Source: a virus
Strand: one strand, 5' to 3'
DNA length: 10,864 bases
UHGV virus genome: UHGV-1747598
Part shown: positions 1 to 10,864 of the stretch, in pieces
Position numbering within the stretch: the stretch's first letter is position 1
Layout of the letters: every line of letters starts with the position of its first letter
Notes under the pieces: generated by a model
Seen by the model: only the letters and a program-made list of their open reading frames with translations
What the model was told of the DNA's origin: nothing
Database searches by the model: none
Program-made: the position numbers and the translations under genes

Positions 1-1274
1 ACACTAACTTTTTTCATACTGATTGGCAGACGCGCCAGCTACTGATAGCAGGCGGTGCGTTGCTGGCAATGACTGCAACGATTGGCTCGTTGTCGCTGGT
101 TATTGGGGTGCTTTACGGAAAGCTGGCCACCCTGCGTCTTGGTTTTGACATTCTTACCCGGTCAATGAATGTCGTCAGGGTGTTGCCTGCGCTGTGGGGA
201 ATGCTGACGGGTTCCGTTTCTTTGCTGGGAGGCGCTATCGGGGCGCTGTTCAGTCCGGTTGGATTGATTGCTGCTGCGTTTGTGGCTGCGGCGGTTCTCA
301 TCTGGAAATACTGGGAACCCATTAAGGCGTTTTATGCCGGGGTGTTCAACGGGATTATGGAAAGGCTGACCCCGTTGCGCGAAACCTTTGAACGGTTTGG
401 TCCTGTTTTTGACGCAATCGGAAGCGGGATCAGCCAGGTGTTTAACTGGTTTAAATCGCTGCTGTCACCGATGGAGTCCAGCAAGGAAACGCTGGATAAA
501 TGTACCAGTGCTGGCGAGATATTCGGTAACGTTCTTGGCGGTGCGTTACAACTTGTTCTGACACCTGCAAAAATGCTACTGGATACGCTGGCGTGGATAC
601 TTGAAAAACTCGGTGTGCTTCCGGATGAAGCGGAAAGGGCGAGAAAGAAAATCGAAGACGCACAGCGTGCGGCCATTCTTCAGGACAAGGTTGCTCTGTT
701 TCAGGGAGACATTGCGAAAATCAATCCGCCGAAGTCTGCGGAAAATGGCAATGGCACCGGAGGCGATAAACCCAAAGACAACAAACCGCTCACAGACAGC
801 AATACCGGCACGCTACGCAGACTCAGCAAAATTGCTGATAACACAGGTAAGCTGGTTGATGAGACAAAAAAACGTATTGGCCCCGGCGATATTGTCTTTA
901 AGAACCTGCCCCGCGCACTTGCTGTTCGTGGGGAGTGGCAGGAGCGGAAGATTGCACAGGTCAGTAAGCCTGCCCCCGCAATGAATATCACCCCCGTGGT
1001 CCCGGCTCCGCTGCCTCCGGCGCTGGTCCCTGTTGTTGCGGCCAGCTCCCGCCCGGTGGCGGAGGCCATACGATCTCCAGTGGCATCAGTTCCTGTAACT
1101 TCCCGTAACCGGGAGCCTGTTGCCTCCGGATTTGGTGGTGAAATTCATGTTCATCTGCATAACGTTGTTACGCAGAATCCCCGCGAACTGGCGAAACTGG
1201 TCGGTGAAATGGTCAGGGCAGAAATGGAACGGCGCGCCCGTGCCGGGCGTGGCAGTTTTTACGATAAAGATTGA
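1..1274 (+). CDS. Tail tape measure protein, C-terminal portion (5' end lies outside the window)
   Basis: The frame is open from the window start (codons in register with nt 3) to the stop at 1272-1274, so the listed start at 60 is not the real start. The product has hydrophobic Gly/Ala-rich segments and a Pro/Ala/Val-rich low-complexity C-terminus. It sits directly upstream of a gpU-like gene (GAGGAG RBS at 1274-1279), the position of gpT in P2-type tail modules. Confidence 0.55.
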   Translation, partial: TNFFHTDWQTRQLLIAGGALLAMTATIGSLSLVIGVLYGKLATLRLGFDILTRSMNVVRVLPALWGMLTGSVSLLGGAIGALFSPVGLIAAAFVAAAVLIWKYWEPIKAFYAGVFNGIMERLTPLRETFERFGPVFDAIGSGISQVFNWFKSLLSPMESSKETLDKCTSAGEIFGNVLGGALQLVLTPAKMLLDTLAWILEKLGVLPDEAERARKKIEDAQRAAILQDKVALFQGDIAKINPPKSAENGNGTGGDKPKDNKPLTDSNTGTLRRLSKIADNTGKLVDETKKRIGPGDIVFKNLPRALAVRGEWQERKIAQVSKPAPAMNITPVVPAPLPPALVPVVAASSRPVAEAIRSPVASVPVTSRNREPVASGFGGEIHVHLHNVVTQNPRELAKLVGEMVRAEMERRARAGRGSFYDKD

Positions 1275-1280
1275 GGAGTC

Positions 1281-1775
1281 ATGGCCATGATGATGATCTA
1301 CGGCATGTTTGTTTTTGAGCTGCGTACGTTGCCGCATCAGCAGTTACAGCAAAACAAAAGCTGGCGGCATGTGAAAAATGAACGCGTTAACCGTTCAGCA
1401 AGCTGGCAGTATATCGGGGCAGGCGATGATCGCATCGTTCTTTCTGGTGTGCTTTATCCTGAAATTACAGGTGGCGAAGTGTCGCTTTCGTTGCTGACCA
1501 CGCAGGCATATACAGGACGCCCCTGGCCTCTGATTGATGGTGTCGGGCAGATTTACGGCATGTATGTCCTGACCGGAACGAATACGACCCGCTCCGAGTT
1601 TGATCGCTACGGTAAGGCGAAAAAGATAGAATTTTCACTGACTCTTGAACGCTGTGATGAGGATTTGCGGGAGCGCCTGCAATCCTCATCGTTCAGTGAT
1701 ATGCTGTCCGGCTTCAAAGATAAGGTCACATCATCCCTTAACAGCGCGGCCAGCTCCGTTAAAGGGCTGTTTTGA
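1281..1775 (+). CDS. Phage tail protein U-like (P2 gpU family)
   Basis: 164-aa ORF with ATG at 1281 preceded by GAGGAG. The N-terminal GMFVFE..TLPHQ motif and the GVLYPE.TGG motif match my recollection of the P2 gpU family. Size and position after the tape measure fit. Confidence 0.7.
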   Translation: MAMMMIYGMFVFELRTLPHQQLQQNKSWRHVKNERVNRSASWQYIGAGDDRIVLSGVLYPEITGGEVSLSLLTTQAYTGRPWPLIDGVGQIYGMYVLTGTNTTRSEFDRYGKAKKIEFSLTLERCDEDLRERLQSSSFSDMLSGFKDKVTSSLNSAASSVKGLF

Positions 1776-1782
1776 TTAACGC

Positions 1783-1812
1783 AAAACCGCTAATGGTCAG
1801 ATTAGCGGTTTT
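1783..1812. terminator. Bidirectional intrinsic terminator hairpin between convergent gpU and invertase genes
   Basis: Perfect inverted repeat AAAACCGCTAAT (1783-1794), loop GGTCAG, ATTAGCGGTTTT (1801-1812), followed by a T-rich tract on + and with the A-run giving a U-run on the - transcript. It lies 8 nt after the gpU stop and overlaps the invertase stop codon (1802-1804). Confidence 0.55.
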
Positions 1813-2401
1813 CATTTTCCTGAGTCTGCCTGGTTGTTTCTTCAGCCTGTATATCGCCTACAGGGTGATAACGATAAATCGTCGATATGCCGATGTCGTA
1901 AATGATCGCCAGTTGTTTCCTGTCATGACCGTTTTTAATCAGCCTCGCTATTTGCTCGTGTTGTTCTTTTGTCAACTTCGGGCGACGTCCGCCAATGCGT
2001 CCTTGTGCGCGTGCTGCTGCCAGCCCGGCCAGTGTACGCTCTACAATTAATTCACGTTCCATTTCGGCTAAAGCCCCCATGACGTGAAAAAAGAAACGCC
2101 CCATGGGTGTTGATGTGTCAATGCTGTCCGTCAGACTACGGAAATTAACACCTTTTTCCCGCAATTCCTCAATAAGCGTGATCAGGTGTTTCATACTTCT
2201 GCCCAGTCTGTCCAGCTTCCAGACAACCAGCGTATCTCCTTCTGATAGCGTTCTGAGCAGTTTTTTCAATCCCGGTCTGGCTGATTTCGTTCCGCTGATT
2301 TTATCTTCAAAAATCAGTTCACATCCTGCGCAGTTCAGTGCATTGCGTTGTAAATCCGTGTTCTGGTCATTTGTTGACACACGAATATAGCCAATTTGCA
2401 T
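1802..2401 (-). CDS. Serine DNA invertase, Hin/Gin/Pin/Cin (Din) family
   Basis: The 199-aa product begins MQIGYIRVSTNDQNTDLQRNAL and contains VVWKLDRLGRS, SLTDSIDTS, GRFFFHVMGALAEMERELIVERT and a C-terminal HTH (GISTIYRY), all hallmark motifs I recall from Hin/Gin. The true start is the ATG at 2401-2399, preceded by AGAGGA; the 264-aa ORF in the track is read-through into the upstream crossover-site region. Confidence 0.9.
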   Translation of the reverse strand: MQIGYIRVSTNDQNTDLQRNALNCAGCELIFEDKISGTKSARPGLKKLLRTLSEGDTLVVWKLDRLGRSMKHLITLIEELREKGVNFRSLTDSIDTSTPMGRFFFHVMGALAEMERELIVERTLAGLAAARAQGRIGGRRPKLTKEQHEQIARLIKNGHDRKQLAIIYDIGISTIYRYHPVGDIQAEETTRQTQENENR

Positions 2402-2455
2402 AAAAAACATCCTCTTTGTTTCGTGAAAAATACATAGTTGGTATAGGTAGGGATA

Positions 2456-2481
2456 AAGACGAAAACGTTGGTTTGGGGGAA
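2456..2481 (+). other. Invertase crossover site 1 (hix/gix-like, 12-2-12)
   Basis: AAGACGAAAACG-TT-GGTTTGGGGGAA. It resembles the gix/hix architecture (..AAACC-NN-GGTTT..) as I recall it. It lies about 55 bp upstream of the invertase start, at the 5' boundary of cassette A. Confidence 0.6.
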
Positions 2482-2901
2482 GGCTCTGCGCTGCCCGTTG
2501 GTGTGCCCGTTCCATGGCCCTCAGCCACGCTGCCAACGGGGTGGCTGAAATGTAACGGCGCAGCATTTTCTTCTGAAATGTACCCCAATCTGGCAAAGGC
2601 CTACCCCGCCAATAAATTACCGGATTTACGGGGCGAATTTATTCGTGGCTGGGATGATGGACGTGGTGTGGACAATGGGAGAGCATTATTAAGCAGCCAA
2701 GAGGCTACAAATTTTTCTCAGCGTGCCGGAAATATAGGCGATGGTGCGGGCCACGCAATTAATTTTCATGATGGCATAGTCGGAAATCAGCCAGGATTTT
2801 CACGATTTAATTTCACCAGTAACTCTGTAGGCGATGGTATAAATTATGTTGCTGTCAGGCCGCGAAATATCGCATTTAATTACATCGTAAGGGCAGCATG
2901 A
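2470..2901 (+). CDS. Silent alternative tail-fiber C-terminal cassette A (no start codon of its own)
   Basis: The translation GSALPVGVPVPWPSATLPTGWLKCNGAAFSSEMYPNLAKAYPANKLPDLRGEFIRGWDDGRGVD...RPRNIAFNYIVRAA is near-identical at both ends to the C-terminus of the H tail fiber, with a different central block. It begins at crossover site 1 and ends with TGA at 2899-2901. Confidence 0.7.
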   Translation, partial: GLGEGSALPVGVPVPWPSATLPTGWLKCNGAAFSSEMYPNLAKAYPANKLPDLRGEFIRGWDDGRGVDNGRALLSSQEATNFSQRAGNIGDGAGHAINFHDGIVGNQPGFSRFNFTSNSVGDGINYVAVRPRNIAFNYIVRAA

Positions 2902-2920
2902 AAACGTTGGTTTGGGGAAA
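2895..2920 (+). other. Invertase crossover site 2 (hix/gix-like)
   Basis: AGCATGAAAACG-TT-GGTTTGGGGAAA. The stop codon of cassette A (TGA) is embedded in its left half-site. Same orientation as site 1. Confidence 0.6.
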
Positions 2921-3388
2921 GGCTCGGCGCTGCCCGTTGGTGTACCTGTTCCGTGGCCCTCAGCTACTCCACCAACGGGCTGGCTGAAATGCAACGGCGC
3001 AGCATTTTCTTCTGAAAAGTATCCCAAACTGGCACAGGCTTACCCCGCGAACAAATTACCGGATTTACGCGGTGAATTTATCCGTGGCTGGGATGATGGG
3101 CGAGGAATTGATGCAGCACGCGCTTTATTGAGCATTCAAACCGGGATGTTGGAAAAACACCGCCATATTGTTGTAGCTAACGATAGATATGACACAAAGG
3201 ATGAATGGGAGTTGGCCACGATTTTCAAAAAAACATATACACAAGGCAGGGGGCTTGATGCCACAAATACAGGAGGGAGTTTGATTCCATCACCAACGCT
3301 TCATTCACGAGGAAGTATTGGTAACACAGGTGGTAGTGAAACCCGCCCCCGCAATATTGCATTTAACTATATCGTGAGGGCGTCTTAG
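2909..3388 (+). CDS. Silent alternative tail-fiber C-terminal cassette B
   Basis: It has the same conserved 5' block (GSALPVGVPVPWPSATPPTGWLKCNGAAFSSEKYPKLAQAYPANKLPDLRGEFIRGWDDGRGID) and the same 3' motif (RPRNIAFNYIVRAS), with a distinct central region. Stop TAG at 3386-3388. Confidence 0.7.
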   Translation, partial: GLGKGSALPVGVPVPWPSATPPTGWLKCNGAAFSSEKYPKLAQAYPANKLPDLRGEFIRGWDDGRGIDAARALLSIQTGMLEKHRHIVVANDRYDTKDEWELATIFKKTYTQGRGLDATNTGGSLIPSPTLHSRGSIGNTGGSETRPRNIAFNYIVRAS

Positions 3389-3394
3389 TTATAT

Positions 3395-4006
3395 TCAACT
3401 GGCTGCTGCCAGTGGTATTTCCGGCCAGTTGATATCTGGTGCCATGTTTATATCCATTGCGTTCAGTGCGTCTATATAATCCAGCACGGCGTTAAGCCGG
3501 GTGGTTTCTGCCTGCGTCAACTTCCGCCCGGCCTGCAACTTCAACTGAATCAGACTTACGGAAGCCATTGCCGCATCAGCCAGTGACTGGCGCTTGGTTT
3601 CTGCCGCTTCTACTGCGGCACCATGTTGTGCCTCAGTATCTGTCACCCATTTTTCACCATCCCATTTATCGTATGGTGTTAACGGGGCGATAGTGGTTGT
3701 ATTTTTCGGGTAGTCACCCAGCGTCGTGATTTCTTCGGTGTTTCCCGTGTCAGTGTTATAGACGGTTTCACCACGATGGTCTGGCGCATACTCCCATGAA
3801 CTTAAATTCTCCGAACGGCGGATAGCATAGCCCGCTTTATGTGCGCCCGGGGCATCTAAACAGGAATTTGCCGGAATACCGACACCCACAGCAAGATATT
3901 CAGTTGATTCGGAAATATATTCCCGTGTTTCACCATCATAGTTATAAACGACGATGTTTCCTGCCTGTACGGCAATAAGGTCATCATTTAATATCGCGTT
4001 ATTCAT
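3395..4006 (-). CDS. Tail fiber assembly protein (Tfa chaperone)
   Basis: The 203-aa product (MNNAILNDDL...VYNYDGETREYIS...YAPDHRGETVYNTDTG...PYDKWDGEKWVTDTEAQH...) looks like the Tfa proteins encoded next to tail fiber genes in lambdoid, Mu and P2-like phages. Its ATG overlaps the stop of cassette C as TAATG. Confidence 0.8.
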   Translation of the reverse strand: MNNAILNDDLIAVQAGNIVVYNYDGETREYISESTEYLAVGVGIPANSCLDAPGAHKAGYAIRRSENLSSWEYAPDHRGETVYNTDTGNTEEITTLGDYPKNTTTIAPLTPYDKWDGEKWVTDTEAQHGAAVEAAETKRQSLADAAMASVSLIQLKLQAGRKLTQAETTRLNAVLDYIDALNAMDINMAPDINWPEIPLAAAS

Positions 4007-4467
4007 TATGCGGTTCTCACAATATAATTGAAGGCAATATTGCGTGGGCGGCTTTCATTCCCATCTGAGGATTCCGTTCTGTATTGACTGGTAAATCTAC
4101 CGTTAATTGCACCTTGCCAGACGGCGTTATCTGTCGACAACAGACTATCCCCTCCTTTGTCATTTGGCACCAGTACCGTGTTATCCCACGCGTCCCATGA
4201 CCGAATATTATGATAATGACTTCCTGTTAACCACCCCTGCATGCTTAAGATGCCCCTTCTGGCATCCACCCCGCGCCCATCATCCCAGCCACGGATAAAT
4301 TCACCGCGTAAATCCGGTAATTTATTGGTGGGGTAGGCTTTTGCCAGTTTGGGGTACATTTCAGAAGAAAATGCTGCACCGTTACATTTCAGCCAGCCCG
4401 TTGGTGGTGTTGCTGAGGGCCACGGAACGGGCACACCAACGGGCAGTGCAGAACCTTCTCCTAAACC
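4006..4467 (-). CDS. Silent alternative tail-fiber C-terminal cassette C, translationally coupled to tfa
   Basis: Translation NVGLGEGSALPVGVPVPWPSATPPTGWLKCNGAAFSSEMYPKLAKAYPTNKLPDLRGEFIRGWDDGRGVD...RPRNIAFNYIVRTA. It follows the stop of the active cassette and crossover site 3, and has no independent start. Confidence 0.7.
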   Translation of the reverse strand, partial: GLGEGSALPVGVPVPWPSATPPTGWLKCNGAAFSSEMYPKLAKAYPTNKLPDLRGEFIRGWDDGRGVDARRGILSMQGWLTGSHYHNIRSWDAWDNTVLVPNDKGGDSLLSTDNAVWQGAINGRFTSQYRTESSDGNESRPRNIAFNYIVRTA

Positions 4468-4481
4468 AACGTTTTCATGCT
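4456..4481 (-). other. Invertase crossover site 3 (hix/gix-like)
   Basis: On the - strand this reads AGCATGAAAACG-TT-GGTTTAGGAGAA. The stop codon of the active H gene (TGA, 4477-4475) is embedded in its left half. It is inverted relative to sites 1 and 2. Confidence 0.6.
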
Positions 4482-6115
4482 GCCCTTACGATGTAATTAA
4501 ATGCAACGTTGCGAGGGCGAGTTTCTGTACCTACATTTCCACTAATTTTACCAAACCGTTTTACATTACGAGAGCTAATGGCTCGTAGTGAGGAAGGCAC
4601 CTTTAAACCGGGTTCGTCTGTTTTAACTATTCCCCCGTCCCCGTATGTAGCCAGTATTCCAGGGTTTACTCCTTCCCGTGTACTTCCCGCGGCAAGTCCA
4701 TCCCCGGTCCATAATTCCATATAGTGTGCATGATCCAAAATTGTGTGTGGCTGCCAATTAAGCAAAGCGCGGCCAGCATCCACCCCGCGCCCATCATCCC
4801 AGCCGCGAATAAATTCTCCCCGTAAATCCGGTAATTTATTGGCGGGGTAGGCCTTTGCCAGATTGGGGTACATTTCAGAAGAAAATGCTGCTCCGTTACA
4901 TTTCAGCCAGCCCGTTGGTGGTGTGGCTGAGGGCCATGGAACAGGCACACCAACGGGCAGTGCAGAGCCTCCCCCCAAACCAAGGTAATCAAGAACTCCC
5001 TGAGTGCTGGTTTTACCAAGAATGGCACGTCCAACACTTGTCAACGCGGTTAACGCGGCACGATCTGCCCCTGTAAAATATGGGAGTTTATCTGCTGATG
5101 TAGCAAGCTCCGCCAGCGCCGTCAGGGTGGCATCCTTCGGTTGCTTACCCGCAAGCGCGTTAGTCATGGTGGTCGCAAAATTCGGGTCATTGCCCAGCGC
5201 CGCAGCCAGTTCGTTCAGCGTGTTCAGTGCATCAGGTGACGAATCTACAAGTGCGGCAATCGCGGCCATAACGAAAGCCGTGCTTGCGATCTGGGTACTA
5301 TTAGCCCCCTGTGGCGCTGTTGGTGTTGTTGGCGTTCCGGTCAGTGCCGGGCTGTTTAATGGTGCTTTCTTGTTCGTTTCATCCATTACCGCCTTAACAG
5401 CTTTTGGTGTCGCTGCCAGCGTTTCAGACGTGCTGTTCGTGGCGCTACTGAGCTGAACAATCCCTTTTTGTGTAGTGGTGGCGTTCCGGGCGGTATATTT
5501 CCCGTTAGCCAGGTCATATGCAGCCTTAACCGCTTTCGGTGTTGCGGCCAGTGTTTCTGATTCACTGTTAATTGCACTGCTTAACTGAGTAAAACCTTTT
5601 ACGGTCAGCGAGGCGTCCGGGTGACGTCGTGATTGTTCGTGCTCTGATATTTTATCATCCACATATTTGCGGGTTGCCAGAACCACAGACGGGTCGATTT
5701 TCAGCGTGATGGCTTCGGTGTTCGTGACAACCAGAATCATGCGGATAGTCTGGGTGCGTCCACTGCCTTCCTGCAACTGCGGTTTGTACGTTTCCGGGCA
5801 GTTTGCCACCGCAATGAGTACACCTTCATCATCATAAAGACCAATCTCACGGATCCAGAATCCTCCCTCGTTTTCAGGGATGATTTGCTCCGCAATAATC
5901 TGGCTCTGATTGTTAGGGTCAACACTCAGAAGATTCAGCGGTGCAATGCGTTTCTGGTTAATCAGTTTTGTTTGTGCAGGGTCTGGTGTTGGTAACACAC
6001 CATTTGCATCACCAACGGCCATTTGCGTCAGATTCAGCTTACTGCCGAGCATCGTCGCGTTAGCCAGTCGTGCCGCGCCCTGATTAGTCAGAATGGCGTA
6101 GTATTTCACTGTCAT
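4475..6115 (-). CDS. Tail fiber protein H (P2 gpH-like constant N-terminal region fused to the currently active C-terminal cassette D, about 4475-4982)
   Basis: The 546-aa product starts MTVKYYAILTNQGAARLANA...MAVGDANG and contains EHEQSRRHPDASLTVKGFTQLSSA and the twice-repeated SETLAATPKAVKA motif, which match my memory of P2 gpH. The C-terminal 166 aa carry the shared cassette blocks. Its ATG overlaps the gpI stop as ATGA. Confidence 0.85.
   Translation of the reverse strand: MTVKYYAILTNQGAARLANATMLGSKLNLTQMAVGDANGVLPTPDPAQTKLINQKRIAPLNLLSVDPNNQSQIIAEQIIPENEGGFWIREIGLYDDEGVLIAVANCPETYKPQLQEGSGRTQTIRMILVVTNTEAITLKIDPSVVLATRKYVDDKISEHEQSRRHPDASLTVKGFTQLSSAINSESETLAATPKAVKAAYDLANGKYTARNATTTQKGIVQLSSATNSTSETLAATPKAVKAVMDETNKKAPLNSPALTGTPTTPTAPQGANSTQIASTAFVMAAIAALVDSSPDALNTLNELAAALGNDPNFATTMTNALAGKQPKDATLTALAELATSADKLPYFTGADRAALTALTSVGRAILGKTSTQGVLDYLGLGGGSALPVGVPVPWPSATPPTGWLKCNGAAFSSEMYPNLAKAYPANKLPDLRGEFIRGWDDGRGVDAGRALLNWQPHTILDHAHYMELWTGDGLAAGSTREGVNPGILATYGDGGIVKTDEPGLKVPSSLRAISSRNVKRFGKISGNVGTETRPRNVAFNYIVRAA
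4970..4995 (-). other. Invertase crossover site 4 (hix/gix-like), inside the tail fiber gene at the constant/variable junction
   Basis: On the - strand this reads TTCTTGATTACC-TT-GGTTTGGGGGGA, encoding ...LDYLGLGG.... The central TT occupies the same codon positions as in cassette sites 1-3. Confidence 0.6.
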
Positions 6116-6720
6116 GCGTTTACTCTCAGATTATCAATTAAATGAATGGCCGGGGCAGGGAAATAATCCCCTTCGACAATAATGGACTCCGGGGTGTAGG
6201 GATAAACCGTCAGGGCATCGCCGTGATAGCATCCCGTACCAACGAAAATCTTTCCGTTCACACTCAGGCTGATCGCCAGCCCCGTCAGATGGCGACTTAC
6301 TGGTTTTGCATCCGCAATAAGGCGCTCAAGTTCCTGATACATTTCATCGGTGATGCCCTGATCAAGTACTCCGACAACAATGCGAAATGTTCCTGGCTCC
6401 TCGTTGAGTTGCCACCACTCCTTTACTTCAATCAGGTAGCCGAGAGGCTCCACGGCTCTTCGCAGTGCGCTGATGGTCCCTTTGTGTCGGTGTATCAGCC
6501 ATGCATCACGAATCACCTGTCGCTTTGTCTCTTCCGGCCAGTTGCGATCCCAGCGGTCAACGGAAAACGCCCAGGCGAGATAAGGCAGCAGATGCGCCGG
6601 GCATGTGTCCGGCGACCACAGCGTGTTGAGGTCTACCGGAATGTCTGTAATGCGTGTTCCGACGGCTTCGGCGCAACGCATGAAATTGCTGGCTGATGGT
6701 GGTAACAACGAATTACTCAT
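6112..6720 (-). CDS. Baseplate/tail protein I (P2 gpI-like)
   Basis: Product contains WSPDTCPAHLLPYLAWAFSVDRWD, HKGTISALRRAVEPLGY and ADAKPVSRHL, as I recall for gpI. The likely start is the ATG at 6720, which overlaps the gpJ stop (ATGAGTAA), rather than the longer ORF listed from 6753. Confidence 0.8.
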   Translation of the reverse strand: MSNSLLPPSASNFMRCAEAVGTRITDIPVDLNTLWSPDTCPAHLLPYLAWAFSVDRWDRNWPEETKRQVIRDAWLIHRHKGTISALRRAVEPLGYLIEVKEWWQLNEEPGTFRIVVGVLDQGITDEMYQELERLIADAKPVSRHLTGLAISLSVNGKIFVGTGCYHGDALTVYPYTPESIIVEGDYFPAPAIHLIDNLRVNA

Positions 6721-7609
6721 TGCGCCCACCTTCGCTGATGGTGAATGACTCACAGCACGCCGCCTGTATGTCGCTGATGGCCATATTCTGTGTGGGTTCG
6801 ATTATCTCCACGCGTTGCACACCGTGCACATGCAGTGCGGCAGCAATGGCGGACAACGCCACGTCCTGACCGATAAGCCCCTGTTCAGCCAGCCACTTCC
6901 TGAACGACGATTCAGCCGCGGCCAGAATAGGTTCGGATTCCGGGCCGGGGTAAAAGTACAGTTTTGCATTCAGCCGCCATGTCACGATTCTGGCGCTCTG
7001 TACGGTCAGGCGGTCGGCCACCGGGCGGGTATCCTCTGCATTCAGAACGGCGCGAACGGTATTAAGCAACGCCTCCGTTGCTGTGCCGTCGCCTTCAGTG
7101 GACAGAATGGAAACCGTCACACAGGCCGGAGACGGGCTGATGGCCCGCGCATCACGCACCAGACCGCTGGCGCTGCGTGCAAAATACTCGTATGCGCCTG
7201 ACGGGCCAGCAACACTCAGGCCGTCGTACGCCCGCTGCGCCCGCAATCTCAGCGAGGTGTCGCTCTCCATCACCGCGTCGGTGGTATCCGTTGCCGGAGT
7301 GATAACCAGGCGCTTTGTGTTCATATTGCCCGCGAGGTTGTCCAGGTTTGTCCCTGAACCGTGGCTTAACATGCAGGCGCGTGCGCCCTCGTTAACCCGC
7401 TGGCGTAACAGCATTTCACGAAAAGACATGGTTTGAGCGATAACGTTCAGGGGTTCCGATTCCAGCTCCAGCGCGGCGGAGACGGCTTCACGCTGTTCGG
7501 CAGGATAGGACGCAATCATCATGGCCTTTGTGTCAGCCAGAATTGCTTCAAAATCAGGCTCCGCGATGATGGCGGGTTCCGGTAACTGGGAAAGGTCAAC
7601 GGCAGGCAT
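6713..7609 (-). CDS. Baseplate assembly protein J (P2 gpJ-like)
   Basis: 298 aa, the size of gpJ, with its position between the W and I homologs conserved. Confidence 0.8.
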   Translation of the reverse strand: MPAVDLSQLPEPAIIAEPDFEAILADTKAMMIASYPAEQREAVSAALELESEPLNVIAQTMSFREMLLRQRVNEGARACMLSHGSGTNLDNLAGNMNTKRLVITPATDTTDAVMESDTSLRLRAQRAYDGLSVAGPSGAYEYFARSASGLVRDARAISPSPACVTVSILSTEGDGTATEALLNTVRAVLNAEDTRPVADRLTVQSARIVTWRLNAKLYFYPGPESEPILAAAESSFRKWLAEQGLIGQDVALSAIAAALHVHGVQRVEIIEPTQNMAISDIQAACCESFTISEGGRNE

Positions 7610-7612
7610 GAT

Positions 7613-7963
7613 TTACTCCCTCAGCGTGATGGTTAATTCAACATTCTGCATGGTCTGCATGACAGTGCCCGACAGAGTCACCCCGGCGCGGCCTCCTGCC
7701 TTCCAGACAACGTCGATGGCGTCCAGGGCAATGCGGGGTTCCCATCGTGTCAGCGCAATCACGGCAGCACTCATGCATTGCAGACGAGTTGTGTTATTCA
7801 TGGGTTCGTCAATCAAATCAGGCACAAGGCTGCCATATTCCCGTCGCATAACCCGGCTTGCCAGCGGGGTGATCAGGATGTCCCTGACTGACTGTTTCAG
7901 GTGCTCCATATCGTTCAGGTTTCCCGTCCCGTCCGGATTCATTCCTGTGTAGCGGGTTGTCAC
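7613..7963 (-). CDS. Baseplate wedge protein W (GPW/gp25 family)
   Basis: 116 aa with the conserved order V-W-J. Its start overlaps the gpV stop by 4 nt. Confidence 0.8.
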   Translation of the reverse strand: MTTRYTGMNPDGTGNLNDMEHLKQSVRDILITPLASRVMRREYGSLVPDLIDEPMNNTTRLQCMSAAVIALTRWEPRIALDAIDVVWKAGGRAGVTLSGTVMQTMQNVELTITLRE

Positions 7964-8541
7964 TGCGGGCCTCCTGTCGAATCGCTGCCGCCTTTCACGC
8001 CACCGTGTTTATGCGTATGCACTGTGATGCCGTTTGAGGTGAAGTTGCCGCCGCTGTGCGTGATATTGCCGCTCATCTTTCCTCCTTTTGTGACGTCAAG
8101 CGTCGCCGTTCTCAGAAGGTTTGTGCATTCCACGACGGGCGTGTCCAGTTTCACGCTGACGGATGCCTGTAAAGTGGCCGTTTTCATGCCGCTGGCGCTC
8201 AGTGCGCCAGCGTCTGCGTCGTAGCGGAACACCGCGCCGTCCGGCGCGCTGATCACGATTTCTTTCAGGCTTTTGCCGGGGGCCGGACTGGCATCACTCC
8301 ACAGGCTGCCAATTATCATGGCGGTTTCCGGGTTGCCGCCAATGCAGGCAATTACCACCTGTTCGCCTGGTGATGGCGGCAGCCACACATTGAAGGCTCC
8401 CGCGCGCGTGGTGTTCCAGCGCAGCCAGCCTGTTTCCAGTTCGCCGCTGCGAACGCGCACGCGCCAGGACTTCTCATCAACTTCAGAGATGATCCCGGTG
8501 CGGATGATATTGCTCAGCAGTCGCATGAGTTCTGCGCTCAC
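7960..8541 (-). CDS. Baseplate spike/assembly protein V (P2 gpV-like)
   Basis: 193-aa product with an N-terminal OB-fold-like region and a Gly-rich C-terminus (GGKMSGNITHSGGNFTSNGITVHTHKHGG), typical of gpV spikes. Its start overlaps the upstream gene stop by 4 nt. Confidence 0.8.
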   Translation of the reverse strand: MSAELMRLLSNIIRTGIISEVDEKSWRVRVRSGELETGWLRWNTTRAGAFNVWLPPSPGEQVVIACIGGNPETAMIIGSLWSDASPAPGKSLKEIVISAPDGAVFRYDADAGALSASGMKTATLQASVSVKLDTPVVECTNLLRTATLDVTKGGKMSGNITHSGGNFTSNGITVHTHKHGGVKGGSDSTGGPQ

Positions 8542-9173
8542 CGTACAGCCTCCGCAATCCGGCCCAGCACCGTGTTATAAATCAGGCGCTCATCTGCCTG
8601 GCTGATACCCAGCAGCTCACGTACCGGGTAATCGGTGAAAATGCCCGGCGCAACCTGATCGCGCTCACCGAACTGATGAACGCGGGCAATACGTGCGGCC
8701 ACGCCGCTGTAACCCACCGTCACACCGGAAGCATCTGCACGGGCTTTCAGGTAGCGGGCGGTGCGCAGTTTTACAAACATGGGGACGCGCTTTGTGCTGT
8801 CCTGGTTGATGCGCCGGGTGCGTATTTCCAGAAAACGGTCGATGTCATCCCGGTAAAACGTGCGGATATTGTTTTTATCCTCATCCCACCCGGTAATGGT
8901 TCGCCCGTATTTCCCCGTGTCGTGATGCCAGTTTTTCAGCGTGCGTGCTTCGTTATTCCAGATAAAGCGAATGCGCTCCTGTATCCGGGTTACGCGGCGT
9001 CTGCGTGGTGTCCATTCGGTCCCGTCCGGCGCTTTTTGTGATCGGATACGTGCCTGCTGGGCGCGACGTAAATCCTGTGCCAGCTTTCTGGCGATGTTAT
9101 TGATGGCCTGCTGATTCAGGCTGTCGCGGATAGCCTCAAAGGTTTCATCCACGCTGGTGAATGCCTTATCCAT
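8538..9173 (-). CDS. Phage virion morphogenesis / tail completion protein (gpS-like)
   Basis: It occupies the gpS position between the R and V homologs. The likely start is the ATG at 9173, which overlaps the gpR stop (ATGGATAA). The basic, Arg-rich product fits my impression of the virion-morphogenesis family. Confidence 0.55.
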   Translation of the reverse strand: MDKAFTSVDETFEAIRDSLNQQAINNIARKLAQDLRRAQQARIRSQKAPDGTEWTPRRRRVTRIQERIRFIWNNEARTLKNWHHDTGKYGRTITGWDEDKNNIRTFYRDDIDRFLEIRTRRINQDSTKRVPMFVKLRTARYLKARADASGVTVGYSGVAARIARVHQFGERDQVAPGIFTDYPVRELLGISQADERLIYNTVLGRIAEAVR

Positions 9174-9633
9174 CGCTTTCACCCCACGTCACATCCTGGA
9201 ATACATGCGACCAGTCGCCTTCGGAAGAGGGCAGACGGGGTTTTGGCTCCGGCAGGTGTTCTGCCTGCGGTGTGCCCTGACTGTTGCGCGTGATGCGAAC
9301 GCGTTCCCGCAGGGGGAGCGTAAACAGGAGATCGGCGCTGTCATCGTCATTGATAACGGCAGAAAATTTGATGTCCTGATTACGCTCCGGATTGAGCAAC
9401 AACTGTGGCTGATTTTCGGATAACCACGCCAGCAGCGGCAGCGTGAGGTCGTCCAGCTCTCCGGCGTAATCCATGACAAACATCACCATCTGATAGCGGT
9501 AAACAAACGAGGGCGCTTCTCCGGTCGTTTCAATGTTGCCGCTCTCCACGAAAATGGTGAATTTCTCGGGATTAGCCTGGCACCACCGACACCCATGAAG
9601 CATGGACTCTCGCAGACTGTTTGTCTTAAGCAT
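9166..9633 (-). CDS. Tail completion protein R (P2 gpR-like)
   Basis: 155 aa, the size of P2 gpR. N-terminal MLK..SLR and the central LPLLAWL.ENQP motif match my recollection of gpR. GGAGAG RBS upstream. Confidence 0.65.
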   Translation of the reverse strand: MLKTNSLRESMLHGCRWCQANPEKFTIFVESGNIETTGEAPSFVYRYQMVMFVMDYAGELDDLTLPLLAWLSENQPQLLLNPERNQDIKFSAVINDDDSADLLFTLPLRERVRITRNSQGTPQAEHLPEPKPRLPSSEGDWSHVFQDVTWGESDG

Positions 9634-9656
9634 CTGTTTTGCTCTCCTGCTCTTCC

Positions 9657-10864
9657 TTATGCTGCGGGATTATTGATTTCCAGCACCAGGCTGCCGATAT
9701 CGACGCCGTACGCGGCATTTTTAGTGATATCAGTTAACGTCAGCGCATTCAGCCCCAGTGTCAGACTGTCTTTTATGACCTGGAATGCCGGGCCAGCCAC
9801 TCCATTCAGTTTCGGAGTAACCGTGGCACTGCCGGCGGTGAACACCAGCTCCAGCGTCTGCCAGTCGTTACTGTAATTCCCGAACTCGCCCAACTTTGTG
9901 TTTCCTGCTTTCTTGTGATGCATCAGATTCAGTTTGCCGTCTGTGGTCTGGGTGAAGAACGACATCAGGAACGGGTTACCAGTCCCGGTCATCGCCACGA
10001 CGTCAGGTAACGCTACATCGGTATACAGATAAATTCCCAGACCGAACTGATTGTTGGTCAGTGCGCCTGACAGTCGAAACTTACAGCTCAGTCTGCCACC
10101 CCGTGTCAGCAGGGAGACTGCGTCATCCACCGGATGCATCAGGGACCAGGTTTTATTGCTCTGCTTGGTAACCTTAAACACACCATCTTCCAGCGCAACA
10201 CTGCCGCCGGTGATGGTCCAGCCCTGCGCAGCAGCCTCTCCGGCTGTCGGCAGCAGGGAGACTGTACGAACGGATGTGTCACCATCAGACGGCCCCGATG
10301 GCGTGTCGCCGCCGGGCGAGGGTTTAATCTCCGGTGCGGTACCGCTGATGAAGGCGCTGGTTCGACCAACTGCGTTCAGAATAGCGGTTGCCAGGCGATC
10401 CGAAATAATGCCCCTGCGCGCCCATGAACTGAAATGTGTCGGACGATTTGACGATACCCAATTACCATTACTACGGGATTGCGCGCCGTAATAACCTGCA
10501 TCAGCAATATCCGGGTCTTCTGCCGGTAAGTTGGTGGGCGTGTTGTTGCCGTTACCGTCGGTCATGAACGGCACAAAGAAAACGTTGTCGCTCTCCCTGT
10601 TTTTGTACGCGCCGTAGACGGAGTCATACTGTGTGCCGTATGTGTTTTTCCAGTAATACGTCGTGTCGCCACAAATCCACGGTACAACTGCAGCACTGCC
10701 GCCATGGCACTGCGCGTTAAATCCGGAAAGGTCAGTACGGAACTGCTTCAGCATGGCCGTGAACAGGTCCGGTTGCTGTGCGTAGGTGGCAGCGCTCATG
10801 TCAAATTCGCCCTGCATCCAGCACACCGCCAGCAACACATTTTTCGGGTTCTTCTGTAATGCAG
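9657..10864 (-). CDS. Partial CDS (N-terminus outside window): C-terminal part of a NanS-like sialate O-acetylesterase domain fused to a beta-rich, lectin-like C-terminal domain
   Basis: The frame is open to the window edge. Motifs CWMQGEFD, PWICGDTTYYWK, PAEDPD and HFSSWARRGIISDR resemble what I recall of E. coli NanS and prophage NanS-p esterases. The C-terminal ~200 aa are Gly/Thr-rich. It ends 23 bp upstream of gpR in the same orientation. Confidence 0.4.
   Translation of the reverse strand, partial: ALQKNPKNVLLAVCWMQGEFDMSAATYAQQPDLFTAMLKQFRTDLSGFNAQCHGGSAAVVPWICGDTTYYWKNTYGTQYDSVYGAYKNRESDNVFFVPFMTDGNGNNTPTNLPAEDPDIADAGYYGAQSRSNGNWVSSNRPTHFSSWARRGIISDRLATAILNAVGRTSAFISGTAPEIKPSPGGDTPSGPSDGDTSVRTVSLLPTAGEAAAQGWTITGGSVALEDGVFKVTKQSNKTWSLMHPVDDAVSLLTRGGRLSCKFRLSGALTNNQFGLGIYLYTDVALPDVVAMTGTGNPFLMSFFTQTTDGKLNLMHHKKAGNTKLGEFGNYSNDWQTLELVFTAGSATVTPKLNGVAGPAFQVIKDSLTLGLNALTLTDITKNAAYGVDIGSLVLEINNPAA

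What the first reader, a model, noticed from the sequence alone, without database searches (positions are those of the whole stretch)
1..10864. P2-type tail genes split into two convergent arms with the invertase module at the junction; gpD is not where P2 puts it
In P2 the genes R-S-V-W-J-I-H-G-FI-FII-E-T-U-D are collinear on one strand. Here T-U run on + and R-S-V-W-J-I-H run on -, converging on the invertase/cassette segment and a shared hairpin terminator. A single inversion of one block relative to P2 explains the layout. No gpD homolog follows U. Given the invertase and the repeats, a past large inversion is plausible. The arrangement also raises the question of whether this is an intact prophage or a tailocin-type cluster.
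Basis: partly seen in the sequence, partly recalled or inferred. Interest (0 to 1): 0.45.

Follow-up and report, generated by a model that had tools for sequence, protein, structure and literature searches.

The report
P88-type P2-like prophage tail region
The convergent tail-gene layout is real, but it is the normal, fixed gene order of a large, already sequenced group of P2-related enterobacterial phages (P88, PhiSM, SEN4), so it is ordinary rather than a recent rearrangement, an artefact or a tailocin.

Summary
T (partial) and U lie on +. Invertase, H, I, J, W, V, S and R lie on -. The arms meet at a 12-bp hairpin (1783-1812), and the window has no gpD.

The layout is not peculiar to this sequence. 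The window is 92-98% identical to phage P88 (genus Xuanwuvirus) and to E. coli prophages with the same order. There gpD lies just beyond FI, divergently transcribed and followed by ogr. Relative to P2, only the FI-FII-E-E'-T-U block, with its PF promoter region, is turned.

The T-U|invertase junction occurs in 617 of 5,426 complete E. coli genomes. None joins P88-type U to D collinearly. About 40 species-representative genomes across Enterobacterales share the layout, and it tracks U, FI, FII, R and S similarity. Pseudomonas and Herbaspirillum loci are collinear, so the inversion is old and derived.

Most convergent relatives, including phage SEN4, lack an invertase, and no crossover site or inverted repeat marks the far breakpoint. 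An invertase origin is therefore unsupported.

Relatives carry head, lysis, replication and integrase genes, and P88, PhiSM and SEN4 form plaques, so this is a prophage and not a tailocin. The junction holds a known kind of multi-inversion tail-fibre switch.

Low interest; already known.

The parts
1..1274 (+). 3' part of the tape-measure gene T (C-terminal 424 codons; the gene starts upstream of the window)
   Evidence: Frame open from base 3 to the stop at 1274. It aligns to the 935-aa PhageMin_Tail tape measure of relatives.
1281..1775 (+). gpU, last gene of the inverted F operon
   Evidence: Pfam Phage_P2_GpU 1.5e-38. 100% identical in protein to P88 U and about 44-46% to P2 U.
1783..1812 (.). 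Palindromic hairpin, a candidate bidirectional intrinsic terminator shared by the two converging units; its right arm contains the invertase stop codon
   Evidence: 12-bp perfect stem flanked by A4 and T4. Folding energy -15.6 and -16.9 kcal/mol, z -3.2 and -4.2. Identical in close relatives; unrelated GC-rich hairpins sit 0-20 nt after U in many (not all) distant convergent loci.
1802..2401 (-). Din-family serine DNA invertase (199 aa; ATG at 2399-2401)
   Evidence: Pfam Resolvase 3.2e-51 plus HTH_7 2.3e-12. Annotated as a 600-nt recombinase in AR_0013.
2462..2477 (+). Crossover-type site 1 (AAAACGTTGGTTTGGG) at the head of silent cassette 1
   Evidence: Four matches to AWWACSTTGGTTTRGG where 0.07 are expected. 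The homology among cassettes begins here. It resembles the AAACC-NN-GGTTT sites next to invertases in relatives.
2416..2901 (+). Silent tail-fibre C-terminal cassette 1 (Collar domain), inverted relative to H
   Evidence: Pfam Collar 3.2e-13; alignments.
2901..2916 (+). Crossover-type site 2
2912..3388 (+). Silent tail-fibre C-terminal cassette 2 (Collar domain)
   Evidence: Pfam Collar 1.7e-14. The same cassette is fused to H in L085 and L087-L089.
3395..4006 (-). Tail-fibre assembly protein (gpG analogue), the only one in the segment
   Evidence: Pfam Caudo_TAP 2.8e-32. The identical protein occurs in both orientations relative to H in other E. coli genomes.
4006..4434 (-). Silent cassette 3 (Collar domain), in the same orientation as H but not fused to it
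   Evidence: Pfam Collar 9.3e-15. It is fused to H in AR_0013, L086, L090 and L091.
4460..4475 (-). Crossover-type site 3; its 3' end (4475) is the last base of the H stop codon
4475..6115 (-). Tail fibre H (546 aa): constant N-terminal part plus the currently expressed cassette. Crossover-type site 4 lies at 4974-4989.
   Evidence: Pfam Phage_tail_fib 1.8e-62, Phage_fiber_2 and Collar; site.
6112..6753 (-). gpI (the likely start gives 202 aa, 6112-6720)
   Evidence: Pfam Tail_P2_I 2.3e-53. It is 202 aa in relatives.
6713..7609 (-). gpJ baseplate protein
   Evidence: Pfam Baseplate_J 2.6e-19; 54% identical to P2 J.
7613..7963 (-). gpW
   Evidence: Pfam GPW_gp25.
7960..8541 (-). gpV spike
   Evidence: Pfam Phage_base_V, Phage_spike and Apex.
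8538..9182 (-). gpS; overlaps V by 4 nt, so there is no PV/orf30 gap as in P2
   Evidence: Pfam Phage_tail_S 4e-27; ORF coordinates; P2 map.
9166..9633 (-). gpR tail completion protein
   Evidence: Pfam P2_Phage_GpR 1.4e-38.
9657..10864 (-). 3' two-thirds of a cargo gene (DUF1737 + SASA esterase + DUF6645) inserted between the lysis genes and R
   Evidence: Pfam DUF6645. The full-length AR_0013 homologue also has SASA and DUF1737. The frame is open to the window end. The gene is absent from P88 and from L085-L092 and 86% identical to DNA of Stx1a-converting phages.

Best explanation
The window is the tail region of a P88-type (Xuanwuvirus-like) P2-related temperate prophage of E. coli.

In this lineage the F operon (PF promoter region, FI, FII, E, E', T, U) was inverted in place in a common ancestor, and that state is fixed. 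This gives three consequences:
1. The long rightward late unit (head, lysis, R-S-V-W-J-I-H, fibre-assembly gene, and here the invertase) and the F operon now converge. They end at one palindromic hairpin between U and the invertase.
2. gpD and ogr stayed where P2 has them, but gpD now starts back-to-back with FI across a 157-bp spacer (measured in the P88-like group).
3. The junction between the two arms is a cargo and variation hotspot. In this phage it holds a Din-family invertase and four alternative tail-fibre C-terminal cassettes, which are shuffled by site-specific inversion.

Shown here: the gene identities, strands, hairpin and sites; conservation of the layout in phages and in hundreds of genomes; absence of the collinear state; and cassette permutations between genomes.

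Inferred: that the hairpin terminates both units; that R to H is one transcription unit; and that D is transcribed from the FI-D spacer, possibly using the same Ogr-type dyad as PF.
For: **Identity of the element**
- The window is 92.8% identical to phage P88 and up to 97.9% identical to E. coli prophages (95% coverage in AR_0013), with the same order.
- P88, AR_0013 and eight further E. coli loci all show sheath-tube-E-E'-T-U converging on invertase/fibre genes, with Phage_GPD divergent from the sheath gene and followed by Ogr_Delta. Head, lysis, replication and integrase genes are also present.

**Comparison with the P2 order**
- P2 and an invertase-bearing Peduovirus are collinear: H-G-(invertase)-FI...U-D-ogr.
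- In a scan of one genome per species, about 40 loci from Salmonella, Serratia, Enterobacter, Kosakonia, Pantoea, Mixta, Symbiopectobacterium, Edwardsiella, Morganella, Providencia, Photorhabdus, Xenorhabdus, Pectobacterium, Hafnia and Citrobacter are convergent. Their U is 52-97% identical to the window's.
- About 40 loci with 50% or lower U identity are collinear, including Pseudomonas and Herbaspirillum.
- Clustering of U, FI, FII, R and S splits exactly by layout.
- Both arms and D are similarly diverged from P2, at 25-61%.

**Fixation**
- The junction occurs in 617 of 5,426 E. coli genomes.
- None of 1,413 genomes carrying P88-type U or D joins them collinearly.

**Hairpin**.

**FI-D spacer**
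- It carries one TGT-N12-ACA or TGT-N12-AGA dyad, 74-88 nt from the FI ATG.
- In P2 the PF activator site is centred 83 nt from the FI ATG. P2's PP and PO share one activator site.

**Cassette shuffling**: with experimental precedent in PMC4272514.
Against: - The window ends inside T and inside the cargo gene, so the flanks of this particular copy are not seen. Its completeness is inferred from relatives. At least one relative (AR_0013) is decaying, with an internal stop in the portal gene and a split D.
- In-place inversion cannot be strictly separated from replacement of the F module by a reversed homologous module.
- Monophyly rests on UPGMA of tblastn segments from loci chosen by U similarity. 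D, J, V, W and I did not split cleanly at the top level.
- The T-run after the hairpin is good on + (TTTTCATTTTCC) and weaker on - (UUUUGCGUU).
- The distance from the dyad to the D start is 69-76 nt in the P88, SEN4 and Serratia-type groups. By my reading of the sequences it looks shorter (about 47 nt) in Xenorhabdus loci, which does not fit a fixed bidirectional promoter.
- I found no paper that states the inversion explicitly.
Confidence: 0.9

Rival explanations
1. The large inversion was made by, or is still switched by, the adjacent DNA invertase acting on a crossover site at each end of the FI-U block.
For: An invertase with four bona fide-looking crossover sites sits exactly at one breakpoint. 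Din invertases invert DNA between inverted sites (established knowledge).
Against: - Only about 6 of about 43 convergent loci have an invertase, and SEN4 has the layout without one.
- There is no site-like sequence at the FI/D junction in P88 or AR_0013.
- No inverted repeat links the two breakpoints.
- None of 1,413 E. coli genomes shows the collinear state.
- The layout follows protein phylogeny rather than presence of the invertase.
Confidence: 0.04
2. The cluster is a headless phage-tail bacteriocin (tailocin) rather than a prophage.
For: Only tail genes, an invertase and one cargo gene are visible in the window. Related P2-type tail clusters have been domesticated as tailocins in Pectobacterium, Xenorhabdus, Kosakonia and Dickeya (PMC13195805, PMC13280938, PMC6629978, PMC10719855).
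Against: - Every close relative examined (95-99% identical parts) has capsid, scaffold, terminase, portal, holin/endolysin, replication and integrase genes around the same tail region.
- P88, PhiSM and SEN4 are plaque-forming phages (PMC6456863, PMC5261728).
Confidence: 0.04
3. The convergent order is an assembly or scaffolding artefact in this window.
For: Repeated cassettes and inverted repeats of 220-280 nt are the kind of sequence that breaks short-read assemblies.
Against: The U|invertase junction itself contains no long repeat. It is found contiguous in 617 complete E. coli genomes and in independently sequenced phage genomes.
Confidence: 0.01
4. The layout arose by modular exchange: an F-operon module from another P2-like phage was inserted in reverse orientation, rather than by in-place inversion.
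For: P2-like phages are mosaic, and the junctions coincide with operon boundaries, where such exchanges occur.
Against: - Inverted-block proteins (42-46% to P2) and flanking proteins, including D (49%), are about equally far from P2.
- R and S on the other arm cluster by layout just as U, FI and FII do.
- The FI-side distance of the PF dyad is kept as in P2.
Confidence: 0.08

Closest known systems
Escherichia phage P88 (Xuanwuvirus P88, Peduoviridae; NC_026014 / KP063541) and P88-like E. coli prophages; Citrobacter phage PhiSM
   Same: 92-98% nucleotide identity outside the fibre cassettes. The gene order and strands are identical: R S V W J I H, fibre-assembly gene(s), invertase, then the hairpin, with U T E' E FII FI converging from the other side and D-ogr beyond FI. 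The U protein is identical.
   Different: - P88 has a different, longer H with two cassettes, two assembly proteins and gix-type sites TTCCTGTAAACCGAGGTTTTAGATAA. The window has four Collar-type cassettes and one assembly protein.
- The window carries an esterase-like cargo gene before R that P88 lacks.
Bacteriophage P2 (Peduovirus P2, NC_001895) and invertase-bearing Peduovirus magyaro (NC_041848)
   Same: The same set of tail proteins by Pfam, at 25-61% identity. D is followed by ogr. The PF-type dyad lies about 80 nt before FI. The space after the fibre genes is a cargo or invertase slot (Z/fun in P2, invertase in magyaro).
   Different: - P2 is collinear, with U overlapping D. Here the FI-U block is reversed and D is separated from U.
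- P2 has a separate PV promoter and orf30 between S and V. Here S overlaps V.
- In P2 the F operon includes D. Here D must be expressed on its own.
Salmonella phage SEN4 (Senquatrovirus)
   Same: Same convergent layout, with D divergent from FI across a 157-bp spacer carrying a perfect TGT-N12-ACA dyad. U is 53% identical.
   Different: SEN4 has no invertase and no cassettes. A macro-domain gene lies between H and the assembly gene. It belongs to a different genus.
Multiple-inversion tail-fibre systems: Min of p15B, Cin of P1, Gin of Mu, Pin of e14, and the three-repeat 'shufflon' in a P2-like prophage of EPEC E2348/69 (PMC4272514)
   Same: A serine invertase lies next to alternative fibre C-terminal cassettes, each headed by an AAACC-NN-GGTTT-like site. 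The same cassettes occur in different orders and orientations in different genomes.
   Different: There are four sites and only one assembly protein. Because that gene lies between the + and - sites, it flips with every inversion. Mu, P1 and P88 carry one assembly gene per orientation.

Membership tests
P2-like (Peduoviridae) contractile tail module | Homologues of gpR, S, V, W, J, I, H, T and U | tested here: met
   Family-specific Pfam hits above curated cut-offs for R, S, V, W, J, I, H and U. T is identified by alignment to relatives' tape measure.
P2-like (Peduoviridae) contractile tail module | gpD (baseplate hub), FI sheath and FII tube present in the same element | not testable with these tools
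   They lie outside the window. They are present in every close relative (Phage_GPD).
Genus Peduovirus / canonical P2 gene order | Collinear R-S-V-W-J-I-H-G-FI-FII-E-T-U-D on one strand | tested here: not met
   T and U are on the strand opposite R through H, and no D follows U.
Xuanwuvirus (P88-like phages) | High nucleotide identity to P88 with the same gene order, the FI-U block reversed and D facing FI | tested here: met
   92.8% identity over the 58% of the window outside the fibre cassettes and cargo gene; identical order and hairpin.
Xuanwuvirus (P88-like phages) | Genus-level identity over the whole genome | not testable with these tools
   Only 10.9 kb of the element is available.
Din-family DNA inversion system (Gin/Cin/Pin/Hin/Min) | Serine recombinase of about 190-200 aa with a C-terminal HTH | tested here: met
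   Resolvase 3.2e-51 plus HTH_7 2.3e-12; 199 aa; N-terminus MQIGYIRVSTNDQ.
Din-family DNA inversion system (Gin/Cin/Pin/Hin/Min) | Crossover sites in inverted orientation at the boundary between constant and variable fibre parts | tested here: met
   Four sites, two on each strand, each at the head of a cassette; 0.07 expected by chance.
Din-family DNA inversion system (Gin/Cin/Pin/Hin/Min) | The segment actually inverts | tested here: met
   Cassettes 99% identical, and the assembly gene, occur in permuted and flipped arrangements in L002 and L085-L092, as expected from inversion between sites. This is a comparison between genomes, not a single-culture test.
Din-family DNA inversion system (Gin/Cin/Pin/Hin/Min) | Fis-dependent enhancer inside the invertase gene | not tested
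   No tool or search was applied.
R-type tailocin | A tail cluster without head, packaging, replication or integration genes | tested here: not met
   Tested on relatives only. All close relatives have these genes. The window's own flanks are unseen.
Bidirectional intrinsic terminator | A stable hairpin followed by a U-run on both strands, between convergent genes | tested here: inconclusive
   The hairpin is strong on both strands. The U-run is good on + and short on -. Hairpins at the equivalent position in many distant relatives support a function. There are no transcript data.

The most novel reading that the evidence does not exclude
The inversion rewired late transcription in two ways.

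1. It placed the single Ogr-type dyad of PF between FI and D. That dyad may now serve a second bidirectional late promoter, like P2's PP/PO pair, and so drive D and ogr.

2. In the one-assembly-gene cassette variants such as this window, the convergent layout may let read-through from the F operon, past the hairpin, express the assembly gene when the segment is flipped away from the H operon.
Probability: 0.2. Interest if true: 0.3.

Novelty: already known. Interest (0 to 1): 0.13.

Why it matters
The practical value is for annotation. A convergent T-U versus R-H arrangement, with gpD 'missing' after U, should not be flagged as a rearrangement, a misassembly or a tailocin in enterobacterial genomes. 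It is the signature order of the P88/SEN4 branch of P2-like phages, which is present in over a tenth of complete E. coli genomes.

There is also a modest biological point. A 5.6-kb operon inversion was fixed early in a successful phage lineage. It uncoupled gpD from the F operon, so D must have its own late expression signal. That is directly testable in P88.

Tried and rejected
- **Source contig by exact protein look-up.** The H protein is not on record. The assembly protein gave eight informative relatives but not the identical locus.
- **Crossover-type sites at the far breakpoint.** None in P88. AR_0013 has only chance-level three-mismatch hits elsewhere.
- **Inverted repeats linking the two breakpoints.** Only short chance-level pairs inside genes.
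- **TGT-N12-ACA in the window.** One match at 2417-2434, against 2.9 expected. It is conserved only in near-identical relatives and absent upstream of other invertases, so I rejected it as a signal.
- **Rfam and tRNA scans of the window.** Nothing found.
- **PADLOC scan of the cargo protein, invertase and assembly protein.** No defence-family hit.
- **Literature.** I found no paper that comments on the FI-U inversion in P88, SEN4, PhiSM or Peduoviridae in general. The carotovoricin paper lists sheath, tube, tape measure and GpU before baseplate and fibre genes, without the convergent split. The Pectobacterium loci L030 and L032 are therefore probably P2-like prophages and not carotovoricin. 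I did not pursue this.
- **First phylogeny script.** It timed out and was replaced by UPGMA on identity matrices.

Full report
**1. What is in the window**

ORF listing and Pfam scans give the following on the + strand:
- The 3' 1.27 kb of the tape-measure gene T. The frame is open from the window edge.
- gpU at 1281-1775.

On the - strand they give:
- A 199-aa serine invertase (1802-2401).
- A lambda-Tfa-type fibre assembly gene (3395-4006).
- Tail fibre H (4475-6115).
- I, J, W, V, S and R (6112-9633).
- The 3' two-thirds of a cargo gene that runs off the window end (9657-10864).

The + strand ORFs antisense to the invertase have no family hit.

U stops at 1773-1775 and the invertase stops at 1802-1804. 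Between them lies a perfect 12-bp palindromic hairpin flanked by A4 and T4 (1783-1812). Its folding energy is -15.6 kcal/mol on + and -16.9 kcal/mol on -, and no shuffle of 200 folds as well. No gpD homologue is in the window.

**2. The same layout elsewhere**

Megablast against phage genomes finds phage P88 (Xuanwuvirus, Peduoviridae) and its relatives at 92-95% identity over everything except the fibre cassettes and the cargo gene. Against complete E. coli genomes the best hit is a prophage of strain AR_0013, at 97.9% identity over 95% of the window.

The annotated maps of P88 and AR_0013 and the called genes of eight further E. coli loci that encode the identical assembly protein all show one order:
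- Head genes, lysis genes, then R S V W J I H, the assembly gene(s) and the invertase on one strand.
- U, T, E', E, tube and sheath on the other strand, converging on the invertase.
- A Phage_GPD gene divergent from the sheath gene, followed by an Ogr/Delta zinc-finger gene and hok.

P2 itself, and an invertase-carrying Peduovirus, have H-G-(invertase)-FI-FII-E-E'-T-U-D-ogr on one strand, with U and D overlapping.

The difference is exactly one inversion of the block from the PF promoter region to U. D and ogr have not moved.

**3. How widespread and how fixed it is**

- A 1.5-kb probe across the T-U|invertase junction is found contiguous in 617 of 5,426 complete E. coli genomes.
- A synthetic collinear junction (U 3' end joined to the P88-type D 5' end) finds its halves in 1,413 genomes but never joined.
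- A scan of one genome per bacterial species with a U alignment returned 80 loci. I mapped 26 P2 and P88 reference proteins onto them with tblastn.
- About 40 of those loci have the convergent layout, with D 6.0-6.4 kb upstream of U in most on the other strand. Their U is 52-97% identical to the window's. They come from Salmonella, Serratia, Enterobacter, Kosakonia, Trabulsiella, Pantoea, Mixta, Izhakiella, Symbiopectobacterium, Edwardsiella, Morganella, Providencia, Rouxiella, Photorhabdus, Xenorhabdus, Pectobacterium, Dryocola, Hafnia and Citrobacter.
- About 40 loci with U at 50% identity or lower are collinear, with D beginning right after U. These include Yersinia, Escherichia, Raoultella, Pseudomonas and Herbaspirillum.
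- Two-cluster UPGMA of U, FI, FII, R and S reproduces the layout classes without exception.
- Proteins inside and outside the block, including D, are about equally distant from P2.
- Phage SEN4, from a second ICTV genus (Senquatrovirus), has the convergent layout too.

Because the non-enterobacterial loci in the scan are collinear, the convergent order is the derived state. It is old and fixed in a large enterobacterial branch of P2-like phages.

**4. Was the invertase responsible?**

This is unlikely, for five reasons:
- Only about six of the convergent loci have an invertase near the junction.
- SEN4 has none.
- The site pattern that picks out the window's four crossover sites (0.07 expected by chance) has no copy at the FI/D junction of P88 or AR_0013.
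- No inverted repeat connects the two breakpoints.
- The block is never seen in the other orientation.

The invertase is better read as one of several cargoes that occupy the slot after the fibre genes. P2 has Z/fun there.

**5. Prophage or tailocin?**

All close relatives have portal, terminase, scaffold, capsid, head-completion, holin, endolysin, spanin, replication and integrase genes around this tail region. AR_0013's copy lies next to a tRNA-Leu gene.

PhiSM and SEN4 form plaques, and P88 is an induced lytic phage (PMC6456863, PMC5261728, PMC5285337). The window's own flanks are unseen, so its intactness is an inference. AR_0013's copy shows decay, with an internal stop in the portal gene and a split D.

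**6. How the layout probably works**

*Shown.*
- S overlaps V, so there is no room for a P2-type PV promoter.
- The two arms end at one hairpin.
- In many of the distant convergent loci, unrelated GC-rich hairpins sit 0-20 nt after U. Collinear loci have none there, because D starts at once.

*Inferred.*
- R to H plus the assembly gene (and the invertase) form the tail end of the long PO-type unit.
- The hairpin terminates both units.

*The FI-D spacer.* This spacer is 157 bp in the P88 group and in SEN4. It carries a single central dyad:
- It is a perfect TGT-N12-ACA in the Photorhabdus, most Xenorhabdus, SEN4-type, Pectobacterium, Morganella and Rouxiella loci.
- It is TGT-N12-AGA in the P88 and Serratia/Enterobacter groups.
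- It lies 74-88 nt from the FI start.

In P2 the annotated PF activator site is centred 83 nt from the FI start, so the promoter moved with the block. P2's PP and PO are annotated as sharing one activator site.

D therefore needs its own signal, and a bidirectional use of this dyad is an attractive guess. However, the distance to the D start is not uniform across lineages: about 69-76 nt in several groups, and seemingly about 47 nt in Xenorhabdus by my reading of the sequences. I rate this idea as possible only.

**7. The junction cargo**

Four copies of a 220-280-nt conserved stretch are present, two on each strand. It encodes the Collar-domain start of the fibre C-terminus. Each copy is headed by AWWACSTTGGTTTRGG and followed by a different 70-110-residue variable part and a conserved RPRN(I/V)AFNYIVR end.

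The stop codon of one cassette lies inside or next to the site of the next. The sites resemble the AAACC-NN-GGTTT sites next to invertases in P88 and other relatives.

The same cassettes, 99% identical, and the single assembly gene occur in different orders and orientations in AR_0013 and L085-L092, just as inversions between + and - sites predict. Multi-repeat inversion 'shufflons' in P2-like prophages of E. coli have been shown experimentally (PMC4272514).

One feature is unusual. Only one assembly gene is present, and it lies between the opposed sites, so every inversion flips it. Several genomes are in the state where it points away from H.

**8. Verdict**

The single-inversion reading is right, and both the invertase link and the tailocin alternative are not supported. 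The layout is the standard order of an already sequenced and classified phage group.

I found no paper that spells out the inversion, but it is plain in the deposited annotations. Interest is low.

Noticed in passing
window 9657-10864 (-); full length in L002 28676-30556: A cargo gene lies between the lysis genes and R. It encodes DUF1737 + SASA (sialate O-acetylesterase fold) + DUF6645, 626 aa in AR_0013. From my own knowledge this architecture resembles the NanS-p esterases of Stx prophages. It is 86% identical in DNA to Stx1a-converting lambdoid phages and is absent from P88 and from L085-L092, so it looks like a moron moving between unrelated phage types. It has no PADLOC hit.
   Followed up: partly
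window 2416-4989; L002, L085-L092: The four-cassette tail-fibre inversion system has a single assembly gene (3395-4006) lying between the opposed crossover sites, so it flips with every inversion. In L085 and L087-L089 it points away from H while H is fused to cassette 2. Either those fibre variants need no assembly protein, or the gene is expressed from the other side.
   Followed up: partly
window 2417-2434 (+): The only perfect TGT-N12-ACA dyad in the window lies between the invertase start codon and the first crossover site. It is at chance level (2.9 expected) and conserved only in near-identical relatives.
   Followed up: yes
window 8538-8541: S and V overlap by 4 nt. P2 has about 940 bp here, holding orf30 and the PV promoter. 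The baseplate genes therefore probably have no promoter of their own in this lineage.
   Followed up: partly
L006 (NZ_JBQPOM010000071.1, labelled Vagococcus sp. WN89Y): A 226-kb contig labelled as a Firmicute carries a P88-type tail region whose U is 97% identical to the window's, with the same layout. This probably reflects contamination or mislabelling of the assembly.
   Followed up: no
L002 14905-16013 and 37276-38322: In the closest complete relative (E. coli AR_0013), gpD is split into a 267-aa ORF plus a pseudogene fragment, and the portal gene has an internal stop. That copy is decaying.
   Followed up: no
L085-L092, region beyond D/ogr/hok: The cargo next to D-ogr-hok varies between otherwise near-identical prophages: a RES-domain protein, a PIN_12 protein, or a Com zinc ribbon plus N6/N4 methyltransferase. 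This is a second moron hotspot.
   Followed up: no
L093 (SEN4) 13549-14373: SEN4 has a macro-domain protein gene between the tail fibre gene and the assembly gene, at the same convergent junction.
   Followed up: no

Follow-up and report, generated by a model that had tools for sequence, protein, structure and literature searches.

A probable multiple-inversion switch among four tail-fibre tips in a P2-like prophage of Escherichia coli

The fibre gene, its cassettes and the crossover sites

The window, by which we mean the whole stretch of 10,864 nucleotides analysed here, belongs to a P2-like E. coli prophage and carries an inversion module that closes the operon of baseplate and tail-fibre genes (Table 1). 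The flanking tail genes are intact, with gpR, S, V, W and J upstream of the fibre gene, and the layout is that of P2, gpI being followed by a fibre with a gpH-like N-terminal tail-collar domain and, downstream, by a gene for Tfa (gpG/Caudo_TAP); Pfam matches across the locus comprise Phage_tail_fib, Phage_fiber_2, Tail_P2_I and Caudo_TAP. The hairpin at the other edge of the module is likely a bidirectional terminator that would end the late operon.

Table 1. Coordinates of the features of the inversion module in the window
Feature	Positions	Strand	Remarks
Hairpin, 12-bp stem	1783..1812	.	between the converging gpU and invertase genes
Din-family serine DNA invertase gene, 199 aa	1802..2401	-	Pfam Resolvase 1.5e-51 and HTH_7 1.4e-12
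Putative Fis-dependent recombinational enhancer	2312..2383	-	nt 19-90 of the invertase gene; homology only
Crossover site 1	2456..2481	+	central TT 2468-2469; AAGACGAAAACG-TT-GGTTTGGGGGAA (cassette sense)
Cassette A, silent, 143 aa	2470..2901	+	Pfam Collar 2.5e-13; spans right half of site 1 and the stop codon
Crossover site 2	2895..2920	+	central TT 2907-2908; AGCATGAAAACG-TT-GGTTTGGGGAAA; overlaps stop codon of A
Cassette B, silent, 159 aa	2909..3388	+	Pfam Collar 1.7e-14
Tail-fibre assembly gene (Tfa, P2 gpG-like), only one	3395..4006	-	Pfam Caudo_TAP 2.8e-32; PHROG 105 8.5e-92
Cassette C, silent, 153 aa	4006..4467	-	Pfam Collar 9.3e-15
Crossover site 3	4456..4481	-	central dinucleotide 4468-4469; AGCATGAAAACG-TT-GGTTTAGGAGAA; overlaps stop codon of D
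Cassette D, expressed, 168 aa	4475..4981	-	part of the 546-aa fibre ORF
Crossover site 4	4970..4995	-	central dinucleotide 4982-4983; TTCTTGATTACC-TT-GGTTTGGGGGGA; constant/variable boundary of the fibre gene
Constant 5' part (Hc) of the tail-fibre gene, P2 gpH-like	4984..6115	-	Pfam Phage_tail_fib 1.8e-62, Phage_fiber_2 repeats 5.7e-42

The constant part, Hc, has 88% nucleotide identity to P2 H, and cassette D alone is fused to it, in an ORF running from 6115 to 4475 on the minus strand. Cassettes A, B and C lack such a part, and when joined to Hc at the central TT each gives a predicted in-frame fusion that is open to its stop codon (Hc-A 521 aa, Hc-B 537 aa, Hc-C 531 aa), which bears out the original prediction that D is expressed and the other three are silent. 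Each crossover site is followed by a repeat of 216-279 nt (84-92% identity) encoding GSALPVGVPVPWPSAT...GRGVD, and the N-terminal 77 aa of the cassettes, the collar part, are 88-94% identical among the four. The variable cores are essentially unrelated (17-27% identity among the four cassettes) and a common C-terminal motif, RPRNIAFNYIVR, follows, the last 13 aa agreeing at 11-12 of 13 positions. The near-identical stretch with its quoted peptide, the four different cores and the shared ending had all been anticipated. Compared with PDB structures, cassette D matched a short tail fiber (9cuy, 1.5e-15) and the T4 gp37 tip (2xgf, 1.7e-14), with a match to the C-terminal NIAFNYIVR included; D carries a His-x-His motif (HAHYMELW) like that of the T4 gp37 tip. 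Each cassette is probably built as a T4-gp37-like collar, to which the N-terminal ~77 aa and RPRNIAFNYIVR at the C-terminus contribute, enclosing a distal core that is unrelated among the four. This core is presumably the receptor-binding tip, so that a lysogen population would release virions with up to four adsorption specificities, and A-D may correspond to distinct receptors and four host ranges.

A degenerate 26-nt pattern matched the window exactly four times, versus 0.00 expected from 200 shuffles, at the four gix/cix-like sites, two per strand, that had been claimed for it. As in Din systems, a 2-bp core that is identical among partners, TT in four of four, separates the imperfect inverted 12-bp halves of each site. 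The right halves, GGTTT(G/A)GG(G/A)(G/A)(A/G)A, are homologous to those of gix (GGTTTACAGGAA) and cix (GGTTTAAGAGAA), the reference sites compared being Mu gix, TTATCCAAAACC-TC-GGTTTACAGGAA, and P1 cixL, …CCTAAACC-TT-GGTTTAAGAGAA, and the sites also agree with those published for prophage Phi2 of EC958 and with the consensus table given there (PMC4134206). In each of the twelve chromosomal relatives from E. coli that we compared (L001-L005, L010, L011, L091-L094), Hc ends in an unchanged left half of site 4, TTCTTGATTACC, and the left half of site 1, AAGACGAAAACG, stays beside the invertase gene in L002, L010, L011, L091 and L094.

Invertase, inversion geometry and natural isomers

By its sequence the recombinase is a member of the Din family, with an N-terminal resolvase-type catalytic domain and a C-terminal helix-turn-helix. 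The protein begins MQIGYIRVSTNDQ and has its catalytic Ser9 within RVSTNDQ; a longer ORF of 264 aa starts at an upstream TTG, and the annotation of relatives uses a different start. It matches the Gin structures 4m6f/3uj3 with an E-value of 3e-91, Ser9 aligning with the S9A position of 3uj3, and its full-length identity is 73% to Mu Gin and 74% to P1 Cin. The putative enhancer is homologous to the one annotated in P1 cin, with 79% nucleotide identity to cin versus 64% for the remainder of the gene, and contains two invariant 11-nt blocks, TCAACAAATGA and GCAGGATGTGA, 48 bp apart; the excess of synonymous conservation over this stretch is weak and not significant (Fisher p = 0.07 versus cin, 0.17 versus gin). 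This homology suggests that recombination may depend on Fis acting through an enhancer inside the invertase gene.

We propose that the invertase would bind the four 26-bp sites, assisted by host Fis on this enhancer, and would exchange strands at the common central TT between oppositely oriented sites only (4x1, 4x2, 3x1, 3x2). Since site 4 sits at the constant/variable boundary, a cassette landing beside it would be translated as the fibre tip. Enumeration shows that inversions alone, at these four invertible site pairs, reach 12 gene orders, with D expressed in four, A in four, B in two and C in two. As originally deduced, site 4 x site 1 yields Hc-A and site 4 x site 2 yields Hc-B, and Hc-C requires two inversions.

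The predicted isomers exist in nature, Hc-A, Hc-B and Hc-C each being found as a contiguous, single-piece match in other E. coli genomes: Hc-A in three (98.9-99.4%), Hc-B in at least five, and Hc-C, followed by tfa, in KOr024, D72, AR_0013, the E2348/69 assembly CP059840.2 and others. In KOr024, cassette D is silent and adjoins the invertase. Moreover, E. coli NCTC9022 has the window's set of A-D in the order D-A-B-tfa'-C', exactly as an inversion between site 3 and site 1 should leave it, a block of 2,015 bp (window 4475..2461) being inverted between collinear flanks with site 3 as one endpoint. Two assemblies of E2348/69, NC_011601 and CP059840.2, have as their sole difference a 2,005-bp inversion of the homologous module. 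Some relatives are decayed: in L093 an IS sits in tfa, and L010 and L094 have cassettes that are partial or frameshifted.

These rearrangements could also arise by RecA-dependent homologous recombination between the inverted repeats of ~200-280 bp, the 26-bp motifs being no more than the 5' ends of the repeats. Long imperfect repeats are indeed present, and right half-site variants are not linked to particular cassettes, having been reshuffled among them in different strains as exchange or conversion predicts; this indicates that the ~200-bp repeats are subject to gene conversion or homologous exchange as well. As the driver of inversion, on the other hand, we regard it as extremely improbable. 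The left half-sites lie outside the long repeats, without common flanking homology, yet keep the dyad-symmetric GAAAAC/GATTAC arm of gix/cix, and in E2348/69 the exchange maps to the opening 37 bp of a ~215-bp repeat, setting in at the central TT directly after the left half-site ends. Furthermore, an intact Gin homologue adjoins the module in every relative examined, and an invertase fits both the switching frequencies of ~10-50% in clonal cultures (E2348/69, PMC4272514; EC958 Phi2, PMC4134206) and the locked state left by gin deletion in the Enterobacter prophage FRphi (PMC13418256).

A second alternative is that the module is a frozen relic in a defective prophage, its invertase unexpressed or its enhancer dead, D being the sole tip ever made. 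Many such prophages are defective and the decayed relatives point the same way, but we judge this very unlikely for the window: its invertase ORF is intact and has 100% nucleotide identity to that of the E2348/69 module, which switches, none of the four cassettes has a broken or shifted frame, the central TT is kept at every site, and the neighbouring tail genes are intact.

We therefore return to the reading of the locus as a multiple-inversion switch of Din (Gin/Cin/Pin/Hin/Min) type choosing among four tail-fibre tips, which is very probably correct. Sites, cassettes, frames and recombinase family are seen in the window and the predicted isomers in its close relatives, and the window's own copy would be expected, from its sequence, to switch as well. 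As in Min-type systems, one locus combines crossover sites of both orientations, more than two in all, so that the invertible segments overlap, and alternative promoterless 3' cassettes fuse in frame with one constant 5' part. A P2-like prophage can in this manner draw four alternative fibre tips from ~2.5 kb of DNA. Cassette sets are modular, relatives with 2-6 cassettes existing in RefSeq and in P1-like phage-plasmids and drawing on a pool common to these and P2-like prophages. Automated annotation calls the silent cassettes separate 'phage tail proteins' or pseudogenes, and one assembly displays a single isomer out of 12, a limitation with consequences for pangenome counts, phage engineering and the prediction of host range.

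A single tfa gene on an invertible segment

The original prediction had left out the single tfa gene, whose ATG shares bases with the stop codon of C and whose 3' end faces that of B across a gap of 6 nt. As it lies on the invertible C/B segment, tfa points the same way as the late operon in only 6 of the 12 isomers and is antisense in the other 6, among them every isomer that expresses B. A promoter-like site for tfa was looked for and none was found. With one tfa for four cassettes, antisense in half of the isomers and without such a site, some isomers may lack working fibres. In other Enterobacterales, nearly all homologous cassettes are followed by a tfa of their own, and in P2 tfa is not on an invertible segment, whereas in the window it is.

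We can only tentatively suggest, and think it rather doubtful, that the module switches more than the tip, in that either no cognate Tfa needs to be co-expressed for A, B and D to fold or inversion also toggles assembly competence. The former would be unusual for this class of fibre; under the latter, a fraction of the population would make fibre-defective or Tfa-less virions with altered adsorption.

Comparison with known tail-fibre switches

The feature is real, yet it belongs to a well-documented family of tail-fibre switches. Multi-site systems of the Din family have long been known, the example being Min of p15B, a multiple-inversion system reportedly described by Iida in 1990 and by Sandmeier, Iida and Arber in 1990-92, with six crossover sites. 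Likened here by description, Min shares with the window a Din-family serine invertase and more than two sites in both orientations, shuffling tail-fibre 3' ends; it acts within a tail-fibre operon of P1 type whose constant part is S-like, whereas that of the window is P2 gpH-like. The novelty implied by the original prediction was thus overstated, given Min and the published tail-fibre modules with two, three and up to six cassettes. In P1-like phage-plasmids we found modules 88-92% identical to that of the window (inv 92%, A 96%, B 86%, C 90%), that of vB_EcoM-673R5 having five sites, and one paper puts invertases of this type at 98.5% identity to Min.

The Gin/G segment of Mu and the Cin/C segment of P1 share with the window homologous 26-bp sites, fusion of constant and variable parts at the site, and sequence conservation over the putative enhancer stretch early in the invertase gene. 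Both switch between two alternatives by way of two sites, and a tfa of its own (U, U') accompanies each variable part, whereas the window has four cassettes, one tfa and a different tip of gp37-collar type. In shufflons proper (R64/IncI), pilV 3' ends are varied by a tyrosine recombinase, Rci, whose targets are 19-bp sfx repeats. A true shufflon was rejected for the window, where the recombinase is a serine resolvase/invertase and the target a phage fibre gene; the multiple-inversion serine-invertase architecture claimed for a P2-type tail stands, and 'shufflon-like', owing to the difference from Rci, holds as an analogy only.

Among P2-like and other prophages, Phi2 of EC958 is a two-site switch whose inversion is visible in PacBio reads (Forde et al. 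2014, PMC4134206). Its sites, TCCTCAATTACC-TT-GGTTTAGGAGAA and GAGAGATAAACG-TT-GGTTTGGGGGAA, are of the window's type, each followed by a repeat of ~197 bp, and it likewise has Phage_fibre_2 repeats in the constant part and a Tail Collar domain in the invertible part; with two sites around one segment of 2,067 bp, it can make two variants only. In FRphi, another host and phage likened to the window by architecture, a downstream gin shuffles three alternative cassettes for the C-terminus of the fibre, infectivity varies between the isoforms, with C2 using FhuA, and related loci carry up to six paralogues (Nat Microbiol 2026, PMC13418256). The closest counterpart is the module of the P2-like prophage of EPEC E2348/69, which has three sites, whose switching was shown by experiment (Goldberg et al. 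2014, PMC4272514), and of which four variants coexist in a clonal strain, as found by sequencing and PCR (PMC4272514). It has the same prophage backbone, flanks 96-99% identical, an invertase identical in nucleotides, the window's site sequences, its B and C cassettes and its single tfa. It differs in having no D and a first cassette without a match covering at least 60% of the A core, and its three sites and three cassettes give 4 isomers, compared with 12 from the four sites and four cassettes of the window. The window contributes little that is conceptually new, experiments having already demonstrated the mechanism and even a sister element; its point of interest is how one Tfa chaperone could serve four tips while the orientation of tfa flips.

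Crossover sites and tip cassettes

A degenerate 26-nt pattern has exactly four matches in the window, compared with none in 200 shuffles, and these are the four sites, at the same coordinates, of the original prediction (listed in the table). Sites 1 and 2 lie on the + strand and sites 3 and 4 on the - strand; read in the sense of their cassettes, all four share the form [12 nt]-TT-GGTTT(G/A)GG... The near-identical stretch that had been noticed after each site was recovered as a repeat of 216-279 nt, at 84-92% identity, directly following every one of them. Among the four alternative 3' tip cassettes (A-D), the N-terminal 77 aa are 88-94% identical, the core of 53-78 aa is just 17-27% identical, and the C-terminal 13 aa, RPRN(I/V)AFNYIVR.., match at 11-12 of 13 positions, in agreement with the differing cores and common C-terminal motif proposed originally. 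Likewise, D alone is fused to the constant 5' part of the gpH-like tail-fibre gene (Hc): the 546-aa ORF 6115-4475 comprises Hc and D, and no other cassette is joined to it. The stop codon of A falls within site 2 and that of D within site 3.

Features of the window, with the basis or remark for each
Feature	Coordinates	Strand	Basis or remark
Tape-measure gene, 3' end	within 1-1812	+	Pfam
gpU	1281-1775	+	Pfam
Hairpin, 12-bp stem	1783-1812		meeting point of the two tail operons
Invertase (inv), 199 aa	2401-1802	-	resolvase catalytic domain + HTH_7
Stretch homologous to P1 Cin enhancer	2383-2312		in invertase gene; 79% identity to P1
Site 1	2456-2481	+	
Cassette A	2470-2901	+	
Site 2	2895-2920	+	
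Cassette B	2909-3388	+	
tfa (tail-fibre assembly chaperone), sole copy	3395-4006	-	Caudo_TAP
Cassette C	4467-4006	-	
Site 3	4456-4481	-	
Cassette D	4981-4475	-	
Site 4	4970-4995	-	
gpR, gpS, gpV, gpW, gpJ, gpI, gpH-like fibre gene		-	Pfam
393-aa ORF, upstream of gpR	9657-10838	-	DUF6645 (Pfam 1.2e-19), PHROG 143

Two structures are matched by the cassette: that of the T4 gp37 tip (2xgf, E 1.7e-14) and that of a short tail fibre (9cuy, E 1.5e-15). The matches take in NIAFNYIVR at the C-terminus as well as the His-x-His motif. The tip of the fibre is an intertwined trimer. In gp37 the chain exits the collar, builds the needle and head at the distal end and then comes back, ending in the collar. 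Such a path fits a conserved N-terminal part and C-terminal tail placed around a variable, distal core that presumably binds the receptor.

An upstream TTG at 2416 lengthens the frame of cassette A by 18 codons and takes it across site 1 (2416-2901, + strand), and in strain PC6 the equivalent ORF is annotated by PGAP. We rejected this TTG as a second expression site, which it probably is not because no Shine-Dalgarno precedes it. A promoter scan of 1700-5100 returned two weak sites only, fewer than expected from shuffles, with no promoter-like site near tfa and no rightward promoter beside site 1 (2402-2455).

Isomers predicted and found in relatives

Inversion between oppositely oriented sites, with exchange at the central TT, would fuse another cassette to the constant part. 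Joining the sequences at this TT leaves open frames of 521 aa for Hc-A, 537 aa for Hc-B and 531 aa for Hc-C. Enumerating every arrangement that such inversions can produce gave 12 gene orders, with D as the expressed tip in four, A in four, B in two and C in two; from the present state A and B are each one inversion away and C is two, as the original prediction had it.

The synthetic Hc-A, Hc-B and Hc-C junctions were each matched, over their full length and in one piece, by other complete E. coli genomes (96-99%). An exact search of the assembly index with the 546-aa Hc-D protein gave no hit, and no isomers from the same strain were found. All four cassettes of the window (98-100% identical) recur in strain NCTC9022, together with four sites; their order there, Hc-D-A-B / tfa'-C' / inv, is what site 3 x site 1 would produce in one step. 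When the window is aligned with this strain, the flanks are collinear and a block of 2,015 bp (window 4475..2461) is inverted, with both ends falling within sites. In KOr024, C is expressed and D is silent beside the invertase. Furthermore, two assemblies of E2348/69 contain a sister module whose invertase gene is identical to that of the window, and their sole difference is a 2,005-bp inversion (99.95% identity); the exchange begins at the central TT, directly after the left half-site ends, and its limits lie within 37 bp. For this strain, Goldberg et al. described a locus in a P2-like prophage that contains three inverted repeats and undergoes two overlapping inversions of ~2.2 and ~1.8 kb; four PCR-verified variants of it coexist (PMC4272514). 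The sister module fits that locus, with 2,001 and 1,562 bp between its site centres, plus the repeats. That the window copy is a frozen relic which no longer switches is very unlikely, given that its genes and sites are intact and its invertase is identical to that of the switching E2348/69 module.

In an Enterobacter prophage, deletion of gin locks a three-cassette fibre module, of which a single isoform infects the test host, through FhuA, and related loci are mentioned with up to six paralogues (2026; PMC13418256). Homologous recombination between the repeats, rather than the invertase, could be considered as the driver. We reject it as the main mechanism and regard it as extremely improbable, since it does not explain why left half-sites beyond the repeats are conserved, why the E2348/69 exchange lies where it does, why the module is always linked to an intact Gin homologue, or the published switching frequencies together with the gin-deletion result.

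One chaperone gene between converging operons

The ATG of tfa shares bases with the stop codon of C (TAATG), and the gene converges on B with a gap of 6 nt; tfa therefore flips together with the C/B segment. Of the 12 enumerated isomers, 6 have tfa antisense to the late operon, among them both that express B. Tfa proteins contact the distal part of the fibre through a variable N-domain (PMC9608196). Whereas Mu and P1 have their own Tfa for every variable part, the window has one tfa for four cassettes.

Pfam matches identify the window as a piece of a P2-like prophage, in which the switch module sits between two converging operons. This convergence of the tail operons (1-1812 vs 1802-9633) differs from P2; the - strand group runs from gpR through gpH and includes the invertase, and the + strand group consists of the tape-measure gene and gpU, with gpD absent after gpU within the window. 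The PHROG 143 (unknown function) match of the 393-aa ORF covers only profile positions 234-631 of 634. Since homology to the NCTC9022 prophage ends at window 9591, we read this ORF as a cargo (moron) gene or a truncated gene.

Spread of the module and its known relatives

Of 5,426 complete E. coli genomes, 3,290 contain parts of the module. In the E. coli loci examined, the cassettes come from a shared pool and number two in SCU-101, three in KOr024 and E2348/69, four in C325, PC6 and NCTC9022, five in ECA64 and CB9615, and six in EC43 and 23CRST001. CB9615 has cassette A in two copies, 23CRST001 has its tfa split by an IS4-like element, and one of the EC43 cassettes is frameshifted. SCU-101 encodes a 662-aa fibre ORF (4914-6902 of its locus) in which a C-type core comes after a B-type core with no crossover site between them, suggesting a hybrid or tandem tip from aberrant recombination.

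The left half-sites at the Hc end and the invertase end are constant across these loci. The right half-site variants GGTTTGGGGGAA, GGTTTAGGAGAA, GGTTTGGGGAAA and GGTTTGGGGGGA vary by strain in their cassette partners (window and homologous loci L001-L011 and L091-L094), and this failure to track cassettes suggests that, besides site-specific exchange, local gene conversion or homogenisation occurs in the ~200-bp repeats. Local conversion has already been described for Cin, in work cited in PMC4134206.

The P1-like phage vB_EcoM-673R5 (positions 6001-9600) has a five-site version, with identities to the window of 92% for inv, 96% for A, 86% for B and 90% for C, and the module occurs at 88-92% in ~255 plasmids, mostly non-mobilizable E. 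coli replicons of ~90-100 kb. P1-like phage-plasmids share the invertase, sites and cassettes (88-96% nt) but have a P1 S-type constant part. The Min system of p15B was described in this type of element. This sharing indicates that the whole switch has been exchanged horizontally between P2-like prophages and P1/p15B-like elements. At the same time, in 79 loci of other Enterobacterales (filter of 45 aa and 1e-6, with which diverged cassettes may be missed), a homologous cassette is mostly single with its own tfa, a few loci have classical Mu-like pairs, and tandem arrays of Photorhabdus have no invertase within the stretch analysed. Within this sample, the form with multiple cassettes and a single tfa looks specific to the Escherichia lineage.

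The invertase shares 73% identity with Mu Gin and 74% with P1 Cin; Gin crystal structures match it at E 3e-91, and Ser9 in its RVSTNDQ motif falls on the catalytic position. In the P1 record, nt 19-90 of cin are annotated as the Cin enhancer, and the gene outside the homologous stretch is 64% identical to P1. Two 11-nt blocks in this stretch, at 2367-2377 and 2319-2329, are invariant in the window, P1 and Mu, with centres 48 bp apart. Din enhancers have two Fis sites spaced 48 bp. As the excess of synonymous conservation in the stretch is suggestive, not significant (p = 0.07 and 0.17), we speak of a putative Fis-type enhancer within the invertase gene.

Homologues of the window sites are Mu gix (TTATCCAAAACC-TC-GGTTTACAGGAA) and P1 cixL (...CCTAAACC-TT-GGTTTAAGAGAA). 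The published sites of prophage Phi2 of E. coli EC958 resemble them as well; in that prophage, PacBio reads show a 2,067-bp segment in either orientation (PMC4134206). The same four-cassette set is already in RefSeq, and larger sets exist. The invertase-driven, multiple-inversion mechanism of the original prediction is upheld by the predicted isomers found in relatives, and its novelty is not, the family being already characterised: the window module adds one more member, with four sites, to a known, experimentally characterised family and is not a new architecture.

Follow-up and report, generated by a model that had tools for sequence, protein, structure and literature searches.

The window analysed here, a 10,864-nucleotide stretch of the viral genome UHGV-1747598, carries on its minus strand a gene for a serine DNA invertase of the Din family (positions 1802-2401; 199 aa; Pfam Resolvase, E = 1.5e-51, and HTH_7, E = 1.4e-12). 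The open reading frame is intact and starts with an ATG at 2401-2399 on the minus strand, and its putative Shine-Dalgarno element, read from the sequence as GAGGA (2410-2414, minus strand; -13 to -9, 8 nt before the ATG), is kept in an alignment of the subfamily. The order on the minus strand is invertase, tail-fibre cassettes, tail-fibre gene H, and then I, J, W and V; the plus strand carries the tape measure and gpU genes. The window represents a P88-like prophage of E. coli (Xuanwuvirus, a P2-related peduovirus). E. coli chromosomes match it at up to 100% identity, and a relative of positions 1780-2520 is present in 933 of 5,426 complete E. coli genomes. One such record, EC43, matches a 741-base query at 100%, and the cassette beside its site 1 is annotated as frameshifted. 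A large rearrangement was suspected from the manner in which the FI-U block faces the V-H block, and was rejected; phage P88 itself has the same order, and the opposed arrangement is therefore normal for the genus.

The invertase protein and its Fis-contact residues

The encoded protein is colinear and gapless over residues 1-185 with the Gin structures 4m6f and 3uj3 (E = 3e-91), and is 72% identical to Gin of Mu and 74% identical to Cin of P1. Its Ser9 aligns with the catalytic Ser9 of Gin (Ala in PDB 3uj3), and it combines a Resolvase-type catalytic domain, complete with this active-site serine, and a C-terminal helix-turn-helix, domains that characterise invertases of its type, which are about 190 aa long. 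Residues through which Hin communicates with Fis and with enhancer DNA have been defined: Gln151, Arg154 and Leu155, in helix 1 of the DNA-binding domain, contact Fis, and the basic residues 47 (Lys47), 48 and 51 of helix B face the enhancer DNA, both sets being conserved in invertases and not in resolvases (McLean et al. 2013, PMC3798978). With an offset of one residue, Q151, R154 and L155 of Hin correspond to Q150, R153 and L154 of the present invertase (within EQIARLI), and K47, R48 and K51 of Hin correspond to its K46, K47 and R50 (within RPGLKKLLR). Gin likewise has Q150, R153 and L154, and gamma-delta resolvase has a gap or other residues at these positions. Judged by this alignment, the invertase retains the Fis-contact and enhancer-contact residues defined in Hin. 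Positions H106 and M114 are also wild type; the latter is Val in PDB 3uj3, and M114V is a Fis-independent mutation of Gin. Independence from Fis is conferred in Hin by H107Y (PMC3798978).

Crossover sites and inversion isomers

A repeat of about 230 bp is present in four copies, two direct and two inverted, and a 26-bp crossover site of the Din type lies at the outer edge of each. Sites of this type pair two imperfect inverted half-sites of 12 bp about a 2-bp core, and recombining partners have the core in common. Site 1, the outermost and the one proximal to the invertase, was located by its sequence at 2456-2481 (plus strand; AAGACGAAAACG TT GGTTTGGGGGAA), and site 2, in the same manner, at 2895-2920 (plus strand; AGCATGAAAACG TT GGTTTGGGGAAA). 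Site 3 was likewise placed at 4456-4481, in inverted orientation (minus strand), and site 4, at 4970-4995 (minus strand), falls where the constant and variable portions of the expressed tail-fibre gene (4475-6115) meet. All four have an AAAC(C/G)-TT-GGTTT core with an identical central TT, and agree with the consensus for Din crossover sites of Sandmeier 1994, as quoted in PMC4134206. The central TT of site 1 (2468-2469) lies 67 nt from the A of the invertase ATG, in good accord with the roughly 65 bp given in an earlier note on this DNA, and the distance in Mu is the same 67 nt (G-segment boundary at 35025, gin start at 35092).

Site 1 is almost identical to the Phi2_3prime site of strain EC958 (GAGAGATAAACGTTGGTTTGGGGGAA), the boundary of a segment that PacBio assemblies show in either orientation (PMC4134206, Table 3). 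Alternative arrangements of the region itself occur in other genomes. In E. coli CB9615 (locus L164 of our set) the sequence corresponding to 2872-4504 of the window is inverted, which is the isomer of site 2 with site 3; in a viral contig (L085) that matches the 5' end of the window's invertase gene exactly, the sequence past site 1 continues as window 4983 to 3650, inverted, the arrangement expected of an exchange between site 1 and site 4. In the comparison of this contig with the window the exchange is not pinned to the TT, and its exact point at site 1 is unlocatable because the flanking repeats of about 230 bp are mosaic and the strains have diverged. Matches of E. coli chromosomes in two pieces were considered as further site-1 isomers and set aside: in L164, the one fetched, the position of site 2 also gives a match to the query's end. 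Many assemblies are interrupted right at the crossover core. The common central TT, the isomers in other genomes and the near-identical EC958 site identify these, at the level of sequence, as real crossover sites.

The leader between site 1 and the invertase

No promoter was found on either strand by a strict sigma-70 scan of positions 1700-3000. A relaxed scan gave weak candidates on the minus strand, namely a -10 element at 2427-2434 (TGTATT at 2429-2434 or TATTTT at 2427-2432) and a -35 element, TTTATC (3/6), at 2452-2457, which shares 2 nt with the end of site 1. The best pairings are TTTATC-17-TGTATT and TTATCC-18-TATTTT, with 7 of 12 matches each (3/6 plus 4/6). Upstream regions from the 16 closest members of the subfamily all contain TGTATTTTT without variation, and the candidate -35 is not conserved in the subfamily, where TTAACT and TTAATC variants occur. 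An extended -10-like motif, TGGCAT(G/C)AT, occurs in Mu and many homologues as far from the ATG as the candidate -10 of the window.

These candidates bear on the proposal that the invertase controls its own synthesis. Elements at -33 to -26 put the -35 region at about -56 to -50, and the 26-mer ends at -55; occlusion of the promoter by bound invertase is geometrically plausible, in the window as in Mu and the homologues with the extended motif, because a -35 region would abut or overlap the inner arm of the crossover site. Repression of the gene by invertase bound at site 1 is thus plausible on purely geometric grounds. Autoregulation through an adjacent site has been proposed in the Hin/Gin literature, and a search of a limited set of papers for autoregulation of Gin, Hin and Cin returned nothing usable. 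The earlier note had invoked Cin alongside Gin as a precedent; this half of the analogy does not carry over, as cixL overlaps the 3' end of cin and the layout of the window is that of Gin and Hin.

A candidate two-site enhancer in the 5' coding sequence

In the P1 record AF234173, nt 19-90 of cin are annotated as the enhancer of Cin-mediated C-segment inversion. By homology to this element, a recombinational enhancer (sis) is predicted at 2312-2383 of the window (minus strand; gene nt 19-90, codons 7-30). The stretch aligns gapless and in register with the P1 cin enhancer, with Mu gin and with Salmonella hin, the reference for the last being a metagenome contig on which hixL (TTCTTGAAAACCAAGGTTTTTGATAA) and hin are followed by the fljB flagellin gene. 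Nucleotide identity to these three is 74-79% in the enhancer and drops to 63-65% elsewhere in the gene.

Two Fis cores are predicted within it on the minus strand. Core I, the proximal one, is TGTCAACAAATGACC (2365-2379, gene nt 23-37) and fits KNNYRNNWNNYRNNM; core II, the distal one, is GCGCAGGATGTGAAC (2317-2331, gene nt 71-85) and fits GNNYRNNWNNYRNNC as well as KNNYRNNWNNYRNNM. Both also fit the classical Fis core (G/T)NNYRNNWNNYRNN(C/A), and both have the Y-R steps at +/-(3-4) described for Fis sites (PMC4784862). A distance of 48 bp separates their centres, which lie at gene nt 30 (window 2372) and 78 (window 2324); the aligned Hin, Gin and Cin genes have the identical spacing. Johnson, Glasgow and Simon (1987, cited in PMC3798978) are said to have found that a fixed 48-bp spacing of the enhancer Fis sites, which puts them on the same face of the helix, is required. 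Together the two cores span 63 bp, and the centre of core I lies 96.5 bp from that of site 1; the Hin enhancer is 65 bp long, with a Fis site on each end, and lies about 100 bp from hix (PMC3798978).

Core I of the window is identical at 14 of 15 positions to its counterpart in hin (TGTCAACAATTGACC); the counterparts of core II are GTGCAAATTGTGACC in hin, GTGCAGGATGTGAAC in gin and GCGCAGGATGTGAGC in cin. The window, Hin, Gin, Cin and an invertase from a Yersinia phage all match the consensus at both cores, with no shift of register. Between them, alignment to Hin picks out the A/T-rich segments ATTTA (nt 47-51) and CAATG (nt 57-61) at 2341-2355 (minus strand), at positions where Hin's helix-B region lies over ATTTA and TAATG, within the stretch separating the two Fis sites (McLean et al. 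2013, PMC3798978). In core I, position -7 is T, not G, and position -8 is G, features reported as unfavourable (PMC4784862), and the centre of core II is G/C-rich (GGATG). The bases at -7 and -8 of core I and the centre of core II are common to functional Hin, Gin or Cin sites.

The earlier note had quoted a string, GTGTCAACAAATGACCAGAACACGGATTTACAACGCAATGC, as resembling the Hin enhancer. This string is indeed present on the coding strand, at 2340-2380 (gene nt 22-62), where it encodes VSTNDQNTDLQRNA, and the resemblance is borne out by the near-identity of core I with hin. What it takes in is core I and the spacer; core II, at 2317-2331, fell within the range that had been considered and was not pointed out.

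Selection on the DNA of the predicted Fis cores

Motif counts were rejected as stand-alone evidence for Fis sites, both the single and the paired consensus occurring at chance level: the window holds 28 matches to GNNYRNNWNNYRNNC against 25.1 expected, and one match to the paired pattern with a 33-nt spacer against 0.71 expected. The sole paired match, at 2317-2379, coincides precisely with the homologue of the enhancer annotated in P1. The consensus is so degenerate that chance matches are to be expected, and the case for something other than chance rests on homology and on suppressed synonymous variation.

Synonymous variation was assessed in 91 genes, no more than 95% identical to one another, to which a collection of 160 invertase loci had been reduced; for each of 180 codons we took the fraction of sequence pairs with the same amino acid that use different codons. 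The patterns with which the homologues were collected derive from peptides and take in codons 11-18 and 25-32, and the set is to that extent not fully independent. Bias of retrieval nevertheless does not seem to be the cause of what follows: neighbouring codons in the same patterns vary normally, and the Hin and Yersinia phage loci, found by other routes, carry the same cores.

Gene-wide, the median fraction is about 0.60. The lowest four-codon window of the gene is codons 9-12 (0.033), and the next lowest non-overlapping one is codons 24-27 (0.157). Within core I the values are 0.00 for Ser9, 0.02 for Thr10, 0.08 for Asn11 and 0.02 for Asp12; Ser9 is TCA in 91 of 91 genes, though serine has six codons, and Thr10 is ACA. 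Within core II they are 0.06 for Ala25, 0.075 for Gly26 and 0.16 for Cys27, with only GCA or GCG used for Ala25 and only GGA or GGT for Gly26 across the 91 genes. The third positions that remain free vary only inside the consensus classes R, W and Y: in core I, nt 27 is A in 91 of 91 and nt 30 is A in 90 and T in one (W); in core II, nt 75 is A in 85 and G in six (R), and nt 78 is A in 79 and T in 12 (W). Codons 13-24, between the cores, vary normally (0.33-0.78), and nearby residues that are equally conserved vary freely in their codons (R7, 0.72; T15, 0.74; L17, 0.78; L22, 0.72). Synonymous variation thus collapses at the two cores, and selection therefore acts on the DNA at exactly both predicted Fis cores, as purifying selection beyond that on the encoded protein. 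Recent gene conversion of the 5' end was considered and rejected, as it would homogenise codons 13-24 as well, and those vary.

These observations, together with the homology in register, lend support to the earlier suggestion of a candidate Fis enhancer in the 5' coding sequence, and we consider it highly likely that 2312-2383 is a two-site Fis recombinational enhancer of the Hin/Gin/Cin type. Other accounts of the conserved DNA were weighed against this one. It is extremely improbable that the conservation in 2312-2383 is a mere by-product of a conserved protein N-terminus around the catalytic Ser9, in the absence of any cis element. Amino acids 7-22 are, to be sure, highly conserved, and a conserved peptide necessarily fixes first and second codon positions; yet the synonymous sites are frozen in two discrete blocks (Ser9 and Thr10; Ala25 and Gly26), the equally conserved neighbours R7, T15, L17 and L22 use many codons, and distant recombinases, from Ralstonia and Aeromonas phages, encode the same RVST motif with TCG ACG or AGT ACC and fail the consensus. 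Constraint could also reside in the mRNA, as an initiation structure or codon ramp, or in an internal or antisense promoter, and constraint near the 5' end of coding regions is common, codons 1-6 of the present genes being likewise low in synonymous variation (0.40). We nonetheless give such a feature very little chance of accounting for the frozen sites, in that the predicted RNA fold of -30 to +101 is no stabler than that of shuffled sequences (z = -0.01), Rfam has no match in the window, and the strict scan described above found no promoter-like site on either strand; moreover, the constraint is bipartite, has a 48-bp period and tracks the R, W and Y classes of the Fis consensus, none of which a ramp predicts.

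A different question is whether the enhancer might be an inherited relic, attached to an invertase that is Fis-independent or to a prophage switch that is now inactive. Prophages decay, and the frameshift annotated in the EC43 cassette next to site 1 would be in keeping with such decay. Against it stand the intact reading frame, the wild-type H106 and M114 at positions where mutation gives Fis independence, the retained Fis-contact residues, the isomers of the region among closely related genomes and the many assemblies that break exactly at the crossover core, and we regard the relic account as improbable.

Spacing between crossover site and enhancer across the family

The placement of the enhancer relative to the adjacent crossover site was compared across 126 unique loci where a crossover core could be recognised upstream, as the distance from that core to the aligned start position. 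The distances fall at 63 (n = 1), 66-68 (n = 95), 76-79 (n = 24), 88-89 (n = 5) and 129 nt (n = 1), with none between; Hin belongs to the 77 class, and Mu and the window lie at 67. Ten groups with unrelated spacers of less than 100 nt have distances of 67, 67, 68, 77, 78 (four groups), 88 and 89, which give a resultant length of 0.96 at a period of 10.5 bp, a value reached by none of 20,000 uniform draws, although the corresponding P-value is optimistic because the lineages are not independent. Expressed as distances to Fis core I, the classes are about 96, 107 and 118 bp, or some 10.5-11 bp apart. In Hin, the loop between crossover site and enhancer limits recombination to a single subunit rotation (PMC3798978). 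We tentatively read the quantised distances as a sign, in natural variation, of selection for helical phasing of a short invertasome loop in vivo.

It is also possible, if somewhat doubtful, that the conserved 67 nt between site 1 and the ATG serve self-repression of the promoter rather than the geometry of the enhancer loop. The -35 region belonging to a -10 at -33 to -26 would abut or overlap the 26-mer, Mu and many homologues have the TGGCAT(G/C)AT motif at an equal distance, and adjacent-site control has, as noted, been proposed for Hin and Gin. The promoter candidates of the window are weak, on the other hand, with a -35 that is not conserved, and a promoter constraint predicts one distance, as opposed to three classes 10-11 bp apart. 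Promoter repression and loop geometry are not mutually exclusive.

Discussion

Our analysis indicates that the region at 2250-2481 is very probably the cis-control region of a serine invertase of the Din family (Hin/Gin/Cin/Pin type). Its parts, in all likelihood, are the outermost crossover site, a leader of 67 nt that holds a ribosome-binding site and a promoter that is weak at best, and an enhancer of 63-72 bp. The system is a further switch of the Hin/Gin/Cin/Min type, previously uncharacterised and not novel in kind. The arrangement is that of Mu gin, except that, as in multi-cassette systems, there are four crossover sites to be served, and no result on this prophage challenges the Hin/Gin model.

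The resemblance to Gin, gix and sis of Mu is especially close. The enhancer occupies the same codons, with cores I and II each differing by one base (gin core II being GTGCAGGATGTGAAC); the crossover site precedes the start by the same 67 nt, and the 96.5 bp between site 1 and core I equal the distance in Mu gin; and in both cases the C-terminal part of a tail-fibre gene is switched. Mu differs in having two gix sites and one invertible segment, as compared with four sites and several cassettes here, and in a leader and promoter that are unrelated (TGGCATGAT in Mu versus TGTATTTTT here); the host phage, too, is here a P88-like peduovirus. With Hin and hix of Salmonella the system shares Fis cores in register and 48 bp apart, the ATTTA between them, a crossover site upstream of the gene, and the conserved Fis-contact and basic helix-B residues. 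However, the centre of hixL lies 77 aligned nt from the start, compared with 67 here, making the Hin loop about one helical turn longer, and hin is located inside the segment that it inverts, flipping a promoter with no exchange of gene ends. Cin and cix of P1 offer an enhancer in the same codons (cin nt 19-90) and a protein 74% identical, but cixL overlaps the 3' end of cin rather than the promoter region. In Min of plasmid p15B, as here, a single invertase and one enhancer serve several crossover sites and tail-fibre cassettes. Prophage Phi2 of EC958 has nearly the same crossover site, likewise lying within a repeat (about 227 bp); its description, by contrast, covers two sites and leaves the enhancer and Fis undiscussed (PMC4134206).

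By analogy with these systems, Fis would be expected to bind the enhancer and the invertase to depend on it. In the Hin/Gin paradigm, two Fis dimers would bind and bend the enhancer, where, on supercoiled DNA, invertase dimers would be gathered from site 1 or 2 and from site 3 or 4 as the inverted partner. The beta-arms of Fis would touch the DNA-binding domain of the invertase, converting the dimers into an active tetramer, and the basic patch of helix B, lying on the A/T-rich spacer of the enhancer, may contribute to this activation. A single 180-degree rotation of subunits would then swap the C-terminal cassette of the tail-fibre gene. In addition, invertase bound at site 1 may repress transcription of its own gene.

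From the perspective of genome annotation, close relatives of this locus are carried by about 930 of 5,426 E. coli genomes and are labelled only 'recombinase family protein'. The features described here suggest that, in such prophages, the Fis enhancer and the crossover sites can be mapped with single-base precision, and the footprint that the enhancer leaves at synonymous sites could serve for automatic recognition of Fis-dependent invertases. The phasing classes provide a small comparative confirmation of constraints on loop geometry. If the phasing interpretation is true, the enhancer-proximal, phased site 1 and the distant site 2 would be used at different rates, and such unequal use would bias which tail-fibre cassette is displayed.

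The invertible region and its natural isomers

The invertible region of the window (2456-4995) comprises four crossover sites (site 1, 2456-2481; site 2, 2895-2920; site 3, 4456-4481; site 4, 4970-4995) and four tail-collar cassettes, located at 2416-2901, 2912-3388, 4006-4434 and, for the fourth, at the expressed end of the tail-fibre gene H, together with a single copy of the tail-fibre assembly gene (3395-4006). Cassette number differs among strains, since the EC43 database record, a 100% match to a 741-base query (window 1780-2520), contains six cassette-like genes; in that record the cassette adjoining site 1 is annotated as frameshifted.

Natural isomers of this region exist. In E. coli O55:H7 CB9615 (L164, 7093-8725) the segment corresponding to window 2872-4504 is inverted, the arrangement expected from recombination of site 2 with site 3. 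At one locus gathered for comparison (L085), site 1 is joined to window 4983->3650, the product expected from site 1 and site 4, and at another (L086) it runs directly into the site-2 cassette, the first cassette being absent. In addition, many draft-genome and viral contigs (upstream ends of L015, L157, L023, L032, L039, L046, L054 and L058) terminate precisely at AAACCAACGTTT, the crossover core, which precedes the invertase gene by about 67-78 nt; such assembly breaks at the invertible boundary are consistent with mixed orientations or flanking repeats.

Gene order and a likely terminator

The tail genes FI-FII-E-T-U are transcribed toward the V-W-J-I-H block, with the invertase gene and cassettes lying in between (L003; L165, phage P88), an arrangement unlike the tail gene order of P2. 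Rearrangement was considered as the cause of these facing blocks and rejected, as the phage P88 order is the normal one for P88-like phages. The gpU and invertase genes converge, with stop codons at 1775 and 1802 respectively; between them lies a hairpin with a 12-bp stem and a following T run (1783-1812; AAAACCGCTAATGG..CATTAGCGGTTTT), and this element is likely a bidirectional terminator.

Invertase homologues

Upstream of the invertase genes (loci L004-L163 and L167), the crossover centre lies 66-68, 76-79 or 88-89 nt from the start position, and these discrete classes are spaced by approximately one helical turn; Mu shares the 66-68 nt class of the window, whereas Salmonella hin belongs to the 76-79 nt class. 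Invertases 71-86% identical to that of the window also occur on short contigs assigned to non-enterobacterial genomes (L005, Moraxella osloensis; L044, a Chitinophaga MAG; L066, a Mobilitalea MAG). These three carry crossover sites of enterobacterial type, and are probably contaminating or mis-binned. The lambdoid phage mEp237 encodes an invertase of 51% identity (L170, 300-410) in which part of core I, one of the two predicted Fis-binding cores of the recombinational enhancer, is kept (TATCAACAAACCACC), and neither core fits the Fis consensus. Judged from sequence, enhancer conservation within the invertase family ends somewhere from 58% to 51% protein identity.

Follow-up and report, generated by a model that had tools for sequence, protein, structure and literature searches.

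A putative Min/Pin-type multiple-inversion switch of tail-fibre tips in a P2-like Escherichia coli prophage

DNA invertases of the Hin/Gin type, including Cin (which acts on the C segment of P1 and shares its enzyme family with Gin), are biased to inversion only. In this Din family, an identical core dinucleotide in the partner sites is needed for religation after a 180-degree rotation, and the reaction depends on a Fis-dependent enhancer that acts in cis and normally lies in the 5' part of the invertase gene. The Min multiple-inversion system of plasmid p15B and P1-like plasmids was reportedly described by Sandmeier, Iida and Arber in 1990-1992, and is said to have six sites and 240 published isomers. 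The R64 shufflon relies instead on the tyrosine recombinase Rci and 19-bp sfx repeats. In a P2-like prophage of EPEC E2348/69, four coexisting variants with three C-termini were found by PCR (Goldberg et al. 2014, PMC4272514), and PacBio reads revealed inversion at near-identical sites in EC958 Phi2 (PMC4134206).

Here we analyse a stretch of 10,864 nucleotides from virus genome UHGV-1747598 (hereafter the window) and conclude, with a probability of about 0.92, that it carries a Min/Pin-type multiple-inversion host-range switch in a P2-like E. coli prophage. The assignment of the host element is based on its flanking genes, which are of P2 type (gpU, gpI, gpJ, gpW, gpV and gpT). As in Min, four sites delimit three overlapping invertible segments, and one constant 5' part, H, is combined with alternate in-frame 3' cassettes (H with cassette D in the window; seven types in sister loci).

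The recombinase gene (1802..2401, minus strand) encodes a serine DNA invertase of 199 aa from the Din/Gin-Pin-Min family (Pfam Resolvase, 1.5e-51; HTH_7, 1.4e-12), a small serine recombinase close to Gin/Pin with an N-terminal catalytic Ser and a C-terminal HTH. The catalytic Ser9 lies within MQIGYIRVSTNDQ and is aligned in the comparison with the Gin structure (PDB 4m6f/3uj3, E about 1e-90 over residues 1-185). Identity amounts to 71% with Mu Gin, 80% with e14 PinE and 93% with the invertase of a P1-like plasmid; the protein is intact, and an identical one occurs in thousands of assemblies. A search for a sigma-70-like promoter of the invertase detected none. A putative recombinational enhancer spans codons 8-32 (2305..2380, minus strand), about 90-160 bp from the nearest crossover site, s1, at a position homologous to that of the Fis-bound enhancers of Hin, Gin and Cin. 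Nucleotides 22-96 of the gene match Mu gin at 58/75, e14 pin at 67/75 and the P1-like plasmid at 71/75 positions (77-95%), although this is coding DNA, and constraint on the reading frame could be enough by itself to account for such a match.

The same gene bears on whether the locus is a strict shufflon, in which a tyrosine recombinase would act on 19-bp sfx repeats as in R64. The logic of several overlapping invertible segments exchanging C-termini is shared, and 'shufflon' is the term that Goldberg et al. used for the E2348/69 homologue (PMC4272514); however, the lone recombinase is a serine resolvase/invertase, the ORF list and Pfam yielded no tyrosine recombinase ORF in the window, and the sites are 26-bp Din-type sequences near pix and gix. 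Given the serine invertase, its match to the Gin structure and the Din-type 26-mers, we rejected an R64/Rci shufflon, whose probability we regard as negligible.

Crossover sites with a shared central TT had been proposed at four positions, and all four are present. Site s1 (2456-2481, plus strand; AAGACGAAAACG TT GGTTTGGGGGAA) joins a fixed invertase-proximal left half to the head of cassette A; s2 (2895-2920, plus strand; AGCATGAAAACG TT GGTTTGGGGAAA) joins the tail of A, with its TGA, to the head of cassette B; s3 (4456-4481, minus strand; AGCATGAAAACG TT GGTTTAGGAGAA) joins the tail of cassette D, with the TGA of the H-D fusion, to the head of cassette C; and s4 (4970-4995, minus strand; TTCTTGATTACC TT GGTTTGGGGGGA) joins the constant left half of H, which encodes VLDYL, to the head of D. 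With s1 and s2 on the plus strand and s3 and s4 on the minus strand, the two pairs are inverted partners. Each site measures 26 bp with a 12+2+12 geometry and imperfect inverted half-sites (..AAAC(G/C) TT GGTTT..), and alignment with gix (from the Mu record) and pix (from the K-12 record) places them among related Din-type 26-mers. A 21-nt degenerate consensus, with 2 mismatches tolerated, matches just s1-s4 in the window and finds 0 sites in 200/200 dinucleotide-preserving shuffles of it. In a comparison set of 24 loci (the window and 23 others) from 23 genomes, the core is TT at 99/99 sites, including 4/4 in the window. The left half of s1 recurs at the invertase-proximal end of sister loci, and that of s4 is identical in 22/22 of their H-side sites and is also found at the constant-gene end in a P1-like plasmid.

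The right halves of s2 and s4 (GGTTTGGGGAAA and GGTTTGGGGGGA) are absent from the other 95 sites and from two public collections, and such private alleles could lower activity there. They lend some weight to the view that the array is a frozen relic, in which cassettes A and D would be silent fragments of pseudogenes, with s2 and/or s4 unused owing to their atypical right halves; decayed arrays do occur in relatives, L005 having taken up an IS insertion and L003, L006 and L009-L011 having cassettes that are truncated or frameshifted. Nevertheless, we consider a relic unlikely: the deviating bases occupy outer half-site positions that also vary in working sites (GGTTTGGGAGAA in e14, GGTTTACAGGAA in Mu), the invertase is intact and widespread as described above, and all four cassettes are full-length open frames that end in NYIVRxx and retain an intact Collar domain.

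These cassettes surround a single chaperone gene. Cassette A (type 0, 2467..2901, plus strand; 144 codons; Collar domain, 2.6e-13) is silent and head-to-tail, with a conserved head (2468-2667), a variable body and a conserved tail ending ...RPRNIAFNYIVRAA before TGA. Cassette B (type 1, 2906..3388, plus strand; 160 codons; 1.8e-14), also silent, forms one head of a central head-head segment and ends in NYIVRAS-TAG with no site behind it; type 1 is found in 21/24 loci, always adjoining the tfa gene. The tail-fibre assembly (chaperone) gene tfa (3395..4006, minus strand; Pfam Caudo_TAP, 2.8e-32) is the sole copy in the array, and its ATG overlaps the stop of cassette C. The latter (type 3, 4006..4470, minus strand; 154 codons; 4.5e-15), silent in the present isomer, is the other head of the central segment and ends in NYIVRTA-TAA; type 3 is fused to H in L002, L015, L017, L023, L037 and L038. 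Head-to-tail cassette D (type 2, 4475..4984, minus strand; 169 codons) belongs to ORF 4475-6115 together with the constant part of H (4985..6115, minus strand; Pfam Phage_tail_fib, 1.8e-62; Phage_fiber_2, 5.7e-42), and since it is in frame with H, it is predicted to be the fibre tip expressed now. The '190-bp homology' noted earlier is real: any two cassettes agree at 176-187 of the first 200 nt after TT (88-94%), and identity drops sharply past about nt 205.

Read from the base just before TT, H translates as LGLGGGSALPVGVP, and cassettes A, B and C translate as VGLG(E/K)GSALPVGVP, with TT at codon positions 2-3 of CTT or GTT, followed by GGT. This frame is kept at all 99 sites, bearing out the proposal that exchange at the core joins H in frame to the incoming cassette. 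The broader wording of the preliminary description, that any exchange would do so, holds for the frame and fails for the topology, because s3 is a direct repeat of s4 and Hin/Gin-type enzymes favour inversion only; cassette C would thus reach H only through two inversions. Likewise, the sites were said to contain the stop codon of the preceding cassette, which applies to s2 and s3 only, there being no cassette before s1 and s4: the TGA of cassette A (2899-2901) and that of the H-D fusion (4477-4475) each occupy positions 5-7 of the left half-site, such that the 3' end and stop of a head-to-tail cassette overlap the next crossover site.

The identity claimed for the A|B and D|C junctions is exact. 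A 42-bp run, GCATTTAATTACATCGTAAGGGCAGCATGAAAACGTTGGTTT, has two exact copies (2872-2913, plus strand; 4463-4504, minus strand), neither flank of which allows extension; the first comprises the tail of A, TGA, the left half of s2, TT and GGTTT, and the second the tail of D, TGA, the left half of s3, TT and GGTTT. We estimate the chance of an exact 42-nt repeat in 10.9 kb at about 1e-17. C-terminal codons, stop and next left half-site do form a single conserved unit, as had been suggested, and other prophages carry the tail-plus-site sequence behind cassettes of at least six types that are unrelated to one another. The further suggestion, that cassette pairs arose by duplication of a site-plus-cassette module, survives as an older modular origin, but the 42-bp identity does not demonstrate it for the pairs in the window, given that A and D share only about 15% identity in their variable bodies. 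Moreover, the D tail is an atypical allele, with GGGCAG in the window versus AGAGCC in 11/12 other D-type cassettes, and the exact length of 42 bp would therefore be a local accident or the product of conversion. Support for duplication is thus partial, the 42-bp module being family-wide. Comparison of the loci supports an older modular origin, with cassettes gained and lost by homologous recombination between heads, as indicated by the hybrid cassette of L020/L022 and the variable site number of the arrays described below.

Sister loci provide natural rearrangements of the same design. Arrays of 2-8 sites occur in prophages with an identical invertase or an identical tfa protein, and full-length cassettes of seven types are seen joined to H in frame. 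Across the 24 loci, the left half-site follows the upstream context (H, invertase-proximal end or cassette tail) and the right half follows the cassette, and a convergent head/tail grammar is obeyed in 24/24. Three sets of isomers, {L017, L018, L019}, {L015, L016, L023} and {L020, L022}, contain the same cassettes in altered order or orientation. Their members stem from separate strains rather than a single culture, with near-perfect sequence identity, and we infer each natural rearrangement as an evolutionary event. The isomers differ by inversions, with 0-1 variable columns in the 230 nt 3' of TT and a left context that switches at exactly -1. As heads diverge from +6 on (GGTTT A/G), the exchange is bounded to the 7-nt TTGGTTT. 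Furthermore, 11 cassette-plus-head haplotypes each follow more than one kind of left context, two or three in number.

These breakpoints address whether RecA-dependent homologous recombination between the inverted heads of about 200 bp drives the rearrangements, with the 26-bp 'sites' as mere conserved coding sequence. The heads are long enough for RecA, head SNP patterns are mosaic between loci, and head exchange does happen: L020/L022 contain a type-5/type-3 hybrid cassette whose nt 1-200 equal type 5, with the last SNP specific to that type at about nt 137, and whose sequence past about nt 200 equals type 3. Yet this sole documented homologous event is consistent with deletion between direct repeats, that is, cassette loss, and not inversion. 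In all three isomer sets, the partner switch falls between -1 and +6 of the site, and head SNPs from +6 on always stay with the cassette body. Junctions outside the 26-bp sites, for example within the 190-bp homology, had been named beforehand as the sign of homologous exchange; the natural recombinants map inside, within TTGGTTT. Additionally, a dedicated Gin/Pin-type invertase adjoins every array, including every locus retrieved via the tfa protein. The natural recombinants thus favour site-specific over homologous inversion, because cassette heads remain unchanged whatever lies to their left, and we judge the homologous route very improbable.

On the site-specific reading, the Gin/Pin-family invertase would bind s1-s4 and synapse inverted pairs (s1 or s2 pairing with s3 or s4), probably while Fis occupies the enhancer in the 5' end of the invertase gene. 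Staggered 2-nt cuts at the central TT, rotation of one half-site pair by 180 degrees and religation would follow. Since the non-palindromic TT core always fills the last two positions of its codon, be it Leu or Val, every product should be in frame, joining constant H to a new C-terminal cassette (..DY-L-GLGxGSALPVGV...). The NYIVRAA-TGA tail of A and D would double as the next left half-site, allowing more than two sites to be stacked. Because A and D are head-tail segments, B-tfa-C is head-head and the two fixed ends are of the tail type, the array of four sites and three segments would generate 3! x 2 = 12 isomers with four alternative fibre tips. In the present state, H-D would be expressed, followed by C and then tfa; single inversions would lead to H>B, H>A>B, H>D>B or H>D>A>B, and H-C would be reached in two steps. 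The sequences establish the anatomy of the locus, its frame, the invertase family, the natural isomers and the 7-nt interval of exchange. Activity in the window's own strain is extrapolated from relatives, and we also infer cleavage precisely at TT, dependence on Fis and the enhancer, and host-range consequences.

Somewhat speculatively, the array may govern more than tip identity, through co-transcription of tfa with H and through conserved ends that serve as homology arms. As the single tfa sits behind cassette C in the head-head segment, segment orientation decides whether it is co-transcribed with H: tfa is in the H operon in H>..>C>tfa states, whereas every H>..>B state leaves it convergent and outside that operon. 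Nevertheless, the fusion seen most often in the sampled genomes is H>B (6/21). Either tips of type B need no chaperone made from the same transcript, or an unrecognised promoter serves tfa, or 'off' states that are deficient in assembly make up half of the isomers. The homology arms, for their part, would turn the cassettes into portable plug-in units common to P2-like prophages, P1-like plasmids and e14.

If the proposed switch is correct, one temperate phage, or a derived tailocin, could hedge its host range by showing several receptor-binding tips. Stacking of the tail-plus-site module would explain how a two-state switch of the G-segment type grows to 4, 12 or 240+ states, and the head/tail grammar would make the expressed tip and the reachable repertoire readable straight from a genome. 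Multi-cassette arrays also disrupt short-read assemblies and are wrongly annotated as many separate 'phage tail protein' genes. They may assemble into spurious duplicate contigs (PMC4134206).

Among known systems, the window locus leaves the current view of the inversion mechanism unaltered. Hin of Salmonella flagellar phase variation shares its recombinase family and site geometry, but inverts a promoter rather than coding cassettes, at hix sites outside any reading frame; the H-side half-site TTCTTGATTACC differs at 2/12 positions from that of hixL, TTCTTGAAAACC. Mu Gin is of the same enzyme family, and the 26-bp gix of the G segment lies inside the tail-fibre gene with its core at codon positions 2-3 of Leu (N-L-G-L), whereas that core is TC, and the G segment has just two sites with two alternative S-U gene pairs and lacks stacked cassettes. 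Closer still in invertase identity is Pin of the e14 P segment (K-12), whose pix sites (CTCTCGAAAACC TT GGTTTGGGAGAA and TTTTCATAAACG TT GGTTTGGGAGAA) share the TT core and reading frame, and whose stfE cassette belongs to type 11, at 0.89 identity, and likewise begins with the conserved head, VGLGEGSALPVGVPVPWP; unlike the window, e14 has only two sites, two tfa genes (tfaP and tfaE) and neither head-to-tail cassettes nor stop-in-site modules.

Within the P2-like prophages, the E2348/69 locus L037 has the same prophage family and gene order as the window, about 94% DNA identity from invertase to tfa, and the same three kinds of left half-site. With three sites, and type 5 as its single head-tail cassette, compared with four sites and two such cassettes (types 0 and 2) in the window, it should by the grammar yield 4 isomers and 3 C-termini rather than 12 and four, in exact agreement with the four variants and three C-termini found by PCR in E2348/69. 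Judging from its architecture and the core-to-core lengths of its inversions (2.0 and 1.56 kb, versus the reported 'around 2,200 and 1,800 bp'), it is very likely the locus published by Goldberg et al. (PMC4272514).

The Min design itself is represented here by the P1-like plasmid pSX12-6 (L036), which encodes the invertase 93% identical to that of the window. Its constant-gene half-site, TTCTTGATTACC TT, equals the H-side half-site of the window, in nine internal sites the left half includes the stop that follows NYIVRAA in the cassette before it, and one tfa lies inside the central head-head segment; cassette body types 0, 1, 2, 3, 5 and 10 are common to this plasmid and the window family. 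The internal stop is TAA (GGCATAAAAACG) in the plasmid versus TGA (AGCATGAAAACG) in the window, and cassette B, a head-tail cassette in the plasmid, has lost its tail site in the window. Site number also differs (four in the window, six in p15B, ten in pSX12-6), with the same grammar, (n-1)! x 2, giving 240 isomers for six sites and 12 for the window. The backbones are distinct, a P2-like chromosomal prophage as opposed to a P1-like plasmid. By this comparison, the design is already known, from a P1-like plasmid arranged alike and from Mu and e14 with the same reading frame, and so the window locus would work like Min in another phage backbone.

The window is occupied by the tail module of a P2-like prophage. 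The tape-measure gene, of which the 3′ part is present (60-1274), and gpU (1281-1775) run rightward, and gpV, gpW, gpJ, gpI and the tail-fibre gene H run leftward from 8541 to 4475. In the interval separating these blocks, a minus-strand gene (1802-2401) encodes a 199-aa serine recombinase with Resolvase and HTH_7 domains, a domain result from which membership of the shufflon (Rci) systems was rejected. This protein matches crystal structures of Mu Gin with an E value of about 1e-90 and conserves the catalytic serine; its identity is 71% with Gin, 80% with e14 PinE and 93% with the invertase encoded by a P1-like plasmid. The interval also includes a 2.5-kb stretch containing four open frames, each with a phage tail-collar domain, and tfa (3395-4006), the single tail-fibre assembly gene for the four C-terminal cassettes of H: A, B, C and D, the last currently fused to H.

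Other features of this layout deserve mention. The FI-FII-E-T-U tail block (60-1775) is convergent with the V-W-J-I-H block (4475-8541), with the invertase at the junction, an order common to all fetched relatives (e.g. L001 and L004) and to matches among P88/Xuanwuvirus-type phages; in phage P2, the two tail blocks are colinear. Between the convergent gpU and invertase genes, a hairpin at 1783-1812 with a 12-bp stem (AAAACCGCTAAT...ATTAGCGGTTTT) and flanking T runs looks like a bidirectional terminator shielding the invertase from the tail operon. Additionally, a DUF6645-domain open frame (9657-10838) lies between the lysis genes and gpR and continues past the right end of the window. In relatives (L027, L028, L033), it spans 626 aa and also matches SASA (sialate O-acetylesterase-like); its absence from other relatives with this gpJ suggests accessory cargo.

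All four 26-bp crossover sites were confirmed at the positions proposed in the preliminary description: s1 (2456-2481, plus strand; AAGACGAAAACG TT GGTTTGGGGGAA), s2 (2895-2920, plus; AGCATGAAAACG TT GGTTTGGGGAAA), s3 (4456-4481, minus; AGCATGAAAACG TT GGTTTAGGAGAA) and s4 (4970-4995, minus; TTCTTGATTACC TT GGTTTGGGGGGA). A degenerate 21-mer scan of the window, allowing up to two mismatches, returned these four and nothing else, with 0 hits in 200 shuffles. The original observation is accurate and lies far above chance level. Translation starting one base 5′ of TT yields LGLGGGSALPVGVP for H-D and VGLG(E/K)GSALPVGVP for A, B and C; TT therefore fills codon positions 2-3, and GGT comes next in each site. 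The proposal that each site also holds the stop codon of the preceding cassette is borne out for the internal sites, where the TGA of cassette A (2899-2901) and that of the H-D gene (4477-4475) lie at positions 5-7 in the left halves of s2 and s3, respectively, but not for s1 and s4, which contain no stop. The 42-bp run shared by the internal junctions is present as exact copies at 2872-2913 (plus) and 4463-4504 (minus) that cannot be extended. Separately, the frame of cassette A remains open 5′ of s1 to a TTG at 2416 (2416-2901; a 161-aa open frame free of in-frame stops), which is probably fortuitous because the equivalent flank in L009-L011 has stops; in cassettes B and C, which are internal, an in-frame TAA precedes the site by five codons.

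The cassettes follow a simple architecture. Each has a ‘head’, consisting of the right half-site and about 200 conserved nucleotides (176-187 of the first 200 past TT are in common, with divergence beyond), and conservation returns at the C-terminus, in the final 14 residues (RPRN(I/V)AFNYIVRxx), with bodies only 15-23% identical. A and D alone possess a ‘tail’, comprising conserved C-terminal codons, the stop and the left half of the following site. B and C are opposed around the single tfa and face each other without a tail site, so that B-tfa-C forms one head-head segment, and the fixed ends (the invertase side and the constant part of H) both provide tail-type left half-sites. All legal junctions are thus tail-to-head, which allows four different H fusions and a total of 3! 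x 2 = 12 isomers. For six sites, this count yields 240 isomers, the number reportedly described for p15B Min, and for three sites it yields four. In E. coli E2348/69, four variants have been reported, equal to the three-site count (PMC4272514). From the present state, inversion between s2 and s4 would produce H>B (cassette B fused to H), s1 x s4 would produce H>A>B, s2 x s3 H>D>B, and s1 x s3 H>D>A>B. As s3 is a direct repeat of s4, joining cassette C to H would take two inversions; this requirement is predicted from the site orientation together with the fact that Hin/Gin-type invertases are established to perform inversion only.

Natural recombinants in public genomes were used to locate the exchange. 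Matches to the exact invertase protein, the exact tfa protein and BLAST searches gave 23 related loci, representing 22 other genomes since L021 is the same place as L002; together with the window, these 24 loci furnished a catalogue of 99 sites. The TT core is present in 99/99. Throughout this catalogue, the left half is always TTCTTGATTACC at H, always AA(G/A)ACGAAAACG next to the invertase, and always (A/C/G)G(C/T)AT(G/A)(A/G)AAACG at cassette tails, where the stop is mostly TGA and once TAG. The convergent head/tail grammar is kept in 24/24 loci, with tfa always flanked by cassettes of types 1 (B) and 3 (C). The same cassettes occur in altered order and orientation within the sets {L017, L018, L019}, {L015, L016, L023} and {L020, L022}. 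When the 230 nt past TT were compared per cassette within each set, 14/15 comparisons had 0 variable columns and the remaining one had 1. Head identity within a set is independent of the preceding left context, which switches exactly at position -1, and eleven cassette-plus-head haplotypes each occur behind two or three kinds of left context. As left halves differ at -1 (C vs G) and heads from +6 on (GGTTT A/G), exchange is confined to TTGGTTT. Homologous recombination would instead allow junctions anywhere in the ~190-bp homology; the observed inversion junctions are bounded to TTGGTTT, which argues for site-specific exchange in these inversions.

This mapping is based on sister prophages rather than on the alleles of the window because head-allele scans gave 0 matches: when searched for exact patterns, metagenome contigs yielded no D head, with either a 34-nt or a 22-nt pattern, and species-representative genomes yielded no B head. 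The tail-plus-site module was likewise without a match in the latter genomes. Contigs with exactly the gpJ of the window carried other fibre modules or ended inside or before H, and none held a usable isomer. L027-L033, short-read and metagenome contigs with identical gpJ, end inside or just 5′ of the variable part of H, which fits assembly breaks at a repeated, invertible array.

Homologous exchange does leave its mark in the heads. The type-3 cassette of L020/L022 is identical to type 5 over its first 200 nt, with the type-5 base at 12/12 positions separating the two types (the last at about nt 137); beyond about nt 200, its whole remaining sequence is that of type 3. Type 5 is missing from these loci relative to L016 (inv>2>7>5>3, read from the invertase side), and the hybrid is what recombination between two heads in direct repeat would be expected to leave. 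Across loci, the SNPs of the heads form mosaic patterns; in L039, the H-fused cassette has a type-6 head that matches the A head of the window for about 140 nt. The hybrid and the mosaic heads of L039 point to homologous exchange or conversion among heads. Moreover, arrays range from two to eight sites among prophages encoding identical invertase or tfa protein, and AR_0013, the closest relative of the window (97.9% identity over 95% of it), has two sites only, arranged inv>B, tfa<C<H. Given the hybrid, the mosaic heads and the varying array size, cassettes are gained, lost and homogenised within the heads and shuffled at the 26-bp sites. Decayed arrays also occur in relatives, with an IS element inside the array of L005 and frameshifted or truncated cassettes in L003, L006 and L009-L011 (98, 120, 101, 102, 29 and 16 codons).

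These patterns bear on the suggestion that cassette pairs were built by duplication of a site-plus-cassette module. The tail-plus-site unit does exist: head-tail cassettes of at least six unrelated body types have almost the same tail at the nucleotide level, and the tails lacking a site, those of B and C, specify this peptide through other codons. The pattern goes beyond protein constraint alone and points to common descent or homogenisation of the tail-plus-site DNA. The 42-bp identity, however, is no evidence of a recent duplication in the window, because the A and D bodies are unrelated, types 0 (A), 7 and 11 precede the same sequence elsewhere, and the D tail allele of the window is atypical. 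This tail (4475-4514) reads GGGCAG vs AGAGCC in 11/12 other type-2 (D) tails (in longer context, ...GTAAGGGCAGCATGA vs ...GTAAGAGCCGCATGA in 11/12), and the common allele would cut the exact run to about 20 nt. The two tail sites of the window thus appear homogenised, and the D tail allele alone accounts for the 42-bp length. A module origin of the fixed end would have been favoured had the left flank of s1 (2402-2467) been a decayed cassette tail, a candidate that was rejected: with the shared GAAAACG removed, its local alignment score was 12 vs a shuffle mean of 12.6, and 1437/2000 shuffles scored as high or higher.

From family knowledge and relatives, the invertase is predicted to cut exactly at TT and to require Fis and an enhancer; DNA homologous to the enhancer is conserved within its gene (codons 8-32), but this DNA is coding. 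On the same grounds, s2 and s4, which carry private right-half alleles, are probably active, and each fibre tip would affect host range. tfa is translationally coupled to cassette C, and in all H>..>B states (L014, L016, L018, L020) it and the H operon are convergent; despite this, H>B is the commonest H fusion (6/21 genomes sampled). The sole TGT-N12-ACA dyad in the window (the P2 Ogr-type activator motif) is TGTTTCGTGAAAAATACA (2417-2434), between the invertase start codon and s1. Its reading as a P2 late promoter driving tfa from the invertase side was not supported, and it may be a coincidence, since one match compares with 2.9 expected by chance and no -10-like hexamer is correctly spaced from it; nor was a sigma-70-like promoter detected there.

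Overall, the mechanistic reading of the preliminary description was right and its evolutionary reading partly so, and comparable switching is documented in related prophages. In EC958, about half of the PacBio reads carry the invertible tail-fibre segment of Phi1 in the alternative orientation, alternative-allele contigs were assembled for Phi2 and Phi4 too, and the Phi2 sites are TCCTCAATTACC TT GGTTTAGGAGAA and GAGAGATAAACG TT GGTTTGGGGGAA (PMC4134206). In the P2-like prophage of E2348/69, PCR verified four variants with three alternative C-termini (PMC4272514). L037 has exactly the three-site architecture that predicts these numbers, and its architecture and inversion sizes suggest that it is the published locus, which would make it an experimentally verified three-site homologue. 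Three known systems were compared. In S of Mu, gix (TTATCCAAAACC TC GGTTTACAGGAA) is read as ..N-L-G-L.., its core taking up codon positions 2-3. The e14 pix sites have a TT core and read ..NLGLGEG (StfP) and VGLGEGSALPVGVPVPWP (stfE, cassette type 11), the latter being the head found in the window. The P1-like plasmid pSX12-6 has a constant-gene half-site identical to that of the window, ten cassettes around one tfa, and body types 0, 1, 2, 3, 5 and 10 in common with the prophages. In each of its nine internal sites (GGCATAAAAACG TT), the left half includes the stop of NYIVRAA-TAA, the stop-in-site arrangement. On this comparison, the frame-preserving, stop-containing design is a Min-type design in a P2 backbone, and the system is a Min/Pin-type multiple inversion of tail-fibre cassettes, of an ordinary and already described kind.

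Follow-up and report, generated by a model that had tools for sequence, protein, structure and literature searches.

Known invertible tail-fibre systems

The Min multiple DNA-inversion system of plasmid p15B was reportedly described by Sandmeier, Iida and Arber in 1990-92. The locus analyzed here belongs to the virus genome UHGV-1747598, and the whole 10,864-nt stretch is referred to as the window. Like p15B Min, it combines more than two sites in both orientations with an adjacent Din-family serine invertase and many possible isomers, and one constant 5' tail-fibre part joins several alternative 3' cassettes. Unlike p15B Min, the system of the window resides in a P2-type chromosomal prophage with another H constant part; its fixed half-sites are CTTGATTACC and GACGAAAACG, and its four sites are combined with one tfa gene between an invariant T4/T2 pair. 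The Mu G/Gin, P1 C/Cin and e14 Pin systems share with the window 26-bp sites, crossover at the central dinucleotide and alternative fibre C-termini accompanied by Tfa-type chaperones; however, they have two sites and mirror-image tip-plus-chaperone pairs, whereas the window has one chaperone and four tips. Phage P88 itself has the mirror-image tip-plus-chaperone layout, unlike the window. In the R64 shufflon, several invertible cassettes also provide alternative C-termini for one constant gene, but its recombinase, Rci, is a tyrosine recombinase acting on asymmetric sfx sites, and both enzyme and sites are unrelated to those of the window.

In the invertible tail-fibre segment of prophage Phi2 of E. 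coli EC958 (Forde et al. 2014, PMC4134206), the site is followed by a 197 bp imperfect repeat (227 bp at 96% identity), and PacBio reads captured the inversion directly. Its sites are of the same family as those of the window, with right halves GGTTTAGGAGAA and GGTTTGGGGGAA, and its tips likewise contain a Collar domain. In contrast to EC958 Phi2, with two cassettes and one inversion, the window contains four cassettes and has direct plus inverted repeats of lower identity (86-92%). A further parallel is found in carotovoricin tailocins, in which conserved blocks beside variable receptor-binding parts serve as exchange homology alongside invertase-mediated inversion (PMC13195805); there, whole loci are exchanged between species, whereas in loci of the window type blocks of about 200 bp are reassorted relative to tips in a phage array.

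Organization of the locus

The locus is a Min/p15B-like multiple-inversion tail-fibre switch, a kind already known: it has four crossover sites, which give overlapping invertible segments, and four tips as alternative 3' ends, where a Min-type system needs more than two of each. Positions 2456-4995 very probably form the part that inverts in this host-range switch, carried by a P88-like E. coli prophage (Xuanwuvirus, P2-type). Gene content and synteny of the window agree with those of phage P88 and of many E. coli prophages. The cassette array is adjoined by a gene (1802-2401, minus strand) for a 199-aa serine DNA invertase of the Gin/Cin/Hin/Min ('Din') family (Pfam Resolvase and HTH_7). The protein is about 78% identical to the Mu Gin structures 4m6f and 3uj3 (E = 7e-84) and contains the conserved active-site serine within its N-terminus, MQIGYIRVSTNDQ; it has the composition of the Din family, i.e., a small serine recombinase (about 190 aa) with an N-terminal catalytic domain and a C-terminal HTH. 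In all related loci, the same gene is annotated as a 600-nt 'recombinase family protein'. As in other Din-family switches, a Fis-bound recombinational enhancer would be expected in cis, typically in the 5' portion of this gene; the Fis consensus itself is highly degenerate.

The four 26-bp crossover sites have an identical central TT and lie two per strand in inverted orientation, and they follow the Din-type pattern of an imperfect dyad (..AAAC[C/G] NN GGTTT..) with the same central dinucleotide. Site A (2456-2481, plus strand; AAGACGAAAACG-TT-GGTTTGGGGGAA) is proximal to the invertase gene and has a fixed left half. The left half of site B (2895-2920, plus strand; AGCATGAAAACG-TT-GGTTTGGGGAAA) is the end of cassette A, including its stop codon, and that of site C (4456-4481, minus strand; AGCATGAAAACG-TT-GGTTTAGGAGAA) is the end of cassette D. 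Site D (4970-4995, minus strand; TTCTTGATTACC-TT-GGTTTGGGGGGA) forms the junction between the constant part of H and cassette D, and all related E. coli loci have the same left half, CTTGATTACC, at their H end. The right halves of sites A and C are identical to the published EC958 Phi2_3prime and Phi2_5prime sites, respectively, and the Sandmeier consensus quoted in PMC4134206 fits the right halves of the window's sites.

The expressed tail-fibre gene H (4475-6115, minus strand; 546 aa; Pfam Phage_tail_fib, Phage_fiber_2 and Collar) consists of a constant part (6115-4984) and cassette D (T5; 4475-4981, minus strand; 168 codons; block 4983-about 4765), which is fused to it in frame. Cassette C (T4; 4006-4467, minus strand; 153 codons; block from 4469 down to about 4255) is silent in this isomer, and its stop codon is overlapped by the start of tfa (3395-4006, minus strand), the single tail-fibre assembly (chaperone) gene, which encodes 203 aa (Pfam Caudo_TAP, E = 3e-32). 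Convergent with tfa is cassette B (T2; 2909-3388, plus strand; 159 codons; block 2907-about 3125). Cassette A (T11; 2470-2901, plus strand; 143 codons; block 2468-about 2678; Pfam Collar) is a silent, promoterless 3' tail-fibre segment. A conserved 3' end common to all cassettes, terminating in ETRPRNIAFNYIVRAA-stop, lies at 3327-3388 (plus strand; inverted repeats I5 and I6) in cassette B, with equivalents at about 2850-2901, 4006-4067 and 4475-4531; I5/I6 comprise 50-52 nt at 82-83% identity and represent a second, shorter homology flanking every tip.

In this layout, H combines its constant 5' part with one of four exchangeable 3' cassettes (tip types T11, T2, T4 and T5 for A to D, respectively). 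A 26-bp crossover site opens each cassette, and the conserved NYIVRAA-stop motif closes it and doubles as the left half-site for the next cassette. The Gin-like invertase is predicted to pair any plus-strand site with any minus-strand site and to recombine them at the central TT; the intervening DNA would thus be flipped and a different cassette placed in frame behind H. We infer this inversion step for the window, which presents a single isomer, whereas in relatives it is shown.

Homology blocks behind the crossover sites

A repeat search revealed direct repeats at 2461-2700 and 2900-3139 (plus strand, spacing 439) and at 4262-4477 and 4776-4991 (spacing 514), and the two direct pairs are mutually inverted (I1-I4; arms of 223-279 nt, 86-91% complementary). 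An earlier note had proposed near-identical blocks of 190 bp at this place, in direct and inverted orientation, that would permit invertase-independent rearrangement. The four blocks are indeed present there in both orientations, but their length and similarity were overstated: measured from the crossover dinucleotide, the homology extends over about 205-225 nt, and pairwise identity is 86.2-92.4%. The limits given in that note, 2470 and 4982, are the first bases past the central TT of the two outermost sites. Both length and identity are far above chance expectation. The longest perfect runs are 25 nt for A/B, 32 for C/D, 29 for A/C, 23 for B/D, 50 for B/C and 74 for A/D; relative to the bacterial MEPS, which is at most about 30 bp, the direct pairs (25 and 32 nt) are thus marginal, while two inverted pairs (50 and 74 nt) lie clearly above it.

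All four copies align without indels; therefore, in-register exchange would keep the reading frame, as the earlier note implied. The blocks are coding sequence: their 66 codons specify the conserved first 66 residues of each tip (Collar domain), and the encoded proteins are 92-97% identical, with 10-18 synonymous versus 2-5 amino-acid-changing codon differences per pair. Because they are mainly the Collar-coding sequence of every tip, the blocks stay similar yet drift at synonymous sites. The same blocks are present in thousands of E. coli genomes. Related sequence occurs in 3,274 of 5,426 E. coli genomes, at a median of 2 and as many as 31 positions in a single genome, and plasmids carry it as well; donors for ectopic exchange are therefore plentiful.

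Cassette number and rearrangements in related loci

Fifteen loci from E. coli prophages that share this backbone were compared, and cassettes were counted in those that are cleanly assembled. As had been anticipated, cassette number varies among them (2, 3, 4 or 5 per locus), and P1/p15B-like IMG/VR contigs (L035-L037) contain the same tip types in arrays of up to 8 cassettes. NCTC9022 possesses the same four cassettes as the window in a one-inversion isomer via sites A and C; KOr024 lacks cassette A, and 19AR0253 lacks cassette D. In D72 and AR_0013, H is fused to C (T4), followed by tfa and then by B (T2) alone, which is the shortened H-C-tfa/B form that had been predicted. Differences in locus length of 439 and 953 bp equal repeat spacings. 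Flanks that match at 99-100% can enclose different cassette sets. In the cleanly assembled E. coli loci, T4 directly precedes tfa, and T2 is found in every cleanly assembled related locus; the T4-tfa-T2 core is strictly conserved in relatives, and additional cassettes are always stacked outside it.

E2348/69 and its derivative EPEC1 form the sole clonal isomer pair; an exact inversion of 1,998 bp between TTs is all that separates them. The crossover can be placed within the site plus 35 nt, even though longer stretches of identity (41 and 63 nt) occur deeper in the blocks, which speaks against homology as the cause of this inversion. An aberrant rearrangement in SCU-101, also an inversion, was conservative and reciprocal, with both junctions at a TT quasi-site; the equivalent sequence in tip B of the window is CATCACCAACGC-TT-CATTCACGAGGA (3288-3313, plus strand; TT at 3300-3301). 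Cin is said to use quasi-sites with a matching central dinucleotide as well (Iida and Hiestand-Nauer, 1987). For deletions, the comparison of 19AR0253 with NCTC9022, which was examined in detail, revealed no chimeric junction block; the T11 block of 19AR0253 resembles T11 from its earliest informative SNP onward, which disfavours homology as the cause here as well. Thus, breakpoints inside blocks were seen neither in the E2348/69 clonal pair nor in the 19AR0253/NCTC9022 comparison. Moreover, similarity is no lower in direct than in inverted pairs (p = 0.85-0.89), and direct blocks with perfect runs of up to 176 nt coexist in tandem in related loci, so that the tandem array shows no sign of the instability ascribed to it.

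Reassortment of blocks and tips

A different picture emerges at the population level, where the blocks have been reassorted relative to the tips. In clean complete genomes, T2 tips are 98.7% and T4 tips 98.1% identical across loci, whereas their blocks are 92.8% and 93.3% identical, and for 13 of 39 blocks the nearest relative, sometimes at 100% identity, is attached to a different tip type. Four-gamete failures affect 32-56% of site pairs in blocks versus 0% (T2) and 36% (T4) in tips. The haplotype GGTTTAGGAGAAGGTTCT is found on T4, T2 or T1 depending on the strain. Suspect assemblies and all draft contigs were left out of the clean-genome statistics, and the pattern of the larger set persists in this clean subset. 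An invertase that cuts at TT cannot part a block from its tip; these sequence patterns clearly indicate that homologous exchange or gene conversion took place inside the blocks in the past, in agreement with this part of the earlier note. The mosaicism could stem chiefly from exchange among different phages and less from exchange inside single loci: blocks are no closer within a locus (90.1%) than between loci (89.5%). Clean reciprocal T2/T4 block swaps occur in just 3 of 231 locus pairs.

Overall, the earlier homology-rearrangement reading is partly supported; given that the architecture is a known one, instability driven by homology is a reasonable inference from it but not a surprising one. 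Over short periods, rearrangement is probably site-specific and the tandem array reasonably stable. The blocks and the short conserved 3' ends probably also offer landing pads to homologous recombination or gene conversion, with another cassette, another prophage or a P1-like plasmid within the same cell as a possible partner. Over evolutionary time, such exchange would re-pair blocks and tips and probably aids the gain, loss and replacement of cassettes.

Alternative explanations

Could the blocks instead drive frequent RecA-dependent, invertase-independent inversion and deletion, such that the array is intrinsically unstable and kept only by ongoing selection for diversity? We regard this as unlikely. 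The 205-225 bp of homology is in frame in either orientation, perfect runs of 25-74 nt reach or exceed the bacterial MEPS (at most 30 bp), 2-, 3- and 5-cassette variants are known, including the predicted one, and the mosaic blocks are proof of past exchange inside the homology. However, the longest perfect runs of the window's direct pairs are only 25 and 32 nt, with overall identities of 87-90%, and mismatch repair aborts homeologous exchanges of such low identity. The clonal isomers crossed over at the site despite longer runs elsewhere, chimeric deletion-type junctions are absent (e.g., in the T11 block of 19AR0253), and direct pairs with long perfect runs persist and are as similar as inverted ones; loci with fewer cassettes may also be ancestral rather than deletion products. 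A change of cassette number by site-specific recombination alone, in which the invertase occasionally acts on directly repeated sites, excising a one-cassette circle or taking one up, and homology is uninvolved in structural change, is scarcely better placed and remains rather doubtful. It fits the self-contained, half-site-bounded cassettes, length differences in whole units (439 and 514 bp), shorter arrays that lack chimeric junction blocks, and an invertase that can take odd partners, as at the SCU-101 quasi-site. A hyperactive Hin mutant is as efficient at deletion as at inversion, but it works by simple collision, whereas wild-type Hin and Gin align their sites in a Fis-enhancer invertasome. 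This alignment favours inversion, and deletion and intermolecular fusion are therefore strongly disfavoured in this invertase family; moreover, invertase action alone leaves the separation of blocks from tips unexplained.

That the differences between genomes arise mainly from horizontal replacement of whole arrays or single tips, through recombination between different phages, prophages or P1-like plasmids and with little change within a locus besides inversion, is quite conceivable, though we stop short of calling it probable. Such replacement would use the constant part of H and the invertase gene as flanking homology, together with the blocks and the conserved 3' ends. One and the same cell can house related cassettes on P1-like plasmids and on prophages of several backbones (as many as 31 places in a genome). 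The lack of closer block similarity within loci and the different cassette sets between nearly identical flanks point in the same direction, and carotovoricin tail-fibre loci are reported to be exchanged by homologous recombination (PMC13195805). The strictly conserved T4-tfa-T2 core with extras outside is, however, not accounted for. Horizontal replacement is compatible with the preferred explanation, site-specific inversion plus exchange in the blocks, because it also relies on homologous recombination via the blocks. It is very improbable, by comparison, that block mosaicism is an artefact of consensus or polishing errors in assemblies from mixed isomer populations. Some 'complete' assemblies are visibly error-prone around the cassette region (L005, L008, L013 and L016 have frameshifted or truncated genes exactly here), and Forde et al. 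caution against contig artefacts from alternative alleles (PMC4134206), but the same haplotypes, e.g., GGTTTAGGAGAAGGTTCT, recur in independent genomes and the statistics survive the filtering.

A possible two-layer view, and implications of the arrays

As a tentative extension of the preferred explanation, it is possible that the locus evolves in two layers: the invertase shuffles whole cassettes at TT inside a cell, and homologous exchange acts as a modular 'plug' system. Exchange in the Collar blocks of about 200 bp and the 3' ends of about 50 bp may re-pair blocks, right half-site alleles and tips; unequal exchange with related arrays in the same cell may add or remove cassettes; and array size (2-8) may be set by the balance of exchange and selection. 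In a sharper version, the right half-site allele of a block, GGTTTAGGAGAA versus GGTTTGGGGGAA, may bias which inversions occur; the GGTTTGGGGGAA allele is rare at the invertase-proximal position. If this is true, homologous reassortment of half-site alleles would re-programme the switch.

These arrays affect genome annotation, because silent cassettes are routinely called separate 'phage tail proteins', as well as assembly quality control, because mixed isomers corrupt consensus sequences, and they are relevant to the engineering of phages and tailocins whose receptor-binding tips can be swapped. Which hosts temperate phages and phage-plasmids can infect is determined by invertible tail-fibre arrays, and most E. 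coli genomes contain cassettes of the window's type. It is useful to know that the conserved blocks consist of coding sequence and a crossover site, that inversion is site-specific, and that homology acts mainly over evolutionary time, by re-pairing blocks with tips.

Gene content of the tail region

The window carries the tail and baseplate genes of a temperate phage of the P2 type. The closest phages, Escherichia phages 500465-2 and P88 (Xuanwuvirus, Peduoviridae) and their relatives, share 92-95% identity with the window in the conserved parts. On the + strand are the terminal part of the tape-measure gene, and gpU (1281-1775); gpR, gpS, V, W, J, I, and H, the tail-fibre gene (6115-4475), are on the - strand; a serine invertase gene (2401-1802, - strand) is located between gpU and H. 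Alternative 3' tips of H are held in four cassettes: A (2470-2901, tip type T11) and B (2909-3388, T2), which are promoterless Collar-domain cassettes on the + strand, and C (4467-4006, T4) and D (4981-4475, T5) on the - strand, D being the present in-frame 3' end of H. The tail-fibre assembly (chaperone) gene, tfa, occurs in a single copy (4006-3395, - strand).

The flanks of the invertible region are 99.2-99.9% identical to those of E. coli prophages, which makes E. coli, or else a very close relative, the source of the window. None of the complete E. coli genomes of the collection was nearly identical to it over its full length, and an exact-pattern scan of genome contigs for the 19-mer at the H junction returned mostly chance matches (unrelated MAGs) and one Escherichia draft.

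Two further features were observed outside the cassettes. A hairpin with a 12-bp stem and T-runs on either side (1783-1812), situated between the convergent gpU and invertase genes, is likely a bidirectional terminator separating two tail operons. A 393-amino-acid ORF of the Pfam family DUF6645 (9657-10838, - strand) adjoins gpR, a position occupied by a different gene in P88. It shows approx. 86% DNA identity to a gene annotated as yjhS (9-O-acetyl-N-acetylneuraminic acid deacetylase, nanS-like) in Stx1a-converting lambdoid phages, and is probably a cargo gene common to unrelated phage types.

Crossover sites and homology blocks

The invertase is approx. 78% identical to Mu Gin, and each cassette begins with a block of homology that opens with a 26-bp Gin/Cin/Min-type site: AAGACGAAAACG-TT-GGTTTGGGGGAA (A), AGCATGAAAACG-TT-GGTTTGGGGAAA (B), AGCATGAAAACG-TT-GGTTTAGGAGAA (C), and TTCTTGATTACC-TT-GGTTTGGGGGGA (D), where TT is the central crossover dinucleotide. 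Sequence comparison thus places both the enzyme and its sites in the Gin/Cin/Min family. In their right halves, sites A and C match exactly the two crossover sites determined in the E. coli EC958 prophage Phi2, where an imperfect repeat of 197 bp (227 bp, 96% identity) comes after the site and inversion is directly visible in PacBio reads (Forde et al., PMC4134206).

The four blocks lie where the earlier note had placed them, and its description of them as near-identical was overstated. Past the TT, the homology extends for 205-225 nt at 86-92% identity, and the longest perfect runs measure 23-74 nt: 25 nt (A/B) and 32 nt (C/D) in the direct pairs, which are 87-90% identical overall, and 29 nt (A/C), 23 nt (B/D), 50 nt (B/C), and 74 nt (A/D) in the others. 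The blocks code for 66 residues that are 92-97% identical between blocks, with mostly synonymous nucleotide differences; purifying selection on a common protein module, the Collar domain, is the main reason for their likeness.

Every cassette ends with a conserved 3' stretch of approx. 50 nt (terminating in RPRNIAFNYIVRAA and a stop codon), whose final bases, stop codon included, form the left half-site of the following cassette. Across 15 parsed prophage loci of E. coli that share this backbone, the left half-site is fixed at the H end (CTTGATTACC) and at the invertase end ([G/A]AC[G/A]AAAACG), and every internal junction carries CATGAAAACG, which is the pattern expected if crossover always takes place at the TT.

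The right half-site allele of site C (GGTTTAGGAGAA, 4456-4469) is found in no more than one, rarely two, cassettes per parsed locus. It is rare next to the invertase (1/38) compared with H-proximal (8/32) and internal (15/89) positions, and this uneven placement may reflect biased partner choice by the invertase.

Resolved rearrangements are site-specific

The earlier note proposed that the blocks permit RecA-dependent rearrangement independently of the invertase. Among the cases that can be resolved, this was not borne out; site-specific inversion does occur in close relatives. The single usable clonal comparison is that of E2348/69 (CP059840.2) with its derivative EPEC1 (LT903847.1), whose flanks are identical and whose sole difference is an exact 1,998-bp inversion between the TTs of the outer sites. 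Every block keeps its own tip, and the crossover falls within the site plus 35 nt, despite identical runs of 41 and 63 nt deeper in the blocks.

A second event is preserved in strain SCU-101 (L006, CP048920.1), whose 662-amino-acid H has two Collar domains: its T2 tip is truncated and continues in frame into an entire T4 cassette. The locus retains both reciprocal junctions, CACCAACGC-TT-GGTTTGGGG and GCAGCATGAAAACG-TT-CATTCACGAGG, at 2613-2640 and about 3797 of that locus; the window equivalent is 3288-3313, with the TT at 3300-3301. The junctions are those of a single conservative inversion in which a canonical site recombined with a quasi-site in the T2 tip that has the same central TT. The event is a site-specific error rather than a homology-driven one, and such quasi-site use agrees with the behaviour known for Cin. 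The contiguous junction was found in that strain only among 5,426 E. coli genomes. No chimeric junction block was detected when 19AR0253 (H-T11), the assembly of which is error-prone here, was compared with NCTC9022 (H-T5, then T11). A clonal series for counting site-specific against homologous inversions was also sought in ST131/EC958 Phi2-type prophages, and the matches listed included no usable set.

Assembly quality bears on such comparisons. Four nominally complete assemblies, L005 (PC6), L008 (19AR0253), L013 (LR-62-2), and L016 (19AR1321), contain many indels, frameshifts, and truncated genes that are limited to the invertible segment, the flanks being 100% identical to those of clean relatives; the errors probably represent consensus corruption by mixed isomer populations. 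The pairs D72/PC6 and 19AR0253/19AR1321, chosen for their identical flanks, were accordingly rejected as natural deletion experiments, given the indel-riddled invertible region of PC6 and both 19AR assemblies. An indel-rich invertible segment can serve as a quality-control flag for loci of this type.

Exchange within the blocks at the population level

Past exchange within the block homology, which the earlier note had envisaged, is evident at the population level, where blocks have been reassorted against tips. Over 11 loci in clean complete genomes, identity is 98.7% among T2 tips and just 92.8% among their blocks; the corresponding values for T4 are 98.1% and 93.3%. By the four-gamete test, 68 of 210 informative site pairs fail in the T2 block, compared with 0 of 15 in the T2 tip; for T4, the failures number 86 of 153 (block) and 10 of 28 (tip). 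Of 39 blocks, 13 have their nearest relative on another tip type, and in three cases (T4 in SCU-101 and JNE082640, T2 in Q5) the match to such a block is 100%. The larger data set agrees with this picture. In particular, haplotype GGTTTAGGAGAAGGTTCT is carried on T4 in the window, D72, and AR_0013, on T2 in KOr024, NCTC9022, and STEC1590, and on T1 in JNEC-KY180. As a recombinase cutting at the TT cannot part a block from its tip, these combinations are due to homologous recombination or gene conversion.

Had the tfa core been inverted once by homologous recombination, a reciprocal T2/T4 block swap would be the footprint. Clean swaps of this kind were seen in only 3 of 231 locus pairs, so that the mosaicism cannot be put down to simple reciprocal inversions. 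The blocks of one locus are no more similar to each other than those of different loci, and exchange may well involve other elements instead of adjacent cassettes.

Cassette number and arrangement in relatives

Approx. 40 loci were inspected in all. Strict conservation of four cassettes, named in the earlier note as an outcome that would refute it, is absent, and this speaks in favour of the note: the cleanly assembled loci hold two (D72, AR_0013, STEC1590), three (KOr024, E2348/69), four (the window, C325, NCTC9022), or five cassettes (Q5, JNEC-KY180, JNE082640). The error-prone assemblies 19AR0253 and LR-62-2 have three and five sites, respectively, and draft IMG/VR contigs, P1/p15B-like ones included, carry the same tip families in up to eight cassettes. 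The deletion product predicted by the earlier note, with H fused to C, followed by tfa and B alone, is exactly the arrangement of D72 and AR_0013, and size differences among loci (439 and 953 bp) equal repeat spacings. The spread in cassette number shows variation; its mechanism and direction are not given by such counts.

In cleanly assembled loci, T4 directly upstream of tfa and T2 convergent on tfa form an invariant core, outside which the extra tips T1, T3, T5, T11, T13, T14, and T15 are stacked. NCTC9022 carries the four tips of the window as an isomer one A-C site inversion away. In the IMG/VR contigs L018, L027, L029, and L035, a tip type occurs twice per array; in L029 (T14 T5 T4 tfa, then T2 T5 T14) the duplicates are inverted, and in L035 T14 is repeated in direct orientation. 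These could be real products of unequal exchange or draft-assembly artefacts, and they were excluded as evidence of unequal exchange because mixed-isomer drafts can create duplications.

Four or more tips are accompanied by just one chaperone gene, and in some isomers (STEC1590, NCTC9022, and EPEC1 among them) this gene runs antisense to the H operon. In a promoter scan, no + strand promoter from which tfa might be transcribed in flipped isomers scored above the shuffled expectation. Either most tips can do without Tfa, or the expression of tfa in antisense isomers has no explanation so far.

Stability of the array

The suggestion that the tandem arrangement might be unstable was not supported. 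In a "survivorship" test, direct pairs were no more diverged than inverted ones (p = 0.85-0.89), and tandem cassettes coexist with perfect runs of up to 176 nt, both of which argue against marked instability. The identity length required for bacterial homologous recombination (MEPS) is at most about 30 bp, and exchanges that run into mismatches are aborted by mismatch repair; the direct pairs, with their short perfect runs, are therefore poor substrates. A/D and B/C are better ones, which makes inversion, rather than deletion, the more plausible outcome of homologous exchange in this array. In wild-type Hin-family enzymes, a Fis-enhancer invertasome aligns the sites for inversion, whereas hyperactive mutants delete and invert with equal ease; deletion by the invertase should hence be rare as well. 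The two considerations fit a fairly stable array, whose tandem cassettes would persist through infrequent deletion combined with selection for broad host range.

Comparison with known systems and implications

By sequence, the locus is a multiple-inversion switch of the Min/p15B kind, and this particular copy would be expected to switch. Its nearest systems are Min of p15B, EC958 Phi2, Mu G/Gin, and P1 C/Cin. The classical mirror-image layout, with two tips and two chaperones, is found in phage P88, in contrast to the four tips and single tfa of the window; such an array in a P2-type prophage is a further case of an already known kind. That conserved boxes in tail-fibre genes take part in site-specific as well as homologous reshuffling was reportedly already proposed in a 1994 review by Sandmeier. 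A recent parallel for box-mediated reshuffling comes from tailocin loci (carotovoricin, PMC13195805). The hypothesis of the earlier note is a sensible corollary of a known architecture, borne out in part only.

Of 5,426 E. coli genomes, 3,274 contain sequence related to the invertase-cassette region; the median number of places per genome is two and the maximum 31. Approx. 1,565 of these places are on plasmids, namely P1-like phage-plasmids of 90-105 kb with up to eight "phage tail protein" fragments. Related arrays on chromosomes and plasmids constitute a large intracellular pool of homologous donors, for which the blocks would provide the homology for cassette gain, loss, or replacement. Arrays of the window's kind are common in sequenced E. 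coli but are usually annotated merely as "phage tail protein" fragments.

Follow-up and report, generated by a model that had tools for sequence, protein, structure and literature searches.

Can one tail-fibre assembly gene serve four interchangeable fibre tips when the inversions that exchange the tips also turn the gene around? The question is raised by the tail module of a P2-like E. coli prophage that makes up the content of the window, the whole stretch of 10,864 nucleotides analysed here (virus genome UHGV-1747598), for which the closest match was the AR_0013 chromosome with 97.9% identity over 95% of the window. Two tail operons converge in the window, with the invertase, cassettes A and B, tfa, cassette C and cassette D between them (Table 1). 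The explanation we favour, with a probability of roughly 0.6, is a Min/Pin-type tip switch of a P2-type fibre with a single generic Tfa that would be able to act in trans on tips A to D.

Table 1. Features of the window, with positions, strand and the observations that identify them.
Feature	Position	Strand	Remarks
gpR, gpS, gpV, gpW, gpJ, gpI		-	Tail genes
End of tape-measure gene (gpT) and gpU		+	On the A/B side, beyond the invertase
Hairpin, probable bidirectional terminator	1783..1812		Between gpU (+) and invertase (-)
Serine DNA invertase, Pin/Min/Hin family, 199 aa	1802..2401	-	Pfam Resolvase (E 1.5e-51) and HTH_7
Crossover site A, outermost, beside invertase	2456..2481	+	AAGACGAAAACG TT GGTTTGGGGGAA
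Silent cassette A, single-cassette invertible block	2470..2901	+	Pfam Collar
Crossover site B	2895..2920	+	AGCATGAAAACG TT GGTTTGGGGAAA; left half overlaps cassette A stop
Silent cassette B, sharing an invertible block with tfa, to which it is convergent	2909..3388	+	Pfam Collar
Gap between convergent stops of B and tfa, 6 bp	3389..3394		No space for a terminator
tfa, sole tail-fibre assembly gene, 203 aa	3395..4006	-	Pfam Caudo_TAP (E 2.8e-32)
Silent cassette C	4006..4467	-	Collar N-part, HxH-bearing insert, C-terminal NIAFNYIVR strand
Crossover site C	4456..4481	-	AGCATGAAAACG TT GGTTTAGGAGAA; left half overlaps cassette D stop
Cassette D, now fused to H and expressed; 3' end of fibre gene	4475..4981	-	Pfam Collar
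Fibre gene, gpH-type, 546 aa	4475..6115	-	Constant H part and cassette D
Crossover site D, junction of constant H and cassette	4970..4995	-	TTCTTGATTACC TT GGTTTGGGGGGA
Constant 5' part of H	4984..6115	-	Pfam Phage_tail_fib (E 1.8e-62) and Phage_fiber_2 repeats

The invertase, with its true ATG at 2401, shares 91-97% identity in the aligned parts with its P1-like phage-plasmid counterpart. The layout of the single minus-strand tfa given in the preliminary description was reproduced: the tfa ATG (4006-4004) and the TAA stop of cassette C (4008-4006) overlap by one base in TAATG, and the stop shared by H and cassette D lies at 4475-4477, placing the tfa ATG 469 bp downstream (given before as about 470 bp) across an untranslated spacer. 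The stops of cassette B (3386-3388, +) and tfa (3395-3397, -) converge with 6 bp between them, also as described. A second tfa on the far side, which the preliminary description had allowed for, was found neither in the window, where the invertase, gpU and gpT directly adjoin the A/B side, nor across 22 kb of the syntenic AR_0013 prophage, which has a single tfa only.

Repeats of 216-279 nt are common to all four cassettes with 84-92% identity, far above chance, and a Pfam Collar domain was detected in 4 of 4 (E 1e-13 to 1e-15). Cassette D matched the T4 gp37 tip (PDB 2XGF; E 7e-18) over the collar N-part, the HxH stretch (DHAHYMELWTG in the cassette, EHSHYIEAWNG in T4) and the C-terminal NIAFNYIVR strand, and it also matched the C-terminus of lambda Stf. 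The cassettes are, judging from these matches, small collar tips of the T4 gp37/lambda Stf type. Each tip is built from a constant collar, a variable insert of 77-102 aa and a constant returning C-terminal strand; the HxH motif is present in B, C and D and absent in the insert of A. Across the loci compared, at least 23 types of variable insert could be told apart, none alignable with another. The T4 gp37+gp38 and lambda Stf+Tfa modules share the collar N-part, HxH and C-terminal strand with the window, and lambda tfa follows immediately on stf, its start overlapping the stf stop, as the tfa of the window does with cassette C. These modules, however, have no inversion and combine one tip with one chaperone, and the inserts of the window are much shorter.

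A 26-bp hix-like site with a TT core, embedded in the 216-279-nt repeats, stands at the start of every cassette; two of the four sites are in plus (2456, 2895) and two in minus orientation (4481, 4995). The sites agree with the consensus in Table 3 of PMC4134206 and match those of the EC958 Phi2 prophage, for which PacBio reads showed inversion directly (PMC4134206); the equivalent of site D is an inversion endpoint in E2348/69. By recombining the four sites, the serine invertase would fuse any of the four collar tips to the constant part of H. The right half of every site belongs to a cassette. Cassettes A and D form single blocks that open with a right half and close with a left half that overlaps the stop codon, and the block formed by C, tfa and reversed B carries right halves on both ends. 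Since the H end and the invertase flank are both left halves, only one two-ended block is possible, and by the same half-site rule forward single blocks must stand before it and reversed single blocks after it. The fixed grammar that would govern such loci, namely H, any number of forward single blocks, exactly one two-ended block, reversed single blocks and the invertase, was obeyed by all natural maps examined.

Starting from the state in the window, enumeration gave 12 possible isomers, with tfa in sense with H in six and antisense in the other six. The gene was always antisense in H-B isomers, never in H-C isomers, and in two of four for both H-A and H-D. The expectation that tfa would be antisense after fusion of A or B therefore holds throughout for B and in only two of the four isomers for A, and the preliminary description had missed that D-expressing isomers are affected as well. 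A simulated inversion placed the H-B fusion in frame. In its invertase, sites and cassettes the window has the make-up of a Min/Pin-type multiple-inversion system; it supplies one isomer only, and the evidence for inversion comes from other E. coli loci.

Synthetic junction queries were searched against complete E. coli genomes. H-(X)-B junctions with tfa antisense were present in 27 complete genomes, contiguous direct H-B fusions among them, and H-(X)-C-tfa junctions with tfa in sense were present in 42. Two assemblies of E2348/69 were identical over 10 kb save for one exact inversion of 1928 bp between the outermost sites, with zero mismatches, that turns H-C-tfa (sense) into H-X-B with tfa antisense. 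Isomers with an antisense tfa occur in nature, and E2348/69, with both orientations on record, offers a ready model for the supply of a chaperone from an antisense gene.

The design has a parallel in the Min system of p15B and P1-like phage-plasmids (Sandmeier et al., 1990-1992), which likewise combines a Pin/Min-type serine invertase, 26-bp sites inside repeats of about 200 bp, several 3' cassettes of the collar type joined to a constant 5' fibre part, and one 612-nt tfa with a 1-nt cassette overlap and a convergent cassette opposite. In contrast to Min, which is carried by a P1-like plasmid and has six or more cassettes and sites, the window is a P2-like chromosomal prophage with four, its constant part is P2 H-like, and from one flank the FI-U late operon runs towards the region. 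The e14 Pin system (stfP-tfaP / tfaE-stfE-pinE) and EC958 Phi2-type segments share with the window a TfaE-type protein (about 78-80% identity), a collar-type stfE-like tip with a 1-nt overlap and the site consensus ...ACCTT GGTTTAGGAGAA. The e14-type segments have two cassettes and two tfa, one per orientation, whereas in the window no separate tfa goes with cassette B and there are additional single-cassette blocks, likewise lacking tfa. The two-ended block of C, tfa and reversed B resembles an e14-type P segment with one tfa instead of two. The Mu G segment and the P1 C segment also have a serine invertase that swaps fibre 3' ends and a Tfa gene within the invertible DNA, but in Mu there are two sites and two tips, each tip with a dedicated tfa gene (U, U'). 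The contrast drawn earlier with Mu and e14, in which each tip has its own assembly gene, is borne out by their maps (S-U / U'-S' in Mu, stfP-tfaP / tfaE-stfE in e14).

We mapped 80 IMG/VR loci encoding relatives of the window's Tfa, and two architectures were recovered. In group II, with Tfa 77-82% identical to that of the window, the segment is of the e14/Mu-like two-cassette kind: one side carries a collar tip paired with the related Tfa, and the tip of the opposite side is a different one, paired with an unrelated tfa. In group I, where Tfa identity is 82% or more, one tfa goes with between 2 and about 10 collar cassettes; it overlaps the cassette before it by 1 nt and faces a convergent cassette a few bases away. 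The short gap is conserved, and it recurs together with the 1-nt overlap in pR15_MCR-1. A block of cassette, tfa and convergent cassette with one tfa was found in 28 IMG/VR and E. coli loci as well as in the P1-like phage-plasmid vB_EcoM-673R5 and in pR15_MCR-1, and 255 plasmid records matched the block search. In plasmid pMCR_SCKP-LL83 a segment is 99% identical to p15B min, and a single 612-bp tfaE is listed among about seven small cassette ORFs (PMC5786510). These comparisons indicate that the single-tfa layout is old and widespread in both P2-like and P1-like elements, and the window would add a P2-like prophage case to the Min/Pin multiple-inversion family. The novelty that had been implied for the layout was overstated, as this is the p15B Min-type design and common. 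The orientation puzzle posed by a single tfa is nonetheless real and applies to the whole Min/Pin multiple-inversion family, and the comparative sequence data would answer half of it, in that Tfa appears to be generic and the cassettes are not decaying.

The tfa product scored 112 bits against PF02413 (Caudo_TAP; cutoff 22) and has 36% identity to lambda Tfa over 188 aa, i.e., full length (E 4e-37), making it a predicted chaperone of the lambda Tfa/e14 TfaE type. A PDB sequence search with this Tfa returned no significant match, and Mu Tfa was not detected. Tfa genes stood directly after at least 15 insert types (B, C, D, T3, T5, T6, T8, T9, T13, T14, T17, T18, T21, T22, T23), always with a 1-nt overlap, and the Tfa proteins following unalignable inserts were 86-96% identical to each other. 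Identity was 90.5% between cassette types (95.6% in the C-terminal third) and 94.8% within a type, and in the alignment the differences were scattered conservative substitutions with no variable patch. In two-cassette (e14-like) loci, tfa was directly coupled to tips of the B type, with 78-94% identity to B, and to tips of the D type, with 90-93% identity to D. The occurrence of a near-identical Tfa after at least 15 unrelated inserts, B- and D-type included, makes a generic chaperone acting in trans most likely, and from it we infer the action in trans on all four tips. Together with the homology to lambda Tfa, it also lends good support to the earlier proposal that Tfa recognises a feature shared by the tips.

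There is published precedent for a Tfa of such a family serving tips with different inserts, since lambda Tfa was reported to substitute for T4 gp38 in the folding of gp37, according to the account of Montag et al. (1989) given in PMC9659904. In Mu Tfa and Pam3 gp25, the chaperone binds the distal C-terminal part of the fibre (PMC9608196). By analogy, this binding mode fits recognition of the constant collar or C-terminal strand, and Tfa would probably read the shared collar and the C-terminal element ...RPRNIAFNYIVRA and not the variable insert.

Other observations count against the favoured explanation. A-type cassettes were never found directly upstream of any tfa in the mapped loci. In addition, Tfa variants at 97% identity or above cluster by cassette type; we attribute this clustering to linkage of adjacent genes, but a slight co-adaptation of Tfa and cassette may lie behind it. 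Mu and Ur-lambda Tfa were reported to remain on the virion (PMC9608196) and, if the same holds for the window, Tfa would be required in stoichiometric amounts.

A generic chaperone would allow a two-state tip switch to be expanded into a many-state switch without duplicating the chaperone gene, and for such a switch to function, the chaperone would presumably have to recognise a part of the tip that stays constant. For host-range engineering, the same arrangement suggests the use of one Tfa with interchangeable inserts of 77-112 aa between a fixed collar and C-terminal strand.

How the gene is expressed also weighs against the favoured explanation and bears on a different reading, which we consider unlikely: Tfa works only when its gene lies in sense downstream of H, and the reversed-block isomers (all H-B, half of H-A and half of H-D) make few or no functional fibres, being wasteful or 'off' states that are tolerated as inversion is cheap and reversible. 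The coupling of the gene fits this reading, as all 66 junctions between a cassette and the tfa behind it showed the 1-nt overlap and the Shine-Dalgarno sequence of tfa is encoded in conserved V-R-A codons (GTGAGGGC) and weakened to GAGA behind C. With a weak independent Shine-Dalgarno sequence and coupled junctions, little Tfa would be expected when C is untranslated, the H-D isomer of the window included. No tfa promoter was detectable in scans, the sigma-70 consensus scan of positions 1700-6300 remaining at background (5 sites compared to 5.9 expected). As the gap separating B from tfa holds no terminator, transcription of H-B should continue across tfa in antisense. Silent prophage isomers are, furthermore, unselected, so that their presence in genomes is uninformative on function.

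The state of cassette B argues against such a restriction. The cassette was intact and free of stops in all 17 unique haplotypes that have it convergent with tfa, and its pN/pS was 0.19, lower than the 0.49 of tfa in the same haplotypes (the pairwise counts behind pN/pS are not independent). The layout also persists across P2-like and P1-like elements, and p15B Min isomers reportedly give host-range variation.

The divergence of B and that of tfa were only weakly correlated (r = 0.28). This points to recombination between the two, through which part of the constraint on B possibly comes from other contexts, and it weakens the selection argument against a Tfa that works only in sense.

A requirement for the chaperone in C only, with A, B and D folding alone or with host chaperones and the position of tfa irrelevant, is improbable. 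In multi-cassette loci the cassette coupled to tfa was C in 24 of 25 cases (T18 once), and A, with no HxH, may have a simpler fold. Mutations in T4 gene 37 can bypass gp38. The B- and D-type tips of two-cassette loci are, however, translationally coupled to tfa themselves, which is difficult to reconcile with tips that do without Tfa. Under the preferred reading of a generic Tfa acting in trans, the TAATG coupling to C would be the ancestral arrangement of cassette and tfa and not a sign that only C is served.

For a generic Tfa, candidate explanations of its supply in the six antisense isomers are weak transcription starting inside the cassettes, read-through from the convergent FI-U late operon, or a low requirement for Tfa. 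It is also imaginable, with a probability that we put low, that block orientation is itself a regulatory layer in which one inversion governs both the tip and the supply of its chaperone. The late operons V-W-J-I-H and FI-FII-E-T-U converge and tfa would always be co-oriented with one of them, and in the antisense isomers the gene could be fed by read-through past the hairpin at 1783-1812. Alternatively, orientation might set a Tfa-rich or a Tfa-poor state, altering fibre yield or tip composition.

Several candidates for the expression of tfa were rejected. The best promoter candidate for tfa in a PWM scan was CTGGCA-17-TAAATT, which lies in the conserved collar segment of A, C and D; 20 other sites in the window score equally. 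An Ogr-type late-promoter dyad (TGT-N12-ACA, 2418-2435, between the invertase ATG and site A) was put down to chance and has no -10 at the right distance; the dyad is kept in P1-like relatives, which is uninformative as the whole module is about 89% identical. The convergent FI-U operon was dismissed as a general adaptation to a single tfa, and read-through from it, possible in the P2-like backbone, was dismissed as a general source of Tfa, in both cases because the same backbone also bears a two-tfa segment (locus L034) and P1-like hosts have no convergent operon.

Across 84 loci, 157 of the 163 evaluable cassettes were intact and ended in the C-terminal motif, and four of the six broken ones were in one error-prone assembly with frameshifts in its invertase and tfa as well. 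The variable inserts had pN/pS values of 0.12-0.25, with pS up to 0.2-0.3, and the variable part of B in group I had a pN/pS of 0.12 (pS 0.21). The silent cassettes are by these measures intact and under purifying selection. The suggestion of the preliminary description that A and B are decaying archive copies, no longer functional, would be in keeping with their silence in the present isomer and with B never lying with tfa in cis-sense, but it is scarcely tenable against this integrity, the pN/pS of 0.12-0.19 for B and the H-B fusions in complete genomes.

One of the mapped loci (L004) appeared to carry two tfa genes. In this locus the whole block is duplicated as a palindrome, the collar segments overlap and a proper site is lacking, and we regard the arrangement as an assembly artefact, of a kind warned of in PMC4134206.

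The left half (AGCATGAAAACG) of every internal crossover site shares bases with the stop codon of the cassette before it (GCA GCA TGA), so that the single-cassette blocks each terminate precisely at their own stop. Up to GCATGA, this left-half sequence matches the cassette-tfa junction (GCATGATG) of the two-cassette, e14-like loci, a sequence match which hints that the single-cassette blocks may have originated from cassette-tfa units. The insert of cassette A (2700-2860) was never found directly upstream of tfa, the fibre-assembly chaperone gene, among the 84 loci. The HxH motif is missing from this insert and from the related insert type T12, and is present in B, C, D and T4 gp37 itself.

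Inversion is on record within a single strain, the EPEC strain E2348/69, where the only difference between the prophage in the reference (L084) and that in a later assembly (L085) is that the three-cassette segment is exactly inverted. In one of the two assemblies RefSeq marks the silent cassette of this strain as a pseudogene; the other assembly has it as a normal CDS.

Compared to canonical P2, the FI-FII-E-T-U tail operon of the window is inverted, and two late operons (60-1812 and 4475-9633) are thereby convergent on the invertase and cassette region. The hairpin located at this boundary looks like a bidirectional terminator. A TGT-N12-ACA dyad lies on the other side of the invertase gene and is shaped like the Ogr-dependent late-promoter elements of P2/P4; such a dyad is also carried by the P1-like relatives. 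No suitable -10 element was found at the distance expected from the dyad in the window, and for this reason its occurrence there is probably due to chance.

Features of the window discussed in this part
Feature	Coordinates	Strand	Remarks
Hairpin	1783-1812		between late operons and invertase/cassette region
TGT-N12-ACA dyad	2418-2435		between invertase ATG and outermost crossover site
Internal crossover-site left halves	2895-2906; 4470-4481
DUF6645-domain gene	9657-10864	-	extends beyond window end; Pfam E 1.2e-19

The DUF6645-domain gene, flanked by lysis genes on one side and gpR on the other, is probably a cargo gene. Its copy in AR_0013, the closest matching chromosome, is 1881 nt long, and it is absent from the otherwise syntenic prophage of E2348/69.

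Two records were suspect. In an IMG/VR contig (L004; 5274-7900) the entire [B, tfa, C] block is duplicated as a palindrome with overlapping collar segments and without a proper site between the block copies, most likely reflecting the mis-assembly of two isomers, an error that has been warned of (PMC4134206). In phage vB_EcoM-673R5 (L083; 6002-6522 and 8091-8689) the annotation splits the invertase into two genes, 'Hin1' and 'Hin2', and tfa and several cassettes carry frameshifts; the split invertase and the frameshifts look like sequencing error in the record rather than biology.

Follow-up and report, generated by a model that had tools for sequence, protein, structure and literature searches.

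The stretch of DNA analysed here, a window of 10,864 nt from the virus genome UHGV-1747598, breaks off inside an open reading frame that runs on the minus strand towards the tail-completion genes of a P2-like phage. What this truncated gene encodes, how it comes to stand among late genes and when its product would act are the questions that the locus raises. Entering at the window edge (10864/10862), the frame stays open for 401 codons until it reaches a TAA stop at 9659-9657. The full-length gene was taken from E. coli genomes that are 99.7-99.9% identical to the window, and the fragment corresponds to residues 226-626 of a 626-aa protein. Over these residues amino-acid identity to WP_032207317.1 (E. 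coli 266917_2) is complete, and the C-terminal 401 aa of the full-length copy at L001:15558-17438 equal the window fragment exactly. The 5′ 675 nt beyond the window edge encode a DUF1737 domain and the N-terminal half of the SASA domain, in which the serine of a GQSN motif lies; the catalytic serine and DUF1737 are attributed to the window's gene through copies in other genomes that are at least 99.7% identical. The parts of the gene that lie in the window are as follows.

9657..10864, minus strand: 3′ two-thirds of a nanS-p-type sialate O-acetylesterase gene, from its translation and from Pfam, PDB and PHROG matches
10374..10862, minus strand: C-terminal half of the SASA/NanS catalytic domain, residues 226-388, by alignment to NanS 3pt5
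10806..10814, minus strand: QGE motif, residues 242-244, SGNH block III by position, in a WMQGEFD stretch that aligns with NanS
10425..10445, minus strand: RPTHFSS block, its His368 codon (10434-10436) aligned with the His of RSSHFSS in 3pt5
10248..10373, minus strand: Ser/Gly/Pro/Thr-rich interdomain linker, residues 389-430, predicted to be disordered from its composition and from pLDDT <50 at residues 400-421
9660..10247, minus strand: lectin-like jelly-roll domain (DUF6645), a putative carbohydrate-binding module, with a Pfam DUF6645 score of 71 bits in the window fragment

The first-pass annotation had called this partial frame a NanS/NanS-p homologue with a lectin-like C-terminal domain, and the full-length protein bears out both parts of that call. 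Pfam finds in it the three modules of the NanS-p architecture, namely an N-terminal DUF1737 (30.5 bits), SASA (49.3 bits) and a C-terminal DUF6645 (70.1 bits), all above their cut-offs. PHROG 143 matches the protein from end to end, and an NCBIfam scan of the full-length protein gave no meaningful match. For SASA (PF03629) the cut-off is 24.8 bits; the window fragment alone falls under it (13 bits, E=0.077), since the N-terminal half of the domain is encoded beyond the window edge. Residues 69-388 match the crystallised NanS (3pt5) with E=1.9e-123, and the esterase domain is ~56-70% identical to chromosomal NanS. The annotation had offered a profile match to SGNH/DUF303 esterases and an upstream catalytic domain as checks on its call; the match is significant on the full-length protein, and the GQSN serine is present in the full-length gene. 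This motif, at residues 80-83 (Ser82) outside the window, aligns with the GQSN of 3pt5. The catalytic residues of NanS we take to be Ser19 and His301, from our own count in the 3pt5 alignment. Across 41 family members there is no variation at Ser82, at His368 or at the G and E of QGE. For prophage 86 the block IV variant RPTH has been reported (PMC10462455), and the lambdoid NanS-p proteins share the same SGNH block variants, RPTH included. On sequence grounds, the product is a homologue of the NanS/NanS-p family of sialate O-acetylesterases, and the profile, PDB and gpR matches are not due to chance.

A structural model gave the same picture. The AF2 model was made for P0007, a P2-borne homologue that is 93% identical to the window fragment, and a Foldseek search with it returned 3pt5 (TMt 0.89) and the crystallised NanS-p C-terminal domain 6yp6 (TMt 0.84, rmsd 2.2 Å), followed by L-type lectins and their like (legume lectins, ERGIC-53, VIP36 and the lectin domain of the V. 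cholerae sialidase). The catalytic domain is homologous to chromosomal NanS (YjhS of E. coli K-12) over the whole NanS length, with the Ser of GQSN and the His of (R)xxHFSS conserved. NanS itself is a single-domain protein of ~326 aa in the sialic-acid catabolic regulon, and has neither a DUF1737, nor a lectin-like module, nor phage-late regulation.

The C-terminal domain was also matched to 6yp6 by sequence (E=3.9e-30). Its earlier description as a Gly/Thr-rich beta-type domain of ~200 aa is fair, given a composition of 12% L, 11% T, 11% G and 10% A. This domain of NanS-p has been proposed as a carbohydrate-binding module, and in vb_24B_21 the sugar site, itself a proposal, is placed at the aromatics Y510, Y515, Y540 and F611 (PMC10462455). 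The aligned residues here are F498, Y503, F528 and L594, so that three aromatic positions are kept and one holds a Leu. With only these three kept and an identity of just ~38% to the crystallised domain, the two domains may differ in ligand specificity.

The second question concerns the gene's place. As the first-pass annotation had it, the gene lies directly upstream of gpR on the same strand, and the gap is exactly 23 nt. The neighbouring features in the window are these.

9634..9656, minus strand: spacer of 23 nt between the esterase stop and the gpR start, with a GGAG ribosome-binding site at 9644-9647
9166..9633, minus strand: gpR tail completion (tail terminator) gene, Pfam P2_Phage_GpR, 132.5 bits, E=1.4e-38
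8538..9182, minus strand: gpS-like virion morphogenesis (tail completion) gene overlapping R, Pfam Phage_tail_S, E=4e-27

The GGAG sits 10 nt upstream of the R start codon, and the spacer is too short to leave room for a terminator; none was found there by scan. After gpR, the downstream neighbour in the same late operon, come gpS and then gpV. In L001 and in an ST131 genome the order is holin, M15 endolysin, LysB-like (DUF2570), LysC, esterase, R, S, V, W, J, I, H and G. The suggestion that the esterase has taken the place of the P2 lysis genes was therefore wrong, as holin, endolysin, LysB-like and LysC genes all lie just upstream. Its position is also less unexpected than had been claimed, since in lambdoid phages, too, the late transcript has nanS-p beside the lysis genes. 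As an insertion of 1.9 kb, the P2-borne gene falls exactly at the junction of the spanin gene lysC, with which it shares a 4-nt ATGA overlap, and the tail-completion gene R; in P2, lysC and R are adjacent and overlapping. Junction alignment gave no evident direct repeats or other insertion scars, and no convincing pair of inverted repeats was seen around the inverted FI-U tail block.

The filled lysC-R site occurs in 373-376 of 5426 complete E. coli genomes (about 375, ~7%), and carriers include O25b:H4-ST131 bloodstream isolates. The empty site is contiguous in 687 E. coli genomes. That closely related P2-like prophages have an empty junction makes the proposal of a cargo enzyme a reasonable one. 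One record, vB_EcoM-705R2, had at first been taken together with vB_EcoM-569R5 as a sign of P2-like virions bearing nanS-p. It was rejected as a partial prophage-bearing contig; the host genes focA, pflB and dmsABC that it carries mean that it is no evidence of particles. The literature searched, which omits most subscription journals, contained nothing on NanS-p in P2-like phages or Peduoviridae.

When would such a gene be expressed? Promoter-like and terminator-like sites around it were as numerous as in shuffled sequence, by a crude consensus promoter scan. Without a promoter or terminator of its own, the gene probably encodes a late-operon cargo enzyme that is either released by lysis or carried on the virion, and low-level expression in the lysogen may also occur. 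In published work, few late genes are induced as strongly as nanS-p (PMC8065619). A quite different reading is that the gene is a decaying, functionless remnant of recombination with a lambdoid prophage. The D gene of the L001 prophage is indeed truncated, and the NanS-p family includes many partial database entries. In hundreds of genomes, on the other hand, the ORF is unbroken and carries a complete-CDS annotation, its catalytic residues are conserved, and the ST131 copy lies in a prophage with a complete gene set that includes a full-length D. Values of dN/dS of 0.13-0.25 in all domains point to purifying selection throughout. The intact ORF and these values led us to reject decay, which we regard as very improbable.

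Based on these observations, we think it likely that the ORF is the 3′ part of a NanS-p-family gene that a P2-like (Peduoviridae) prophage of E. coli carries as cargo, and that it encodes a late-operon enzyme acting after lysis. The esterase gene would share its only transcript with the lysis and tail-completion genes of the Ogr-dependent late operon, and transcription of R and S would have to run through it. The 626-aa protein has no obvious signal peptide, which suggests that the enzyme would meet its substrate when the induced cell lyses. Once outside the cell, it would be predicted to strip 9-O-acetyl groups from the sialic acids of mucin glycans, to which the lectin-like module may target it. 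Neu5Ac would thereby be freed for surviving sibling lysogens, and particles bound through DUF1737 might be helped against mucus.

The choice of substrate follows the documented one for the family, the 9-O-acetylated sialic acids of mucins (PMC8065619). In EDL933 and O104:H4, the prophage-encoded NanS-p enzymes act as esterases on Neu5,9Ac2, support growth on it and de-O-acetylate mucin glycans; esterase activity has been demonstrated for lambdoid NanS-p enzymes only (PMC8065619). The first-pass annotation had thought of surface glycans of host or competitor, and the enzyme might instead de-O-acetylate bacterial glycans (O-antigen, or capsule such as O-acetylated polysialic acid) for adsorption, for progeny release or for altering competitors, a possibility raised for NanS-p in a review (PMC8065619). 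The gene adjoins tail genes and would be co-expressed with virion genes, and its C-terminal domain is 38-97% identical between alleles, variable in the way of receptor-binding modules. However, the catalytic domain is very close to NanS, the sialate 9-O-acetylesterase of sialic-acid catabolism, and every biochemically tested NanS-p acts on free Neu5,9Ac2 and mucin sialoglycans (PMC8065619). Moreover, the Pfam matches of the full-length protein include no tail-fibre or tailspike-like attachment domain, and the same SASA and C-terminal modules occur in prophages that differ in tail type and tail-fibre genes. With this in mind, we consider action on bacterial glycans unlikely, and mucin sialic acids remain the more probable substrate of the predicted late-operon enzyme.

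Whether this enzyme would act as a soluble protein or on the particle turns on its N-terminus. Domain identities were obtained by domain-wise BLAST of 130 retrieved homologous proteins; a homologue search that used just the 68-aa N-terminal domain gave no architectures, its 10 matches all being short partial proteins. The SASA and C-terminal domains are 94-97% identical to a lambdoid allele (~95% in DNA). The N-terminal DUF1737, in contrast, is a P2-specific subtype that is 35-39% identical to the lambdoid type and has a 4-residue insertion. DNA homology to the lambdoid allele breaks at codon ~69, the DUF1737/SASA boundary. The same subtype, at 58-64% identity, is found at the same position in two other P2-like lineages. 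Its DNA was found only beside P2 lysC in 376 genomes and, in the phage collection, only in Peduoviridae-type records, and Mu-like prophages have a third kind of N-terminal module that is not DUF1737. A P2-specific DUF1737 on lambdoid-like esterase and lectin modules appears to be undescribed in the literature searched.

The NanS-p homologue of phi24B, gp84, is reported to be processed and to decorate the capsid, and so not to be a purely soluble enzyme, with cryo-EM and proteomics placing DUF1737 hexamers in the pore of central hexons (bioRxiv 10.64898/2026.04.10.717836). By analogy, the protein studied here could be a virion component whose P2-specific DUF1737 anchors it to P2-type capsid hexons, as that of gp84 does on the T=9 capsid of phi24B, and which displays its esterase and lectin modules for binding or modifying mucus or glycans of the cell surface. 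This reading would overlap with the late-operon cargo explanation and does not exclude it. Besides the gp84 precedent, the type of N-terminal module tracks the type of phage (P2, lambdoid or Mu-like). In the alignment, Trp45 stands opposite the Tyr of the lambdoid TPY loop, probably the 'tooth' residue of the preprint, and between P2 lineages the N-terminal domain is under purifying selection (dN/dS 0.09-0.16). The protein also resembles gp84 in its domain order and in a DUF1737 above the Pfam cut-off. Unlike the P2-like carrier, phi24B is a T=9 lambdoid podovirus, and capsid binding by the P2 subtype is putative. The SSP-containing linker motifs discussed in the preprint are not evident on reading the linkers of the P2-borne protein.

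Several observations speak against a capsid anchor. The T=7 capsid of P2 has no flat hexon on a 3-fold axis, and to our knowledge no decoration protein has been described for P2. In phi24B, binding is limited to the flat hexons on the 3-fold axis of the T=9 shell (bioRxiv 10.64898/2026.04.10.717836). Near-identical DUF1737 domains occur in lambdoids with different head modules: identity is 94% between YYZ-2008 and 1717 (Pankowvirus prophages) and 96% between YYZ-2008 and P0006 (L009), which stands in a lambda-type terminase/portal context. Within lambdoids, the domain thus goes with the late region that flanks it, and a tie to the capsid is not demonstrated. [quoted passage not shown] The pattern could also arise by default, as recombination in conserved SASA-coding DNA would leave the 5′ end of the recipient untouched. 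Taken together, these points make attachment to the virion possible but rather doubtful. We hold to be slightly less probable still the wider proposal, drawn from these sequence comparisons, that the N-terminal modules of NanS-p proteins are virion anchors that can be exchanged and are specific to the type of phage, one DUF1737 subtype serving lambdoids, another P2-like phages and a non-DUF1737 module Mu-like phages, and that the esterase and lectin cassette is swapped freely between co-resident prophages. If it were true, P2-like phages in ~7% of complete E. coli genomes, ST131 included, would have an esterase for mucin sialoglycans displayed on a myovirus capsid for which no decoration protein is known. 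The breakpoint at the DUF1737/SASA boundary and the phage-type-specific N-termini offer a handle on whether NanS-p is generally virion-anchored, a question left by the phi24B preprint.

Family, fold and likely chemistry were already known, and the finding is incremental in that respect. NanS-p has been discussed almost only as an accessory of Shiga-toxin and other lambdoid prophages that feeds lysogens on O-acetylated mucin sialic acids. A NanS-p cassette in the late operon of P2-like prophages in ~375 of 5426 genomes, ST131 among them, suggests that prophage-induced de-O-acetylation of sialoglycans in gut mucus would not be restricted to STEC. The lambdoid proteins compared (933W L0105/z1466, vb_24B_21, which is gp84 of phi24B, and YYZ-2008 gp42, with a further one in phage 434) have DUF1737, SASA and DUF6645 in the same arrangement and no evident signal peptide, and identity to the Stx1-phage alleles is 79% over the full length. 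Their carriers differ from the P2-like myovirus prophage: the lambdoid gene lies between stx/Q and the holin, whereas the P2-borne gene comes after the spanin genes and before R, and no DUF1378 or DUF826 genes follow it in the window. Like the morons of P2-like phages (P2 orf30, Z/fun, tin and old, and the cdt-V operon), the esterase gene is non-essential and present or absent among close prophages. P2 orf30 forms a separate unit on the opposite strand, flanked by a terminator and the V promoter; the esterase gene, by contrast, has no signals of its own and is translationally coupled within the essential late operon.

The window spans the tail genes of an Escherichia coli P2-like prophage, and the first gene read 5' to 3' on its minus strand is an esterase ORF that continues past the window edge. 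It has 401 codons inside the window, and a spacer of exactly 23 nt containing GGAG separates its TAA stop (9659-9657) from the R start codon. The first-pass annotation had the coordinates, strand, co-orientation and gap right. The genes are arranged as follows:

>10864-9657, minus strand: esterase ORF, 3' part
9633-9166, minus strand: gpR (Pfam P2_Phage_GpR, E=1.4e-38)
9182-8538, minus strand: gpS-like morphogenesis gene, after gpR
8541-7960, minus strand: gpV (Phage_base_V, Phage_spike, Apex)

Judging by position and the matching annotation of L001, a prophage locus of E. coli 266917_2, the ORFs past gpV are probably W, J, I, tail fibre H and an assembly protein. The gpS-like protein (window 8538-9182) is 211-214 aa long, compared with 150 aa (453 nt) for P2 gpS; its best Pfam Phage_tail_S stretch lies at residues 124-206, and there is a second matched stretch.

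A nucleotide search with window 9100-10864 showed 99.7-99.9% identity to E. coli chromosomes, and at least 80% of this region was present in 373 of 5426 complete E. coli genomes. In strain 266917_2 the gene spans 1881 nt and encodes 626 aa (WP_032207317.1, annotated only as 'DUF6645 domain-containing protein'), of which residues 226-626 are identical to the window's 401 residues. The full-length protein matched Pfam DUF1737 (residues 4-53, 30.5 bits), SASA (75-271, 49.3 bits; cut-off 24.8) and DUF6645 (477-587, 70.1 bits). The window fragment alone scored 13 bits for SASA, under the threshold, because the window takes in no more than the second half of the catalytic domain. In a PDB sequence search, residues 69-388 matched NanS/YjhS (3pt5, E=1.9e-123) and residues 431-623 matched 6yp6 (E=3.9e-30), the crystallised C-terminal domain of vb_24B_21, the 'NanS-p' of phage phi24B. 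PHROG 143 matched end to end. These results bear out the earlier assignment to the NanS/NanS-p family and its architecture.

Alignment to 3pt5 places the GQSN serine outside the window, pairs His368 in RPTHFSS (window 10434-10436) with the His of RSSHFSS and keeps the WMQGEFD block. The GQSN Ser, the RPTHFSS His and the G and E of QGE are invariant across a 41-sequence family alignment. RPTH is a block-IV variant on record for Stx2a prophage 86 (PMC10462455). The structure was modelled on P0007, a P2-borne homologue with 93% identity to the window fragment (mean pLDDT 74.6; C-terminal domain ~85-90). Foldseek matched this model to 3pt5 (TMt 0.89) and 6yp6 (TMt 0.84), followed by legume lectins, ERGIC-53/VIP36/Emp46p and the sialic-acid-binding lectin domain of V. 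cholerae sialidase. The lectin-like C-terminal domain proposed earlier is therefore well founded. The NanS-p C-terminal domain is a proposed carbohydrate-binding module, and four aromatics (Y510, Y515, Y540, F611) have been proposed as the vb_24B_21 sugar-binding site (PMC10462455); the counterparts of this proposed site in the esterase are F498, Y503, F528 and L594.

The esterase had been thought to occupy the place of the P2 lysis genes, a premise that proved wrong. Both L001 and an O25b:H4-ST131 genome have the gene order X, holin, M15 endolysin, DUF2570 (LysB-like), LysC, esterase, R, S, V. The lysC and R genes of P2 itself overlap, whereas here the esterase sits between them; the gene is an insertion and does not replace lysis genes. 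A query built by fusing the lysC-side and R-side flanks matched without a break over the junction in 687 E. coli genomes (best matches ~90% identical); these are empty sites and reveal an insertion polymorphism. Homology between filled and empty sites stops ~50 nt upstream of the esterase start codon and restarts ~20 nt upstream of that of R. The stop codon of lysC and the start codon of the esterase overlap (ATGA), and across 4 kb surrounding the gene the promoter- or terminator-like matches showed no excess over shuffled expectation. The gene therefore sits within the essential late operon. Any transcript of R and S has to run through it. P2 orf30, in contrast, is a separate opposite-strand unit. 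GC content is 55% in the gene and 57% in its flanks.

The protein is of the known NanS-p kind, with a P2-like carrier and a DUF1737 subtype of its own. In the phage collection 353 records encode a relative, and almost all of them are lambdoid phages, Stx-converting or otherwise. Full-length matches were best for Stx1a phages, H-19B, YYZ-2008 and phage 434 (~79% amino-acid, ~86% DNA identity). In lambdoids nanS-p lies between stx/Q and the holin gene, whereas the P2-borne gene described here follows lysC and precedes R. Our literature search, which covered few subscription journals, found no paper on nanS-p in P2-like phages, and a survey from 2026 covering 5945 P2-like genomes makes no mention of 'esterase', 'sialic', 'SASA' or 'NanS'. 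These findings matter chiefly for how widely the gene is carried beyond STEC and for offering a testable lead to what the N-terminal module does. The SASA-family esterase of the classical lambdoid phage 434 (OL657226.1:43635-45306; ~85% DNA identity to the window gene) is located within the '434B nonhomology' region.

Amino-acid identity by domain among the P2-borne, YYZ-2008 and Stx2 phage 1717 esterases
DUF1737: P2-borne vs YYZ-2008 35%; P2-borne vs 1717 33%; YYZ-2008 vs 1717 94%
SASA: P2-borne vs YYZ-2008 88%; P2-borne vs 1717 71%; YYZ-2008 vs 1717 71%
C-terminal domain: P2-borne vs YYZ-2008 84%; P2-borne vs 1717 38%; YYZ-2008 vs 1717 37%

Some lambdoid alleles (P0001-P0006) share 94-97% identity with the window protein in the SASA and C-terminal domains, yet have the lambdoid N-terminus. 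At the lambdoid locus of P0006 (L009), DNA homology of 94.6% starts at gene nucleotide 207 (codon ~69, the SASA start) and extends to at most 2 nt short of the stop codon's end; the first 69 codons and both flanks have none. dS is ~0.1 in SASA and saturated in DUF1737, while dN/dS is 0.09-0.25 in all domains; every domain, DUF1737 included, is under purifying selection. The P2-subtype N-terminus starts MTSKNFALITAM... and has a 4-residue insertion ahead of the conserved TPW. It also occurs in two further P2-like lineages (58-64% identity) with a different, lysozyme-type endolysin, both carrying the gene between the lysis genes and gpR. P2-subtype DNA adjoins P2 lysC in 376 genomes, and among the matches listed none lacked P2 lysC. 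In the phage collection the subtype appears in only three records, all with P2-type structural genes. The vB_EcoM-705R2 record (ON470623.1) carries ~11 kb of host chromosome (ycaO, focA, pflB, dmsABC; L013:1-11400) upstream of a P2-like integrase and stops inside the esterase gene; we rejected it as a packaged genome, since its host genes mark it as a prophage-bearing contig.

Published NanS-p proteins are described as active esterases on Neu5,9Ac2 and mucin glycans that support growth on Neu5,9Ac2 and are strongly induced along with late genes (PMC8065619). We predict that expression of the P2-borne gene would be late and Ogr-dependent. As read from its sequence, the N-terminus is a DUF1737 fold without a long hydrophobic stretch, so a secretion signal is probably lacking and the protein would be set free at phage lysis. 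Guided by the lectin-like module, it could then de-O-acetylate 9-O-acetyl sialic acids on or from mucins, and surviving lysogens may benefit, as argued for Stx-phage NanS-p (PMC8065619). Alternatively, DUF1737 could anchor the esterase to the virion. In phi24B, DUF1737 is reported to form hexamers that plug the central hexons of the T=9 capsid, and the NanS-p homologue is reported to be proteolytically processed (2026 preprint, bioRxiv 10.64898/2026.04.10.717836). Such a role would fit the phage-type-specific N-termini; however, recombination inside conserved SASA DNA that leaves the resident 5' end in place explains these equally well, and a single DUF1737 subtype is common to lambdoid phages whose head modules differ, evidence against strict capsid specificity. 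We regard an anchor as rather unlikely and favor release at lysis.

Mu-like prophages (L010, L011 and L016, each at 6001-8049) encode a 682-aa SASA + DUF6645 esterase between a gin-like invertase and com/mom. Its N-terminal module of ~110 aa is not DUF1737 and had no match in a Pfam search. A 3.1-kb metagenomic contig (L014:144-2153) encodes an esterase that combines the Mu-type N-terminus with a C-terminal domain sharing 97% identity with that of the window; lambdoid holin, DUF1327 and lysozyme genes come next. The contig is either a true inter-family recombinant or an assembly chimera. Downstream of the esterase gene, small DUF1378 genes occur in lambdoid and Mu-like contexts and in one P2-like context; DUF826 genes also occur there in the lambdoid and Mu-like contexts (L008:8046-8213; L010:8184-8656; L015:10084-10684; L016:8107-8567). 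These neighbours suggest a larger mobile cassette. The window, where the esterase-R gap is just 23 nt, lacks them.

Two further arrangements were observed among the tail genes. The sheath/tube/E/E'/tape-measure/U block is encoded on the other strand from H-G and D-ogr (window 60-1775; L001:2876-8461; locus L017:29230-34815), whereas in P2 all are co-oriented. A search for inverted repeats flanking the block found none. An ST131 prophage with full-length D has the same arrangement, so the arrangement is a lineage feature and not damage. D is shortened to 801 nt in L001. Window 1800-4600 is a multi-cassette invertible tail-fibre region:

1802-2596, minus strand: ORF containing a resolvase-type recombinase
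2416-2901, plus strand: silent alternative fibre C-terminal cassette 1
2912-3388, plus strand: silent alternative fibre C-terminal cassette 2
4006-4434, minus strand: silent alternative fibre C-terminal cassette 3
4475-6115, minus strand: expressed H gene

A conserved 5' block of ~240-280 nt is common to the three silent cassettes and the expressed H gene, and inverted repeats in the region, 279 and 235 nt long, show 86-87% complementarity. The window has more fibre cassettes than the L001 locus, which is near-identical in other respects.
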